DNA of 64,000 nucleotides from Bispira polyomma (taxonomy: Eukaryota). Where the stretch lies: the NCBI GenBank assembly GCA_965649765.1, contig OZ287751.1:16120001-16184000 (forward strand), read 5' to 3'. Position 1 is the stretch's first letter; each line of letters starts with the position of its first letter. Position numbers and translations under genes: made by a program. The notes beneath the pieces are model-generated. The model did no database searches, was not told where the DNA came from, and saw nothing but the letters and a program-made list of their open reading frames with translations. Below, one piece after another: positions 1 to 64,000 of the stretch.

Positions 1-654
1 AATTTGGACAATGTTTACCAATGCTGAGATAATCCTTATTCATGGTGTTATTTTGCACACATATATCTGTATAATATGTGTCCAAGATCTGCAGGGTACC
101 TGTTGAAGATATAGCTGTAGAAGAATATATCATACAGTTATTAACAACACAATGGCAGAGACAGTAGAACCCACTTTGAAACTGTTCATTTCCGCTGCTA
201 CTGATGTATGCCACTGGGGCCCTCACTCCACCATAATTTGAAATTTCATATAAATTTGTTACTGAGACCTTCACTGCAATGCTAGGTTTAAAGTGGTTCA
301 GCTGTTTCGGCCAGGATACATTTTCATTAACAGTGGTATGGTTGTCAGTATTAATATAGAAATCCTTTACAGTCGAATTGATTGTGGGTCTACAATTACC
401 ATAGCAACTGTTACTCGTTGCACATATTTTATCAGTATTTCCAACATTAACCGAATTGAATTTACAGAATCACTATGTACACATAAATCATTTTCAGAAA
501 CTCGCACGTGCACATTGTTGGCAATGTTCATCTTAACAGAATTATAATGTTCCCTGATTGGGTTGTATTTCTTTTTACTGTCTAAATCATTTGTATAACT
601 GCCCTGCTCAACTTTCAACACTAACTTTCCGCTGATTGGCTGACGGGAATGTCC

Positions 655-2025
655 CTAACGGTTACTTGTTTGTTCAGAATTTTTGTTCAAATTGGACTTA
701 AAACATTTGAATTCTGGATACACTGCATCTTTCCCCAATGTTTTTGAGCAGTGCCAACAAATATGCCTATAATTAGTGTGATCAGTTTTGTAAGAGCATT
801 TCCCATTGTTAAACAATTTGCAAATCATCTTAAACTCATTGGATTTCCCCTTAGACGCCTCATTACTGGTATTATTGTTATTTCCCCCTATTAATGCCAT
901 TTGTGATGCATTCAACCTATTTAGGGCCCATTGCGTTTGATTGTCCCATGTCAGTTGCCCCTCTTCCACCTCTTGCATGCTATGACCCCAGGCCGAGCGA
1001 ACTACATGCCAGGGAAGAGCAGCTGCATCTCTTAGTGTATGGACCACTTGCTGGATCATACCTCGCGATAGCGTCGGATCTGTCACCAATAGGACGTTAT
1101 TAAGTTGCCCGGCTGCCCACTGAGCCAAGGATAGGTCGTCAGAAGTGCGCTTTCTTCTTGTGTTTGCGCCCACCCAGCCCTCGTTCGGCCACCGAAGTTT
1201 TGGATCTGCAGTGGTGACGTCCGAGCTCTTGTAGCGTCTCGACTTTTGTTTAGCAGGTGTCTTACCTTGTAAGATATCTTTCTGGATGCCAGCTTCATAG
1301 CCTGCTAGCTGACTGGCTATTGCTGCTTGTATGGCTGGAATTGCCCGAAGTGTGTCCAACTGTGGTGCGACACCGTCCCTGAGAAATTCTTGCTGAACCG
1401 GAAGTTGTGTGACCAAACCAGGAGTGGCTGATGAAGTGCTGCTGATCTGAGTTGCAGGGATCGTCGTGGGTGGATTCGCCCCAGTAACACCTGTAACCGG
1501 TGTCGTAAGTGTGACTCACTGCGTCTGTGCCGTTTCCACCCTCCCGATTCCCTTGCTCAGTTCGGCGTTCGATGTTTCCAACCTCCTAAGGATAGCCAGC
1601 ATTTCGTTTGAATTATCATGGCTGGTGACTGTATTCGCCAAAGGTTGTTGCCCCTGAGTAGTCGGTTGCAAGGAACTGGTCCCGGGTAACATTGGGAAAC
1701 GTGGAGGTGTGACCCCAGCATAAGTAACGTCTTTCTCTACTGTTTGGTAACCCAGCGTGTTGGGAAGTAACACGTTTGCGTTGATGTTCGAGGACGCACG
1801 TGCTGGTGTGGCCTGAGCATAAGCTGCTTCGATACTGGCAGAGACCGATGAAAAGGGATCTGGAGAGTGGTCAGACGACCTAGAAGCTAGAGCCGTTAAT
1901 TGTGCTTGTACTTCAGAAGCTATAAAGTCTGATACCTGTTGGCCGTCGGCCGTTGGGATCCCCTGTGATTTCTTTGTCCTTGCCTTTGTTGTTTTCGCCA
2001 CGGGTGTCTTCTTGGTCTTGCCCAT
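655..2025 (-). pseudogene. gag-like ORF1 of E1 with one in-frame premature TGA (1516-1518)
   Basis: ORFs 1516..2043 and 655..1416 are in the same frame; ATG at 2025 (MGKTKK); Cys/His zinc finger at the C-terminus. Confidence 0.8.
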
Positions 2026-2058
2026 ATTCACCGTGTAACACACTAAACAAGTTTTTTA

Positions 2059-2391
2059 CTGGATGTATAACAATAAAACAAACTAAAATCAAACAAATAA
2101 AATTTCTATATACATTCCAGCTCTTGAAGTTTTTGTTGTTTCTAGTTTGAATGTCGAGTCAATAATGATTTAAAATGGAAGTGTATGGTCATGGGTGATT
2201 GAATCTTGAATCTGATTGGAAGTGATCGAATAAACAAGAAAATAAAGGTTAGGTATGACCTAGGGTTTTAAGGTAGATATAATCTTATGTTGGACTGAAT
2301 TAACAGACCCCTGAAGTTGTCGTGTTATGCAAAATATCAAGCATAGGCGGTCAAAGAAGACTTGAACTCAGAACCTACGACACCGACTCAC
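2059..2391 (-). other. Predicted spliceosomal intron in the E1 5' leader
   Basis: Donor TAG|GTGAGT at 2391. T-rich tract ttttagtttgttttattgttatacatcCAG| ends at 2059, 33 nt upstream of the gag ATG. Confidence 0.6.
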
Positions 2392-5300
2392 CTAGTAACG
2401 GCTGATCCTTCCCCGCAGAGCTCCGAATTCCCTTAGCAGCCACGCTAAGGGCAAGTATATGGAGGAAAAAATCGCACCGTCACATGGTTCAAAGAACGAA
2501 TCATTCTGAGGCCGACTTGCAAACCCAATACCACACTAAATGTACCCTATAACTAGAGAGGGTGGGTGAGGTAATTTAGCCATGTTTACCCTTTGCTTTT
2601 GGGTTTAAAAATAAAGAGATAGGCAAATTAATAATTGCATTGGCTGATGAATCGGTTTTGAACCCCAATTACCACAATGCATGTGGTCGGTGGGAAAGTT
2701 ACAGTAAAGCGGCTAATTTATACGACTAACAAGTCATGGCCAAAGACAGTGACTCCAGCATACTGGTAGCAGTAAGTTTTAAAATAAAACCTAAACATTA
2801 ACTGTTTGATACAACAAATTTAATCAGACTGGACAACTTGTTTTAGACAAAAAAATATGTGTAATATACTACTATACTCCTATGTTGTATTAATTAATGT
2901 CGTGACTTTATAAAAAATGGAATTTGTTATGAAGAAAGTATTTTGTCATGTGATGGTGTTTACATAATTAAGTTGGCATTAAATGATACCGTATGTACTA
3001 GGAGTTTTGTGTAACAACCTTATGGTGCTCCAATTTATTAACATAATACTCCCAACAACACACCCTTTGGAAATGATTAATTAATAAACCCACTCCAAGT
3101 TTAAATCATGATAAAAATAGTAGAATTACAATATCTATCAACAAACATGCTACAATCATTCCCTATCAGAGCATGACAAAACACACCATTGAACTATTTC
3201 TCCCAATAAATCTCTTCCCCCCCACCTCAATAAACCTAAACTTAAACAAGCACTCCCCCCCTCTCAAAAACAGTAAAATGATGGATAAAAAATTGTTGTT
3301 CTTATCTAGAAATTGGAGGTTAATGCTATTTGATGTGCCAGATATTTGGTGGTAAAGGTTGCAGTCGGGAGTCTCCCCGCAGGGCAATAAGTTTTGCTGG
3401 TCTGAACAAATGCACCATCATGGAGATAGGAGGCCAGTTTGCCCCTCACATAAACCCCTCTTGGCTGGTCCCTTTGCTACTGGAAGAGCTTGAGTTCATA
3501 TTGGTGGGGGCTTTTCTGCTATAGCAACAGTTTTCACCCTAATAAGTCCAAGTGAGGAAATGCTTAAAAATCCTCCCCAACTAAGGATTTCATTCAAGTA
3601 AAGATAAGATTTTTTTTGGGCACAGTTAGTTTGTATTTTAAAATTTAACAGAACTTACAACAGATGCTTAAAATGTATTTGGTTTTGATTTGAATGGCTG
3701 GTGATTTGTGGTGATGTTTGTAAACTTAAACATTACCATTTAATAACAACACATATAATGTACATATTATCGTTTTTTTTATCCTTAAGCTAATCTTCTT
3801 TAGCCATAGAGTCATAATTGATATAAGCAACTTGGGCACAAGTGCTTTGGGTGCTGCTATAAATAGCCACAAATGGCTAATAGTCTTCCATCTTTGATTG
3901 TCGCTTTCCCTCTTCTGCACTCGGGAACCTGAAGCAATTATTGCTTATTGCCAACTCTCTTACAATGCGATGCTTCTTTAAAGTAAAAATGCTGCATTGC
4001 AGTAAGGTTTTTAGTTGTTAACTTATTCTATCATGGAATTAAACTCAATTTGCCACTTGCTTACTTGCTTTGTGCTAAATTCTACCAGGTTATGTAAGTT
4101 AAGAGAAGGTTAGGTCATTCCATATGTGTTTATCTGTTATTTTTCTTAAAAATAGTTATTATCAGCACTAATTTTTTTTCATGTTTTCACTACCTTGTGT
4201 TTGTTGGTTTGTCTGTTAGCAGGATTACAAAAATACTACTGATGCGATTTCGATCAAACTTTTTGACAGGCTAGAGCATGGGGCAAGGAAGGATCTATTT
4301 AATTTTGGCGGATTACATAGCCCCCACCAAATTAGCACTGAGACAAAAAAATGTGAAAAAATAATTTCCTTTGCAGAAATGCGAAAACTACTGAAATAAT
4401 TTTGACCAAACATGGTTGGGGAACTAGGGCGTGGGCCAGGAAAGAATCCATTCAATTGGTTTTGTGTCAATTTTATGTAGTTGACACGGGATGGGCCAAA
4501 ACGTGAAAATATGCATGCTTTAGGATTACGCTTTAGGGGGAACGTGATGCCTGGTGGAGGGAAATTCGCTCTTTGATCTTAGCACCCTTCTCAATATTAA
4601 ATATTTAGATGTCAAATAGCAAGTAGAAACCACAACAGTCCAGATAAGAGAAAAATCCGGTCTAGTGAGAAGTTCTGTTCACATTAACTTTTAACTCTGA
4701 TCCAATGGACTTTTCCTAAGCCCACAGTCATGGTTTTAGCTAGTAATTTCGGGGTGACCTAGATGACCTACAATTCACACTGGCCATACTCAGTTTATGT
4801 GGTTTACTCAATCTAAAGTGATCACCCAGCATGCAAGTTGCATTCTGAACACGCCCCTTGAACCCAATTATAACTCGTTCTTTGTGTGACAAAATAAAAT
4901 GCATTCTTTTAATGATCTTAAATAGTCAATTGTCAGTATACAGTCGTTTGTGGGTCGAGTTGAGAACACATCACTTTCTCTGTAGAATCAATAGGTGGGT
5001 TCTAATTAGGCAATCACATGGTGCTCACAGGGTGATCCGTACACGCGGCCAACTTGACAGGGGTCATCTGTGCGATCCTAGTGATGGATGGCAGTGCATT
5101 GTCAACCTCCCCTGTGTGAGCGATCTATTGCAACAATTCCGGTTCAAAGTTAAATTGTTGCCTCGGTTGTGCACAGCAGTGGGTGCTGGACAGTTGCTAG
5201 ACGCACCCTAGGCCTTTTCAATTCATTCAAAACTCAATCTTGTGGCAATCACCAGTAAAACAGAAATCTCAAAAACCAAATCGCTGAAGTGGGAGGTAGG

Positions 5301-6230
5301 CTTTATAAACATGGATAAAAAATATTTTCACTCTCAGAGTAAGGAAAGAAACAAGAAAGTACAAATAAATTAGCTAGGGATGATAGTTCAATTACCTATC
5401 TGTGATAAATAGAGTGAGATCAACTGTGTGACTTCACCAAATCAGACTGCAAATAAGCAAGAAAAGATCAATGCCCTCAAGTGGAATTCGCAAAGTTCAG
5501 TATAAGAGTACTTTGACTTTGAGAAATGGTCTTATTGACAACACATAGATTAAAAAACCAAATAAGGCAATTTTCTGTCTAGTAAATTTATCTTTTAGTT
5601 TATTTTGTCTTTTGTTTTCTTTTAAAACCTAATGTAAATACCTAGTCCTGACAGATGGTGTAGCTTCAAAGGGTGTTACTCTTAAATGAGATATTATAGT
5701 GACTGATGGGTGGATATTGGCCACTCTGCACTCTAAGCTAGTGTATTTTGGTAACTGTTATTTTATTTTTTTTATTTGTCCCACTATATTGCCAAGTCAC
5801 ACCCATTGATTAAGAATGTAAAATAATGCCTTCTACAATGATACAACTACTTATCAGTATTGCAGTGCACTTTGCCCATAAAGGCAGTTTAAGCTGTGAG
5901 AAATCCTCATTAGTATATATATATATACACATAAATTATGTTAATCAGGACTCTTCAAACCAATTCTGCTATTCCCCACCCTGTGTATGAATACATACAC
6001 TTCCGTGTAGGAATTTATGCATATAAATATTTTACAAAATATAATTCCCCTATATATTATCATTATAGGTTGACAGGTTAAGATGTTAGGAAAATATAGT
6101 ATACTTGTAGGTTGACAGGCGGACAGGTCGACAAAAAGAATTTCTTTTTTGTTTGTTAAAAATTTTAAATACAAAAAAAATAAAATAAAATTATAAATAT
6201 TTGATAAAACATAGTTCTTTACATGTTATC

Positions 6231-6300
6231 TAACCATAACCTCCCTGATTTAACCCTAACCCCTAACTCTAATACCCCTAACCTAGCCCCTAACCCTTAA
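6231..6300. repeat. Degenerate (TAACCC)n telomere-like tract
   Basis: taaccctaacccctaactctaatacccctaacctagcccctaaccc. Confidence 0.55.
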
Positions 6301-6428
6301 GTTAAAAAGGTTAGCAGTGTTATATTTGATGAAAATATAGTTCCTCCATATATTATCTCAATATATATTTTTTATAGTTATATAGTCTGTCATTGGGGAC
6401 AAAAGTTTGTGTGAATTTTCAAGTTTTT

Positions 6429-6459
<31 letters not shown>

Positions 6460-6779
6460 GGGGGGGGGGGTAAAATATGAAAAAAAAATAATAAAAAATT
6501 ATAACCTGTCTATTGGTATATAATATGTATCAATTTTTGACGGAACTACTTTATTTGGTACTACTTTCCAAAATGGTGGCTAGGGTGGGGAATTACAGTC
6601 AAATGTTTACTGTTATGTAAAAAAAAACAGGTGCAGTGCAGGGGGGTCTTAATTGGGTAACAAGTAAAAAGAGGAGGACCTTATAAAATTTTAAACCACT
6701 GGAACAAAGCTTGTATTGCTGATGATTTAAGGATAATATCCAGGGTTTTGAAGTGGGATAGGAGGATGACCAAAAGGTA

Positions 6780-7150
6780 CACATAGTATTGGGAAATTAA
6801 GAAAATTTTACACAATATGGACATGGAAAATAAATATGCAAATATTTTGTCAGTAAACCTAGACATGTGTAAAGAAAAACTAAAAGACATAGAGGAAAAC
6901 TAGTGTTTGTAAAAGTTAAAAACTCGAACTGTACGGATTATAAAAAGCTGCCCCAATGTTGTTAATTTCAAAAATATGCAACAAAGATCGATTTTCGGCA
7001 AAATTTAGAGCTGGTGTCCTCTCCCCTACAAAAAAAAGATAGTCCGATGGCATAACACCCTAGCCAAAAACCGAATATGCAAGCTTTGTTGTCTCGATGT
7101 TGAAAATGAAATTCCTTTTGTCTTTAATTCCCCAATTTATTTTTATAAAA
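6780..7150 (+). mobile_element. Decayed 3' end of non-LTR retrotransposon ORF2 (RTEX-like C-terminal CCHC knuckle)
   Basis: With frameshifts, translates to KFRAGVL..RWHNTLAKNRICKLCCLDVENEIPFVFNSPIY, matching the R-x-C-x2-C..E-x-E-x-H-F..C-P-x-Y motif. Confidence 0.6.
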
Positions 7151-7846
7151 CTTTCAAAAGTATTATGAAGCCAAAATATCGTACATGGGATAACTTCTCA
7201 AGATCTGAAAAATTAAATAAACATATGGAAAAAAAAAGTATCTCGACCTTCAGCAAATATGTTTCAAAAATTTATTAAAATACACAAAAATATGATTACG
7301 GTATATAATATGAATAATTGTTATTGTTTCCTCAATAATTTAACATGTATTTAAGATCTGTAGGCACATGTAGCAAATATATGTGGTATATATGTTTGTA
7401 AATAATTGTTAACTCAGTGTATATATTATTAAAATCAGTGTTAATTAATGTTTCTAAATATTTGTTCACTAATTGTAAAATTGAGGTATAGAGATTGCCT
7501 CATAAGCTCACATATTGTGCTAATAGTAGTAAAAGAACAAGAAAGACCAGACTATTTATCAACATCCCCAAAGATCTTTAACCTGTCACTGGGGATAGGA
7601 CTCATAGTAACAGAGGGCCACCATTTTAAGTGGTCATCTGAACCAATAGGGAAAAGCGTGTACACATTTTCCCCAAAGATGTTATCTCACCAGTACAATG
7701 GAATAGAACCTGGGACCTGCTGATGAAAACACTGATGTCTTAACAAGTCAACACAATTACTCCATCACATGGGTGAGCTCGTTATCAATAGTTTGTCCTC
7801 TGATACCAATAAACGAGCCGTGGGCCTTCACCCCCCCCCCCCCCCA

Positions 7847-7878
<32 letters not shown>

Positions 7879-9008
7879 ACTAATCTCAGTTAAACTGTTG
7901 CCCTCATTACTGACATTTGTGATTAATTACCCCTTTCGTATTTCCTAATTACGCTTCACTTATGTGTTGCTTGAGAATATTGACAAGCAAAGCCATGGGT
8001 ATAATTACTTTAGAACACACCATCGGGAATACCTAATTGCTATCCACACAATTACAGCAACTCATGTGCAAGTTCCTTGAATCACAGTTTTTATCATTAC
8101 AGGTTTAGAGTACTTGTAGTACAAATGTGGAAAAAATGGTAACTTTTACAACTACTTTAGTTTTAATATCAGACCATTCCTCAACTATGATGTACTGATT
8201 CCAGAAATGTAATTCTAGCTGTAATATTGTCCAAGCTCAATGCAACACCTTTTTATGGTTAAACTAGAAATATGACAAGATTATTCAATATTGACAGAGC
8301 TTAACTTTAACTGGTTTTGCTTCCCTTTCAACATATAAGATAGTGTTTTGCAACATCAAGATCCATTAGTTGAGGAAACCAGTACTCTTAAGCTATTTAT
8401 ATTTTTATTCTACGAAATCACTTCCCTACATGAAGGAAATAGTGCTATTCAGTCCATTGTCCTAGGTGCTAGAAAACAACAGCTTTTCCGCCTCAACATT
8501 CATCTGCTGGTTTTATGACTGAACTCTGATCACGAACCTTTCCTCCTATCGGACTATTCTTTTGCATATTTACTTGGATGTAGGCCACATGTACAGGATG
8601 CCTGGTCATCGATTATGTCACTATAGAAGTAAAAACATTAACATCTGAGAGGGTGATAATAATCACACAACAACTTCTACATAACAGTGCATTAACAGTA
8701 AAAACCCTGGTTTCACCAAATCTACGTTTACTTATGTTAATCGCACAAGGGTCCCGCAAATATTTGATATGAAACTTCATGCAAAAGTTAAATAACTCTT
8801 GTAATGCCCCGGTTCCACCGGATTTACTTTAGGACATGTAAGTCACACGCGGCTTTGTAAAATATTTAATGCTAAAGTCCACGCAAAGTTAACATAACAG
8901 TTTTTTCATGTAAAAAGGCATACCAAATTTCTTGCGTAACATCTCCCACATCACATTATGTTCATGCACGGCTACTGTGTTAAACCCTGCAAACACCATG
9001 CAAACCCT

Positions 9009-10058
9009 AATGCTGTGGTCACACTGGGCTTACGTTTCGATTACGCACAAAAAATGGCTAATGTACGGTAAAACGTAAGCAGCAGTCCCTGTGGGTCAAG
9101 GTCAGTAAGTCAGTGAAAGAAGCGAGGGATGCGAAGCATCTAATTTATTACTATTATCATTCTAAATATATATGTATATACAATCATAACACACAATTTA
9201 GATAAAAAACTAAAACACATGATAATAATAATAATCCTACATAGTAAACTACATAAAAGCCCAAAGGATAGTGACCCAGGGGAATTAAGGAGAACATACA
9301 TTTAACTTCCATATGCAATTGGTGTCCCAAGGGGATTACCCCATAACTGAATCTTTCAGACCAAGCTGACAAGCCTGGGTGATATTAAAATGAGTAATAA
9401 AATACTGGTTCCTTTTTTAAGCAACAAGTACATGTGCATAGCACCTAAGTAAAACATTGTTACCATTCCTATATCAAAGTAACCATTACAAGGTCACCTG
9501 ACTCCCATAACATAACCAATACAAACATCGCAAATGGAAACACCACAAACCATGTGACCCATGTTATGTTACATCACCAATATAAACAGAATCGACTATG
9601 TGACCCACGTCACATTACATCACCAATATAAACACAATAAACTGTGTGACCCACGTCACGTTAAATAATGACTATAAACACAATAAACCATGTGACCCAT
9701 GTGAGCGGTGACCAAACTTAGTGTACGTAAGTAAACATAAGCATGCGTGAGTAAGATGGTCCCTTAATATCCCGTTTTTTTAAAACGTAAAAAAATTCAG
9801 ACTGCTCAAAATTTGTTATGTTCTCTGCCATTTTCTGAAAACTATTCTGAAATGGTTGGTTTGTTCGCTGCAAACGTATGACACATATGCAATACCTGTT
9901 TGACTTAAAGGACAGCACTAAAATGAACTATACATCCAAATAATATTAAAAACGAGGAAAATGAGAATGAAACAGATTTAGAAACATGGCTAACATATTT
10001 TAAAATGTGGCCAACGATACAAACATATGTAACGCGAACGCAGCTCAGTTTGACCATG
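9009..10058 (+). mobile_element. MITE-like non-autonomous DNA element (same family as 60610-61190), interrupted by an insertion at ~9075-9715
   Basis: The end aatgctgtggtcacactgggcttacgtttcgattacgcac and the body 9720-10030 match the reverse complement of 60780-61190. Confidence 0.65.
9549..9702. repeat. ~3.3 x 46-bp minisatellite
   Basis: Unit approximately accatgtgacccacgtcacattacatcaccaatataaacacaataa, repeated at 46-bp spacing. Confidence 0.75.
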
Positions 10059-12196
10059 TCATAAGCAGATTAATTTTTTACATGGCATCCAGCATGACAG
10101 CCGGTATCATTATATTAGACTACGACACTTTACGTATGGTCGCGCAAATATTTACATTGAACCACACTACATTCTTGCATCATTTGCGTGTCCAGATTTC
10201 AAACAGTTTGAAATTGAAAATTTGTTGCTTAAGATCTTCCACGTCAGGTTATGTACATACACATATTATATATTAACCCCTGCAAATTTATTTTTAAACG
10301 ACATCCAGTACTGCGGCCGGTGGGACCAGGGTATAGCAACCAGAGTAGCTATAAATCCAGGCAAAATGGTGGAGATTTATTACCACTGCTGTATGACAAT
10401 CGAACTTCAAAGGTATATGCACAAAATGGCTAAGATAAAATATAACTGGTGCATATGCAAATGTTATTTCAAATATATATGTTAAGGTAATAATAAGGGT
10501 TAACCGGTTTTCCCCCAGTAGATCTTCTTTTTAGAGATAGCTTTATGTTAGATTAACATCTCTCTGGGTTTTGATTTCCTTCTAAATCACAGCTTTAAGT
10601 CCAGTTGGGCATATCTTGTAGTAACAGTAAATATTCGGGTTTATATATCCCTGATAAGTAATGCTTTATTTGAACTCCCTTTTTGTAATTTCCTCGGTGG
10701 AGCATTAAACATGACCATTTATAGACCATTTACTATTTATCTCTGGGTTCTAGGATGAAAAAAACAAAACAAATAAACTGCAATTGATAACCATATTAAA
10801 TGAACTGCGCCGTCGACTTACAAATACAGGATGACATACCCTGTAATATGTGATTAATCAGTATGCCTGTTCAGTAGACAAAAACTGTGGCAAAATCTCT
10901 ATTATCCGAACTTCTGTTATGCAAATATTCCATGTTAGTGTATCAATATTAAAATGTGTCTTCTGTTATCCGTACAGGATATAGGATTGTCTGAATGTAA
11001 CATACAAAATTGTAAATTTGAAACAATCTTATTTCATCTTTAAACTATACGTTGCATGATGTTTCTCCGACTATAAAGATTTAATTTTTATAACTTAACA
11101 AACATAAGCAAACAAAAACAGCTTACGTCACAGCTTATGTTACAGCTAAACTATGTAAAAGGGGAAATAAATCTCAAACCATAAGTTTCCAAATAAGAGA
11201 ATATTTTAGGAGAAGCAAGTGAAATTATGTCATATATCTGGGAAAAAAAAAAATCCAAAAATTGTAAATTAAGAAACCCCAGTTTTATAAAGTTACAATC
11301 AGTAATAAAGTATTAAATATTAATAGCACAATACCATCATTTGTAAGTAAGTTAGGTACAAAAAGGTTCACATAACAAGAATACAATAAAGGCTTGGTGT
11401 TCTACAACATAGTAAATCTATTTACTACAAATATGGTGACCATTTTGAAAACACCAGTAATAAGTCTTCCCAAATCCTTCAAAATACGAAACAAAACAAC
11501 TAAAATAAGACATTTATAAGAGTTAATATGTTTACAACTGTACCTTGTATAGAATTTCGGGACACTTCTACAAAACCTTTAAAAAAAAGGTGTCAGTAAA
11601 AGTATGTGTTTAGTAAAGGTACGTGCCTCAAATTCATGGCAGTGTGACTGGTCACACGTACACGTGGTAACGTCCCACAACGTGTCAAAGCAATACAACT
11701 GAAAACGTGATAGTTCGTGTCAAAGTGGTGGGGAAGTGAGGTAGCACTTCTAGTCAGTCGTAAGAATAACCCCATGTTTATAATGCATGGCTAAAGCCAT
11801 CCCCCTCCACTAGTAGCTAGGAATGGACTGGCCCATGTAGTGTTTACACAGTAGTAATGCCTATATAAACCCCTGTATTTGGGGTCCTTTTGTCATAAAA
11901 GTGTTTGCTGTGGAAGTGCTGCCCGATTGGAGTGGAAACTGCAATTTATGCTTGTTTGGCTTTTTATAAAGCTGATTTCTACGTATACTCTTTTCACTTT
12001 TCCATGCTAGGCGTGCTTTAATCACAGAATTTCTTTTCTGTAATTTTATTTCAAAAAGTCATTTCTATTATATGTACCCTCTTCTCCAACAAGTACAACC
12101 TGCAACATCCTGAGTATTTTATTTTACAGAAATTTTAACCAAAGACAATTCAGACTATTTGTAGATAGTGGAATATAATGGTGGCTAAAACGTCAG

Positions 12197-13147
12197 ATGC
12201 TGCTGGAGATTGAAAAGGGCAAGGTAGACTGGAAAAACTTAAGCAAAATTCATGAACTAAGGTCTAGGCTCACCCAGCGCACCCTTAAGGACAATAACCA
12301 AAATGATTCATCTCAAGGTTCTGCTGTAAGTCAAAAATCTAAAGCAAAATCCAATGTCCTCATGTGTATCGCTTTCAATAAAGAGACATGTAGTCAGACA
12401 GACAACCACATCTTTGGTAACATGAAACATGCTTGTTGGAAATGTTATAGTCAAGGGAAGCACATTCAGCTTCATAAGGAAATTAATTGTGAAAAGAATA
12501 ACATGAAATCTAGGGACTCCCACAAGGAAGCCCAAAACTGTAGCCCAATAGTATCTAGGGTTTTTTGGAATAGTAAATTTAGTGGAAAACTGGAAAATAG
12601 TGATTGGGTAAATAATAAAAAGTTGGAAAATGTGTGTAGTAATAGTAAATGTCGTGAATCTGTTAGTGTGGGAACTGTATATAACACCCCGAGGGTGTGT
12701 AAAAAGTTTCATAGTATATGTTGTACAGAGTCTAAAAATGTAAAAGTCGTGGGGCTCCCGCTAAAATTCAAGGACGGGAAAACGAGCCTAACTGGGTGTA
12801 TAGTGGGATTCCCAAGCAAAAGTACTAGCAATTGTTCTATACAAACTGAAAACAATGTCTGTCATAAAAAGATTGTAAATACTAGTAAACAAGTTGGCAT
12901 GGTTCACAAAGGGGTAAAAGTGGTGGCAGAAGTGTCACAATCCCTAGTGAGGGATACAATAGGGATTTCCCCCCCCCCCCCCCCCCCCATTACTCAAGTC
13001 AATGACGTTCAGGGCGAACCCCTTTCAGACCCCCCAAGGTGTTACCATAATGGGTGTGAACAAAAAAAACAACAAAAAAAAACATTCGGGGCTCATCCCC
13101 TCATGGCACTTCATTGTGTCATTCAATCAAACCAAATAAGCCTGTAG
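12197..13147 (+). pseudogene. E2 gag C-terminus (zinc finger) fused to pol N-terminal linker
   Basis: EIEKGKVDW..CIAFNKETC..H..KHACWKC..H..C, then reads through the TAGGGAC junction. Poly-C and poly-A tracts occur near the end. Confidence 0.7.
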
Positions 13148-13313
13148 AGGCTATTGACAAAAAAAAAACACGTGTGGTGTTAAATCAAGTGAAAACTTTG
13201 GATTTATACGTAAATACAATGCGGTTTAGGGTATCCCTGTCACCAGAAATATTATCAGTTGTGACTCGCAGAAACAATGGGCGGTGACACCACACAGGGC
13301 CGTGAGTGCTTGG

Positions 13314-14924
13314 GGTTGTCCCAATTATAGAGGTGCGTGCATTCTAGTACCCTCAGAGTTGAATATTGATGCATGGTGGGAAGTCCTTTAAGGGGATGGG
13401 GATAAACAACTTTGTGAATATCTCGAGTTCGGTTTTCATCTTGACATGCAAACTGAGGACTTTAATTTTAATAACAAAGTTGAAAACCATAGCAGTGCTT
13501 TAGAATTCCCCGAAAGTGTGGATAAGTATTTCATAACTGAACGTCTGCATAAAGTGTTAGCGGGACCTTTCAAAGAAAACCCTTATAAAAAACTGCATTG
13601 TTCTCCTGTCATGACCTGTCCTAATAATGATAATACCCGTCGCTTAATTGTTGATCTCCCGTGGCCACTTGATGGCACCTCAGAGAACAGTAGGGTCACA
13701 GATTGGGTATATGACAGTCAAAGCTTTGTTATCACCCTCCCGACTATTGACATGCTTGTAGAACGAATTAACCAGATTGGCCCTACTGCAAAAATATACA
13801 AGCTGGATCTTTCCTGCGCTTTCAGAAACCTTCGGATTGATCCAGGTGATTATAAGTACACAGGTTTACAGTGGGGTGACAGTACCTACATAGATCTTGC
13901 AGTAATGATGGGGTACAACCATGGTACGGCCATTTGTGAAAGGGTCACGGACAGTATGCGTCGCATTATGTCTAGAAAACAATTTAAAATTTGGAACTAC
14001 ATCAACAATCTGGTTGCCGTGGAAACCAGTGAAAGAACAACGGAATTATTTGATTGTTTATATAGCTTGATTAAGTATCTGGGCCTCCCCATTAACCCAA
14101 AGAAAGTATTTCCTTCCTCGGAAGAAGTCGTATGTATGCGAATTATGGTTAATGCTAAGACAGGTACCCTCACTATCCCGAAAGATAAATTGGAACAAAT
14201 TAAGCTTATGTGTAGACAATGGAAGGGCAAAACTCGGTACACGAAAAGGGAGTTGCAATCAATACTTGGTAAATTGTTGTATGTGCATTGTTGCGTGTCC
14301 CCCGCACGTTTGTTTTTAAACAGGATGTTGAGTTTATTGTGACAAACCTATCCCAGCAAAAACATTGTACTCACCAGAGGGTTCAAAGCGGATCTGAATT
14401 GGTTCAATGAATTCTTGGGTTCATTTAACAAAGTAGTTGAAATGCACTTGAGAAGTGAACTAATGCATGAACTTTACGTTGACACTTCTCTGGTTGGCAT
14501 TGGTGCTGTATGGAGTGAAAACATTTTTGCTGCTGCCCTCCCAGTTAGCAAACCCATGTGTCTTGGAATAGTACATTTTGAAATGTGGAATGTCCTAGTT
14601 GCACTACGTGTGTGGGGAAAAAGTTTCAGAAATTGTACAGTGAAAGTGTGGTGTGATAATGGGGCTGTGGTGGCTGGTTTAAACTCAAGTCGCTTTTATG
14701 ATCAGTACTTGGGGATTATGGCCCGTTCTATTTGGCTGGAGACAGCCAAGTATAATACCAAACTTGACGTTGTTCATATAGCGGGTGTTAAAAACATACA
14801 GGCTGATTATCTTTCAAGGATGTTAATACCTGGTCACAAAAATGTAAAAGTACATGAGGAAGTATCTAGAAAGAAATGGTGGGATGTCACTTGTGGACAT
14901 TTCATACTAAACACACAAATTTAA
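13314..14924 (+). pseudogene. E2 reverse transcriptase / RNase H
   Basis: RLIVDL, KLDLSCAFRNL, YINN (YIDD mutated), LQSILGKL, YVDTSL, CDNGAVV, HIAGVKNIQADYLSR. In-frame stops at ~13389 and 14340. Confidence 0.92.
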
Positions 14925-14936
14925 TTTCAATTTCAG

Positions 14937-15910
14937 ATTCTCCACTACGAAAACACCTCACCAATGCAGCCCTAGCTAGGTTAGAAAATGCTTTGACATC
15001 TAGGACAAAGCTAGCTTATAGCAACTGTATTAGGCCATTCTTGGCATTTGCCATTTTTCTTGGAGTGTCTGACATCTCATCCCTCCAGTTCATCTTGCAA
15101 TTTGTGGAGTATCTTGCTCAACAGGGGCTCAAAACCCCTTCAATTCAGAATTATTTAACCGCTGTAAAGCATTATTTCATGTTGTGGACCTTTCCAGTGG
15201 AAGTATTCTCTCACCCTCAAATTAGATTATTCTTTAGATCACTTTCACTGTCCATCCCTTACTCACCCAGATTAAAGGGCATTATAACTATTCCAATTCT
15301 TACAGCCATTGTGCAGCAGCTTACTGCATTTCCACATGCTTATGTATTTCAGGCATTGTTTCTCACTGCCTTTTTCAGGTTTTTCAGGATATCTAATTTA
15401 GTCCGTTCTAGTATCAGTCAATTTAATCCCCAGAGGCATCTCACCTGTGAGGATTTCGTGTGGGGCTCACCAGGAGTGCACATAGCATTAAGGTGGGCGA
15501 AAAATCTCTAAAAATACAACCAATATCATGTGATGTAGCTTCCTGTTCTGAAGAATAGTTTATTATGCCCTGTCAGGGCTCTACGATATACGTTTGCTAA
15601 GAATAAAAATAGTAATGAATCCCCAGTCTTTATGTATCAGAGTAATAGTAGATTTATCCCTGTTACAGCTTATAAGGCTAGGCAAGTTTTAAGAGAAATT
15701 ATTGTTTTATTGTCATTGAACCCTCAATCTTTTACTTTCTATTCATTTTGTTGCTCAGGGGCAACCTTGACATTTGACAATAATGTAGAATTGCAGACAA
15801 TCATGGCTCATGGCAGGTGGAGGTCATCTGCTGTATGGACATACCTCCAATCCACTGACAATGCAACTGCAATGGTTGCTACCTCCCCACAAAATAGTAT
15901 ATCACATTAA
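14937..15910 (+). pseudogene. E2 tyrosine recombinase
   Basis: FFRISNL (catalytic R), WAKN (K), YSFCCSG (decayed HSFRRSG), HGRWRSSAVWTY (catalytic Y). Two in-frame stops (15509, ~15536). Confidence 0.9.
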
Positions 15911-15925
15911 GTATTCAGTATGGCG

Positions 15926-16298
15926 TTTGGGCAAGTAATTAGTTATATGTTATAGTATTTTATTAATATGATATAAAATAGCTTGTTAACTACTCTACCT
16001 TTAATTCAAAAAGGTTACACTTAAGGTAACATTACCTCAACACTTTAAGGCAACCTTAACTTTAAAACCTTTGCTAAACTTAATCTCAGTTAAAGGTGAC
16101 CTTAACTTTGTGTAAACTTAATTTCAGTTAAGGGTGACCTTAACTTGTAAAAGTAATGAATTATTAAAGGTAAATTTAATTTATGGTGACCTTACCTTTT
16201 AGGGCCACCTTTGCTAAATATATGTAATTGATGTTTTAACTCACTAACCTTAAATATTAGCTGTTAGAGATGAGATATGTACATAATAAATGCCCAAA
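15926..16298 (+). other. E2 3' palindrome-array module bracketed by TTTGGGCA/TGCCCAAA
   Basis: TTAAGG-N3-CCTTAA-like units at 16021, 16045, 16089, 16127 and 16181; homologous to 20097-20431 and analogous to 29757-30067. Confidence 0.7.
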
Positions 16299-16479
16299 GT
16301 GCTATACATCTTGTTTTCACTTCAGTTCTTAATATCACTTTCCTGTGGTTAGGGCTGCTCTGTGGACTGGCGTCATTTTCATAAAGGTGAAGTCGATTTT
16401 GACGTTTCGTGATAATCTTTTACACATGATGCGGGGGCAAAAATCGAACACTTTCTTGGTAGGATATCACTACCTACTA

Positions 16480-16880
16480 CTATGTAAAACTATTGTACTG
16501 TTACTTACTGCTGCGTTCTGATGCATTATGATGGCCATTGAAATGTTCCACGACCAATACAGACAAGTGTAGACAATATCACTACTTTCTGCTACTTACT
16601 GCTACGTTATGCTATGTTATGCTACTTATACAGACGAGTGGAGACGTCCTTGAGGAACAGAGCTCGGCCTCGATTATTTCAAACAGTTTGAAGTAATCGT
16701 GGCAGTGGACCAAACAGAGATGTTTCCAGAACGATATCATCCGTTAGCAAACATCACAGAACGAACGCACCAGGGATCCTCACCTTTGCATTACCTTTTA
16801 CTACGTTTAAACTAGGTTTCAAAACAATTCAAAACATCACACACGTAGCTCTAGCACATGTAGATGTGACCAGGCTTTAA
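16480..16880. mobile_element. MITE-like fragment with central palindrome
   Basis: Near-palindrome gattatttcaaacagtttgaagtaatc (~16672-16698). The right end tgtgaccaggctttaa resembles other MITE ends in the window. Confidence 0.4.
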
Positions 16881-17264
16881 GGGGGGATTTTTAGAAGGTG
16901 AGGGGGGATATACATGGCATAACAGTCTATTCGTGGCGTAACCTCCTGCAACGAAGGGTCCCAGACGCACGTCTGAATGAGAACAGACCTTTGGGTTTAT
17001 ATACTAGAGATATGTTATATTAACTGATGATACTTTTTTTAGTAGAGTGTCCTAATGACCACACATGTGACCAAGCTGAAGTTGATATGTTTACCTGGAT
17101 AAAGCCAATTTGACAACATCTCCTACGTGTTGTTTTTTAAAACCTATTCATTTGACCAAATTGGATAAAACTAATCTGATATAAATTCTACAAGTTCAGC
17201 CCCTTAAATAGAAAGTAAAAATACCTTCCATAGCTTAACAATAAAAGAGCCGGAGTGAATTGAT

Positions 17265-18310
17265 GAACTTGAGTTATAGTGCAGTAGGGCTTTTAGTCCA
17301 AGTTATGTTTGAACAAACCAAAAGAACTACCTTGGAAATGTGGGTTTATGTGTCTTTTTATATTTGACTGTTAAACTCTTGCACAAAACAGCAATTAAAT
17401 GTGGAGGGGGGGGGGGGGGGTGTAGTGAGTGATAAGATGTCACTGAACTCATTAGTAACTGTTTATCCTGCTGCAGGATGCAGAAGCATTGATATTGTGG
17501 AAGTATTATGCCCATGGAGTAAGCATTGCAAATGTAATGTCTTTCACAAGGCAAATCAACAGGAACACAATGTATTTAGTTGCTAGAGGCCTTTGTTATT
17601 GATATCATACTTTTAAAGGTCAAACTAAAGCCCACAATGTAACATCCATAAGATATTTTTTAAAAACCAGCAATTGGCTTTAACTGAAATACAGGCACAA
17701 ATATTAATTTGGATCACTAGAATATGACCATCCTGCTCTAGTGGGTTCCACCAAGACCTGGCAATATAGAGGTGCAATACCAGAAAGAAACCCACACAGT
17801 TGTACATAGTGCTACTTCTGCAGTCTGGCCCATGTGTAATGATAGATCTGAGACCTTTGTATATAGATTTGTGACATTCGTTACATCCTCAAAACCCTGT
17901 CTATAGAAAGACTGAATTTGAATTTATTTGATAGTTTACTTCTTCCTCAACATCTTTGGTTATATTGAGATTGCCAGATTTATTGGGGGAGGAAACCAAT
18001 ACTATATTTTACTTGAAACTACCAAGGAATTGGGTAAATGTTAAGGACTATAATTTTAAATATTCTGTTATCTTAAGACTGTAATTATCTTGGAATGTTT
18101 ATAATATTTGATGATCGTATTATGTCATTGAGTCAATAAAATATCTTACTTCAAAACCTATTAGTTCCTAAAATCCTGATGGGAAGCCATTGTCTGACAC
18201 TGGGTTATATGTTACTTTTGGGCTAGTATATAGGGGACATATATCGCATAAATGGGGTCAATCCTAAGGCCTAGCATTACTACCATTATATAAGCAATTT
18301 CTACATTACT
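17265..18310. repeat. Third copy of the sequence duplicated at 21.6-24.4 kb
   Basis: 17265-17900 aligns directly with 21600-22180; 18180-18300 is the reverse complement of 22985-23115. Confidence 0.75.
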
Positions 18311-18543
18311 TTATAACAGTCCTGGGGATTAAATGTGACTATACACCAGTGATGGGACATTACAGATGTTTAGTGTGACAGATAAGTTGTTCGTCGGAGA
18401 GGTCATGCAATGTCAAAGAATAGTTTTTATGTCCTTTGATTAAGCCAAGTAATTGTTACTGTTGTTTGTTGACTTCCACGGGGGGGGGGGGGGGGGGGTA
18501 TTCATGCAGCAGGTAATAAATGGTTCATGTCTCACTGAGAGAA

Positions 18544-18583
18544 GGGGCCGCGGTGGCCTAGTGGTTAGCAAGCACTGCGCTTG
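18544..18583 (+). mobile_element. 5'-only (tailless) copy of a tRNA-derived SINE head with 12-bp TSD
   Basis: ggggccgcggtggcctagtggttagcaagcactgcgcttg flanked by tcactgagagaa at 18532-18543 and 18584-18595. Confidence 0.75.
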
Positions 18584-19152
18584 TCACTGAGAGAAACGCT
18601 TACTAAGAGCAACAAATTGAATCATTCACATTGAGTAGTATATATTAAAAATAAATTCTTCCAAATCATAAAAATGATCTACCTAGACGTTAGATACATA
18701 TAATGAGAATACCAGATATACTATAAATAATCATATTAAGCAAAAAAAAACATAACACCTTTATAGAGTTTCAATTGAAAAAATTGAGGAATAAAATGGT
18801 TTTTGTCAGATAAACTAATATTTTACACTAGTTAGTCAAGATCTATCCAACATTTAGTAATGATCTTTAAAGTCTGGTGGGTTCTTATGTTTTATGTCTT
18901 TCTGACTCTCATGGTAAGTCTGATCAATCAGCAGTTCAGGTAAAGGAAAAGACGAGACAAAGATCGTGTTTTAATATTATTTAAAAAAAAACAAAAACCA
19001 AGACACATACAAAAGTGCTAACAATCACTCCAATCTGTGTGTATCCACAATCTGAAATAATTATATCTTTAGGGAGAAGTGATACAGCAAATCTAACATA
19101 ATAGAGAAAATAATTGTAATAGTGTATACTTGCATGTTGATAACAGTATGGT

Positions 19153-19411
19153 CTTTTGAGTAAGTGCCTCCACCATAACAACATCAAATTCATTCTCCAG
19201 GCTGTCGACGTTGATCTTTGATGGTGTATCCAAACTTCTTTTGATATTTAGGATTGTCTATCATCAGGATTTTTTGGACGGTTTCTTCATCACCAAGAGT
19301 AAGTGCTTTTTGGTGAAAATCACGCTGTTCAACACAATTGTATTTCCATTTTTCAATCTCTATTTAGCATTTATAATGGTTTAATAATGGGCTGTCCCTA
19401 GTGAAAAAACC
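19153..19411 (-). pseudogene. Decayed NADAR (YbiA-like) domain
   Basis: GFFTRDSPLLNHYKC*IEIEKWKYNCVEQRDFHQKALTLGDEETVQKILMIDNPKYQKKFGYTIK / frameshift / INVDSLENEFDVVMVEALTQK fits the NADAR pattern FF..S.LSN.Y..Y..VEQY..QKA..GD...I...P...K.LG..VM..L..KF. Confidence 0.75.
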
Positions 19412-19527
19412 TTATACTCTGTTTGATGACGTGGCAACATCTTCTGGTCTGAAATGCAAGGGCAATTTGTCTGTGCTTGCTGTTGTTATAACCACCCCAT
19501 TGTATATTAGGCCATATGCCAAATATT

Positions 19528-19660
19528 ACCAAATTTGTTATTACTTTTGCCAGTATTATTGAGAGGGCTTTTGTCAGTATTATATAATCGGTCCACAGCA
19601 GCATGACAGGTCTCCATGACAATAGGTGTCTCAGTTCTTTATCCTTCTTTGGAATTAGTT
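19528..19660 (-). mobile_element. L1/Tx1-clade LINE RT fragment
   Basis: LIPKKDKELRHLLSWRPVMLLWTDYIILTKALSIILAKVITNLV matches the IPKK.K......WRPISLLN.DYKIL.K motif. Confidence 0.8.
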
Positions 19661-19869
19661 TTATCTAACCAAACTGTTGACTTATAGGAAGTTTCCATAT
19701 TCGCAAAGAGTACACAAAACTGTTCAACAGGGGTTGTTGTAGCTCTGTCTAAAAAGGTTGTAAACATGTGTTGTGAAACCATTTAGACCTGGTGATTTGT
19801 CATTTTTGAGTTTGATGTATTATATTTACATTAGGTGAGATTTATCTACCTGCATCATATATACTCTTC

Positions 19870-20045
19870 CCAAGATTCCAAAACGCTGTCCGTTGTATTG
19901 TGTCCGAACTTGACACTTGAGCCATATCTCACTATATTTAAACAAACTCCACTGGCTACCTGTTGAAGAGCGTATTTTTTAAAATACAATCTTTTTGTGT
20001 TCAACGCTATCAAACTCCAGTCAACAGGGCAAGCCCCAGAGCAAG
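19870..20045 (+). mobile_element. L2-clade LINE ORF2 fragment
   Basis: QNAVR..HISLYLNKLHWLPVEERI..GQAP. Confidence 0.7.
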
Positions 20046-20049
20046 GCAA

Positions 20050-21150
20050 AAAGTGATATGAATAACACAGTAATAACAACACCAGTATAATAGTCATTGG
20101 GCATTTAATAAATGTCTAATCTAACATTAAGTATTAGTGTGTTATACATTTACTAACTATTTACACTATGAAGAAGGATGACCCCAAGTCTTAAGTTAAG
20201 GTCACCCCATTTAATTTAAGTTAACCTTAACTATAAATAAGATGGGCGACTTAAGGTCACCTTAAGTAAAGGTTCTTTTACTTTAAGTTTAAACTTAAAC
20301 AAAGGTTAACTTAAATATTTTAGTTTAAGGTTACCTTAATGTAACCCATTCAAGTTTAAAGTTTACAATTAACTTTAAGTATGCAATATATATTAATAAC
20401 TGTAGTTGAAATATATATATTAAATTGCCCATTAAAAGCACTAATAAACATAAAAGAATTATGATAATAATCAGACAACAAGATAATAAAAGAGGCTTAT
20501 TAAAACAACTTAAAAGAGAGCAGAGACGAAAACGTCATGTAAAGATTTGTCAAATACATAGTACAAGCAGTGTTACTGGGATACGTTACATATATACTAA
20601 AATCATTAAAATATTTGTCACTGGAGTAGATAACTTCAATGCCCCGAGACCCGGAACTGTGTCTCCCCTTAACTCTTAACATGAAATAGCTCACTCAACC
20701 TTGAGGCGTGTCTTTGCACAGGTCAACAAGTAATATCCATTACTTGTAAGTGTTCATTTAGTATTGCTTATATGTGAACTCCAGGTTTTAACACTGCAAA
20801 CTCCATGAGTGCCACGTATGTCCCTTGGGTCGTTGTTAAATGGCATCAGTCTCTCTCTTTTGTCTCTCTACGTCAGATTCCCTCAAAATATACACAAAGT
20901 TTCATAATTTGAGATACATGCAATATTGCAATATACACATACATATTATTTAACTTAACATTACAGGGTGAGGAGGGTGGGCTTTGAAGGAATGCTCTCA
21001 GCAAACACTTATTGACAACTGAGGTTGGGGCGCTCCACTGCTGGTTTTCCCGCCCATACTTCTTGACACTTGAACAGTGAGTGGGGGAGTCCATTATCAA
21101 GCCTAGGGAAAGAAGTGGGGGGTTTAGGTTTAAGTGGATTTAAATGTGGC
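20050..21150 (-). mobile_element. ORF-less deletion derivative of an E2-like YR element
   Basis: Reverse complement of 21130-20990 aligns with the E2 5' region (ctaaa..ccc..ctag..aatggact..ccca..tgtca..aagtgtttgctg). Reverse complement of 20431-20050 aligns with the E2 3' module through taaatgcccaa..atatcacttt. Confidence 0.65.
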
Positions 21151-21619
21151 AGCCATTTCTGACTGACATCAAGTGCTGGCGCCCCTTGTACACAACCAAC
21201 CTCTTCATCTGTCTTCACTTATTAGGTCTATTAGTCTTACTCGGTAAATCGCCTCTCCCTTTCCTCAAACTGAACAAATAAGAAAATTCTGTTAAATGGA
21301 ACAAGTTTCCAGAGACTGTGAGATCACATGATACAATCACTGGTTTCATAAACCAGTTTATAACATAACTTTTTAGACTGGCCTAAAACCTGTTTTATAC
21401 CTTCTATGTTTTTTTGTAACGCCATTTTGCTTGGCCGTTGGATTTTTGCTTTAGGGATATCAGCACCTTAGAGGGTGTTTTCATCAATTTGACATCTTAT
21501 TAATGCTTCAATTATTAAATAATGTGATAAGAATGCACCGATATCAATTCAAAAGTGAAATTTATTCTTTGATGACGATATTGTTTAAACAATTGGATTC
21601 AGTTGATAGAGTTACAACG

Positions 21620-24357
21620 CAGAAGGGCTTTTAGTTTGAATTAAGTTTGAAACCAAAAAATAACTATCTTGGAGATGAAGGGTCGGTTAGAAGTAGGCTT
21701 TTATATTTCATTTTTATATTTCCACACATTAAGTGAATAAATGGGATGTTGTGGGCAGGTAGTGAGAAGATGCATATCACTGATGTCATTACACGACAGA
21801 CTACTTTCTGCCTATCCTGTCACAGGATGCAAAAGCATTGATATTGTGGAAATGTTATGCCTATTAATTGGGCATTACAAATGTACTCTCTTTCAAAAGG
21901 CAAATCAACAGGAACACAAGGTATTTAGTTACTGGAGGCCTTTGTCATTGATATCATACTTTTAAAGGTCAAACTAAAGCCTACATTGTAATATCCATGA
22001 GATATTTTCTATAAAACACAGTCGGGTGGCATCAAGTCAAATACAGGCTCAAATGTAAATTTGGATCATTACAATGGGCACAGTCATGGTCCAAATGGTT
22101 ACACATAGAACTGGGAACATAGAAGATACGATCAAATAACCTTGTACATATAGGCTATTGTTGTATCCTCAAACCCGTCTTTACGTAGAAGAATAACAAT
22201 TTACTGGTACTTCGTTGGTTGGTAATTGTACCGTCAAGTAAAAACTAAAAGCACTTAAAATCTAACAAAAGGAGGTACTGCACTTTGGGTGTCCTATAAA
22301 TGCAATAGAATATCAATTTTACATGTATCTCTTTTTAAGTTTAACCTTAGAACGCACAGTATTAAATCATGGCCCCTTTGAGACATGTTAAAGTTCACTT
22401 GTTTTTTTCACAAAGTAGTAAGAATACAACATTCTTGGTTAAACATCAAGCTCTGTAATTACACACTTTCTGTTATCTGCAGATTGCCATCCTTTTGGAA
22501 TCATTGCAATATTTAACACTCATGTTCCTCTATTGAGCCAATAAAATATGTTACTACAAAACCCTAAGAAAAAATCATTTACAAGCTTTGCCGAGGCGTA
22601 GACATATGCGTACATAACTTATGCATTATATGCTAGGTGAGGGTTATTAATTGAGCAAAACAAATTACGGTATGCTATATAATTGTATGATATTTAATGT
22701 GTATGAATCTAGTTATTTTACTTTAAGTGAGAGTTTCTCTTTATTAAACCATTTATCGCCTACTGTATGATACCCCAGCCACCCCCCCCCCCCCCCCCCC
22801 CACCACCACCACCACCACCAAGTGAACAAACAACAACAACAAATACTTGGCCTGTCAAATAAAAGTTATTCTTTGACATTGCATGACTGATCCAACTATC
22901 CACTTATCTGTCACAATAAAGAAACTCTAATGTCCAATCATGGGTGTAGAGTCACGTTTCCACCGCAAGACAGTCATAAACCAATGTAGATATTGCTTAT
23001 ATAATGGCAGTAATGCTAGGCCTTGGGATTGACCCTCTTTTATATGATATATGTCCCCTGTATGCTTGCCCAACAGTAATATATAACCCAGTGTCAGACA
23101 ATGATTTTTCCACCAGGCCTTAGATTTTTAGAACTGGTATTTGTAAACATGATGTTTTCTTTGGGTTTTGCAGTAACATATTTTATTGGCTGAATGAAGG
23201 AATATGAGTGTTAAATATTACAATAATTTCAAGAAGATGGCAATCTGCAGATAACAGAAAGTGTGTAATTACAGAGCTTGTTGTTTACTCAAGAATGTTA
23301 TATTCTTACTACTTTGTGAAAAACAGGTACACTTTAACATGTCTCAAAGGGGCCATGATATCTAAGTGGTTATGAACATCTGCTTTAATATTACTACCTT
23401 CTTACCTCTGAGGATAGTGTCTTTGACTCACATTGTTTAATTCATATGTGAAGCTTTGCCAGGTGTTTGTCATAGGTTGGTAGTTGTTATGTATTTAGGA
23501 ACACAAAAAAACTTCAAGTAAATAAATGTAACAAAATTTGATGGAAATGTATAGAAATGTATAGATGTATACTATGTATTCTAAGGTTAAATTTAGGACA
23601 GGATTTATGTCAAATTTACATCCTATTGCATTTATAGGACAGATAAATTTACATTCTATTGCATTTATAGGACAGTTAAATTTACATTCCATTGCATTTT
23701 TGGACAGTTAAATTTACATTCTATTGCATTTACAGGACAGTTAAATTTACATTCTATTGCATTTGTACGACACCCGATTTGCAGTGCCTCCTTTTGTTAG
23801 ATTGCACGTACTATAAATTTTTACTTAAATGCACAATGAACAGCCACCGAAGTACCAGTAAACTGTTATTCCTCTGCATTATGAAAGGGGTTTGAGGATA
23901 CATCGAATGCCAATGTGTTTCTGGAATAGCACCCACATCTTCTATGTTCCCAGTTCTATGTGTAACCCCCCTAAACCATAATGGTGCCTGTTGTAATAAC
24001 CCAAATTTACATTTTTACACAAAGGCCTCTGGTAACTGAATGCCTGGTGTTCCTGTTGATTTGCCTTGTGAAAGACAGTACATTTGCAATACCCAATTAA
24101 TAGGCATAACATTTCAACAATATCAATGTATTTGCATCCTGTGACAGGATAGGCAGAAAGTAGTCTGTCCTGTAATGAGATCAGTGATAAGTTTCTACTC
24201 ATTACCTGCCCACTCCCTCTTCATCCCATTAAATTACTGTTTTGTGCAAATATACAAAATAAGAAATATAAAAGTATAAACTGTTTTTAACAAACACATT
24301 GCCTCCAAAAAGGTGGTGTTTTGGTTTCAAACTTAAGTCGACCTAAAAGCCTTTTTG
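21620..24357. repeat. Large imperfect inverted duplication (arms ~21620-22572 and ~23155-24357, spacer ~580 bp)
   Basis: For example, 22365-22572 is the reverse complement of 23155-23359, and 21740-21945 is the reverse complement of 24020-24230. Confidence 0.8.
23612..23770. repeat. ~4.5 x 33-bp tandem repeat
   Basis: Unit tttataggacagttaaatttacattctattgca; single copy in the opposite arm (~22290-22322). Confidence 0.85.
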
Positions 24358-24466
24358 TATTGTTGGGGTTAAACCCCACCAGACTTGCGTTTGAGTAGGC
24401 CTATGCAATGAGAGGTTTGAAAGTAAACTACAACACATAAACTCACTCACTAAATCACCTTGTTTT

Positions 24467-25832
24467 GTGTATTAAACGTATAGGGAGGGTTTTTTCCGCA
24501 TGTGAACAGCTATACACATTTCTATTGTGTGACGTCACAACACAAAACTCTTTATATGGTATTATCACATAATGTACGCATCTGGTGAGTTTTATACAAA
24601 TGCATAAGTTATGTACGCATATGTATACGTCTCGGCAAAGCTGGTGAGTTTTATGCCGTGGTCACACTGGGCATAGTTACCTATTATGGTCCTACCGGTT
24701 AACCAAAGAAGGAATGGGTGGCTTTAAAGTTGGTATTATATGATTATATCTGTGACATTTTGCAAAAAAAATATTTTATGGAAAACAAGATCTTTGTCTC
24801 AAATGTTTCCCTCACATAGGAACATCTCAGACCTTTAAGAACATTGGAAATTTTGGAAAGATGACTGCGAGCTAAAATAAAATTGGGTGGCAATGTAAAA
24901 GGGTCATAACCAAAGAGCTGTGCCATTCATTTAAGCCATATTATGCTTTAATCATTGCAACTAAAAAGTAAAATATCAGGGGCGTAGCTACCATTAACGC
25001 CAGTAAGCCCAGCCGTACCAATTTAATGACAAGAAAGAAAATAAATAAATAAAAAAAATAGAAAAAAAAAATAAATTAATGGATTTAAATTTCTTTTTAT
25101 TCTGTTTGTTTTATTAGTAAGATAGATTCTTGTTAAATAAAATTTTATTTGGTACTCCTCAATTGAACCACAATATTATGTTACTGATATTCTATTGCAT
25201 TTATAGGACACCCAAAGTGCAGTACCTCCTTTTGTTAGATTTTAAGTGCTATTAGTTTTACTTGACGGTACAATTACCAACCAACGAAGTGTGTATTAAA
25301 CGTATAGGGAGGGTTTTTTTCCGCATACATATGTGAACAGCTATACACATTTCTATTGTGTGACGTCACAACACAAAACTCTTTATATGGTATTATCCCA
25401 TAATGTACGCATCTGGTGAGTTTTATACAAATGTATAATATATTCTGTTGGTCTTAAGAAACAAGTAAAAGTAAAAGTGGAATCATATTTTCTGTTTATC
25501 TTACACTTTCATCATGTTAAATCTTCTTTGCAACAGCTCCTGAAGCACATTGCATGTAATGATTCGAAAACGTCAAGTAACAGAATATGGTCATGGTTGG
25601 TTGCTTCAAAGTTGGTATTATATCTGTGACATTTTGCAAAAAAATATTGTATGGAAAAACAAGATCTTCCTTTGCCTCAAACGTTTCCCTTACATTAGAC
25701 CATCTAAGACATTAAGTGCATTTTGGAAAGATCATGGCGAGTTAAATTTTAAAAAGGTGGCAATGGAAAAAGGGCCCTAACGAAAAAACTGTACTATTTT
25801 AAGCTATATTATGCTTTGATCATTGTAACTAA
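24467..25832. repeat. Local direct duplications (24467-24602 ~ 25290-25432; 24725-24965 ~ 25605-25832)
   Basis: Near-identical gtgtattaaacgtatagggaggg...gagttttatacaaatg block, plus a diverged second block. 25188-25290 is the reverse complement of 22212-22315. Confidence 0.75.
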
Positions 25833-26919
25833 GAATTGGAATATTTAGCCATCAGAACCCTAACTAGTTAAAAATATGATTTGAACTGATAAAGACCATT
25901 TTATTTACCCGTTTTTTTTTCCATCAGAACTCTGTAAAGGTTGTATATTTTTCCGTCTTGTGTCTTCGTATCATTATTTATAGCTTACCTAGCACTCTCA
26001 TTGTCCCTCATTAAAAGCTAGTTTGGTTATGAGTACTTGATGTGGTCTTTTAAAGTGGTGTATATATTTTAGTTTATCTATCTTGTTTTCATGGGAGAAA
26101 ATAAACTGTATATTAAACAAACTGTCATACTGACACAATTGAGATGCAGATATTCCCAGGTATAATGGTCTTGTTACCATATTATTTCATGGTAATGTAA
26201 ATTCTAGCCAGATTAATCATGCATAGTTTCATGTTGGCTACTTGCTACCTGACAGTGTGCCAACCACCACACCCATTTAATTAAGTCTAAACATGTAGCC
26301 TTTCATTTATCTTTTTTACTCACAAGAGAAAATAGATCAACTGTAAATAATTCACAATGATGTTTGTTTTACTCATTAATTAGGCTTTGAAATATATCAA
26401 AGGTCAAATGAAAGAGACAAGGGTTGTAAAGTTTTGGATTGATCAAAGACTAACTTTTTCTATTGAAATGGTAAAGAATAACTGTGTTTAGAGTTTCAGT
26501 AAAACAGCTAACATTTTACATGAGAAAAACATGCTTTTTTAAATTAAGACATCTAAAAGTACTAATTAAGGTGCTGTAATAGGAGCATCAGTATTATTAA
26601 AGTGGGTGACACTGAATCGCCGATGATAGAGTACTAATTATTTGATAAAATACTATGGTAGGGATTGGACCTTTCAATTTTGTAAGCTCTTATAAACTAA
26701 CGAAAATGTATTGAGTGATGCAGTATATTTTAACAAGATATCTTGTAAACATCTGTTACCAAAATATCTCGCCCAGTATAATTCAATCGGACGGAGTGCA
26801 GTATTTACGACTTGTTGGTTACACAGTGTTTAAGGTAGAAACTAAAAGAATTCACAGGGTTGCAACTAAAATTCATTAAAGTAGTGAACCATTATAACTT
26901 TGGTCAATATTCACTGATA

Positions 26920-27240
26920 TTGAAGGGGATATGACAATACAAATTCAAATTCATCCCGAAAGCTAATTCACCAAGATAAATATTCAGAAGTTATTTGTTT
27001 AAGGGCCTTTCTGTAAAGCTTGGCCATCTTGGATTTCACAGAAAATCACCTAGTTCTAAAGTTCCAAAGATATCTTAAAAAAAACAATAGTTCAGACCTG
27101 TTTTCCTTTATACTGAACAGTCAGGCTAGTATTAATGTTTAAATTTATATATGAGTTGTGCGGCCAACACTTCGCTGGACTTCAGTATAGCGCAAAAGGC
27201 TATAAGATAATGTATAACAAAATTAATAGTGGTTCACCTC
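26920..27240 (+). repeat. Dispersed repeat, second copy at 37335-37662
   Basis: Shared gctaattcaccaa..attcagaag..ggacttcagtatagcgcaaaaggctataagataa..aacaaaattaatagtg. Confidence 0.7.
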
Positions 27241-28489
27241 TAATAATATGTTGTTACGCTGAATACTTGCATACATAGATCATGTATACGTGGAAAATTT
27301 TTTGAGCTTTTTGGCTAAATACATTGTATATTAAAAATTAATTAAAAATTAACTTCCTGTATTATCAATAATGACAATAAAAGTGAAACAATAGAAATGG
27401 TATATTATGAATTTTCCAATTTATACCACAAGTGATTATTTGGAGCCAATCAAAGGCTATTGTATTTAATTTTAGTGTGATTTTATAATGTTTACATCTA
27501 GTGACATTTTACCTACCTGCGTCACACATACACGATAACATAAATGTCATAGTTATCTAGATATAAAATAGAAAAATTTAATTGCACATCATAATAATTA
27601 TATACAATTGAAAGAAACCTTTAAAAATGCCCAAACATGTATTCAAAGCCAGTTTAAATGTTCTGTTGTCAGTAAACTGACCTTTAACTAAGAATGGTAT
27701 GACATTGCTCTGACCTTTGTAACAGAGAAGCTTCAGTAATAAGTTTTGACACCTGACTGACGGACTGTTAAGTCTTTATTACTACATTTTACATTTAGCA
27801 TTTCACTGGAACAATACATCATCCAATATCAGGCTTCATATCTGCACAGATTTATTGCCAGTAACTACATTACTCAGGCTTGATACACTTGTCCCCTTTT
27901 TTTATCTTTGACGGCAAAAGAAGAAAAACACAACAACAATAAAACAACATATTGAGTGATTGACATTACAAAAGGTATCACTTTATCACATTTGTCAGTA
28001 TATTTTCAGTGTATGAACTAAAAGGGCATTCAGTGCAGTATGTACAACATAATTTATCGCCATTCATCCTTGTGCTTCGCGTTTTAAGGCTGAACCACCA
28101 TCGGTTACAAATGATTATGCAAACAAACGGTAATCTCAAAACTAGATCATTCTTCAGCTTATTTCTACTTTTAATAAAAATATATTCAGGTTTATGTCCA
28201 TACCATCTTTAGTAATCCCCAGCAATGAATCAAAAGGGACAGATCATGTTTAATTAAACTTAAATATAATATTTAATCAGAAGTAATACTTCAGGCACAA
28301 AACAAAAAACCCTAGAAGTTATTAAAATTAATTTGGCATATGTAATATAGGTATACAGGTATTACCTTGCTTTAGCCACTTGTAAAGGTATATCTCAAGA
28401 GTAGATAAAAATTTAGATTAATGATCAAAGTAACACATAATACTGCTGATTGTTATGTAGCGTTGACACTATCACAATCTATAGAGCTT

Positions 28490-29000
28490 TTTATTCGCGA
28501 TTTTAAGACTGTGTGTAATCTGGAGGAAATTTTTAACATCTGGGTATAAACTGGATATAAACTGGAGAGATCAGCAAGATCTTGTGTCAGAGCCAGAAAT
28601 TTTGAACATGTTCAAAACTTCCGTGGATGGTTGGCTTTTAATGTGACCTCTGGAGAGAACTGGAGAGGTCGGAGCCTAATATGGAAATAATATTGGCATA
28701 AACTAATCAAAACTTGTGTCATCTGGACAGGACTGGTGTAATCTAGTGTCATCTGGAGCAAACATTGCATAAACATGAGATGATCTGCTTGTATATGGTA
28801 TGGTCTGGGTAAAATCTGGTTATAATCTTGTGTGGTATGGTAAAAACTGGGCATAAACTGGGCATAATCCTGGGTAAAAACTAGGCATATGCTGTGCATG
28901 ATCTGCAAATAAGCATTTTTCACACATTCTCTTTCGATCGGCCAATCTCTAATGATCTGGGCTAATTGTAGCTGAGAACTGCGATAGTGTGATCGCTACA
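28490..29000 (+). mobile_element. MITE-like element; related inverted copy at ~43470-43860
   Basis: Central palindrome ttttgaacatgttcaaaa; the body ggcataaact..aacttgtgtcatctggacag..gcaaacattgcat matches the reverse complement of 43590-43705. Confidence 0.55.
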
Positions 29001-29756
29001 TAAACAAGCGTTGTCAAGTATCTTTATACCTGACTATTCTATAGAAATAATGGCTGCTGTAATTAAAAGTGACCGACATAAATATATTTTGGTTACTGTA
29101 AGTATTTTTGCTCCAGACTACTGTCAGGAAACATTATGCTATACAGAAAAAATTCATATTAAAACATTAAAAGCATTAAAGGAGTTACCAAAGTATGCAT
29201 TGGGGTTATGAAGTATGCCTGGACAAAAAAACCCAGTCAGTTGATTCCGGAGGATTTCAGGGGCAAAGAGTTATTTGCATGCACCGAACTGTCTGTCATG
29301 CAACAAACTGATTAACTTTGTGAATATAGAAGACATGCGTAAAGGCAAAATAGCTTTTGTTCAGTTAATACAGGAAAAATACAAGTTTCCAGCATTAAAA
29401 TGGTATATAGCTTTTTTTGTTATGAAATGCCAGCCTGTGTATTAATGCATAAAAAGGTATAATGTAAGATGATAAAAAAATGGTAAAAATGGCCCCCTAA
29501 GGAAGATCCAACATGAAAGTCACTTCTAAAATATACACTCCCCCCCCCCCCCCCCCCAAAAAAAAAAAAAAAAAAAAAAAAATAATCAATGTTGTAATTT
29601 CGTCATTAGTTCCTCGGTGTGTGGGCAAATGATAGATGATTAACCAGCAACACTTAGTGAGAAAAGATTGCGGTTAAATACTTTTCTTATATATATGATT
29701 TCTATTGCTAACATATTTTTATATACAGTTTCTTTGTAGAATAGGTAATACTGTTG

Positions 29757-30067
29757 TGGGCATAAGGTCCCCTTAACTCAAGTGAGTTTAAGGCCTTAAG
29801 CTTATACAAAGCTTGGGTTAAGGTGACCTCAGGTATAATGAGTTTAGGAGTATAAGTATGCCAAAGTTGAGTTTGAGTCCAAACTTAAAGGATCTGAGTT
29901 TAAGGTTGAGAGTTTAAGTTTGGTAGAAAGTTTAATTTAAGGGCAAATTTAAGCGATTAAACTTTAAATTTATGCTAGTCTAAAGTTTGACTTAGGGTTT
30001 TAAGTTGAACTGTAGAAACTTGAGTACAATATGTACTAATATAATGAAGGGGGGGACCTTATGCCCA
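29757..30067 (-). other. E3 3' module bounded by a perfect 16-bp inverted repeat
   Basis: tgggcataaggtcccc (29757-29772) and ggggaccttatgccca (30052-30067); internal ttaaggccttaa and ttaaggtgacct. Confidence 0.75.
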
Positions 30068-30120
30068 AAAAAGGTATAATATTTAGTGTTATTTAGACAT
30101 ATCTTAAGCCTAAAATTTTA

Positions 30121-31108
30121 AGTTAGACCACCAAACCCCAAACTAGTAGGTGTTTTGTAGGACATCTTTAAAAGAATCTGCAACTTGAGTACCAGCATCA
30201 GCAGAGTCTGAGATGTAACGCCACACGCAATCCGACGTCCAGGTGCCCTGTTTTTGAATATCCTGAATCTTGACATTATTGTTAAATGCAAAGGTGGCAC
30301 CTGAAGGCGTGAAAGGTCAAGCCAGAGTATTGAGTACCAAGTAAGGATAGTACATTTTTGAGGTGCCTTCGCACACGTGTGTCCGTTAGTGGAACCCACG
30401 AGCCATGGAGGTTAAATTGAAATAATGGGAGATTTTTTCCTTTAGGTGAGATGGCTAACACAGCTTTCAAGGCCTGAATAGGACAAAGAGTTGAATTATT
30501 TATACTAGGGATGGTTAGCAAACAAACTGCATCATTTCTCTGCAGTGTCTTAGACCATTTAACCATTATGACTGCATACCCTGGCTTAAACAGAACATCA
30601 GCTCTAGCTAATTGCTTAAGAGGAGAGTAAGACCCCATTGAATGAGGGCACAAATTGGATAAACGCAAGAAAGTAAAAAAACTTGTCAAATAAACAGCCT
30701 TGAAAATTTGGCCCATGTAAGTACTATCACATTTACTAATGAGAGCCCTAAGCAAGTGTACATCAAAAATTGACTTCAATTTTGTTTGTAAAGGTATATC
30801 TTTAGTGAAATAAGCAATTCTCTGATGAGAAAATACTTGAACATCTATATGACACATAACACATTTTGCCTTCACAGCCAAGATGTGATTTACTACCTGA
30901 GAGGCCGAAACACCATTGAAATTTAGAAACTCTAAATATGCTAGAATTTGCAACACAGTCACCTTGTGGGGAGGCCAAGACATAAAGACTCCAAAAGCTA
31001 GGAACTGTCGGAACATTCTGTCATATGCTTTATTAGTAGCAGGAGTGAGAGCTGAGTTCAGCCTATCACAAGCCCGTCTCATCAGAGCCAGACCCACAGG
31101 GTGAGTGC
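30121..31108 (-). pseudogene. E3 tyrosine recombinase (small deletion/frameshift at ~30300)
   Basis: FLRLSNL, WSKT, FHAFR / frameshift / GATFAF..IQKQGTWTSDCVWRY. Confidence 0.92.
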
Positions 31109-31133
31109 CTGGAAAAGAGAAAACTGAGACCTG

Positions 31134-33665
31134 CTATATAAGAGTATTCACATAAAGTAAATTTTCAGGGGCAGGAAGCCATTGAATTGGTCCAGCCAGT
31201 TGGTTTAATAATAGGTGGTTATTTTCTGTCTCAGCCCATCTGGAAAGTAAGTCAGCCACTTTGTTCTCTCTACCTAGAATGTGGACTACAACAATTTCAA
31301 TGTCAAACTTACTGGCTAACATGTATATGTTTCTGGTATAAGTAGCCAATATGGGGTCTCTAGTACGGCCTGTCTGTAAGACACTGACTACTGCCTGATT
31401 GTCACATCTTACTAAAATTCTCTGACCCCTCCATTTTTGGACCCATAACTTCATTGCTACCAAAATGTTCAACATTTCAAGAGAAGCTATATTATACTCT
31501 GTCATACTTGTAGGAACTTTAATTTGGTATACTTGGTTTCCATAAATCCCCCCCATGCCTGTGAGGCAGGCATCCAATTGTATCTCGCCTGATATGGGTT
31601 TATGTAGGAAAAAGGAGACACCATTGAACTGCTCTGCAAAAGTTCTAAACCAATTTAAGTCACATCTGAATGCATCACTTATTACAATTTTAGTTTTACT
31701 GTGATTATCTCGTAGCAGTTCCAACATTCTATTCAAGAAAACCCGAGCATACTTAACACATTTAGAGATATATAGCAAAAGGCCCAGTAAAGACTGTAAT
31801 TCTCTTTTGGTACAATAATTTATTGAAGCCCAATCCCTGCACTTGCTCTGAATTTCTGCCATTTTTTTGGATGGGATAGAAGTTGTGCATTTGACTGTGT
31901 CAATTTTTATGCCCAAGCATACTGCCTCAGTGCTGGGTGGAACCATTTTTTTCTGACTAACTGTGAGACCTAATTCAGCAAGCAATTCTTGCAGTCTTAT
32001 AAATGTTTTCTGAATTTTGCAGGGAAGCGATACACATAAAAAGTCATCGATATAATTGTGGACGTTATGATTTTCAGAGTGCATTATGAAATGCACTGCA
32101 TCCGAAATTCGTTGAAAAATTGTGCTGCCATTCAAATAACCGAACGGCAGCGATTTATCGACATAGTAAGATTTCCACTTCAGCCCTAAGAGGTCAATGT
32201 CGCCAGGGTCAATGGGGACGTGGCAAAATGCCCTACTCACATCTATTTTAAATATCTGACACCCCTTACCCAATTTAGACACTTCAGTAGTAAGATGATC
32301 AATGGAAGGGTAAGACAGTAAAAAATCGACACCCAGATACGAAGTCGACGAAGCACCTGCATTTACGGAAGCCCCTTGAGGCCAACTCAAATTCACAATC
32401 ACCCGTCGGTTAATCGAGTTGGGTTTATGTCGGGTCATTAAGGGGGAGCAATGCAAATTCTGAATTGGTGGAGTGTCGAAAGGACTAAGCATTGCCCCAA
32501 AACCACATTCTTCCTTCATCTAGGCGTCTACATGTTGAGGAAATTCCTCCGCCGATTTATGGTTATTTTCATTCGACTCAGTGTGAATTTTCCGACATAC
32601 ATCAAGAGGGAATCCGTATTTTATAAGGAGAGGCAGTTGCCAATCCCAGTATGTTTGTAAATACTTTCCCCACGTTTCAGCATTTAATTGAGAATGGACA
32701 GGAATCTGGAGGCCAGTGTAATTATGCCTGCCATCAAAACGTATTTTCTTGTGCATTTCTAATATGGATAGTTCGTGCCCTCCCCCACTGTGGTCGGCAA
32801 TCTCACCGCCCAGAGCCGAGAGAGGAATAAATCCATAAGCATGACTACTCTGGTCTTGCCATTTTTTGTGTGTTTGATTCGAGGCCGCCTTCTGCAGCAA
32901 CTCCCTTTTATTTTTCTTGTGCTTTAAAGCACACGAATACTTATCAGAGATTTCAACATTTTCATTCACACGTTCTGCGCAAGTACTTGTCTCTTGGTGC
33001 TTTGCAAAGCCCCCATTGTTATCCGGCGTGTTACTAGAGCGAACGGCCCTCACAATGACTGCATTGTCCTCCACAGGTATCTGTGCCAACGCGGAAAACC
33101 GATTGCTAAGCTGAAGGCCACAGTTAGCTTCATTGACGCGGCTCTTTTCGCCCCCCCTCTGAATCGATTTTCTAACACCTTTTGTCTCCACGCCCTGTTG
33201 CTTTGTGCATGGGGGTCGCTTTACAATAGGTGTCACTTTGTTAACCACTTGAATGGAGGTGCCAATTACAGGTGTTAACTTTTCAAACCTTTGAATAGAT
33301 GTGGCAGCAGAGGTGTCAACATTATTCTTGAGTTCATCTCTGCCAACCTTTTGTGGTTGGCAAAATCTGCCCTTTGTCACCTTTCCAGAGCTGAACCTGT
33401 CAACCCCACCCTTATGGCTCAGACTTTCTGCATGTCCAGTACTATATACAAACATTGATTTCCTGGTACTAGCAGTACTTTTTAAAGCATCACTATAACT
33501 AACATCAGGCCTTTTGACCTTCATATAGCTACACATTTTCTGATACACATTTTTTCCCAACAAATGAAAATCTTTGAAGCCTGTGCCGTAGACAGTTCTA
33601 TTTACAACCTTAAAATTTTTCACCTTTTTAACCACTGCATCAGAGCAGTGGTCCCTCAGTTTTTT
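31134..33665 (-). pseudogene. E3 pol (linker-RT-RNase H) with one premature TAG at 32520-32522
   Basis: KYGFPLD, KIDVSRAF, SLPFG, NYIDDF, LDACLTG, CDNQAVV, HILGRENKVADLLSR. The frame is open from the slippery site at 33665. Confidence 0.93.
33631..33665 (-). promoter_or_regulatory. Predicted -1 programmed ribosomal frameshift signal (A_AAA_AAC + 6-nt spacer + 8-bp hairpin)
   Basis: GCA AAA AAC TGA GGG ACCACTGC TCTGAT GCAGTGGT; pol is in the -1 frame relative to gag. Confidence 0.7.
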
Positions 33666-34701
33666 GCCTCTTTTTTGCTACACATACTGGTCTTATGACT
33701 ACCCCCACAAGTTTCACAACCATGCCTATACATCTGCCCCCCTGTGTTGTGTGAACTAGAGAACTTGCAAGTCCCTTCCTGGAAGAACCTGCAAGGTGTC
33801 GACTTTTTCAGACTAGTTTTACTGCTGCCAGTGCTAACAGCACGGCCATTCGCCCCCTGCATAGATCTCGACACACCTACATGACATTGGGCGTGTGCCC
33901 TGCGAATCCGGTCGACCTTCTCGACATCCAACCACCCGAGCTTGTCCATTTCCATATTGGTTAGTCTACCGCGTGGCAGGCCTTCGCCACCTCCCACGAA
34001 AAGTCTTGGGCATCCTCCATGAGGCCACTCATATAATCTAGCATAGCGGTCTTAATTTCAGTCGACTTCTCCTCCTGAGCGATCTGGGTGAAGCCACAAA
34101 CCCATTGTACAAGGGTTAGGTCGTCATAACTAGGGCGAGTCTTCGAGCTGCCCGTCAGCACATAATTCTGGGGCCATTCGACCGCCTTCTTTGCAATAAC
34201 CTCGTTTCCCCCAGTTCTCTGAGACTTAATTTTACCTGAGGGGTTTTCATTAAGAGACCAGAGTTCCTTTAATCTCTGTTCGACTTGCAACTGAATGTGA
34301 GCGTTCTGATTCAAGAATTCGATACTTGGAACGACAGTATCTGAGCCAGTAGGTGCGCCTTTACCTTCGTCAGCAGAGACTAGCTCTTTAGAAACACTAG
34401 AAGTAATGCTAGAAGGAACGGTACTTGCCTTACTACTGGTGAGGTTGGCTGCTAACGCTGCCTCCGTCTGCTGGACTCGCTGATCCATCCCCTCGGCCAC
34501 CTGACTAAGGGATTGTAACTGCTGCAGTATAGCGCTAGATACAGCCTCGTTCGGATGAACCAGCGAGTCCTCATGAGAGCCAGCGTCAAGCCCCACTCCC
34601 TCACCCGAGATATCAGGCATATTAACCAAACAGTTTCTTCCAACCGGTCTCTCATGCTTTTGCAAACATTTCGGACAAAACACAGTCTTTTTACCTGGCA
34701 T
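33656..34701 (-). pseudogene. E3 gag-like ORF1 (frameshift at ~33965)
   Basis: N-terminal CPKCLQKHERPVGRNC; EWPQNYV..YDDLTLVQW..FSWE; C-terminal CRFFQEGTC..H..YRHGCETCGGSH..C. Confidence 0.85.
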
Positions 34702-36199
34702 GACGTGAGTGTATATTGAATTAAAATACTAAAAGCACATAACAGGGTAAAACGTAAACCATAAAACACTCTCTTTGTCACCCAAATGGTATTTGAATTT
34801 TCTCTGCTCTGCTCTTTTCTCTACTCTGCTGACAAACGGTAAAAGGCGGGAGAATTTGAAAGGGGGATGGCCTATATACTCGCCCATCCATCCCATAATA
34901 GTGAACAGCCTGGTACCCCAGAACTGAGGCCGCCAACGCTGGGGGCGTTAGCTTTCAAAATAGATATGTACGCTATTGATAAACTCACAAAAATATTTCA
35001 GTATCAATTCCAACCAAATCCAAGCCAACCAAATCCATCTACAGCATCAATTGTATGCGATGTATTAAAAAAATGCTAATAATATAAATATATAAAATAT
35101 GGTCCAGTTTAGTGATCTGAGGTAGTGCTTCTGCATAATAAATTCTCTAACTTTTATAGAATCATTATATGAGCTCAATAAACATCATATTGTTAAAACC
35201 AAAGGTAACTTAATTGGTCAAATGTACGATAATGTAGTTTTTCAAGAAAGTCATAAAATGGTAGATGGTAACATAAATGATTTATGTTGGATAATATGGA
35301 ATAGATACACTCAATTGTCCCTTGAGGATTTGAATGTTATCATTAATGATTTAATGTGTAAACTAAATAACGGTACTTTTTTAAAATAAAATAATAACTA
35401 AAAGTTATATTTACAACATTTATTTTAAATTTGTTCCTTCAAAGCACAACTTCTCTACATTGTAATATTGTAAATAAATTAAATTTGGTGCTACACAACT
35501 ATAGTATGTAATACAAGTAAAAACTTGTAAAATGCACAAGAAGTTTACGCAATTCCTCCTAAAAGAGCAACCATACTTAGCTATTATAGCTTTGTTTACA
35601 TCCTGAGTAATGCTGACCTTAACAAAAACCAAATGAGCACCTAAAATATAACCACACGGCCACTGTAATGTACTGAGAGCTACCACATCACATCAACTAA
35701 TAAGTAGGCTGGTGATAGATCTACTCAGTGTAGGTATAAGTTCCCCATCTCATGGGGTGTGATACCAGTCCCAAGCTGTCATAACAAGACTTCTCACTCC
35801 TACCTTCCTACCTGCCAGAATTCCTCTCTTTATAGTTCTTTGTCAGCCAGCGGGGGCCATATTCACGAATGTGTAATAGGCTTAACCATAATATGTATGT
35901 CTAAAATATTTAAGGACTGCCTACTGTTTAGTCGAAAGTCTGGAGAGCAAAGTTAACACTAACCAAATATCTCCTTTCTTTGCTTCCATTGGAACGAGGA
36001 CCAAAATCCAAACCTTTTTCGGCCATGAAATCAAACACCAAAATCTTAAGACTAAGTTAAACCTGGCAGGCATTTGGACAGCAATATATTATCTGTTTAC
36101 TATTGCTATAATTAAAACCTCTTCTCCTGCTGTTATGTTTCTCTGGGTATATTGTACACGAAGGTAATGAACTGGTATACTATACTAGCCGTGACCTTT

Positions 36200-36357
36200 A
36201 AGTTGTGTGTGAGGTCAAAGATCAAAGGCCAGAGTGAAAGTGATATGTAAGGTTAAGAAAAATATTTAAGATATTTGTTTAAAAATTTATCAGTTAGTAA
36301 GGGTTGTGTGAGGTCAAACAATCTGAGGCCAGAGTGCAGGTGATATGTAAGGTTGAG
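36200..36357. repeat. ~55-bp direct duplication at ~100-bp spacing
   Basis: gttgtgtgaggtcaaa..ggccagagtg..gtgatatgtaaggtt occurs twice. Confidence 0.6.
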
Positions 36358-37334
36358 TATTTGTAGTTGAGTATTTGTATTTGAGATTTTTGTTTTTACT
36401 TTACCAGTTAGTAAGATCAGAGTTAGGTGTAAATGTAAATGTATACAAATGTAAAAACAAAGTTTTAAACTCTTCATGGCCAACATAAAATAAATTTAAG
36501 CACAAAATTAGCCACAATAAATATTATAGAAGGTGAATGTAGAAATAAATGCATGGCTCCTGTAATGACATATTGGAAATGTATTGTCACTGCGGTGTTT
36601 CTTAACTCATTGAAGGTTAATTTAAAAGTGAGGTGAAGGACAAATTATATTATATATGTAATGGATGAATGCACCTTATTGGTTATTAGGTGGTCGAATA
36701 ACAGTAAAGAATGTAACTGTTTTATTTATTTTTAGTTATTTATTTTTTTTTTTTTTTGGGGGGGGGGGGGGGATAGGGTGTAAGCAGTCACAATGTTCTC
36801 ATGTGATTGCGTCAATGAAAATAATATCAACAGAGGGGGTTTTAAGCTTTACTATTCATTATTATATCTTTAATATGAGGATGTATTACTGTTGCAGTCA
36901 ATAAATTTACCACATGATTCATAATACCTGGAACCTTTATTGTAACGAGAATATAATATAGATGAGCAGATGTAGAATTACTTGCATAGTTTAAAATTAC
37001 ACGACTCCTTGTAAAGCCATAGCAAAATACAAGTCAGAGAAACACATCATATATGGTAGATTAAGTTTTAGATTTGTTTTAGTTGAATGTCAACTGAGTA
37101 TTGTCATAGGCAGTTAACAGGTGGAGGAAAGGTTAGCATAAGTTTTTGTGTCAAGGTTTTTTTTCTTCACTACAAATCCCCAAAAATTGTACTACCAACT
37201 TTCTCTGGAGGGAGTGCAGTATTTAGGGCTTGTTCGTTACAGAGTGTTTCAGGCAGAAACAAAAAGAATTGATAATGTTGAAACGAAATTTGATAAAAGT
37301 AGTTATAACTTAGGTGAATGTTCACATATATTGT

Positions 37335-37662
37335 AAAGGGAATGACTGGAGAATATAATGCCAAATGCATTCCGAGAGCTAATTCACCAACTTGAAGATA
37401 ATTATTCAGAAGCTATTTGTTTAAGAGCCTTTTTGTAATGTTTAGGCATCTTTAATTTAACAAGAAATAATTCTAAATTGTTCAAGATATCTAAAAAATA
37501 CACACCAATATTTCAGAACTGTTTTCATTTATACTGAAATGTCAGGCTCTAATTGATGTTTAATTTTATATATGATTTGTAGGGCCAGCTTTTCACCGGA
37601 CTTCAGTATAGCGCAAAAGGCTATAAGATAACACATATAACAAAATTAATAGTGATCTCACT
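37335..37662 (+). repeat. Dispersed repeat, copy of 26920-27240
   Basis: Direct alignment as above. Confidence 0.7.
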
Positions 37663-40514
37663 TCAAGTCCCTACGTGTATGCTGGGGCCGAGGATTGAAC
37701 CTGTCTTACCACGACACCTGTCTTACCACTACACCACTGAGTAGAATAACACACAAAAAAACCCACCCAAATGAGGGTATACTAAACGTCATGCAGATCA
37801 GGGTCACATCATTCAGTACTCCCATCACATGCTCGGGGATTTTAGTGGCAGGGCGTGTGTGGCTTCTATGTGGTGTCTTCAGATGCACACACAGGCCAAA
37901 AGTAATAGAAAAGCCATTAGTATGGAATCAAACACTGTCTTGATTAATTCACTGGTTTGAGGGCCTTGCTCTTAAAAGCCACAAAGTTAATATAACATTC
38001 ACTATTAAGTGTTGCCGCCTCATATCATCTCTGTGTATTTTTAATTTTTTAAAAAGGTTCTGCTGGGGAAGTATAATTATGGGATGCAAAATAATACAGC
38101 TGAAATACGAGTGAAAGCATGAGTAATTAGTTTTAAGGTGAGGAGTAGAAAACCATCGACTTAAGAATAATTTTCTTATATGAACAGTGTTTATTGGGTC
38201 TCAAGTTTAAGTGATGGATGATGTTTTGACACTGACCTGGATTTGCTGCAACCCCCCCCCCACCCCCCCACCCCACCCCCACCCCACCCCCCCCCCCCAA
38301 AAAAAAAAAAACCCATTGCAGTTGATATTAAGCTCACAGAAATGTATTTTTCTTCCCAATACTACAGAGTTTAAATCATACAACAGAGGTAAACTAGTGT
38401 TGCAGTACTTCAGAATAAAATAGTGTTATAGAATTTTTGTGAAAAAGGATATTTGGGATATTTAGAATAATGCTGGGCCAAGATTAAAGCAAGTCTAACT
38501 CTAATATAACCCTATAGACTACCCTCAGTGTTAGAACTGAACTATTTTGGTTATCCAACTATATATAGCAGGAATGGAAGTACATGGACAGCAGCCTTAA
38601 GGTATGGATTTCGATCAATACTTGCCCCCAAGAAAGTCTTACTGAAGATCAGCAATAGAACACAAAATTATTGACCTTGTTATTCTCTTACTAATTGTCT
38701 TTACAACTTTGAACTTCAAATTCAGTTAATCTGATCAGTACCCTGGGGAAATGAGTCTTATTTAAGATCAGCAATAGAATACCTAGCATCTCTAGACTAA
38801 TTGAGTGTCATTGATTAAAATGCAACATAGGAGCAGCCACAGTAGAGAGGTCGATGGGTTCAATGTTAATATCTGATATATAAGGACATTGATGAATGGT
38901 AAAAGGCAAAACAAAACACATAGATTCTAGTCCCCCAAAAAATGAACAGCCTGATGAAGTTGTGCTGAATATGTATGAATGAATCTTCCATCTGTGGGTA
39001 TTAAAAAAGTGAATGGAGCAAATGGGTAATTGATGTATCATGTTATGGGGGGTGAAATCATAAGCACTGATGTGATACAAGATTTGTGGCATTGAAGTGG
39101 AGGCGGTGGGGTTGGGTAGTTGGGGGCATTACAGTTCTTGTTGCAGAGCATTAACTCAGCACACACAAGCCAGAATTGTCTACTTATTACCTCCACAAAG
39201 GAGGTAATGTTTTTGACGGGGCCATGAGTAACGTAACTGTCACACCGCTCTGATGAAGAGCCATATGCATGATCATACAACGTTTGAAAATGTTACATAA
39301 AGTATCGCAAAGTAAGCATTACTTATGTTTACGTTTCTTGACATTATAATAAAAATAATTGAAACATTTATATAGCTCCAAATTGATGAGAACATCCTCT
39401 AAGGCACTGATATGCAAGAAGGGAAAATCAAGGGGCAAGCAAAGGTTGTTACCAAAAAGCATCCACCAAGGGAAGGCTGACTAAGGAGGGGCGGTAACAT
39501 TATATGCCACTACAGCATCATCTACTTTGAGTCCGCTGCCACAATGTCTTTAGAATTAGAGACATTTGCTATCCAATTCAGAAATTTTATGTCACGTGCC
39601 GACCCCTGAGTATTACTTTATATCAAAAATTAGAATGAATTGTGACGTTTACATATGTTGAATTATTTATATGTTATGTTGCGACGAAGTATGACTAATT
39701 AGGAACGATTTGTAGAAACGTAGTTAATTATGTCACAATGACTATTTCAACATGTTTGCCCTACGATACCGAGTACTACATTCCAATGTTCATGTATATG
39801 TTAGGGTACGATGCTACGTGTACTTGTAGCCAGACCATTATAGTAAGGATGTCTATCTGGCATACAAAATGAGTTGATAGGGGAAAAGTAATCACAGGTC
39901 ATTATTGTGCAGGTTAGGGTATAGTTCAGTGGTAAATCCTTTAAAAATGCTAGTTTATCAGTGACTCAATACTGTTATGTGAGTTGCTACTTAAAAAACC
40001 CTACCTGATCCATATACATTTGATTTTTATATATTAACATTTTTCTATGTTGTTTAATTTTTTTCATTTCAATTTTATCTGTGTTAATTTTCTAGAACAA
40101 GTGGAGACTAATAAAGTACATCTCAAACAATGGCTAAATTATATTTATTTTATGACATATAGCCTTCCCCACTGATATTTCGATCTACAACAGAGGGTAG
40201 TTTACATTTCAACATTGACTACCTAGCCGGATGAAATGTCACACATAAAAGTTATCAGTGTAATTCACTGAACAATGCCAGTAGTTGTAATGTAAACCAG
40301 ATAGAAACTCTTGCTTATTCAAGATATTAAATCAGTTTGTACATTTGTAAATCTAAAATAAAACAAAAAAATGGTTAAGGGAATTCTGTTCAGAAAAAAA
40401 CATGTCACCTCTGAAACTCTGCACCATTATAGTAACTGAAGCCTGTGTATTGAGAGTATCTGTCTTGTTTCTGAGATAACTAGTCCTGTGTACTATAGTT
40501 AGGTTATGTATTCT

Positions 40515-40850
40515 CTGGTCTCTAAGGCCTAGTGGTTAGAGTGTAGGACTTCGTATCTCAGGGATCTTGAGAACCAAGGTTTGATCCTCTCTGAAGGCCT
40601 GGAGATTGTACCCTTGGACAAGGTGCTTTACACAAAGTTGTCTCTTTCTACCCAGGTGTGTAAATGGGTACCTGGCTGCCAATGGGTGTTAGTCTCTGCA
40701 CCGTATGTGGCAGTATGCTTCCTGAGGGAGCTGAGACTGAACAACGGTCGACAAGTTGAAGAACCTAGGCTGGGGGTGTAAACTGTAAAGTTGACTGAGA
40801 CCTCAATAGAGGTGATATCAAAATATAAACCTACACACATTTACATTTCC
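40515..40850 (+). mobile_element. tRNA-derived CORE-like SINE (family 2)
   Basis: A-box ggcctagtggtt, B-box ggtttgatcc, CORE-like cccttggacaaggtgctttac..gtaaatggg, tail (acattt)n; second copy at 62925-63206. Confidence 0.75.
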
Positions 40851-41339
40851 CACATGACATTTACATTCCAAGTTTGCATTGATTAAACACATGACAAGAT
40901 GCACTACTAGCTGTATATGTACTAGAAGGACATTCAGTAGAGTATATAACCCCACTAGGGTGCCACAGTGCCTCCTTATTAGACAATTGGCAGTGACAAT
41001 AATGTTATATAAAGCTGCTTGCTGAGAATAGCTAGATAAAATGAAAAAAATGGAAAACTGGGGATAAGCGCATAGCACCACCGAATTCCATCTAAATCGG
41101 GGCAGTAGTATTTTTATGCAATCCTGATGGAAAACTAATGAACAAACCAATCAAAGGACATCGACAGAAGAATAAACTCCTTGGAGGAGGAACTTACTAA
41201 CTGGGTATCAAAGGACTGATTCATATCGTGGTTGATGGTGTTGAATTAAGCCATCTCAAAAATATGTAAGCAATATAAAAACGAGCGAAAATGCAATAAA
41301 AATAAATATAAAGGGATAAACAAAAAGACATTTTAAAAA

Positions 41340-41466
41340 TCGTTTCTCATGTGATGCTCCTAAGCTGTGGAATGATCTGCCTCATGATATGCGCACTGCC
41401 TCCTCACTTACCTGTTTTAGGAAAAAGCTCAAAAACTACCTAATTAGCAAGGCTTTTCCACCTTAG
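41340..41466 (+). mobile_element. L2-clade LINE 3' end
   Basis: FSCDAPKLWNDLPHDMRTASSLTCFRKKLKNYLISKAFPP*. Confidence 0.8.
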
Positions 41467-42169
41467 CCTTCTTACCTTTTTCCAGCTTCTCAATCATCAC
41501 AACCCGATCGTAACCCAATGGCTATATGAAATGGCTGTATGAAATATTCTCATGCACCTTAAAAATTGCTAGCACGGAGATTAGCGTTATAACATTTGAT
41601 TGGATAGATTAGACATAAAAAGTAAATAAATAGTGTTTTTTTGTAGAAGTGCCACAAGGGAGATTTAGGTAAACATTGAATGAGAACTCTTGATGATAAA
41701 CACATTTATTACTAGATTGTCTCGTATGCAAGAACTTAGCAAGGAAGAGCAAGTAATGTTGTCTTAAGTCAGAAATGAAGATTGACTCTGAAGGTCAGAA
41801 GGCATTACTGAGAGATGAATTAACTATAAATCTTACTTTGAAACCCTAAACACGGTGAAGAGAATTTTCTTTCAAAGCAGCTTTTGGACATTTCCTATTT
41901 CACATAGGGATGAACCCTGTTGATTTATATCTTGTTTAAAAGCCCATACTATAGTGTTGTTTAAATTTCTAAGAAAAAAATGTAAGGGTTTACATCAAGT
42001 CTATAAAGGTATTGATAACATAAAACAATAAAAATGATCATAAACTTTGCCAAACTTAAATAAAATAGAAACTATACCTGACCTTTTAATTAAGTACAAT
42101 ATGAACAAAATAAAGAGTGTAGATAATGTCGATAAAACATGTTATAGCTTAGAAATAAAGGATTTATTT

Positions 42170-42406
42170 ATTTCAATTTAATTTGGTCTTTTTAAGTTTC
42201 ACCTTGCTTTCAACAGCCTTGGTCATATTGCAACGACCAAGTTTCAGTAAGGGGGGAAACGAGTGCTGGAGTAAACCACCAACCTTCAGCAAGTACCTGA
42301 CAAACTTTTTCACATAAAGTACGAATTTGTGGCATTCGATCCCCAGAGGTGAGAGGCCTGTGATTATAAAGCAGATGCTTTCAACCATTATTACACCACC
42401 GCAGCC
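42170..42406 (-). mobile_element. Diverged tRNA-derived SINE (family 1 relative)
   Basis: Shares cccagaggtgagag..gtgatt..aacca..accgcagcc with the 43898 and 51328 copies. Confidence 0.6.
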
Positions 42407-43897
42407 ACTCTTAAAATTAAAAAAAAGCACTGGACTACTTTATGGGTGTTATGGTATAACCTTCGGGGAACACCTGGGGTCGGCTTCTCTGGATCAATAA
42501 AAGTTAAAAGATCTGATAATGGACATTGATGGGCTTTTTTTGTGGCGTCTAATCGATCAGTCCATAAATACCAATTCATCCCATTGGCAGATCCCCAGTT
42601 TGTATTTTTTACAGTAAGGGACCATTGCAATGGATTGTTCCTGCCATAAATCAAGCCATCCGTGGAACAATCCAATTGCCACAATTCCCAAATCTGCCCA
42701 AACTGCCATTTCAGTCGTAAGCAGCAATATAGGCCACCCTAATTTGCTAGAGTATTCATTTTGGAGGCAGTTAGTGTCTCTTATGACATTAGTGTGCTTT
42801 AAATCATATTTGTCATAAAATCCTAACAATATGAGCATCTTAATGTTTGAATGATTTATATTTGTCACCAACTTGTTTCAAAATTTTAATGTAAAAGTAC
42901 GACTTAATAATGATTTTATCAGAGGCAAAACAAGGTCTTTTAAATTTTGAAGAGGTGTCCCTTTAACTAGGCAATGGGAGAGAAAAATATTGTTTTTCTT
43001 CTATGGCTATCAGCATTATACTTGCTAACTCAAGTGATACATTGAACTATCAATTCAATTGTGTTTATAGTTTATAACCATTGAACGTTTGCAGCATTAA
43101 ACACCAAGTAAGGTTTTTTTTTAATGAAGTCGGGGCTATTTTCATTATGTAAACTCGTGTAAGTAATTATGTTTAGCAGTGCAACTAGGTTATTCTATGA
43201 CTGTTACTGATAGTTTGGTATCAGTCACATTATATGAAAGTTTGAAGGTATGTGAATCAAGCTTCTATAACTGCCCCAAACGGAAATCTTATCATAAAAA
43301 ATAAATTCATTCCCAATTATTAAATAGGTATTTATTGGTTATATTGTGGGGTTCAGGTGGCACTAAAATATAACACCTATTAAAATAAAGCTTAAATAAA
43401 ATTCACCCACTTGTAGTCAAAAGTGGTTAAAACTCTTCCTCCAGATCATTAGAACTTGGCCGATTGGGAGAAATGCTCATTTCCATATCATTCACCAGAT
43501 CATGCCCCGGATATGCCCTGTTTAATCCCAGTTTATGCCCAGGATATGTTCAGTTGTTTTTACCAGATCTCACCAGTTTATGCCTAGAACCGATGTAAGC
43601 AGTTCATCACACATTCATGCAACGTTTGCTACAGATAACACTAGCTTACACCAAATTACACAAGTTCTGTCCAGATCACACAAGTTCTGAGCAGTTTATG
43701 CCCTGTTAATGCTGCGACCACACCACTGGTCTCCAGTTTTTTCAAAATGTGCTTTTAGAGCTGATCACCAATTTTAAAACTTCCGACTCTGCCTCTCATT
43801 CCTGCCAATTTTACCATTTTATGGCCAAATGTTAGACGTTTACTCCTATTCACACAAGTTTTTCATATCAAGTGTAAACAGCCCGATAGAATGTGAA

Positions 43898-44150
43898 TTT
43901 TTTTTTATTTGGATGTTTAACATCCACTCTAGTATCTGTTTAGGTTATATTGGGACGGGTAGTTGGAAACGCTGGAGGAAACACTGCATACAGTTGATCA
44001 AGGTTCTGCACTGAAACCAGCAGCCCACAGTAAGGAACTATCACCTTTCCCACATAGGCATCGACGGGATTCGAACTCACACCGCCCAGAGGTGAGAGAC
44101 CAGTGATTGTGAAGTGCAATGCTTGCTAACCACTAGGCCACCGCGGCCCC
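43898..44150 (-). mobile_element. tRNA-derived SINE (family 1), full length with TSD
   Basis: A-box TGGCCTAGTGG, B-box GTTCGAATCC; TSD atagaatgtgaa at 43886-43897 and 44155-44166. Confidence 0.85.
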
Positions 44151-44360
44151 CCCTATAGAATGTGAAGATGTGAATGCTACATTGAGGAGGCTAAGCATGA
44201 AAGGGTCAATATTATTACTTCTATAGTGCCACAATTGTTGGCGAGGTATCCTCTGTGGCACACATCCCAATCAGTATGCAAAAGAAGAGTCCGACAGAAG
44301 AAAAGGTTTGTGATCAGAGTTCAGTCGTAAACAGCAGACAAATGTTAGGGTTATAGAGAG

Positions 44361-45950
44361 GGCTGTTCCACAGTCAAGGATGATCTGGAGTAGCCCCGAT
44401 TTTTACGATCTTGGTGGCACCCTGCTGAATCCTCTGGACCACCTGCTGTAAAAGGAAATACCTTGAATTTTTAAAAATGCTTAAGACAATCCTGTGGTAC
44501 GCCAGGGTGATCTTGAAGGACCCAACGATTTAACTGCAACAAGCTACCCAGGTTGATCTTAACAATCGGGAAAGTCACCCAGGTTGATCCTAACAATCGG
44601 GAAGGTCACCCAGGTTGATCTTTACAACAATAAGGATTACATTTTGTTGTTTCAGTGGGATGGAGGAGGAAATACACCCAGATCAACCTGGGTGGCATTA
44701 GGGTTACTCGGGAGTACTCCAGATTATCTTGGCCCAGAGGGGGGTAAAATTTTAAATCGGGGCATTTTCTAAACATGTTTAGAAACTTGAAGATTGCACT
44801 ATTTGATCCCAGGATGGGCAGGATTACAATACTGACTGGCCATATCAATCCTGGAGTTACAGGATTACAACACTGACTGGCCAGATCAATCCTGGAGTTA
44901 CAGGATTACAACACTGACTGGCCAGATCAATCCTGGAGTTACAGGATTACAACACTGACTGGCCAGATCAATCCTGGAGTTACAGGATTACAACACTGAC
45001 TGGCCAGATCAATCCTGGAGTTAAAGGATTACAACACTGACTGGCCAGATCAATCCTGGAGTTACGGGATTACAACACTGACTGGCCAGATCAATCCTGG
45101 AGTTACGGGATTACAACACTGACTGGCCAGATCAATCCTGGAGTTACGGGATTACAACACTGACTGGCCAGATCAATCCTGGAGTTACGGGATTACAACA
45201 CTGACTGGCCAGATCAATCCTGGAGTTACGGGATTACAACACTGACTGGCCAGATCAATCCTGGAGTTACGGGATTACAACACTGACTGGCCAGATCAAT
45301 CCTGGAGTTACAGGATTACAACACTGACTGGCCAGATCAATCCTGGAGTTACAGGATTACAACACTGACTGGCCAGATCAATCCTGGAGTTACAGGATTA
45401 CAACACTGACTGGCCAGATCAATCCTGGAATTACAGGATTACAACACTGACTGGTCAGATCAATCCTGGAGTTACAGGATTACAACACTGACTGGCCAGA
45501 TCAATCCTGGAGTTACAGGATTACAACACTGACTGGCCAGATCAATCCTGGAGTTACAGGATTACAACACTGACTGGCCAGATCAATCCTGGAGTTACAG
45601 GATTACAACACTGACTGGCCAGATCAATCCTGGAGTTACAGGATTACAACACTGACTGGCCATATCAATCCTGGAGTTACAGGATTACAACACTGACTGT
45701 CCAGATCAATCCTGGAGTTACAGGATTACAACACTGACTGGCCAGATCAATCCTGGAGTTACAGGATTACAACACTGACTGGCCAGATCAATCCTGGAGT
45801 TACAGGATTACAACACTGACTGGCCAGATCAATCCTGGAGTTACAGGATTACAACACTGACTGGCCAGATCAATCCTGGAGTTACAGGATTACGGCCATG
45901 GTGTCAAAAATTGGGGCTGCTCCCAATCTATCTTGACAATGGAACAGGGG
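44361..45950. mobile_element. Non-autonomous TIR DNA element carrying an internal tandem array
   Basis: ~50-bp imperfect TIRs: ctgttccacagtcaaggatgatctggagtagccccgattttt versus the reverse complement of aaaaattggggctgctcccaatctatcttgacaatggaacag. Confidence 0.7.
44819..45893. repeat. 26 x 41-bp tandem repeat
   Basis: Unit caggattacaacactgactggccagatcaatcctggagtta; near-identical copies with no spacers. Confidence 0.97.
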
Positions 45951-48900
45951 TATAAGCGTTACTTGTTTTGATTGTGGATATCAGTGGGAATATTGTTCCA
46001 CCCATCTAGAGTAAAACAAGAACTAGCAATTATATCAACCCTTTTCCTCATACTTTTTACCAATTTAATGTGAGGTCAGTGGGACATATCATAGAATTGA
46101 ATTGATTCGTTGATTTTAAGACACATATATAACACCATGTAAATAAAGAATCTATTTCTGCAGAACAGAGTCAATTCATGCCATGGCCTACTGTAATTAA
46201 ACCACTAATAAATTGCTTTGGACAGTTTCTTTACACCAACAATATTACTGCACTGGGTCTGTTAAATCTGACATACTAGTGAATAAAAGCTGGCTCTCAG
46301 CTATCACCGGGAGGTCACGTGTTAATTGCCCATAAAAAACTGCACAATTACCCAGAATATATCACCTTTAATGGAAAGCCTTGCTTGTCTTAGTAGTCAA
46401 TCAATAGGGATCTTTGAAAAAACTCCCCTCTACAAAAATAAAATATAACAGAAAAGGTGAGTTTACAAAAGTAAAGCTAAGCACGTGTTAATACAAAATG
46501 TAATGCAGACACAACAGAAACATCTGTATTTACATGGAAGATATTAACGAAACACCTGTATTTACTTTCATTGCTTTTAGTAACTCTACTGACAACTTCA
46601 CAAAATGCATAATGAGAACGAGACACGAATCTACAATCGCAGAAGTGGGTGCCGAGAGAGTTAGCACTAAAACACCAGGATAATCTTGTTGTAGCAAATA
46701 TTTAAGCACATGTCATCTGTATCACATTTGACAACAATGACCACAGTATTCACGAAATGGAAGAGTTCAAGGAAAGGATCTACCTGTAGCTAAGAATATT
46801 AAAAACCAAGACAATCAAATACAATAATATAAAAATGTACACATTTCTACTTAATGAGTACCTAATCCAGCCTGTGTTTAAATGTATAGTCTGTAAAGAG
46901 CTGCTGTAAGCCTATCAATAAACCTTGTATCTATTTATTTATTGGTCTGCATTAACCCAAGAAAACATATTGAACATGATCACCACACCTAACAGAATTA
47001 GGTAATCACAGTGCAGTGACATGTGTTTAACATCTATACCTTTTTTTCTATACCTGGGTTACTTTCTAGTGCTTAAGGCAGCTTTGCACAAGTAACAATT
47101 GTCTGGTAACTTGTAGGCAAGGGTTTTTATTAATTTTGATTTAGGGGACAACCCCCCTCCTCCCATATATGGTAGCCAATAAACAATGATAATTTTACTC
47201 CAGTTAGATTAAGACTCATATATACCATAATGGTAATAACTCTTTGTGTATGTTGGGGTGATATCTGTATATCACAGAGGAAGCCTTCCTTATTTCCAAC
47301 TGTTGCTAATGGCCTTTTATGGCCAAGAAGTTGTTAAATCTCCTCCGAGTCTGTTCCAATCACCTCCCCACCTTCTCCCCGTCTCCCCACAAAGCTAAGG
47401 AACCAGAACGAGGCTCGGGTTTACATTAACGGCGCCCCACTTGCTGTTTTGAAAACTTAAACCACATTTCTGTGATTCCGTTGCTTGGGTGGGAGGGGAT
47501 GTAGTTACACTTGTATATAAACAACCAACTGTTAGAAGGACGTCTGATAGAAAAGACTTCTTAATTACATTTGCATGTACACTGGTTGTCTGGTAAGTTG
47601 GAAAAATGGAAAGAGGCTGTTTGAAATTTTAGCAAAGGATTGTTAGAAGATAAGGTGGCGATAAGGTGACATTTGATATACTTGTATTAAGGTTGTAATT
47701 TGTTTTTTGACCAGTTATGATGTACAGATGCGGAATAGTGTAAAGTTATATACACACACAGTACTTCAAAAGAAAAGAAGAGAAGAATAAAAACAACCAG
47801 AAATAGGTATGACAGATGCCTAAGCAATAAAATGAGAGTTCAATCAAAGGCTCTCACAGCTGGGGGAAGCTGAGACTTTCAGTGTTGTCACCACAGAGCT
47901 ATAGATAATGTGTTATATTGAGTAACATGTTTAAACTCAGTGTGTAGAGTTACAATAAGGGTTTAATACACCAAAAGACTGAAAGCTAGTGGATATTTTA
48001 GATGGATATATAAAAAAGTTAGTTGCTGCTTTATCAGTGGTACACATAAGATGATGCTCTAGTTGTTTGATTTTGTTATTTACATATCACAGGTTATTAG
48101 GAGGGATATATCAAACCACTCTGCTGATTGCTAACTGTGTAAAAATAATACCCACGTGTTATATAGAGATTGTAGAGAAGTTGAACACATGGTTATATCA
48201 CAGGATATTTAAACATACTACCAGATAGTCCAGTTGGTAATTGGAGGGATTATATCATAGCTCTAAGGAAGGATAACATTTTAATTTGTCAAAACTTACT
48301 CTTATTTGGAGGTATATCTTTCATATTTTAAACAGGATACATATATATCAACACAAACAACAACATCATGGACGGGTAAGTCTGGAACTATTTATAGTAT
48401 AGGCGGATTTTATGTTTATGTGTTATGTCTATATATACACACATGTTATTTTTGTTCCTGTCAGCAGCTATTGATGATATATGAATATTTGATCTTACAG
48501 TCGTGAGAAATTGTGTATAACCACAGCCGACTACTTATCTCTTACAAACCCTAATTCATATATCCTAATGTACATGTATTTATAGAGAAACAAAGATGTG
48601 GCCTCGTTATCAATTCATTTCATTTTATAAACAAAGCATTTACCTTTTATTGTTTTATGCATATTTAACTTCCTTTCTTGTAGTAACAGAAAAATAATTC
48701 TAATACAGTTCTTCGTTTACTCCCAGAATTTCAAGTGGTGTATAGGTGAGGGTTTGTTTTGTCTGTAAAACAAGTCAGGCACGATGGATGTGTTTATCGC
48801 TTTTGTGTCCTTGCAATTTTAATATTTTTGTCATGAAGAATTGATATAACTCTGCTGGAAAGACCAACATCAGCTGTTACTAGCCAAAAAGAATTCCAGT

Positions 48901-50704
48901 CTAAATAAGACTTTTTGGATCTTTTTCAATAGATAATCCTTTTATAATACTTTTTTGGGGTTTCATACTTTCAGCGGCCTCTTTTCAGCTAGACCTTTTA
49001 TCACTGCAGCAGTTTAATTTAGTAGTTCTGAATGTCTGTTGTGTGGATGATTAGTTTATTTCTCATTTCGGAGATTCAATCGCGAATACAATAAGACCCT
49101 TTTGAGAACTTGGAGCAATCAGAACCTCTTCAGGTAAAATCAATTGAAAAAGGTCCACCCGGAACATAAAATATTTCTTTGTCCCTAAAGCACAGATAAT
49201 TTATGTTTATGAGGAATAAGTACAAACATTTATGGCTGTCTATATCAAGGAAGAACAGAAACAAGTCACCATAAGTTTAATCCACACGTTCAATTACTAA
49301 CTACTCTAGGTTGACCCCCCCCCCCCCCCCACATCTGTAGTAACAACAAGATGTTGCTAATTAGTAATCGAGTAATATGCTTTGGTTAGTTAGTCTCGCT
49401 TGGGAATTTTTCTGGTTATTTTTGAAACCGGTCGTTACAGGATCGTAAAAGATGAGAATAGTATCTCAAGAAAACAGTCAGTAAAAGAATGAATGTGTTT
49501 ACTTTGTCCACTTAATATTTTCACTTTGCATTTTTTAATTGACTTCCCATTGTACAGGTTTAAGGTGATTGAATCTGCCAATGTGAGCAATAGTAATTTT
49601 TTAACATTTCATAAAGCAGGATAAATTAACATTCTTGTTAAATAATTGTAATAAAGAAGTATCCAAAATGCTTGAGTTTGGCATGGGAACACCGGAAAAA
49701 ATGATCCTTCAATGCTGTCGATTTATATTAGTATAAGATGAAAGGTATTCTACTATAAAGGTATTCTACTTTAAAATTTACTCCACAATCAGTGATTAAC
49801 ATGTTTGCCTTATAAATGTTTATTGAGATAATTCTTCATTATATGTACATGTTATAAAAAATTAAAGCTATATCTGATATTGATGTGCACATCAAAATGT
49901 TATGTTCCATTTTAAAGTGACTAATAAGACCTTGTGGGCTGGGTATGACAATAATTGTTTTCTGTTAGTGTGACAATAAATGCATATACTTGTCACTGAA
50001 ATAAACCATTATCTATCTCTATCTAGCTAGCTAGTCACAAACCCATTCACTAGGGTATTGGAGGTAAACTCTAAGGGAAGGTGTTCTTTAAATACCATGC
50101 ACTACTTGTACTGTGCTGATTTTGACCTGATTCTGGAAAAAATACAATACCAACATGGCATAACCCAGTCATATTTTCAAAATAATAATTATATTTAAAT
50201 TACAGCTATTGAAAAAATGTTCAGCAGATTTCATATGTGGACTTATTTTATGCTAAGACCTTGCTTGGGGAGAACCTATTCTTGAAATGATGTTTTGCAT
50301 TGCAAAGTCTGATACTGTTCTACCTAATAGTTTCAAAATCAGTCTAGCCTTAATAGGTGTAGCTCATATTTTACCAGCAAAACCCCCAAAGTCAGAGAGA
50401 CAGATTTTCCCTCAAATTGTCCATTCATATGTGTCCCCAGATCATTAAGTTTCTCTCCTGACATCATACAGGCTTGATCCATGGCCTACCTCTATGGCTT
50501 TTGAATTGGTGGGTATTTTACCTCCTTATTTAGTAGTTAATCTTATTTAGTTAGTCTGCCAGTTGCATATTTTCTGAAATAGTCCAGAAGACCAATCTTC
50601 CCTACCAAGAAATACTTTAGGAATGTATGGCATCGAACCAGCTGAATCCAGGTTAGACTGATTTTATTATGTCTGGATCAAGCATGCAGTGTTCATAATT
50701 TCAA

Positions 50705-50843
50705 GACTGGATCTAAAGCTTTCTTTTTTGCTACCCCTATGTTATGTAATAGTCTCCCCATTGAGTTTACATCACTTGAAACACTTTTTGGTTTTAGAAA
50801 AGAGCTTAAAACCAATCTCTTCAAACTCGCCTACCTCCCCTAG
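50705..50843 (+). mobile_element. L2-clade LINE 3' end (decayed)
   Basis: GSKAF..NSLP..FGFRKELKTNLFKLAYLP*. Confidence 0.65.
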
Positions 50844-51184
50844 TTCCCTCCTTGTACACCTCAAATCCTTCCTCAGGACCTTGCCAATTATTTTGACTTC
50901 TCTATTAGTTAACTAATTCTGTTGTTGCGCTATAATTTGCTAATGCTTCCCTGTTAATATACAATAGTACACTATTGTTCCTAAATGAATCAGCAAAATA
51001 TTGGTCATGTGGTCGCACTAGACGTATGCAGTGAATTGAAGGATTCCTGTTAGAATGAGCTGCAATAACTACTGGCAATGCGTTAGGATCATGCCTCATT
51101 ATTGCAACTTAGTAGTCAGAATTATAAACAATTAGGACTTAAACAAACTCACTTGCTAGCTTGATTTGTAGTTCTTGCTGATTT

Positions 51185-51270
51185 TGTCATATCACCCCAG
51201 TTCTGAAATCTGTGCATTGGCTTCCAGTTAAACACTGTATCGCTTGTAAACTGCAAGTATTGTCTACAAA
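51185..51270 (+). mobile_element. L2-clade LINE ORF2 fragment
   Basis: HITPVLKSVHWLPVKHCIACKL. Confidence 0.7.
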
Positions 51271-51327
51271 AGTTTTTTTTCAAAATGGCATGTCACAGCA
51301 TTTCCAGCCTTGTTTTGTGTATTTACA

Positions 51328-51578
51328 TTTGAATTTGGATATTTAACGTCCACTCTAGTACCTTTTAGTAGGTTATATTGGGACGCGTAGTTAGAAACGC
51401 TGGAGGAAACACTGCATACAGTTGGTCAAGGTTCTGCAGAGAAACCAGCGGCCCACAGTAAGAAACTACCACCTTTCCCACATAGGTATCGACGGGATTC
51501 AAACTCACGCCGCCCAGAGGTGAGAGACCAGTGATTGTGAAGCGCAATGCTTGCTAACCACTAGGCCACCGCAGCCCC
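51328..51578 (-). mobile_element. tRNA-derived SINE (family 1), full length with 15-bp TSD
   Basis: TSD ttttgtgtatttaca at 51313-51327 and 51579-51593; highly similar to 43898-44150. Confidence 0.87.
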
Positions 51579-54500
51579 TTTTGTGTATTTACAATAAGTC
51601 TTAAAAGTAAATAGTTTCCTTTTGAGTATAGTATTTAAGAAACGCTTATCATTATTACAATCTGGGTTCAATAAAAAAATAGTTCACACACCAAAATCAA
51701 TTCTAAATAGTGATCAGATTTCCTTCCAACTCTTTGATGTAAGTTTGTTGTATATGCATAAAACTTATCAGATTTAAAAAGTCAGAAGCAAGTATTTGAT
51801 TAGTGTTTAAGGGATAAAGCATGTCCAACATATGTTTATCTTGTAATAGTTACAACCAGACCTTGTGCTTAATTTAAATAGTTCTTTGTTTAATTGTAAT
51901 TGTTCTAGAACATAGTTTAATTTTTTGTTGAGTTTATGTATCAGCATAAGAGGAAAAAGAGTCACAAAGATTGCCTTTAAATAAAGTATTTCTTTTATTT
52001 TCTCCGTTTTTACAGGACTAAAATTAATAACATTTTGCGAGATATTGCATAAAATAGCTAAAAAAATTGATGTACCCTGCCATTTTCAAAAATGGCAAAT
52101 TGTAAAATGAGAAAAATACTTTTTGATTAGATTTTGTATTATTTGAGAAAAAAAAGACATGAGATGGTTGTTTATAATGAAATAAAACGCCAGAGTGAGT
52201 GTTCAGTGTAAGTCAGAGGCCAGATGATGAATTATCTAATATAAACTAGTATTTCAAGATATAGTTCAACCCTGTTGTTCTTGTGTAATGTTCTCTTCAG
52301 GCTGTACCTATCGGTAAGTTATAGGTAAGAAACATTATAGGTAGAACATGCAGGATATTTAAACCTCAAGCTAGGACTAAGCACATTGGCAAATGTGTAA
52401 AAAATGAATAACCAAGACAAAGAGGAATTACTTTGTTAAATTGGAAAAGAGCAAGTTTAATTAGAACCAAATCTGTCAGAAATCTGTTACAGAGAAATAT
52501 TTAAGTAGTTTTTTCAGGACCACAATATACAGGTTATATATGTAGGTTATAATTACTAGTGCTTGCTAACATTTTACTAAAACTTAGAAGCTGGTACTTA
52601 TCCATCCCAGTATCAGGACCAGGTGTAGTGGAGTGGTGCAGTTTTATCAGACGCATCCTGATATTATTTATACACTAAACTATGATCATAAACCTTTTTC
52701 CACTATCAGACTATTTGTTTTCCTTACTGATTTGAATTTGCACCAGAGGATGCCTAGCCATTGATCATGGTACTATAGATTCTAAGTAAAAACATTAACA
52801 CTGAAAAGGGCATGGCCACGTTAGAAACCGCCGCCATGTTGGAAATATTATGTGAGGCCTTCACGGATTGGTTGGAAGCAATCGACCAGGCCAAACTGAA
52901 GGCTGTCAGATTACTATTTGTCACACTGTGCGCATGTGTCCCTTTGTTTGGAATTTACATTGTTTTGGATTCAAAAACACAGGAAAACTCTCATACACCA
53001 TTGCTTGGCTTTTTGCATTTCCTTCTGTCTGTACTTCCTTCTTACTGTAACCTAACGATACAACATTTTGTCGGAGATTTCTCCAAGTTCAATTGCTGCA
53101 TCGGGTTGTGTAGGGAGCAGCTTGTATAATCTTTATATATTATCATATTTCTATTTTTTGTAGTGTTGTGTGGTAATGTACAAAGGCCTTAATGCGGTTT
53201 TCGCTAATCAGAAGTACTGTACAATATACTGATGGCAAAACCAAACATGGACAATTTGTTCCTTTCTGAGAGGTGTTAACTATTTGGAGGTGTTCACTAT
53301 TTGGAGATGTTTACTGACAGAGGTTTTACTGTAAAAGTTTCCCCCCTTTTATTGAAACCGTACAACTAGTTCACCCAGTGGATCTGAAGTTTCGACATCT
53401 TTGACACCAACTTTTATTGCTTAGTGGTTGTTACATTTACACATTTTTATATTTTCCTTATCTTTCATTCAAACGTTTTTTTTAATTATATGTATACATA
53501 GATAATTGTTGGTATAGCATAAACAGTATACGAATAGCATACTTTAACTAACTTCATAGTTATACAAAGAATAAATCTATCATCTTGATGAGTTCAGGTC
53601 AGTGTAAATCCTCTATCTAAGCCAATCTTCTTGCTATTAAGTCAGTACTTTAGTTCCTGAACAAAAGGCAAAGAATGAGAGAGAAAGAGAGAGGCTGACC
53701 TTTTAAAGATGATAAAAAAACATGTGACCGTATTCTCTAAGAATCTCAAGAGCTCAAATCAGACTAAAGCTGAAATTGAAATTTTTTTTCATATAATCTG
53801 ACAGCATATTTGAATACAGTGCTAAAATCTCTTCTAAAACGAATGGTTACAGGTATAGGTTATTTTTAGACACACGGAATTTATTTAAGTCTAACATTGA
53901 ACTTGAGTCTCTTTGGAGAATACAGACCCCCCCCCCCCCCCCCCCCCCTGGTTCAACAACAGCCAGTTAGTGATGCTGCTGCAGTCACCTAAATGTCAGT
54001 GAGGTCAAGGCATTGTTATATGCACAGGTAGACCTGCCCCTTTCAACTCTCCCACGGCAATACAGTCGTTTGCTGCTTGATTTATGAGCATCCAAAATTC
54101 CAACCTGCAATTCTGCAGGTCTGTATAGGATGGGTGATTGTGGGAAGGTGTTCACATTACTTACCAGTTGGGGTATGCAACTGTTTTACACTATACTGGT
54201 AATAGCATTGGTTGTATAGGGAAATTACGGAGGAAAAAGAATGAATGATGATATCATGGAGGAATAGTTTTTTTAAAAAAGTATTTGAGAAGTAATATTG
54301 CGAGCATTACTGGCTATAGCAATACTTAAGCAGTACCTGACTGTAGCGAAGGTCCAGTCTAGTATTAGACTACTTTTTTTATCTGTAAGATTAAATATAT
54401 TATCAAAACTCCCTAACTGATATGGTTGACCTTAATCACAGCTCATATGTTCCAAATGCTTTATTAATTAAAGTTTTATGTGAATTTCATCATGGTTTAA

Positions 54501-54854
54501 TATAGGAGAATCCATTATGGCTAGTTTTAATCTTGAAATGCATCATATACATGCTAAAAAGGTCAACATTTAATTATGCATTGCTCTCATATTGACATAT
54601 GTAAAACAGGCGCATCCAACTTCGATATGAAGGAAGTCCATTAGAACTAGTCAAATAGTAAATGGTCATGTGATGCTATTGCCAGGAACTGAGGTTTATT
54701 TTGTTGGTAAAAGCTTAGTGATACTTGTTGTCATGAACATAGCTAAAATTTCATAAAGTATGATGCAGTACTGAAAGGTAAGAAAGATAAATACCGTAGA
54801 GACCAGGTATGACTTATTAAACAAGATTATGATTAAAGACTAAGAAATAGAATA

Positions 54855-54950
54855 GAAAGCGATTTTGAAGATAGGTTTTAAGTTTTCTCCTAGACCTAGA
54901 AAGTGTTTCTGGTAATCTAAGCTCAACTAGGAGAGTATTCCTTAATATTG
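54855..54950 (-). mobile_element. L2-clade LINE 3' end (decayed)
   Basis: RNTLLVELRLPETLSRSRRKLKTYL. Confidence 0.55.
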
Positions 54951-57900
54951 AGACTGTGATTGAGATACCTCTGAATTCAGCCCCTTTGTTGGGTTTAACG
55001 GAGGAAACAGCTTCGAAAGTGGTGATATGGATTTTAAACAAAATGATATCCTATTGCACTTGATTATTTCTTGGTCCATGCCAATCTCCTGACCTTCTAT
55101 GTAAATTGGTTCAGGGAGAAAGTCACATACTTACCGTGGATCGTTAGTTTATTCCACTATTCCTTCACACATGACCTAAGCTGGTAAATCTTACTAAAAC
55201 TAAAGTCCACCACATGAGTGGAACTGCACTATGTTGTCCAGCCCGACATTAGGAGTTTACATCAATCTTCTCTTTCTCCCAATAGTAACCCAATTGAAAA
55301 TCAATTTGCCAGTCTTTGGCCAAAGGGGTACCATTAACAAATGAAAGTTCAATGATCAAGCCTTCATGAACTGGAAACAGGCAATTCAATAATAATGGCT
55401 ACAACCCCGACCATTGCAGAAATTAATTGTGATCATTGAATGCAAGAGGCAGTTTTGCAAAGGCAGTTTTGCAAAGGCAGTTTTGCAAAATATTATTACA
55501 ATGTTAAGTGTCATGATTATTTCAAATCATTGTAGTACCATTGATTTAAAAGTGAAAAAAAAAAAAAAAATCTGGACGAGCCCTGAAAAACTTTATTACT
55601 TCTCATAAAATTTAATTTTGAAATGTGCCTGTTTTTTTTCTTTGATTGTTTATCATCAGGTTTAAAAAAAAGGATCTGGATTTTAGGAGGGTGGATACAG
55701 TTGCTTTATTGTTTATATCTCGCCAGAATTCCATAAACTGCATCACCGCCACCTGTTCAACAATTCCTAAGTCGATAACCATAAAGTAAAGATCCATGGC
55801 CTTCTTTGGAGACAAAGAGAAGGATGGATCATGTACCACAGACAAATCAATTAAAGTTTACAAGAGGCTGGATAGAACCCAAGACTAGTATGCTTAGAAT
55901 TCATTGTCCAAGCCACAGAGTTAAAAGAATGGTGCCAGTCTTAATCAACATAGGGAAACAGGTGGAAATAACAATATTTGTTTTCTGTCCATATTATTAG
56001 GTGGAATACAGTACCTTCACAGAGAACCCAGCAAACTTCAGATGCATTACTTACTGCCATGTGTCACATACATAATGACAAAGAAATGAACTCATTACTG
56101 GACTCTCTAATGGGGGTCTACATAAACTATAGTCTGTCTCAGCTCCAAAATATATATCGATCAGGGATCCTATTAGGTCAGTTAATCTGAACTTGTCTAG
56201 GGTTGTTATGTAAAGTGATAAATTTAGTTAATTAAATTTGTCATTCATATACACTGTGATCAAACTAGCAACATGTAATTGCTTTATTAAGCTTTAAATA
56301 ACATTATTTTATTATTTGGTCATGGTGATTTGCATTGGACGTAATATAGTGGACCAAGGCAGGATTTTAGTTCATAATCCAAATACAATACCATTTAGAT
56401 TAATTATTAATTAAAAAAAAAAAAAATAAAATACCAAAAAAAAACGTAATTTAATAACAATTTTTTTGCAACTTCATAACAGTAGCACTGCTTAAAGAAA
56501 CCAAAAAAAAAAAAAAATGTTTGTAATGATTGATATCTGCCAGTTGTAGAATCTTCAAAGACAAGGAGTTTTAATTTTTTTCTGTGCACAGATGCTGAAG
56601 TCCTTCTTACCATAGGTTTCAGTTCTACATATTATTTATGGTATAACATAAAGTTACCACCAGATGTTAGAGGCCTGTTAGGTTGTTCTATACCACTCTA
56701 AACCAAATAGGTCATATAGTCTAGACAGAGAGCATGGAAGCACTTTAATAATCAAAATGTAACAACTGTATCATATCCTTTCTGCTATTGTAAGTTCAGC
56801 CATTGTAGGTCATTTAGGGAAGAAGATTTCTGATACTTTCCCAGTTACCATGTGTGATGTGATCTCGTGTAATCAAATTTTTAGAGTGGATTCTAAGGCG
56901 CATTTATCATCATCATTCTTTGACGGAAGGTGGTCGTAACCAAGGAGACACCAGAATGAATATGTAACTAGGGAGAGAAATATGCTGTCTTTAATTAGCT
57001 TCTAAAAGATGATAAGGTAGCAACATAAATTTCCTGTGGCAGACTGTTCCATAGATTTGCTGCATGGCATCTAGAAGTGAAGAAGATAATACAAATGAAT
57101 GTAATAAAGACTAGTTTAGAGAATCAGATAAAACACCCATACACAATACCTAAAAACTAGTTTTCAGCCAAACATGGAAACGTGAAAGAACATTCAGTTG
57201 GGTTGGCCCAAGTATGATCAATGCGCTCTTTATAAGAGGACCCTATCTAATAATATCATAGGGTCCATTCTAAAATATTAATTTAAATAAAAAAATATAC
57301 AATTTTTAAAATTTAATAACATAGAGTGAATAGTGTATGTAAATGATTTACATTAAACTCAAATGGCTACTTACAACACTAATGATGGCTATAACTGAAT
57401 GAATTTTGAGTTATGCATCTGGCAGACTTTTCACTTTGATTGAAATACAAGTAGGTTGCTTTCAGAGTTAGACTTTTCATTTCTTAGCACTGCCGACATA
57501 CATTCTTTAAAATCCTTGTCGTCTCTACAGGGAAAGTGGGTGTGCCACTGAGATAACAGTGCTGGGTGTTCTATATTAGCCAGACAGATGTTTGGAGCTA
57601 GATTACTTAACACCATTGCAAAAGGGAGGCATAAAGGGAGGCCATTAAGGTGACAGTCTAATTGTGCTCCCTTTTGTCATAGATCTTTCATTGCAAAGGA
57701 AAGAATATGAAACAATAGGTGGTGATGTGTTAAGTCTGACACTTAATACACAGACGCTTTAAATGTTGTTTGACTGGTGAGGGTCAAATCTAAATAGAAA
57801 GTATAATATGTAGTTGCCTCAATGATATAAAGATTTAATACATACTGCTGAAATGAGCAGATGCTAAAAATACTAAAGGTGTAAATGACTTGTCGTTGCT

Positions 57901-57994
57901 TAAATCGTTATTAACAGTAATAAGACAATATTTGGAAAACGTATGAACGGAGATATATTTTTAATTTCCATTTATTTGGATTTAACCTTACTTT

Positions 57995-58245
57995 TAAAGT
58001 ATTTGGTCATATTTTGTAATGGCCAGATTTATTGGTGGAATTTGAATATATTTGGGTTTAACGTCATTTCAACAGCTTTGGCCATATTGCGATGGCCAGG
58101 ATTAGTGGTGTGGGAAACCAGTGCTGATGCCTCTGTAAACTACCAACCTACAGCAAGTAACTGACAAAACTTTCTCATATAAAAACGAAATCTGTGGCCA
58201 GTGATTTCAAAGCAGACACTTGTAACCACTAGATCACCGTGTCCC
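57995..58245 (-). mobile_element. Diverged tRNA-derived SINE (family 1 relative)
   Basis: tttaacgtcatttcaacagctttggccatattgc..cagtgattt..aaccactagatcaccg resembles the 42170 copy. Confidence 0.5.
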
Positions 58246-59559
58246 TATTTATTGGTGAATGAATCCAGTGCTATTTGTACTGGAAACCAATGATATACGG
58301 CAAGTTTCAAGTGAGTTTGAATGGACTGTCCTAAGAGACGAGGGGTTGGTGATATTGAAGTACACACTTATAACCACTAGCCCATCCCTGTTGTCCTTTA
58401 GATACCTGTTCATAAACAGTTATGCTATAATGGCTGATCGTAAGAACAATATAGGTTGTATGTTTACTCCAATATTAGGCATAAGCGGATCCAGGGTTAC
58501 GTGAAGGAGGGATCAATGGTCAACTCTCAAAATATACTGTGAACATAAATGTTAAAGTTTGGTTGTTAGACGCTTGTCTGCTGCAGCTCCAAAAGTGATT
58601 TAAAAACAAGGGGTGTGTGTGCTGACTCCCTGTACCATTGTAAGGTTCCTGCATTTAATAAATATGATGATGCTTTAGTGTGTTGAGGTATCTTTACTGG
58701 TGATACTTTCAATTTAGGCCAAAATGGCTAAACATTTTGTTCTCTCGACTTCAGCAAGTCTTAGAATTGTCCACACTTAACGACAATATTTACAAATATG
58801 TTAAAATATATTAGCTTTCAGCATTTCCTGTCTGAGTTAAAATTGAGTATAATGAAAACACACTGCTTAAAATCACACACCACTTCATTGTCAGGGGTTT
58901 ATTAGCTATATTAGTGAAAACTATTCCCTGCCCAAGCAAGCTACTTTTATGATTGGGCTAACCTCAGGGGGAATCAGATTGATGGCAATGATAACTCACA
59001 GTGTAACATTGGTTTATGTTATAGCTATCAAAGATGTGGCTGCTTCTCTCTCAGTGAATCAAGCAATAGCTCTTGTGCTGTTCAATCAAAAGATGCAGAT
59101 TAGCTAATCAGATTTAGTCTGACTATTGTTTACTGCTTGGATGTATTATTACAACTGTATTAATAAATGGAAGGAATGCAGGGAGTCAGCCATGTAACAG
59201 ATTATTTGGTATACATTAATGTTTCCATGCATAGCTGACAATCATCATAATTCACTCTCAGGCAATGAGGCAAGGTCATTTATTTTACAGGATAGTGATT
59301 TTGTGGTCTAATTATTAACATTCTTTCAACATAGTTTGAAGTTAATAACTTTTGCTGTGTGTATCCATCAAACAAAAGCAATTTTAACAGTTATGAATTG
59401 AGTGCACAGTGTATGGAAACACCCTAAAGAAGATTTGACATGTATGAAACATTGTACAGGTCAAATCATGACAGGCAGTTTCAGCGCTGAAGAAAACCAG
59501 TGTATAATATCTGGTCAAGATTGTACACTGCAAACCAGCGACCATTGATAAGTAATTGT

Positions 59560-60035
59560 CAACTCTTCCATTCAAAGTCAAAATGCAAACATGTCTATAG
59601 ATATGGCGCCTTGCCATTCTAATCCAATGGGATTGACAATCCCACAATTCAAAATGAATTGTTAGAAGGCACATTTTAAATCCGCCTTGCATAAATGGCA
59701 ATCTTGATTGAGGTATGCACACATGGTAAATATGAATTTGAAGTCCTATACGACCATCCCATATCGTGAAGCCCAACCAAAATCTGTAGAATCCTGCATG
59801 AGATCAATCAGGCATGATCTCCTGTTATGAAGGGTGATTGGATCTGATTCTTTTGATAAAATGGCTGGAAAGCCACTGGCCAAGAGTTAAGTCATCATAG
59901 GCTAAACGACCCATCTTTTTTCTCACTAAACAGTTTTTTGGGGCCACTTAATTAGAGACCTTGAAACTTAGACCTTGACATTGACATCTGAGTTTGGACC
60001 ACCAAGGCTTGATTTCAATTTTAGGTTATCAGATG
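59560..60035 (-). pseudogene. gag remnant of a further YR retrotransposon
   Basis: With frameshifts: LKSSLGGP..IKWPQKTV..RLAYDDLTLGQW..GF..LIDLMQDSTDFGWAS..YRHVC, homologous to E3 gag. Confidence 0.7.
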
Positions 60036-60062
60036 GCATCCCAGTCGGTTAAACAGTGATAC

Positions 60063-60186
60063 CTTTGCTTTTGATGCTTCCACTGTTTGGAATGCTCTTC
60101 CTGATGTAATTCGTAAGTCACCCTCTCTTTTCTCTTTTAGAAATCAGCTTAAAACCTACCTGTACACCAAGGCATACCCACCTTAG
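60063..60186 (+). mobile_element. L2-clade LINE 3' end
   Basis: FAFDASTVWNALPDVIRKSPSLFSFRNQLKTYLYTKAYPP*. Confidence 0.8.
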
Positions 60187-60609
60187 TCTTAATCATTCCC
60201 TGGTGTTCTCTATGTTGCCAACCTTCTTTCTATCTATGGTTATTGAAATTGGATCACTGTCACTGTGCTATTGTGCCTTAGAGTCTCCTTGTAAAGAGGA
60301 GATTAAGTCTGATAAATTCAAATTACAATTACAATCCCATCCAAAGGCACTGAAGGCTGGGACAGGGATGCTTCTCCATTCACAATAAATAACTGCTTAT
60401 TCATTGAGGAGCCTGGTAGGTCATGATGGTTAATCCTTTCAATGGTGAGAGCATGAGTTTTCATTTTCTGAACGTCTTGTACATTTACTGGATGCACAGA
60501 ATGACTTAAACCAGCATAATGTTGTCCACTCAGGCTTCTGGGGGTTTTCCTTTAGCTAACTGTTAGTATATTGGACTAACAATCTCAGGACCCACGACAG
60601 CCCAGGATC

Positions 60610-61190
60610 GAATCACAGTCACATTGAGCATGTTCGCGTTATGTTTAAAATTCCGTAAACGTAAGAAAACGGAAGGGAGAATTCGGAGAAATGTAACAAA
60701 AACTCAATGTATGGGCCATTTTTTTAACGTTCTGTACACATCTGTACACGTTTGTACACACATTTAACAGATTTTATTAGCCGTTTCAATTATGTTTCGA
60801 TTATTAGCTACATTTAAAAATACATCAGCCACGTTTCTAAACCAGTTTCGTTCTTATTTTTCTCCTCGTTTTAAATATTATTTGGATGTATAGTTCATTT
60901 TACTGCCATCTTATAAGTCATATACGGATTGAATATGTGTCATATAATTCCCGCGAATGCACCAACCGTTTCAGCAAAATGACCATAAATGTAAGAACTT
61001 TTGAGCAGCTAGACATTTTTCAAATTCTTCTTAAAACGAGATATAAAGGGATCATCTTACTCACACATGCTTATGTTAACTTAAACACACTAGGTTCACT
61101 ACGCAAATGCTAATGTTCATCTTATCTGTGCTATTTTTAGCTATTTTTGTGCGTAATTGAAACGTAAGCCCAGTGTGACCATGGCATTGC
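60610..61190 (-). mobile_element. MITE-like element (family of 9009-10058)
   Basis: The end cgtaagcccagtgtgaccatggcatt and the body align in inverted orientation to 9009-9060 and 9720-10030. Confidence 0.65.
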
Positions 61191-62587
61191 ATGGTGGAAT
61201 TCAGTGCCAAAATGCAAGATGCAACAGTGCGGCATGCAACAGTATAAATCACCTTGCGGTTGTCGTGAAGATATGTAAACTGTCTCAATTGATGAATAGC
61301 AACACTGTTACAACATATATGTCAAAAAAATTATCACTAAAAATGTAAAATTTCAATTTTATTTAGCTAAAGTGGTCACTCTGAAATTTCACCGAATAAT
61401 AAAATGAGACTGAAATAATTAGCACAATGACCAGTTAAAAAATACTTTATACAAGAAAAGTACAGACCACAGTCTAAAACCAACATGTCGGAAGCAATGG
61501 CACTAGCTGCATCAAAATTAAACACACTTAAGATTTTAGTTTTAAGCTTTGTAACTTAGAGTAGAGACTTAAACCAATTACATTTGCGTTTTAAGACATC
61601 TGATGAAAGTCATGGATAAAAATCTTTGATATAAATGTCATTTGCCACACACATTTGTTGTAGGGGGGATATAAAATACCGATCTCAGTTGATCAGTGTC
61701 ATTGCAAGCATGTTTTTTTTATTGCAGTAGCAGTTTTATCATTAAGGGTTAACTTTAACAAGGATATAAGTTGTTTACGCCATTAAAACCAGACAGACAT
61801 CCAAACGACACATCAGTGGCCATGTTCTGGAACAAAAGGTCATGGTCATCGCAGACTCAAGCTCCACTTTTATAGTGCATACATATCAGGCTAAAGTAAA
61901 GGTATATCAAATCTAACTGCATATTTGAATTCGGCACTGAGTTCTCTTTTAAAATGAATGGTCACAAGTATAGGTTTATTCTATGTACAGGAGTTACACA
62001 GAGCCTTCACTGTGAGTTATATCTGAGCCGGAGAATACTGGGCCAGGCTTAAAGATGACTTCTCTGGCCATCAGACCTTTGGTTCCCCTTGAGGCTTCCT
62101 CTATAGATCCTCTCTTAGCTATTTAGTGCCTAAACATCATCCATAGCAATTGAGTAATAGCATCCTTCCTTCGGTGGTACATTGGAACTAATCCCTCTAA
62201 GCAGTCTGTCTTTTATATCCACCCCCTTTTTTCTCATTAAATATAAAGTGTAGAAAATGACTACGCAGAGTGTTGCTGCATATTTATGTTTACATGAAGA
62301 ACTGTACAAGATCTCTGAGTAGAGCACATACTTCCACCAAGATGCCACATCGCCAAAAATATGAAAAAAATTGTGGTTTATTTTGTTTTTCTAAGACTCT
62401 GCCGGAAGTGATATTATATCTGGTTCCTATTCATCTTATGAATCATAAGATTATATTTCAAAATTTATGTTACCAAATTCAAGGCTGTAGTCACTCAACA
62501 GCCTGACTTCCTCGCTTGCCTTTTCTTTTTAGTAACCCAAAGAGAGGCCATAGACTTTCTGTTTCTTTTGGTAAACCCTCCAGGAAG

Positions 62588-62720
62588 GCTGGATCCAGAG
62601 CTTTCTCTATTGCAGCTCCCTTGTCATGGAACAGTCTTCCAGTCGACCTCAGATCATTAGACACACTTATTGGTTTTAGAAAAGAAGCTTAAAACCTATC
62701 TTTTTAACCTGGCTTTACTA
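62588..62720 (+). mobile_element. L2-clade LINE 3' end
   Basis: GSRAFSIAAPLSWNSLPVDLRSLDTLIGFRK / frameshift / LKTYLFNLA. Confidence 0.75.
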
Positions 62721-62924
62721 CTGTAGTTTCTCTCCTCTACACACCACAACATTCCTTGTGACCTTATTATGTCCATGGATCACATGATTGTATAACTGAT
62801 TCTGCTGTTTGCGCTTTAGAAGATGCCTAGCAGCAATAAAGTGAATAATAATAACAATAATTTGAAGCAATGAAATATCCTTATATGTTTATCTTTATGT
62901 GGTATTTTCATAAGAATATACCTG

Positions 62925-63206
62925 TGGTCTCTGCTGCCTAGTGGTTTATGTGTCCAACTCTGAATCTGAGAGTCCAGATTCGATCCTCGCTGCAGGCCTA
63001 GAGATTGTACCTTTGGACAAGGTGTTTTACACAAAAGTTGTCCCTCTCTATCTAGGTGTATAAATGGGTACCTGGCCGCTAGTATGCTTCCTGAGAGTGA
63101 ACAATTGGTTAACAAGTGGAAGAACCCAGGCTGGGGGTGTAAACTGTAAAGTCGGCTGAGACCTCAAGAGTGGTATCACATTCTAAACCTACACACATTT
63201 ACATTT
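62925..63206 (+). mobile_element. tRNA-derived CORE-like SINE (family 2)
   Basis: Aligns with 40515-40850; tail cacacatttacattt. Confidence 0.75.
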
Positions 63207-64000
63207 ATGTACAAGAAGTCTCCATTTTCTTGTCTATCTAAATCCAATCCAAAATGTTTTCCATATCCTATACCTTCACCAAATTTCATGTTAATCTGGT
63301 CAGTAAAGTTCTGTGTAATCTTGGTGACAAACAAAGAAGCAGACCAACCAACTTATGGACACAAGGTTACTTGGATTCTCTTGTGGCGGTAAGAATCGCT
63401 GTCATAAAAAGCACTTATCAAAATTTATATGATAAATTGATTAGGCAGAGAATTCCTAGTTGGACCTCAGTGGTGCAGTCTAACACTCTTGCAGTCTAAC
63501 ACTCTTGGGTTCAAATCTAGTCCCCCCCCCCCCCCCCCCCGCCGACATGGGTGTGGGAAATGTGGTGGGAGACTTGTTGAAGCTGTTTACAGAATAGTAA
63601 TCTTGACCACCGACTGTGTTGTGCTTTTCCTCCACCAATTAACTATCCATCTCGATATACTAACCAGGTCCTATATTCACTGACATTCTAATTTTTAAAA
63701 TTACTCTTATTCTTGAAATTTTTGTAAGAGTGACAATTTTTTTTTATAAGAATTGTCATAAAAATGATTTTTTGATAAACAAAAGTAAACTATAATTGCT
63801 ACCTGTTTTGTACATAGCTTCAACATTCAAGTTGTCAACATTTACTTTATAAATCTAAACATTATCAGGAATTTATAACACTTCTGTTTTCTTAACAAAT
63901 TCCAAGAATAAGAGAATTTCTAAGAATAAGAATGTTGATGGATATGGGGTCTGATGTTGAAAATGACATTAACCCCAAAACTAAACCAAACCTATCAGTA

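Follow-up and report, generated by a model that had tools for sequence, protein, structure and literature searches.

Three Ngaro-like elements in the window

The window, a 64,000-nucleotide stretch of Bispira polyomma DNA, contains three elements of a single kind, the Ngaro-like tyrosine recombinase (YR) retrotransposons; all three, here called E1, E2, and E3, are broken (Table 1). The gene order is gag, reverse transcriptase (RT)/RNase H, and then a downstream YR, all in one orientation. The E3 pol matched the Pfam families RVT_1, RVT_3, and RT_RNaseH, no Pfam match to a methyltransferase domain was obtained with this pol or the pol of five relatives, and pol ends approximately 35 to 40 residues beyond the RNase H D-x-L-S-R motif. 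When 28 loci were compared with themselves, many of them cut short or partial, both the A and the B of split direct repeats (A1 ... B1 A2 B2) were found in 12, with all three own-genome clades represented. E3 itself retains A1 and one B, and the joint from 34957 to 29608 is present in sequencing-run contigs. The Ngaro superfamily (order DIRS) is described as having gag, RT/RNase H, and YR in the same orientation, no methyltransferase, and repeats arranged A1...B1 A2 B2 (PMC9210276, PMC4157794, PMC3783388). By the criteria in the available text of PMC9210276 and PMC4157794, these elements are Ngaro-like, an assignment set by domains and repeats. A PAT-like identity was ruled out by the lack of a methyltransferase, and a DIRS1-like identity was ruled out by the same lack and by terminal repeats that are direct, not inverted. 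Unlike Ngaro elements as described in the available text, relatives of these elements have a spacer of 0.7 to 1.3 kb between A2 and B2.

TABLE 1 Coordinates of the three elements in the window and of their features
Feature	Position	Strand	Remarks
E1	~1-2100	minus	Gag stop at 1518-1516; pol cut off early
E1 gag	655..2025	minus	Phase-1 donor AAG/GTAAGA at 1266/1265; gag TAG-G, then pol in the same frame
E2	~12200-15900	plus	Donor-bearing part of gag missing
E2 pol stop and phase-1 acceptor	14922..14936	plus	TTTCAG/AT
E2 tyrosine recombinase	14937..15910	plus	Stops at 15509 and 15536
E3	34957-29608	minus	Gag frame break near 33965; in-frame pol stop at 32522-32520; YR frame break near 30305
E3 5' terminal repeat A1	34804..34957	minus	~154 nt; second copy at the 3' end in family members, e.g., L002
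E3 predicted exon 1, coding part	34236..34701	minus	Gag codons 1-155 plus 1 nt; zinc finger, long helix, helix pair
E3 second CAG/GTAAAA 9-mer	34689..34697	minus	Gag codon 3, phase 1; family-specific rival donor
E3 C-x2-C-x3-H-x7-C finger	34630..34677	minus	In 8 of 14 elements
E3 conserved phase-1 donor	34230..34238	minus	CAG/GTAAAA (Ser-Gly-Lys); GT in 26 of 27 family loci covering it
E3 predicted GT..AG intron	31109..34235	minus	3,127 nt; gag core, gag/pol shift site, whole pol; by arithmetic, the two exons handled separately
E3 gag/pol signal	33630..33665	minus	A AAA AAC, gag stop, 9- to 11-bp stem; same in L031, L042, and L048
E3 pol	31134..33677	minus	RT, RNase H (Pfam)
E3 polypyrimidine tract and acceptor AG	31109..31123	minus	AG in 29 of 29 family loci covering it
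E3 predicted exon 2, tyrosine recombinase	30144..31108	minus	
E3 3' region B	29608..30130	minus	Copy ends there without A2-B2

The elements were compared with 30 loci of the E3 family, a family-spanning sample of 60 loci picked from YR and gag searches, 22 metagenome loci, and 372 proteins of other assemblies. The 30 family representatives came from the own genome (a 1.04-Gb assembly) and from metagenome contigs; no relatives were found in viral-contig and genome-contig collections. In an RT tree restricted to loci of these samples, clades are separated by >1 change per column, and synonymous sites between clades should therefore be saturated.

Donor and acceptor signals

The E3 gag starts with an ATG at 34701 and contains a donor, in the context CCCTCAG/GTAAAA, that would end exon 1 at 34236 after 466 coding nucleotides (155 codons plus 1). 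The pol stop lies at 31136 to 31134, and the acceptor, TTTTCTCTTTTCCAG/GC, has its last intron base at 31109, 25 nt past that stop and in phase 1 of the YR frame. In E1, exon 1 would end at 1266 after 760 nt (253 codons plus 1). The E2 acceptor, AATTTCAATTTCAG/AT, ends at 14936, 12 nt beyond the pol stop (14922 to 14924) and again in phase 1. All of these sites had been named in the initial annotation, and the coordinates and phase given there for the E3 donor and acceptor, the E1 donor, and the E2 acceptor held when they were rechecked. The signals have the features of spliceosomal GT-AG introns, namely, a consensus donor, an acceptor with a pyrimidine tract, and matching phase.

The initial annotation expected intact relatives to use GGT at the donor glycine, and this was the case: the glycine, which was located by eye, is GGT in 22 of 22 families, compared with 71 of 211 control glycines of the same elements. 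The base at +3 is A in all 22 families, 15 of which have G at +5 and 17 of which have A at -2; an identity of 1.0 between L073 and L095 in this analysis was an alignment artifact and was ignored. Blind selection of the best donor near the Gag WP motif gave phase 1 alone in 15 of 17 clusters (a set that includes a duplicate and one broken copy) versus 71 of 259 control windows, the other 2 clusters being a tie and a frameshifted copy. In the most distant clade, four elements have the donor approximately 30 codons further on as G/GTACG, still in phase 1. The residue after the donor glycine is K, N, or T in these families. Among 101 Gag proteins of other assemblies, 81 have the motif and 77 of these have the donor glycine, and the next residue in all 77 is K, R, M, T, N, or S, all of which can start with A (46% after any glycine). 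Since these unlike residues share a first base, the constraint appears to act on the RNA and not on the protein.

Every gag examined contains several donor-like 9-mers of equal score. The acceptor may thus be real and yet be joined to another donor, for example, one near the gag start, in which case the recombinase would carry little or no Gag. In the E3 family, the codon-3 site and an AAG/GTAAAG at codon 113, both in phase 1, score as well as the codon-156 site, and other families also have several donors matching at 7 to 8 of 9 positions. However, none of these recurs at a homologous place across families, the codon-3 site being absent even from the sister family L031, whereas the mid-gag site is kept at the nucleotide level in 22 of 22 families and therefore needs a use. 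Use of a different donor is the rival explanation that is least well excluded, and we regard it as unlikely; the candidate donor at E3 codon 156 is singled out only by its conservation across families.

For the acceptor, 105 YR N termini were aligned on the conserved tyrosine, and five frameshifted duplicates or degraded loci (L014, L018, L040, L076, and L106) were dropped from the representatives after the blind test described below. A phase-1 YAG is present just upstream of YR in 30 of 30 representatives, 71 to 101 nt before the tyrosine codon. In 24 of the 30, the distance is exactly 80 or 83 nt (background, 7.5%), two values that were selected after the data had been inspected. When the best-scoring acceptor in a 99-nt window was taken blindly, phase 1 was obtained for 29 of 35 clusters formed at 85% identity versus 88 of 233 control windows (P = 6e-8, a value that overstates independence because the families share ancestry) and for 19 of 23 clusters at 70%. 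The expectation that relatives would keep the acceptor in phase 1 was thereby confirmed. Of the 30 representatives, 29 have T at acceptor position -6, 26 have T at -5, 24 have C at -3, and 29 have a purine at +1; the pyrimidine share of the acceptor is 0.70 versus 0.56, and the AG-free zone before it has a median of 30 nt versus 15 nt in controls. A candidate branch-point motif, YTRAY, occurs 15 to 45 nt before the AG in 17 of 30 representatives. Shuffled sequences would give 12, and 159 of 660 coding windows contain the motif; over the shuffles it is not clearly enriched. YR proteins called in other assemblies often start with an F/Y-rich stretch followed by S-G, T-G, L-G, V-G, or S-D at the acceptor place, which would be an indirect footprint of the kind expected of such an acceptor.

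Donor and acceptor would join in frame in 14 of 14 elements, which were chosen for an intact exon 1, and the resulting introns would measure 2,248 to 3,464 nt. A further conserved acceptor that could serve pol was sought in 14 elements, 7 of them over approximately 1.2 kb from the start of pol, and none was found. Both sites, their phase, conservation beyond amino acid need, and open frames on both sides are seen in the DNA. Judged at this level, the predicted splice design is real and deeply conserved, well beyond the three copies in the window.

Entry into the recombinase frame

The first ATG of YR lies between -88 and +72 codons relative to the conserved tyrosine. An ATG 20 to 40 codons before the tyrosine is found in 5 of 30 representatives and is lacking in 25; in several young intact families the first ATG is within or past the core-binding domain, and in L073 it corresponds to residue 88, where a core-binding domain spanning residues 25 to 92 is ending. 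These findings bear out across the representatives the view that YR has no conserved ATG of its own. For E2, the specific statement that no ATG lies nearby was incorrect: an in-frame ATG is present at 14876, 60 nt upstream of the acceptor and inside the pol tail, and it is not conserved among relatives. This ATG and the five representatives mentioned above would suit a recombinase with its own AUG or non-AUG start, made from a subgenomic RNA of an internal promoter or by re-initiation, with the splice-like signals as by-products. Such a start is highly improbable, since the first ATG varies so widely in position and may lie as far in as the core-binding domain's end; moreover, the invariant AG, the T at -6 and -5, and the AG-free zone fit an acceptor and not a start context.

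A second route is that proposed for Ngaro elements by Poulter and Butler in 2015, as quoted in section 3.4 of PMC13003380, in which YR overlaps the end of pol in the -1 frame, with frameshifting as the probable means of reaching it. A second frameshift, or readthrough, at the end of pol would then yield a Gag-Pol-YR polyprotein. Seven copies do have a -1-frame pol/YR overlap, of 4 to 16 nt; recoding seems to be used at the gag/pol border of these elements, where the E3 signal looks like a -1 frameshift site; and the single-member protein P0121 is a pol-YR fusion, although one that arose through a deletion. However, of 24 elements, 10 have YR in the -1 frame relative to pol, 8 have it in the +1 frame, and 6 have it in frame 0, and a YR-frame stop follows the pol stop in 7 of the 24 (including L003, whose pol end is uncertain). 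A canonical slippery heptamer is present in only one of the seven copies with a -1 overlap, and in 31 copies of the E3 family the stop-to-acceptor distance is 23, 24, 25, or 26 nt. Recognizable recoding signals are carried by the gag/pol border, in contrast to the pol/YR border, and a polyprotein would leave both splice signals unexplained. The lack of a conserved ATG, together with the lack of a fixed YR/pol frame, weighs against frameshifting as quoted from the 2015 review. We therefore consider a polyprotein very unlikely, and on the signals described above the splice explanation likely replaces the frameshift explanation of the literature.

A predicted Gag-N/YR fusion and its precedents

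The YR of a relative was modeled as a Cre-like two-domain recombinase (pLDDT, 85). Exon 2 alone matched Cre structures (PDB 1crx, 5u91, and others) with TM scores of 0.65 to 0.69 over approximately 330 columns, covering the core-binding and catalytic fold, and is predicted to be a whole Cre-like recombinase; a PDB sequence search with the YR profile gave 0 matches. The Gag model of a relative has helices at residues 50 to 87, 133 to 138, and 140 to 161, and the donor, at residue 163, follows the last of these in a low-confidence linker before the helical core. The donor is thus predicted to lie on a boundary between Gag domains, immediately behind the last N-terminal helix. A structure search with the Gag model gave no clear match to a capsid fold in the Gag core (best Z, 5.2). 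A C-x2-C-x3-H-x7-C finger had been noted in the piece of Gag that would be fused; the finger is present in E3 but is not general, the E1 clade lacking it, and the fused piece thus does not require a zinc finger.

The conserved phase-1 sites, the absence of a conserved YR ATG and of a fixed frame, the Cre-like exon 2, and the Gag domain boundary together make it likely that a spliced RNA encodes the recombinase as a Gag-N/YR fusion. This reading, first put forward in the initial annotation, is supported by sequence data, from which we infer both the splice and the fusion. A phase-1 mid-gag donor would be joined to the phase-1 acceptor just past the pol stop, skipping pol, and the predicted product would have approximately 460 to 660 residues. 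Unspliced RNA would make Gag and serve as the genome, Gag-Pol would be made from it by -1 frameshifting or stop readthrough, depending on the clade, and the moderate donor would leave most of the RNA unspliced. The Gag N-terminal piece may deliver the recombinase to the particle or the nucleus, much as Pol is brought there by Gag, a role whose chances we judge to be even.

Exact-pattern searches in five families gave no genomic copy lacking the intron (the E3 exon-2 start, used as a control, gave 70 matches; the other four families had no control). In MLV, by comparison, the SD' RNA is reverse transcribed and integrated (PMC10496198), and for that reason the absence of such copies here is a mild point against the fusion. 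A requirement of packaging for the C-terminal Gag fingers or for an intron signal would account for this absence. No Gag-YR fusion was present among the 372 proteins of other assemblies, which look like unspliced ORF calls. The joint from 31108 to 34236 was not among the 15 listed of 46 joints in three sequencing runs, which behave as genomic DNA and are silent on expression.

Retroviral env and foamy virus pol are expressed from subgenomic mRNAs, in which splicing removes gag/pol from a genome-length RNA and so gives access to a downstream gene; the donor lies at or before the gag start, and the product is made without a large Gag domain. Cre-type tyrosine recombinases have the same fold as exon 2 but no Gag-derived N-terminal module. 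The closest precedent is MLV SD'/P50, with a donor within gag, a late acceptor, and an N-terminal Gag piece fused to sequence of the integration enzyme. In the SD' RNA, the gag-internal donor joins a late-pol acceptor and skips protease and RT, giving P50/P60, and P50, in which N-terminal Gag is fused to integrase sequence, is packaged in virions (PMC10496198). P50 is accessory and contains only the final 116 residues of a DDE integrase, the full integrase being supplied by Gag-Pol; unlike in MLV, the splice here would be the only route to a whole, essential recombinase. A looser parallel is shGAG of Ty1/Copia elements in Arabidopsis, where a conserved alternative splice balances structural and catalytic proteins (PMC5580714). 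That splice gives a short Gag-only RNA, whereas the one predicted here removes pol and adds a downstream enzyme.

As far as the available text goes, the Ngaro literature describes three ORFs and a probable frameshift into YR, whereas here YR is a predicted spliced exon fused to the N terminus of Gag. The available text of PMC9341512, PMC4157794, PMC12477816, PMC3783388, PMC3266345, PMC9210276, PMC6681497, and PMC13003380 contains no natural splicing of Ngaro/DIRS elements, and none appears among the matches listed for PMC7192593. [quoted passage not shown]

How the third Ngaro ORF is translated without a start codon has so far been answered by a guess, frameshifting, and a conserved splice is a specific, testable answer. 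It would change what is taken as the real recombinase protein, a point of importance for annotation and for biochemical work on the enzyme; it suggests how a retroelement lacking a protease might package the enzyme that integrates it; and it is a parallel to the retroviral SD'/P50 trick of MLV in an unrelated lineage. It is an evenly balanced proposition that, across animal Ngaro-like retrotransposons, YR is never a free ORF and is always a spliced Gag-N/YR protein whose Gag tag loads the enzyme into the particle of a protease-free element. If so, the three-ORF annotation of the superfamily would be wrong for the third protein, and one RNA would use frameshifting or readthrough for Pol and splicing for YR.

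Genomic setting and copy ends

Many Ngaro-like families, spread over many contigs, were found in the host genome. Some of these are very young, as signs of which YR scores are identical at many loci and terminal repeats are 99 to 100% alike. Several young copies lie within or adjoin tandem-repeat arrays (flanks of L031, L033, L057, and L078), a setting that possibly reflects a target preference. The minus-strand copy E3 is flanked by degenerate 11-nt and ~100-nt repeats, which, as far as we checked, have no relation to the splice finding.

Many copies, including E3, stop after a single B region and lack A2-B2, whereas in fuller relatives A2 and B2 are separated by a spacer of 0.7 to 1.3 kb. 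Recombination between B1 and B2 would produce ends like those of the one-B copies.

Features of the Ngaro-like copies and their positions
Feature	Sequence	Position	Strand	Loci
Repeats beside E3	window	28532-28914; 36199-36428		
Copy end after one B region	window (E3)	29608		L001, L003, L004 (fuller: L002, L016, L034)
Gag end, A AAA AAC + stop, then stem	window (E3 clade)	33665-33630	minus	L031, L038, L042, L048, L049
Gag stop TAG, then G; pol in same frame	window (E1 clade)	657-655	minus	L071-L090
Pol stop and acceptor region	L091	3615-3950		
Additional acceptor-like site	L091	3778		

Variation at the donor and the pol/YR border

In the most distant clade (L094, L095, L096, and L100), the donor sits about 30 codons further downstream than in other elements and follows the L/W-P motif, with its phase the same as elsewhere. 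All four members carry the donor sequence G|GTACG, which contains the rare Thr codon ACG.

At the pol/YR border of the metagenome element L091, 334 nt separate the pol stop from the acceptor, and an additional strong acceptor-like site is present upstream of a YR-frame stop. An 861-residue, single-member protein from another assembly (P0121) has RT/RNase H fused directly to YR, a fusion that apparently arose through a short deletion spanning the acceptor region.

The 5' part of pol and the gag/pol border

Between the gag end and RT lies a stretch of 200 to 400 residues that is poorly conserved and open in reading frame (L031, L042, L073, L078, L084, and L087); no protease was detected by Pfam in the pol 5' parts of these six elements. 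This stretch is almost missing from L095 and L096.

The stem 3' of the E3-clade gag stop comprises 9 to 11 bp (about -18 to -22 kcal/mol), and together the heptamer, stop, and stem form a classic-looking candidate -1 frameshift site for Gag-Pol. Four metagenome elements (L091 and L095-L097) have a TGA gag stop with the pol frame unchanged; judged by sequence, these and the E1-clade TAG-G look like cases of stop readthrough at gag/pol. The gag/pol signal, frameshift-like in the E3 clade and readthrough-like in the E1 clade and the metagenome elements, would thus have switched between clades while the predicted YR splice was retained.
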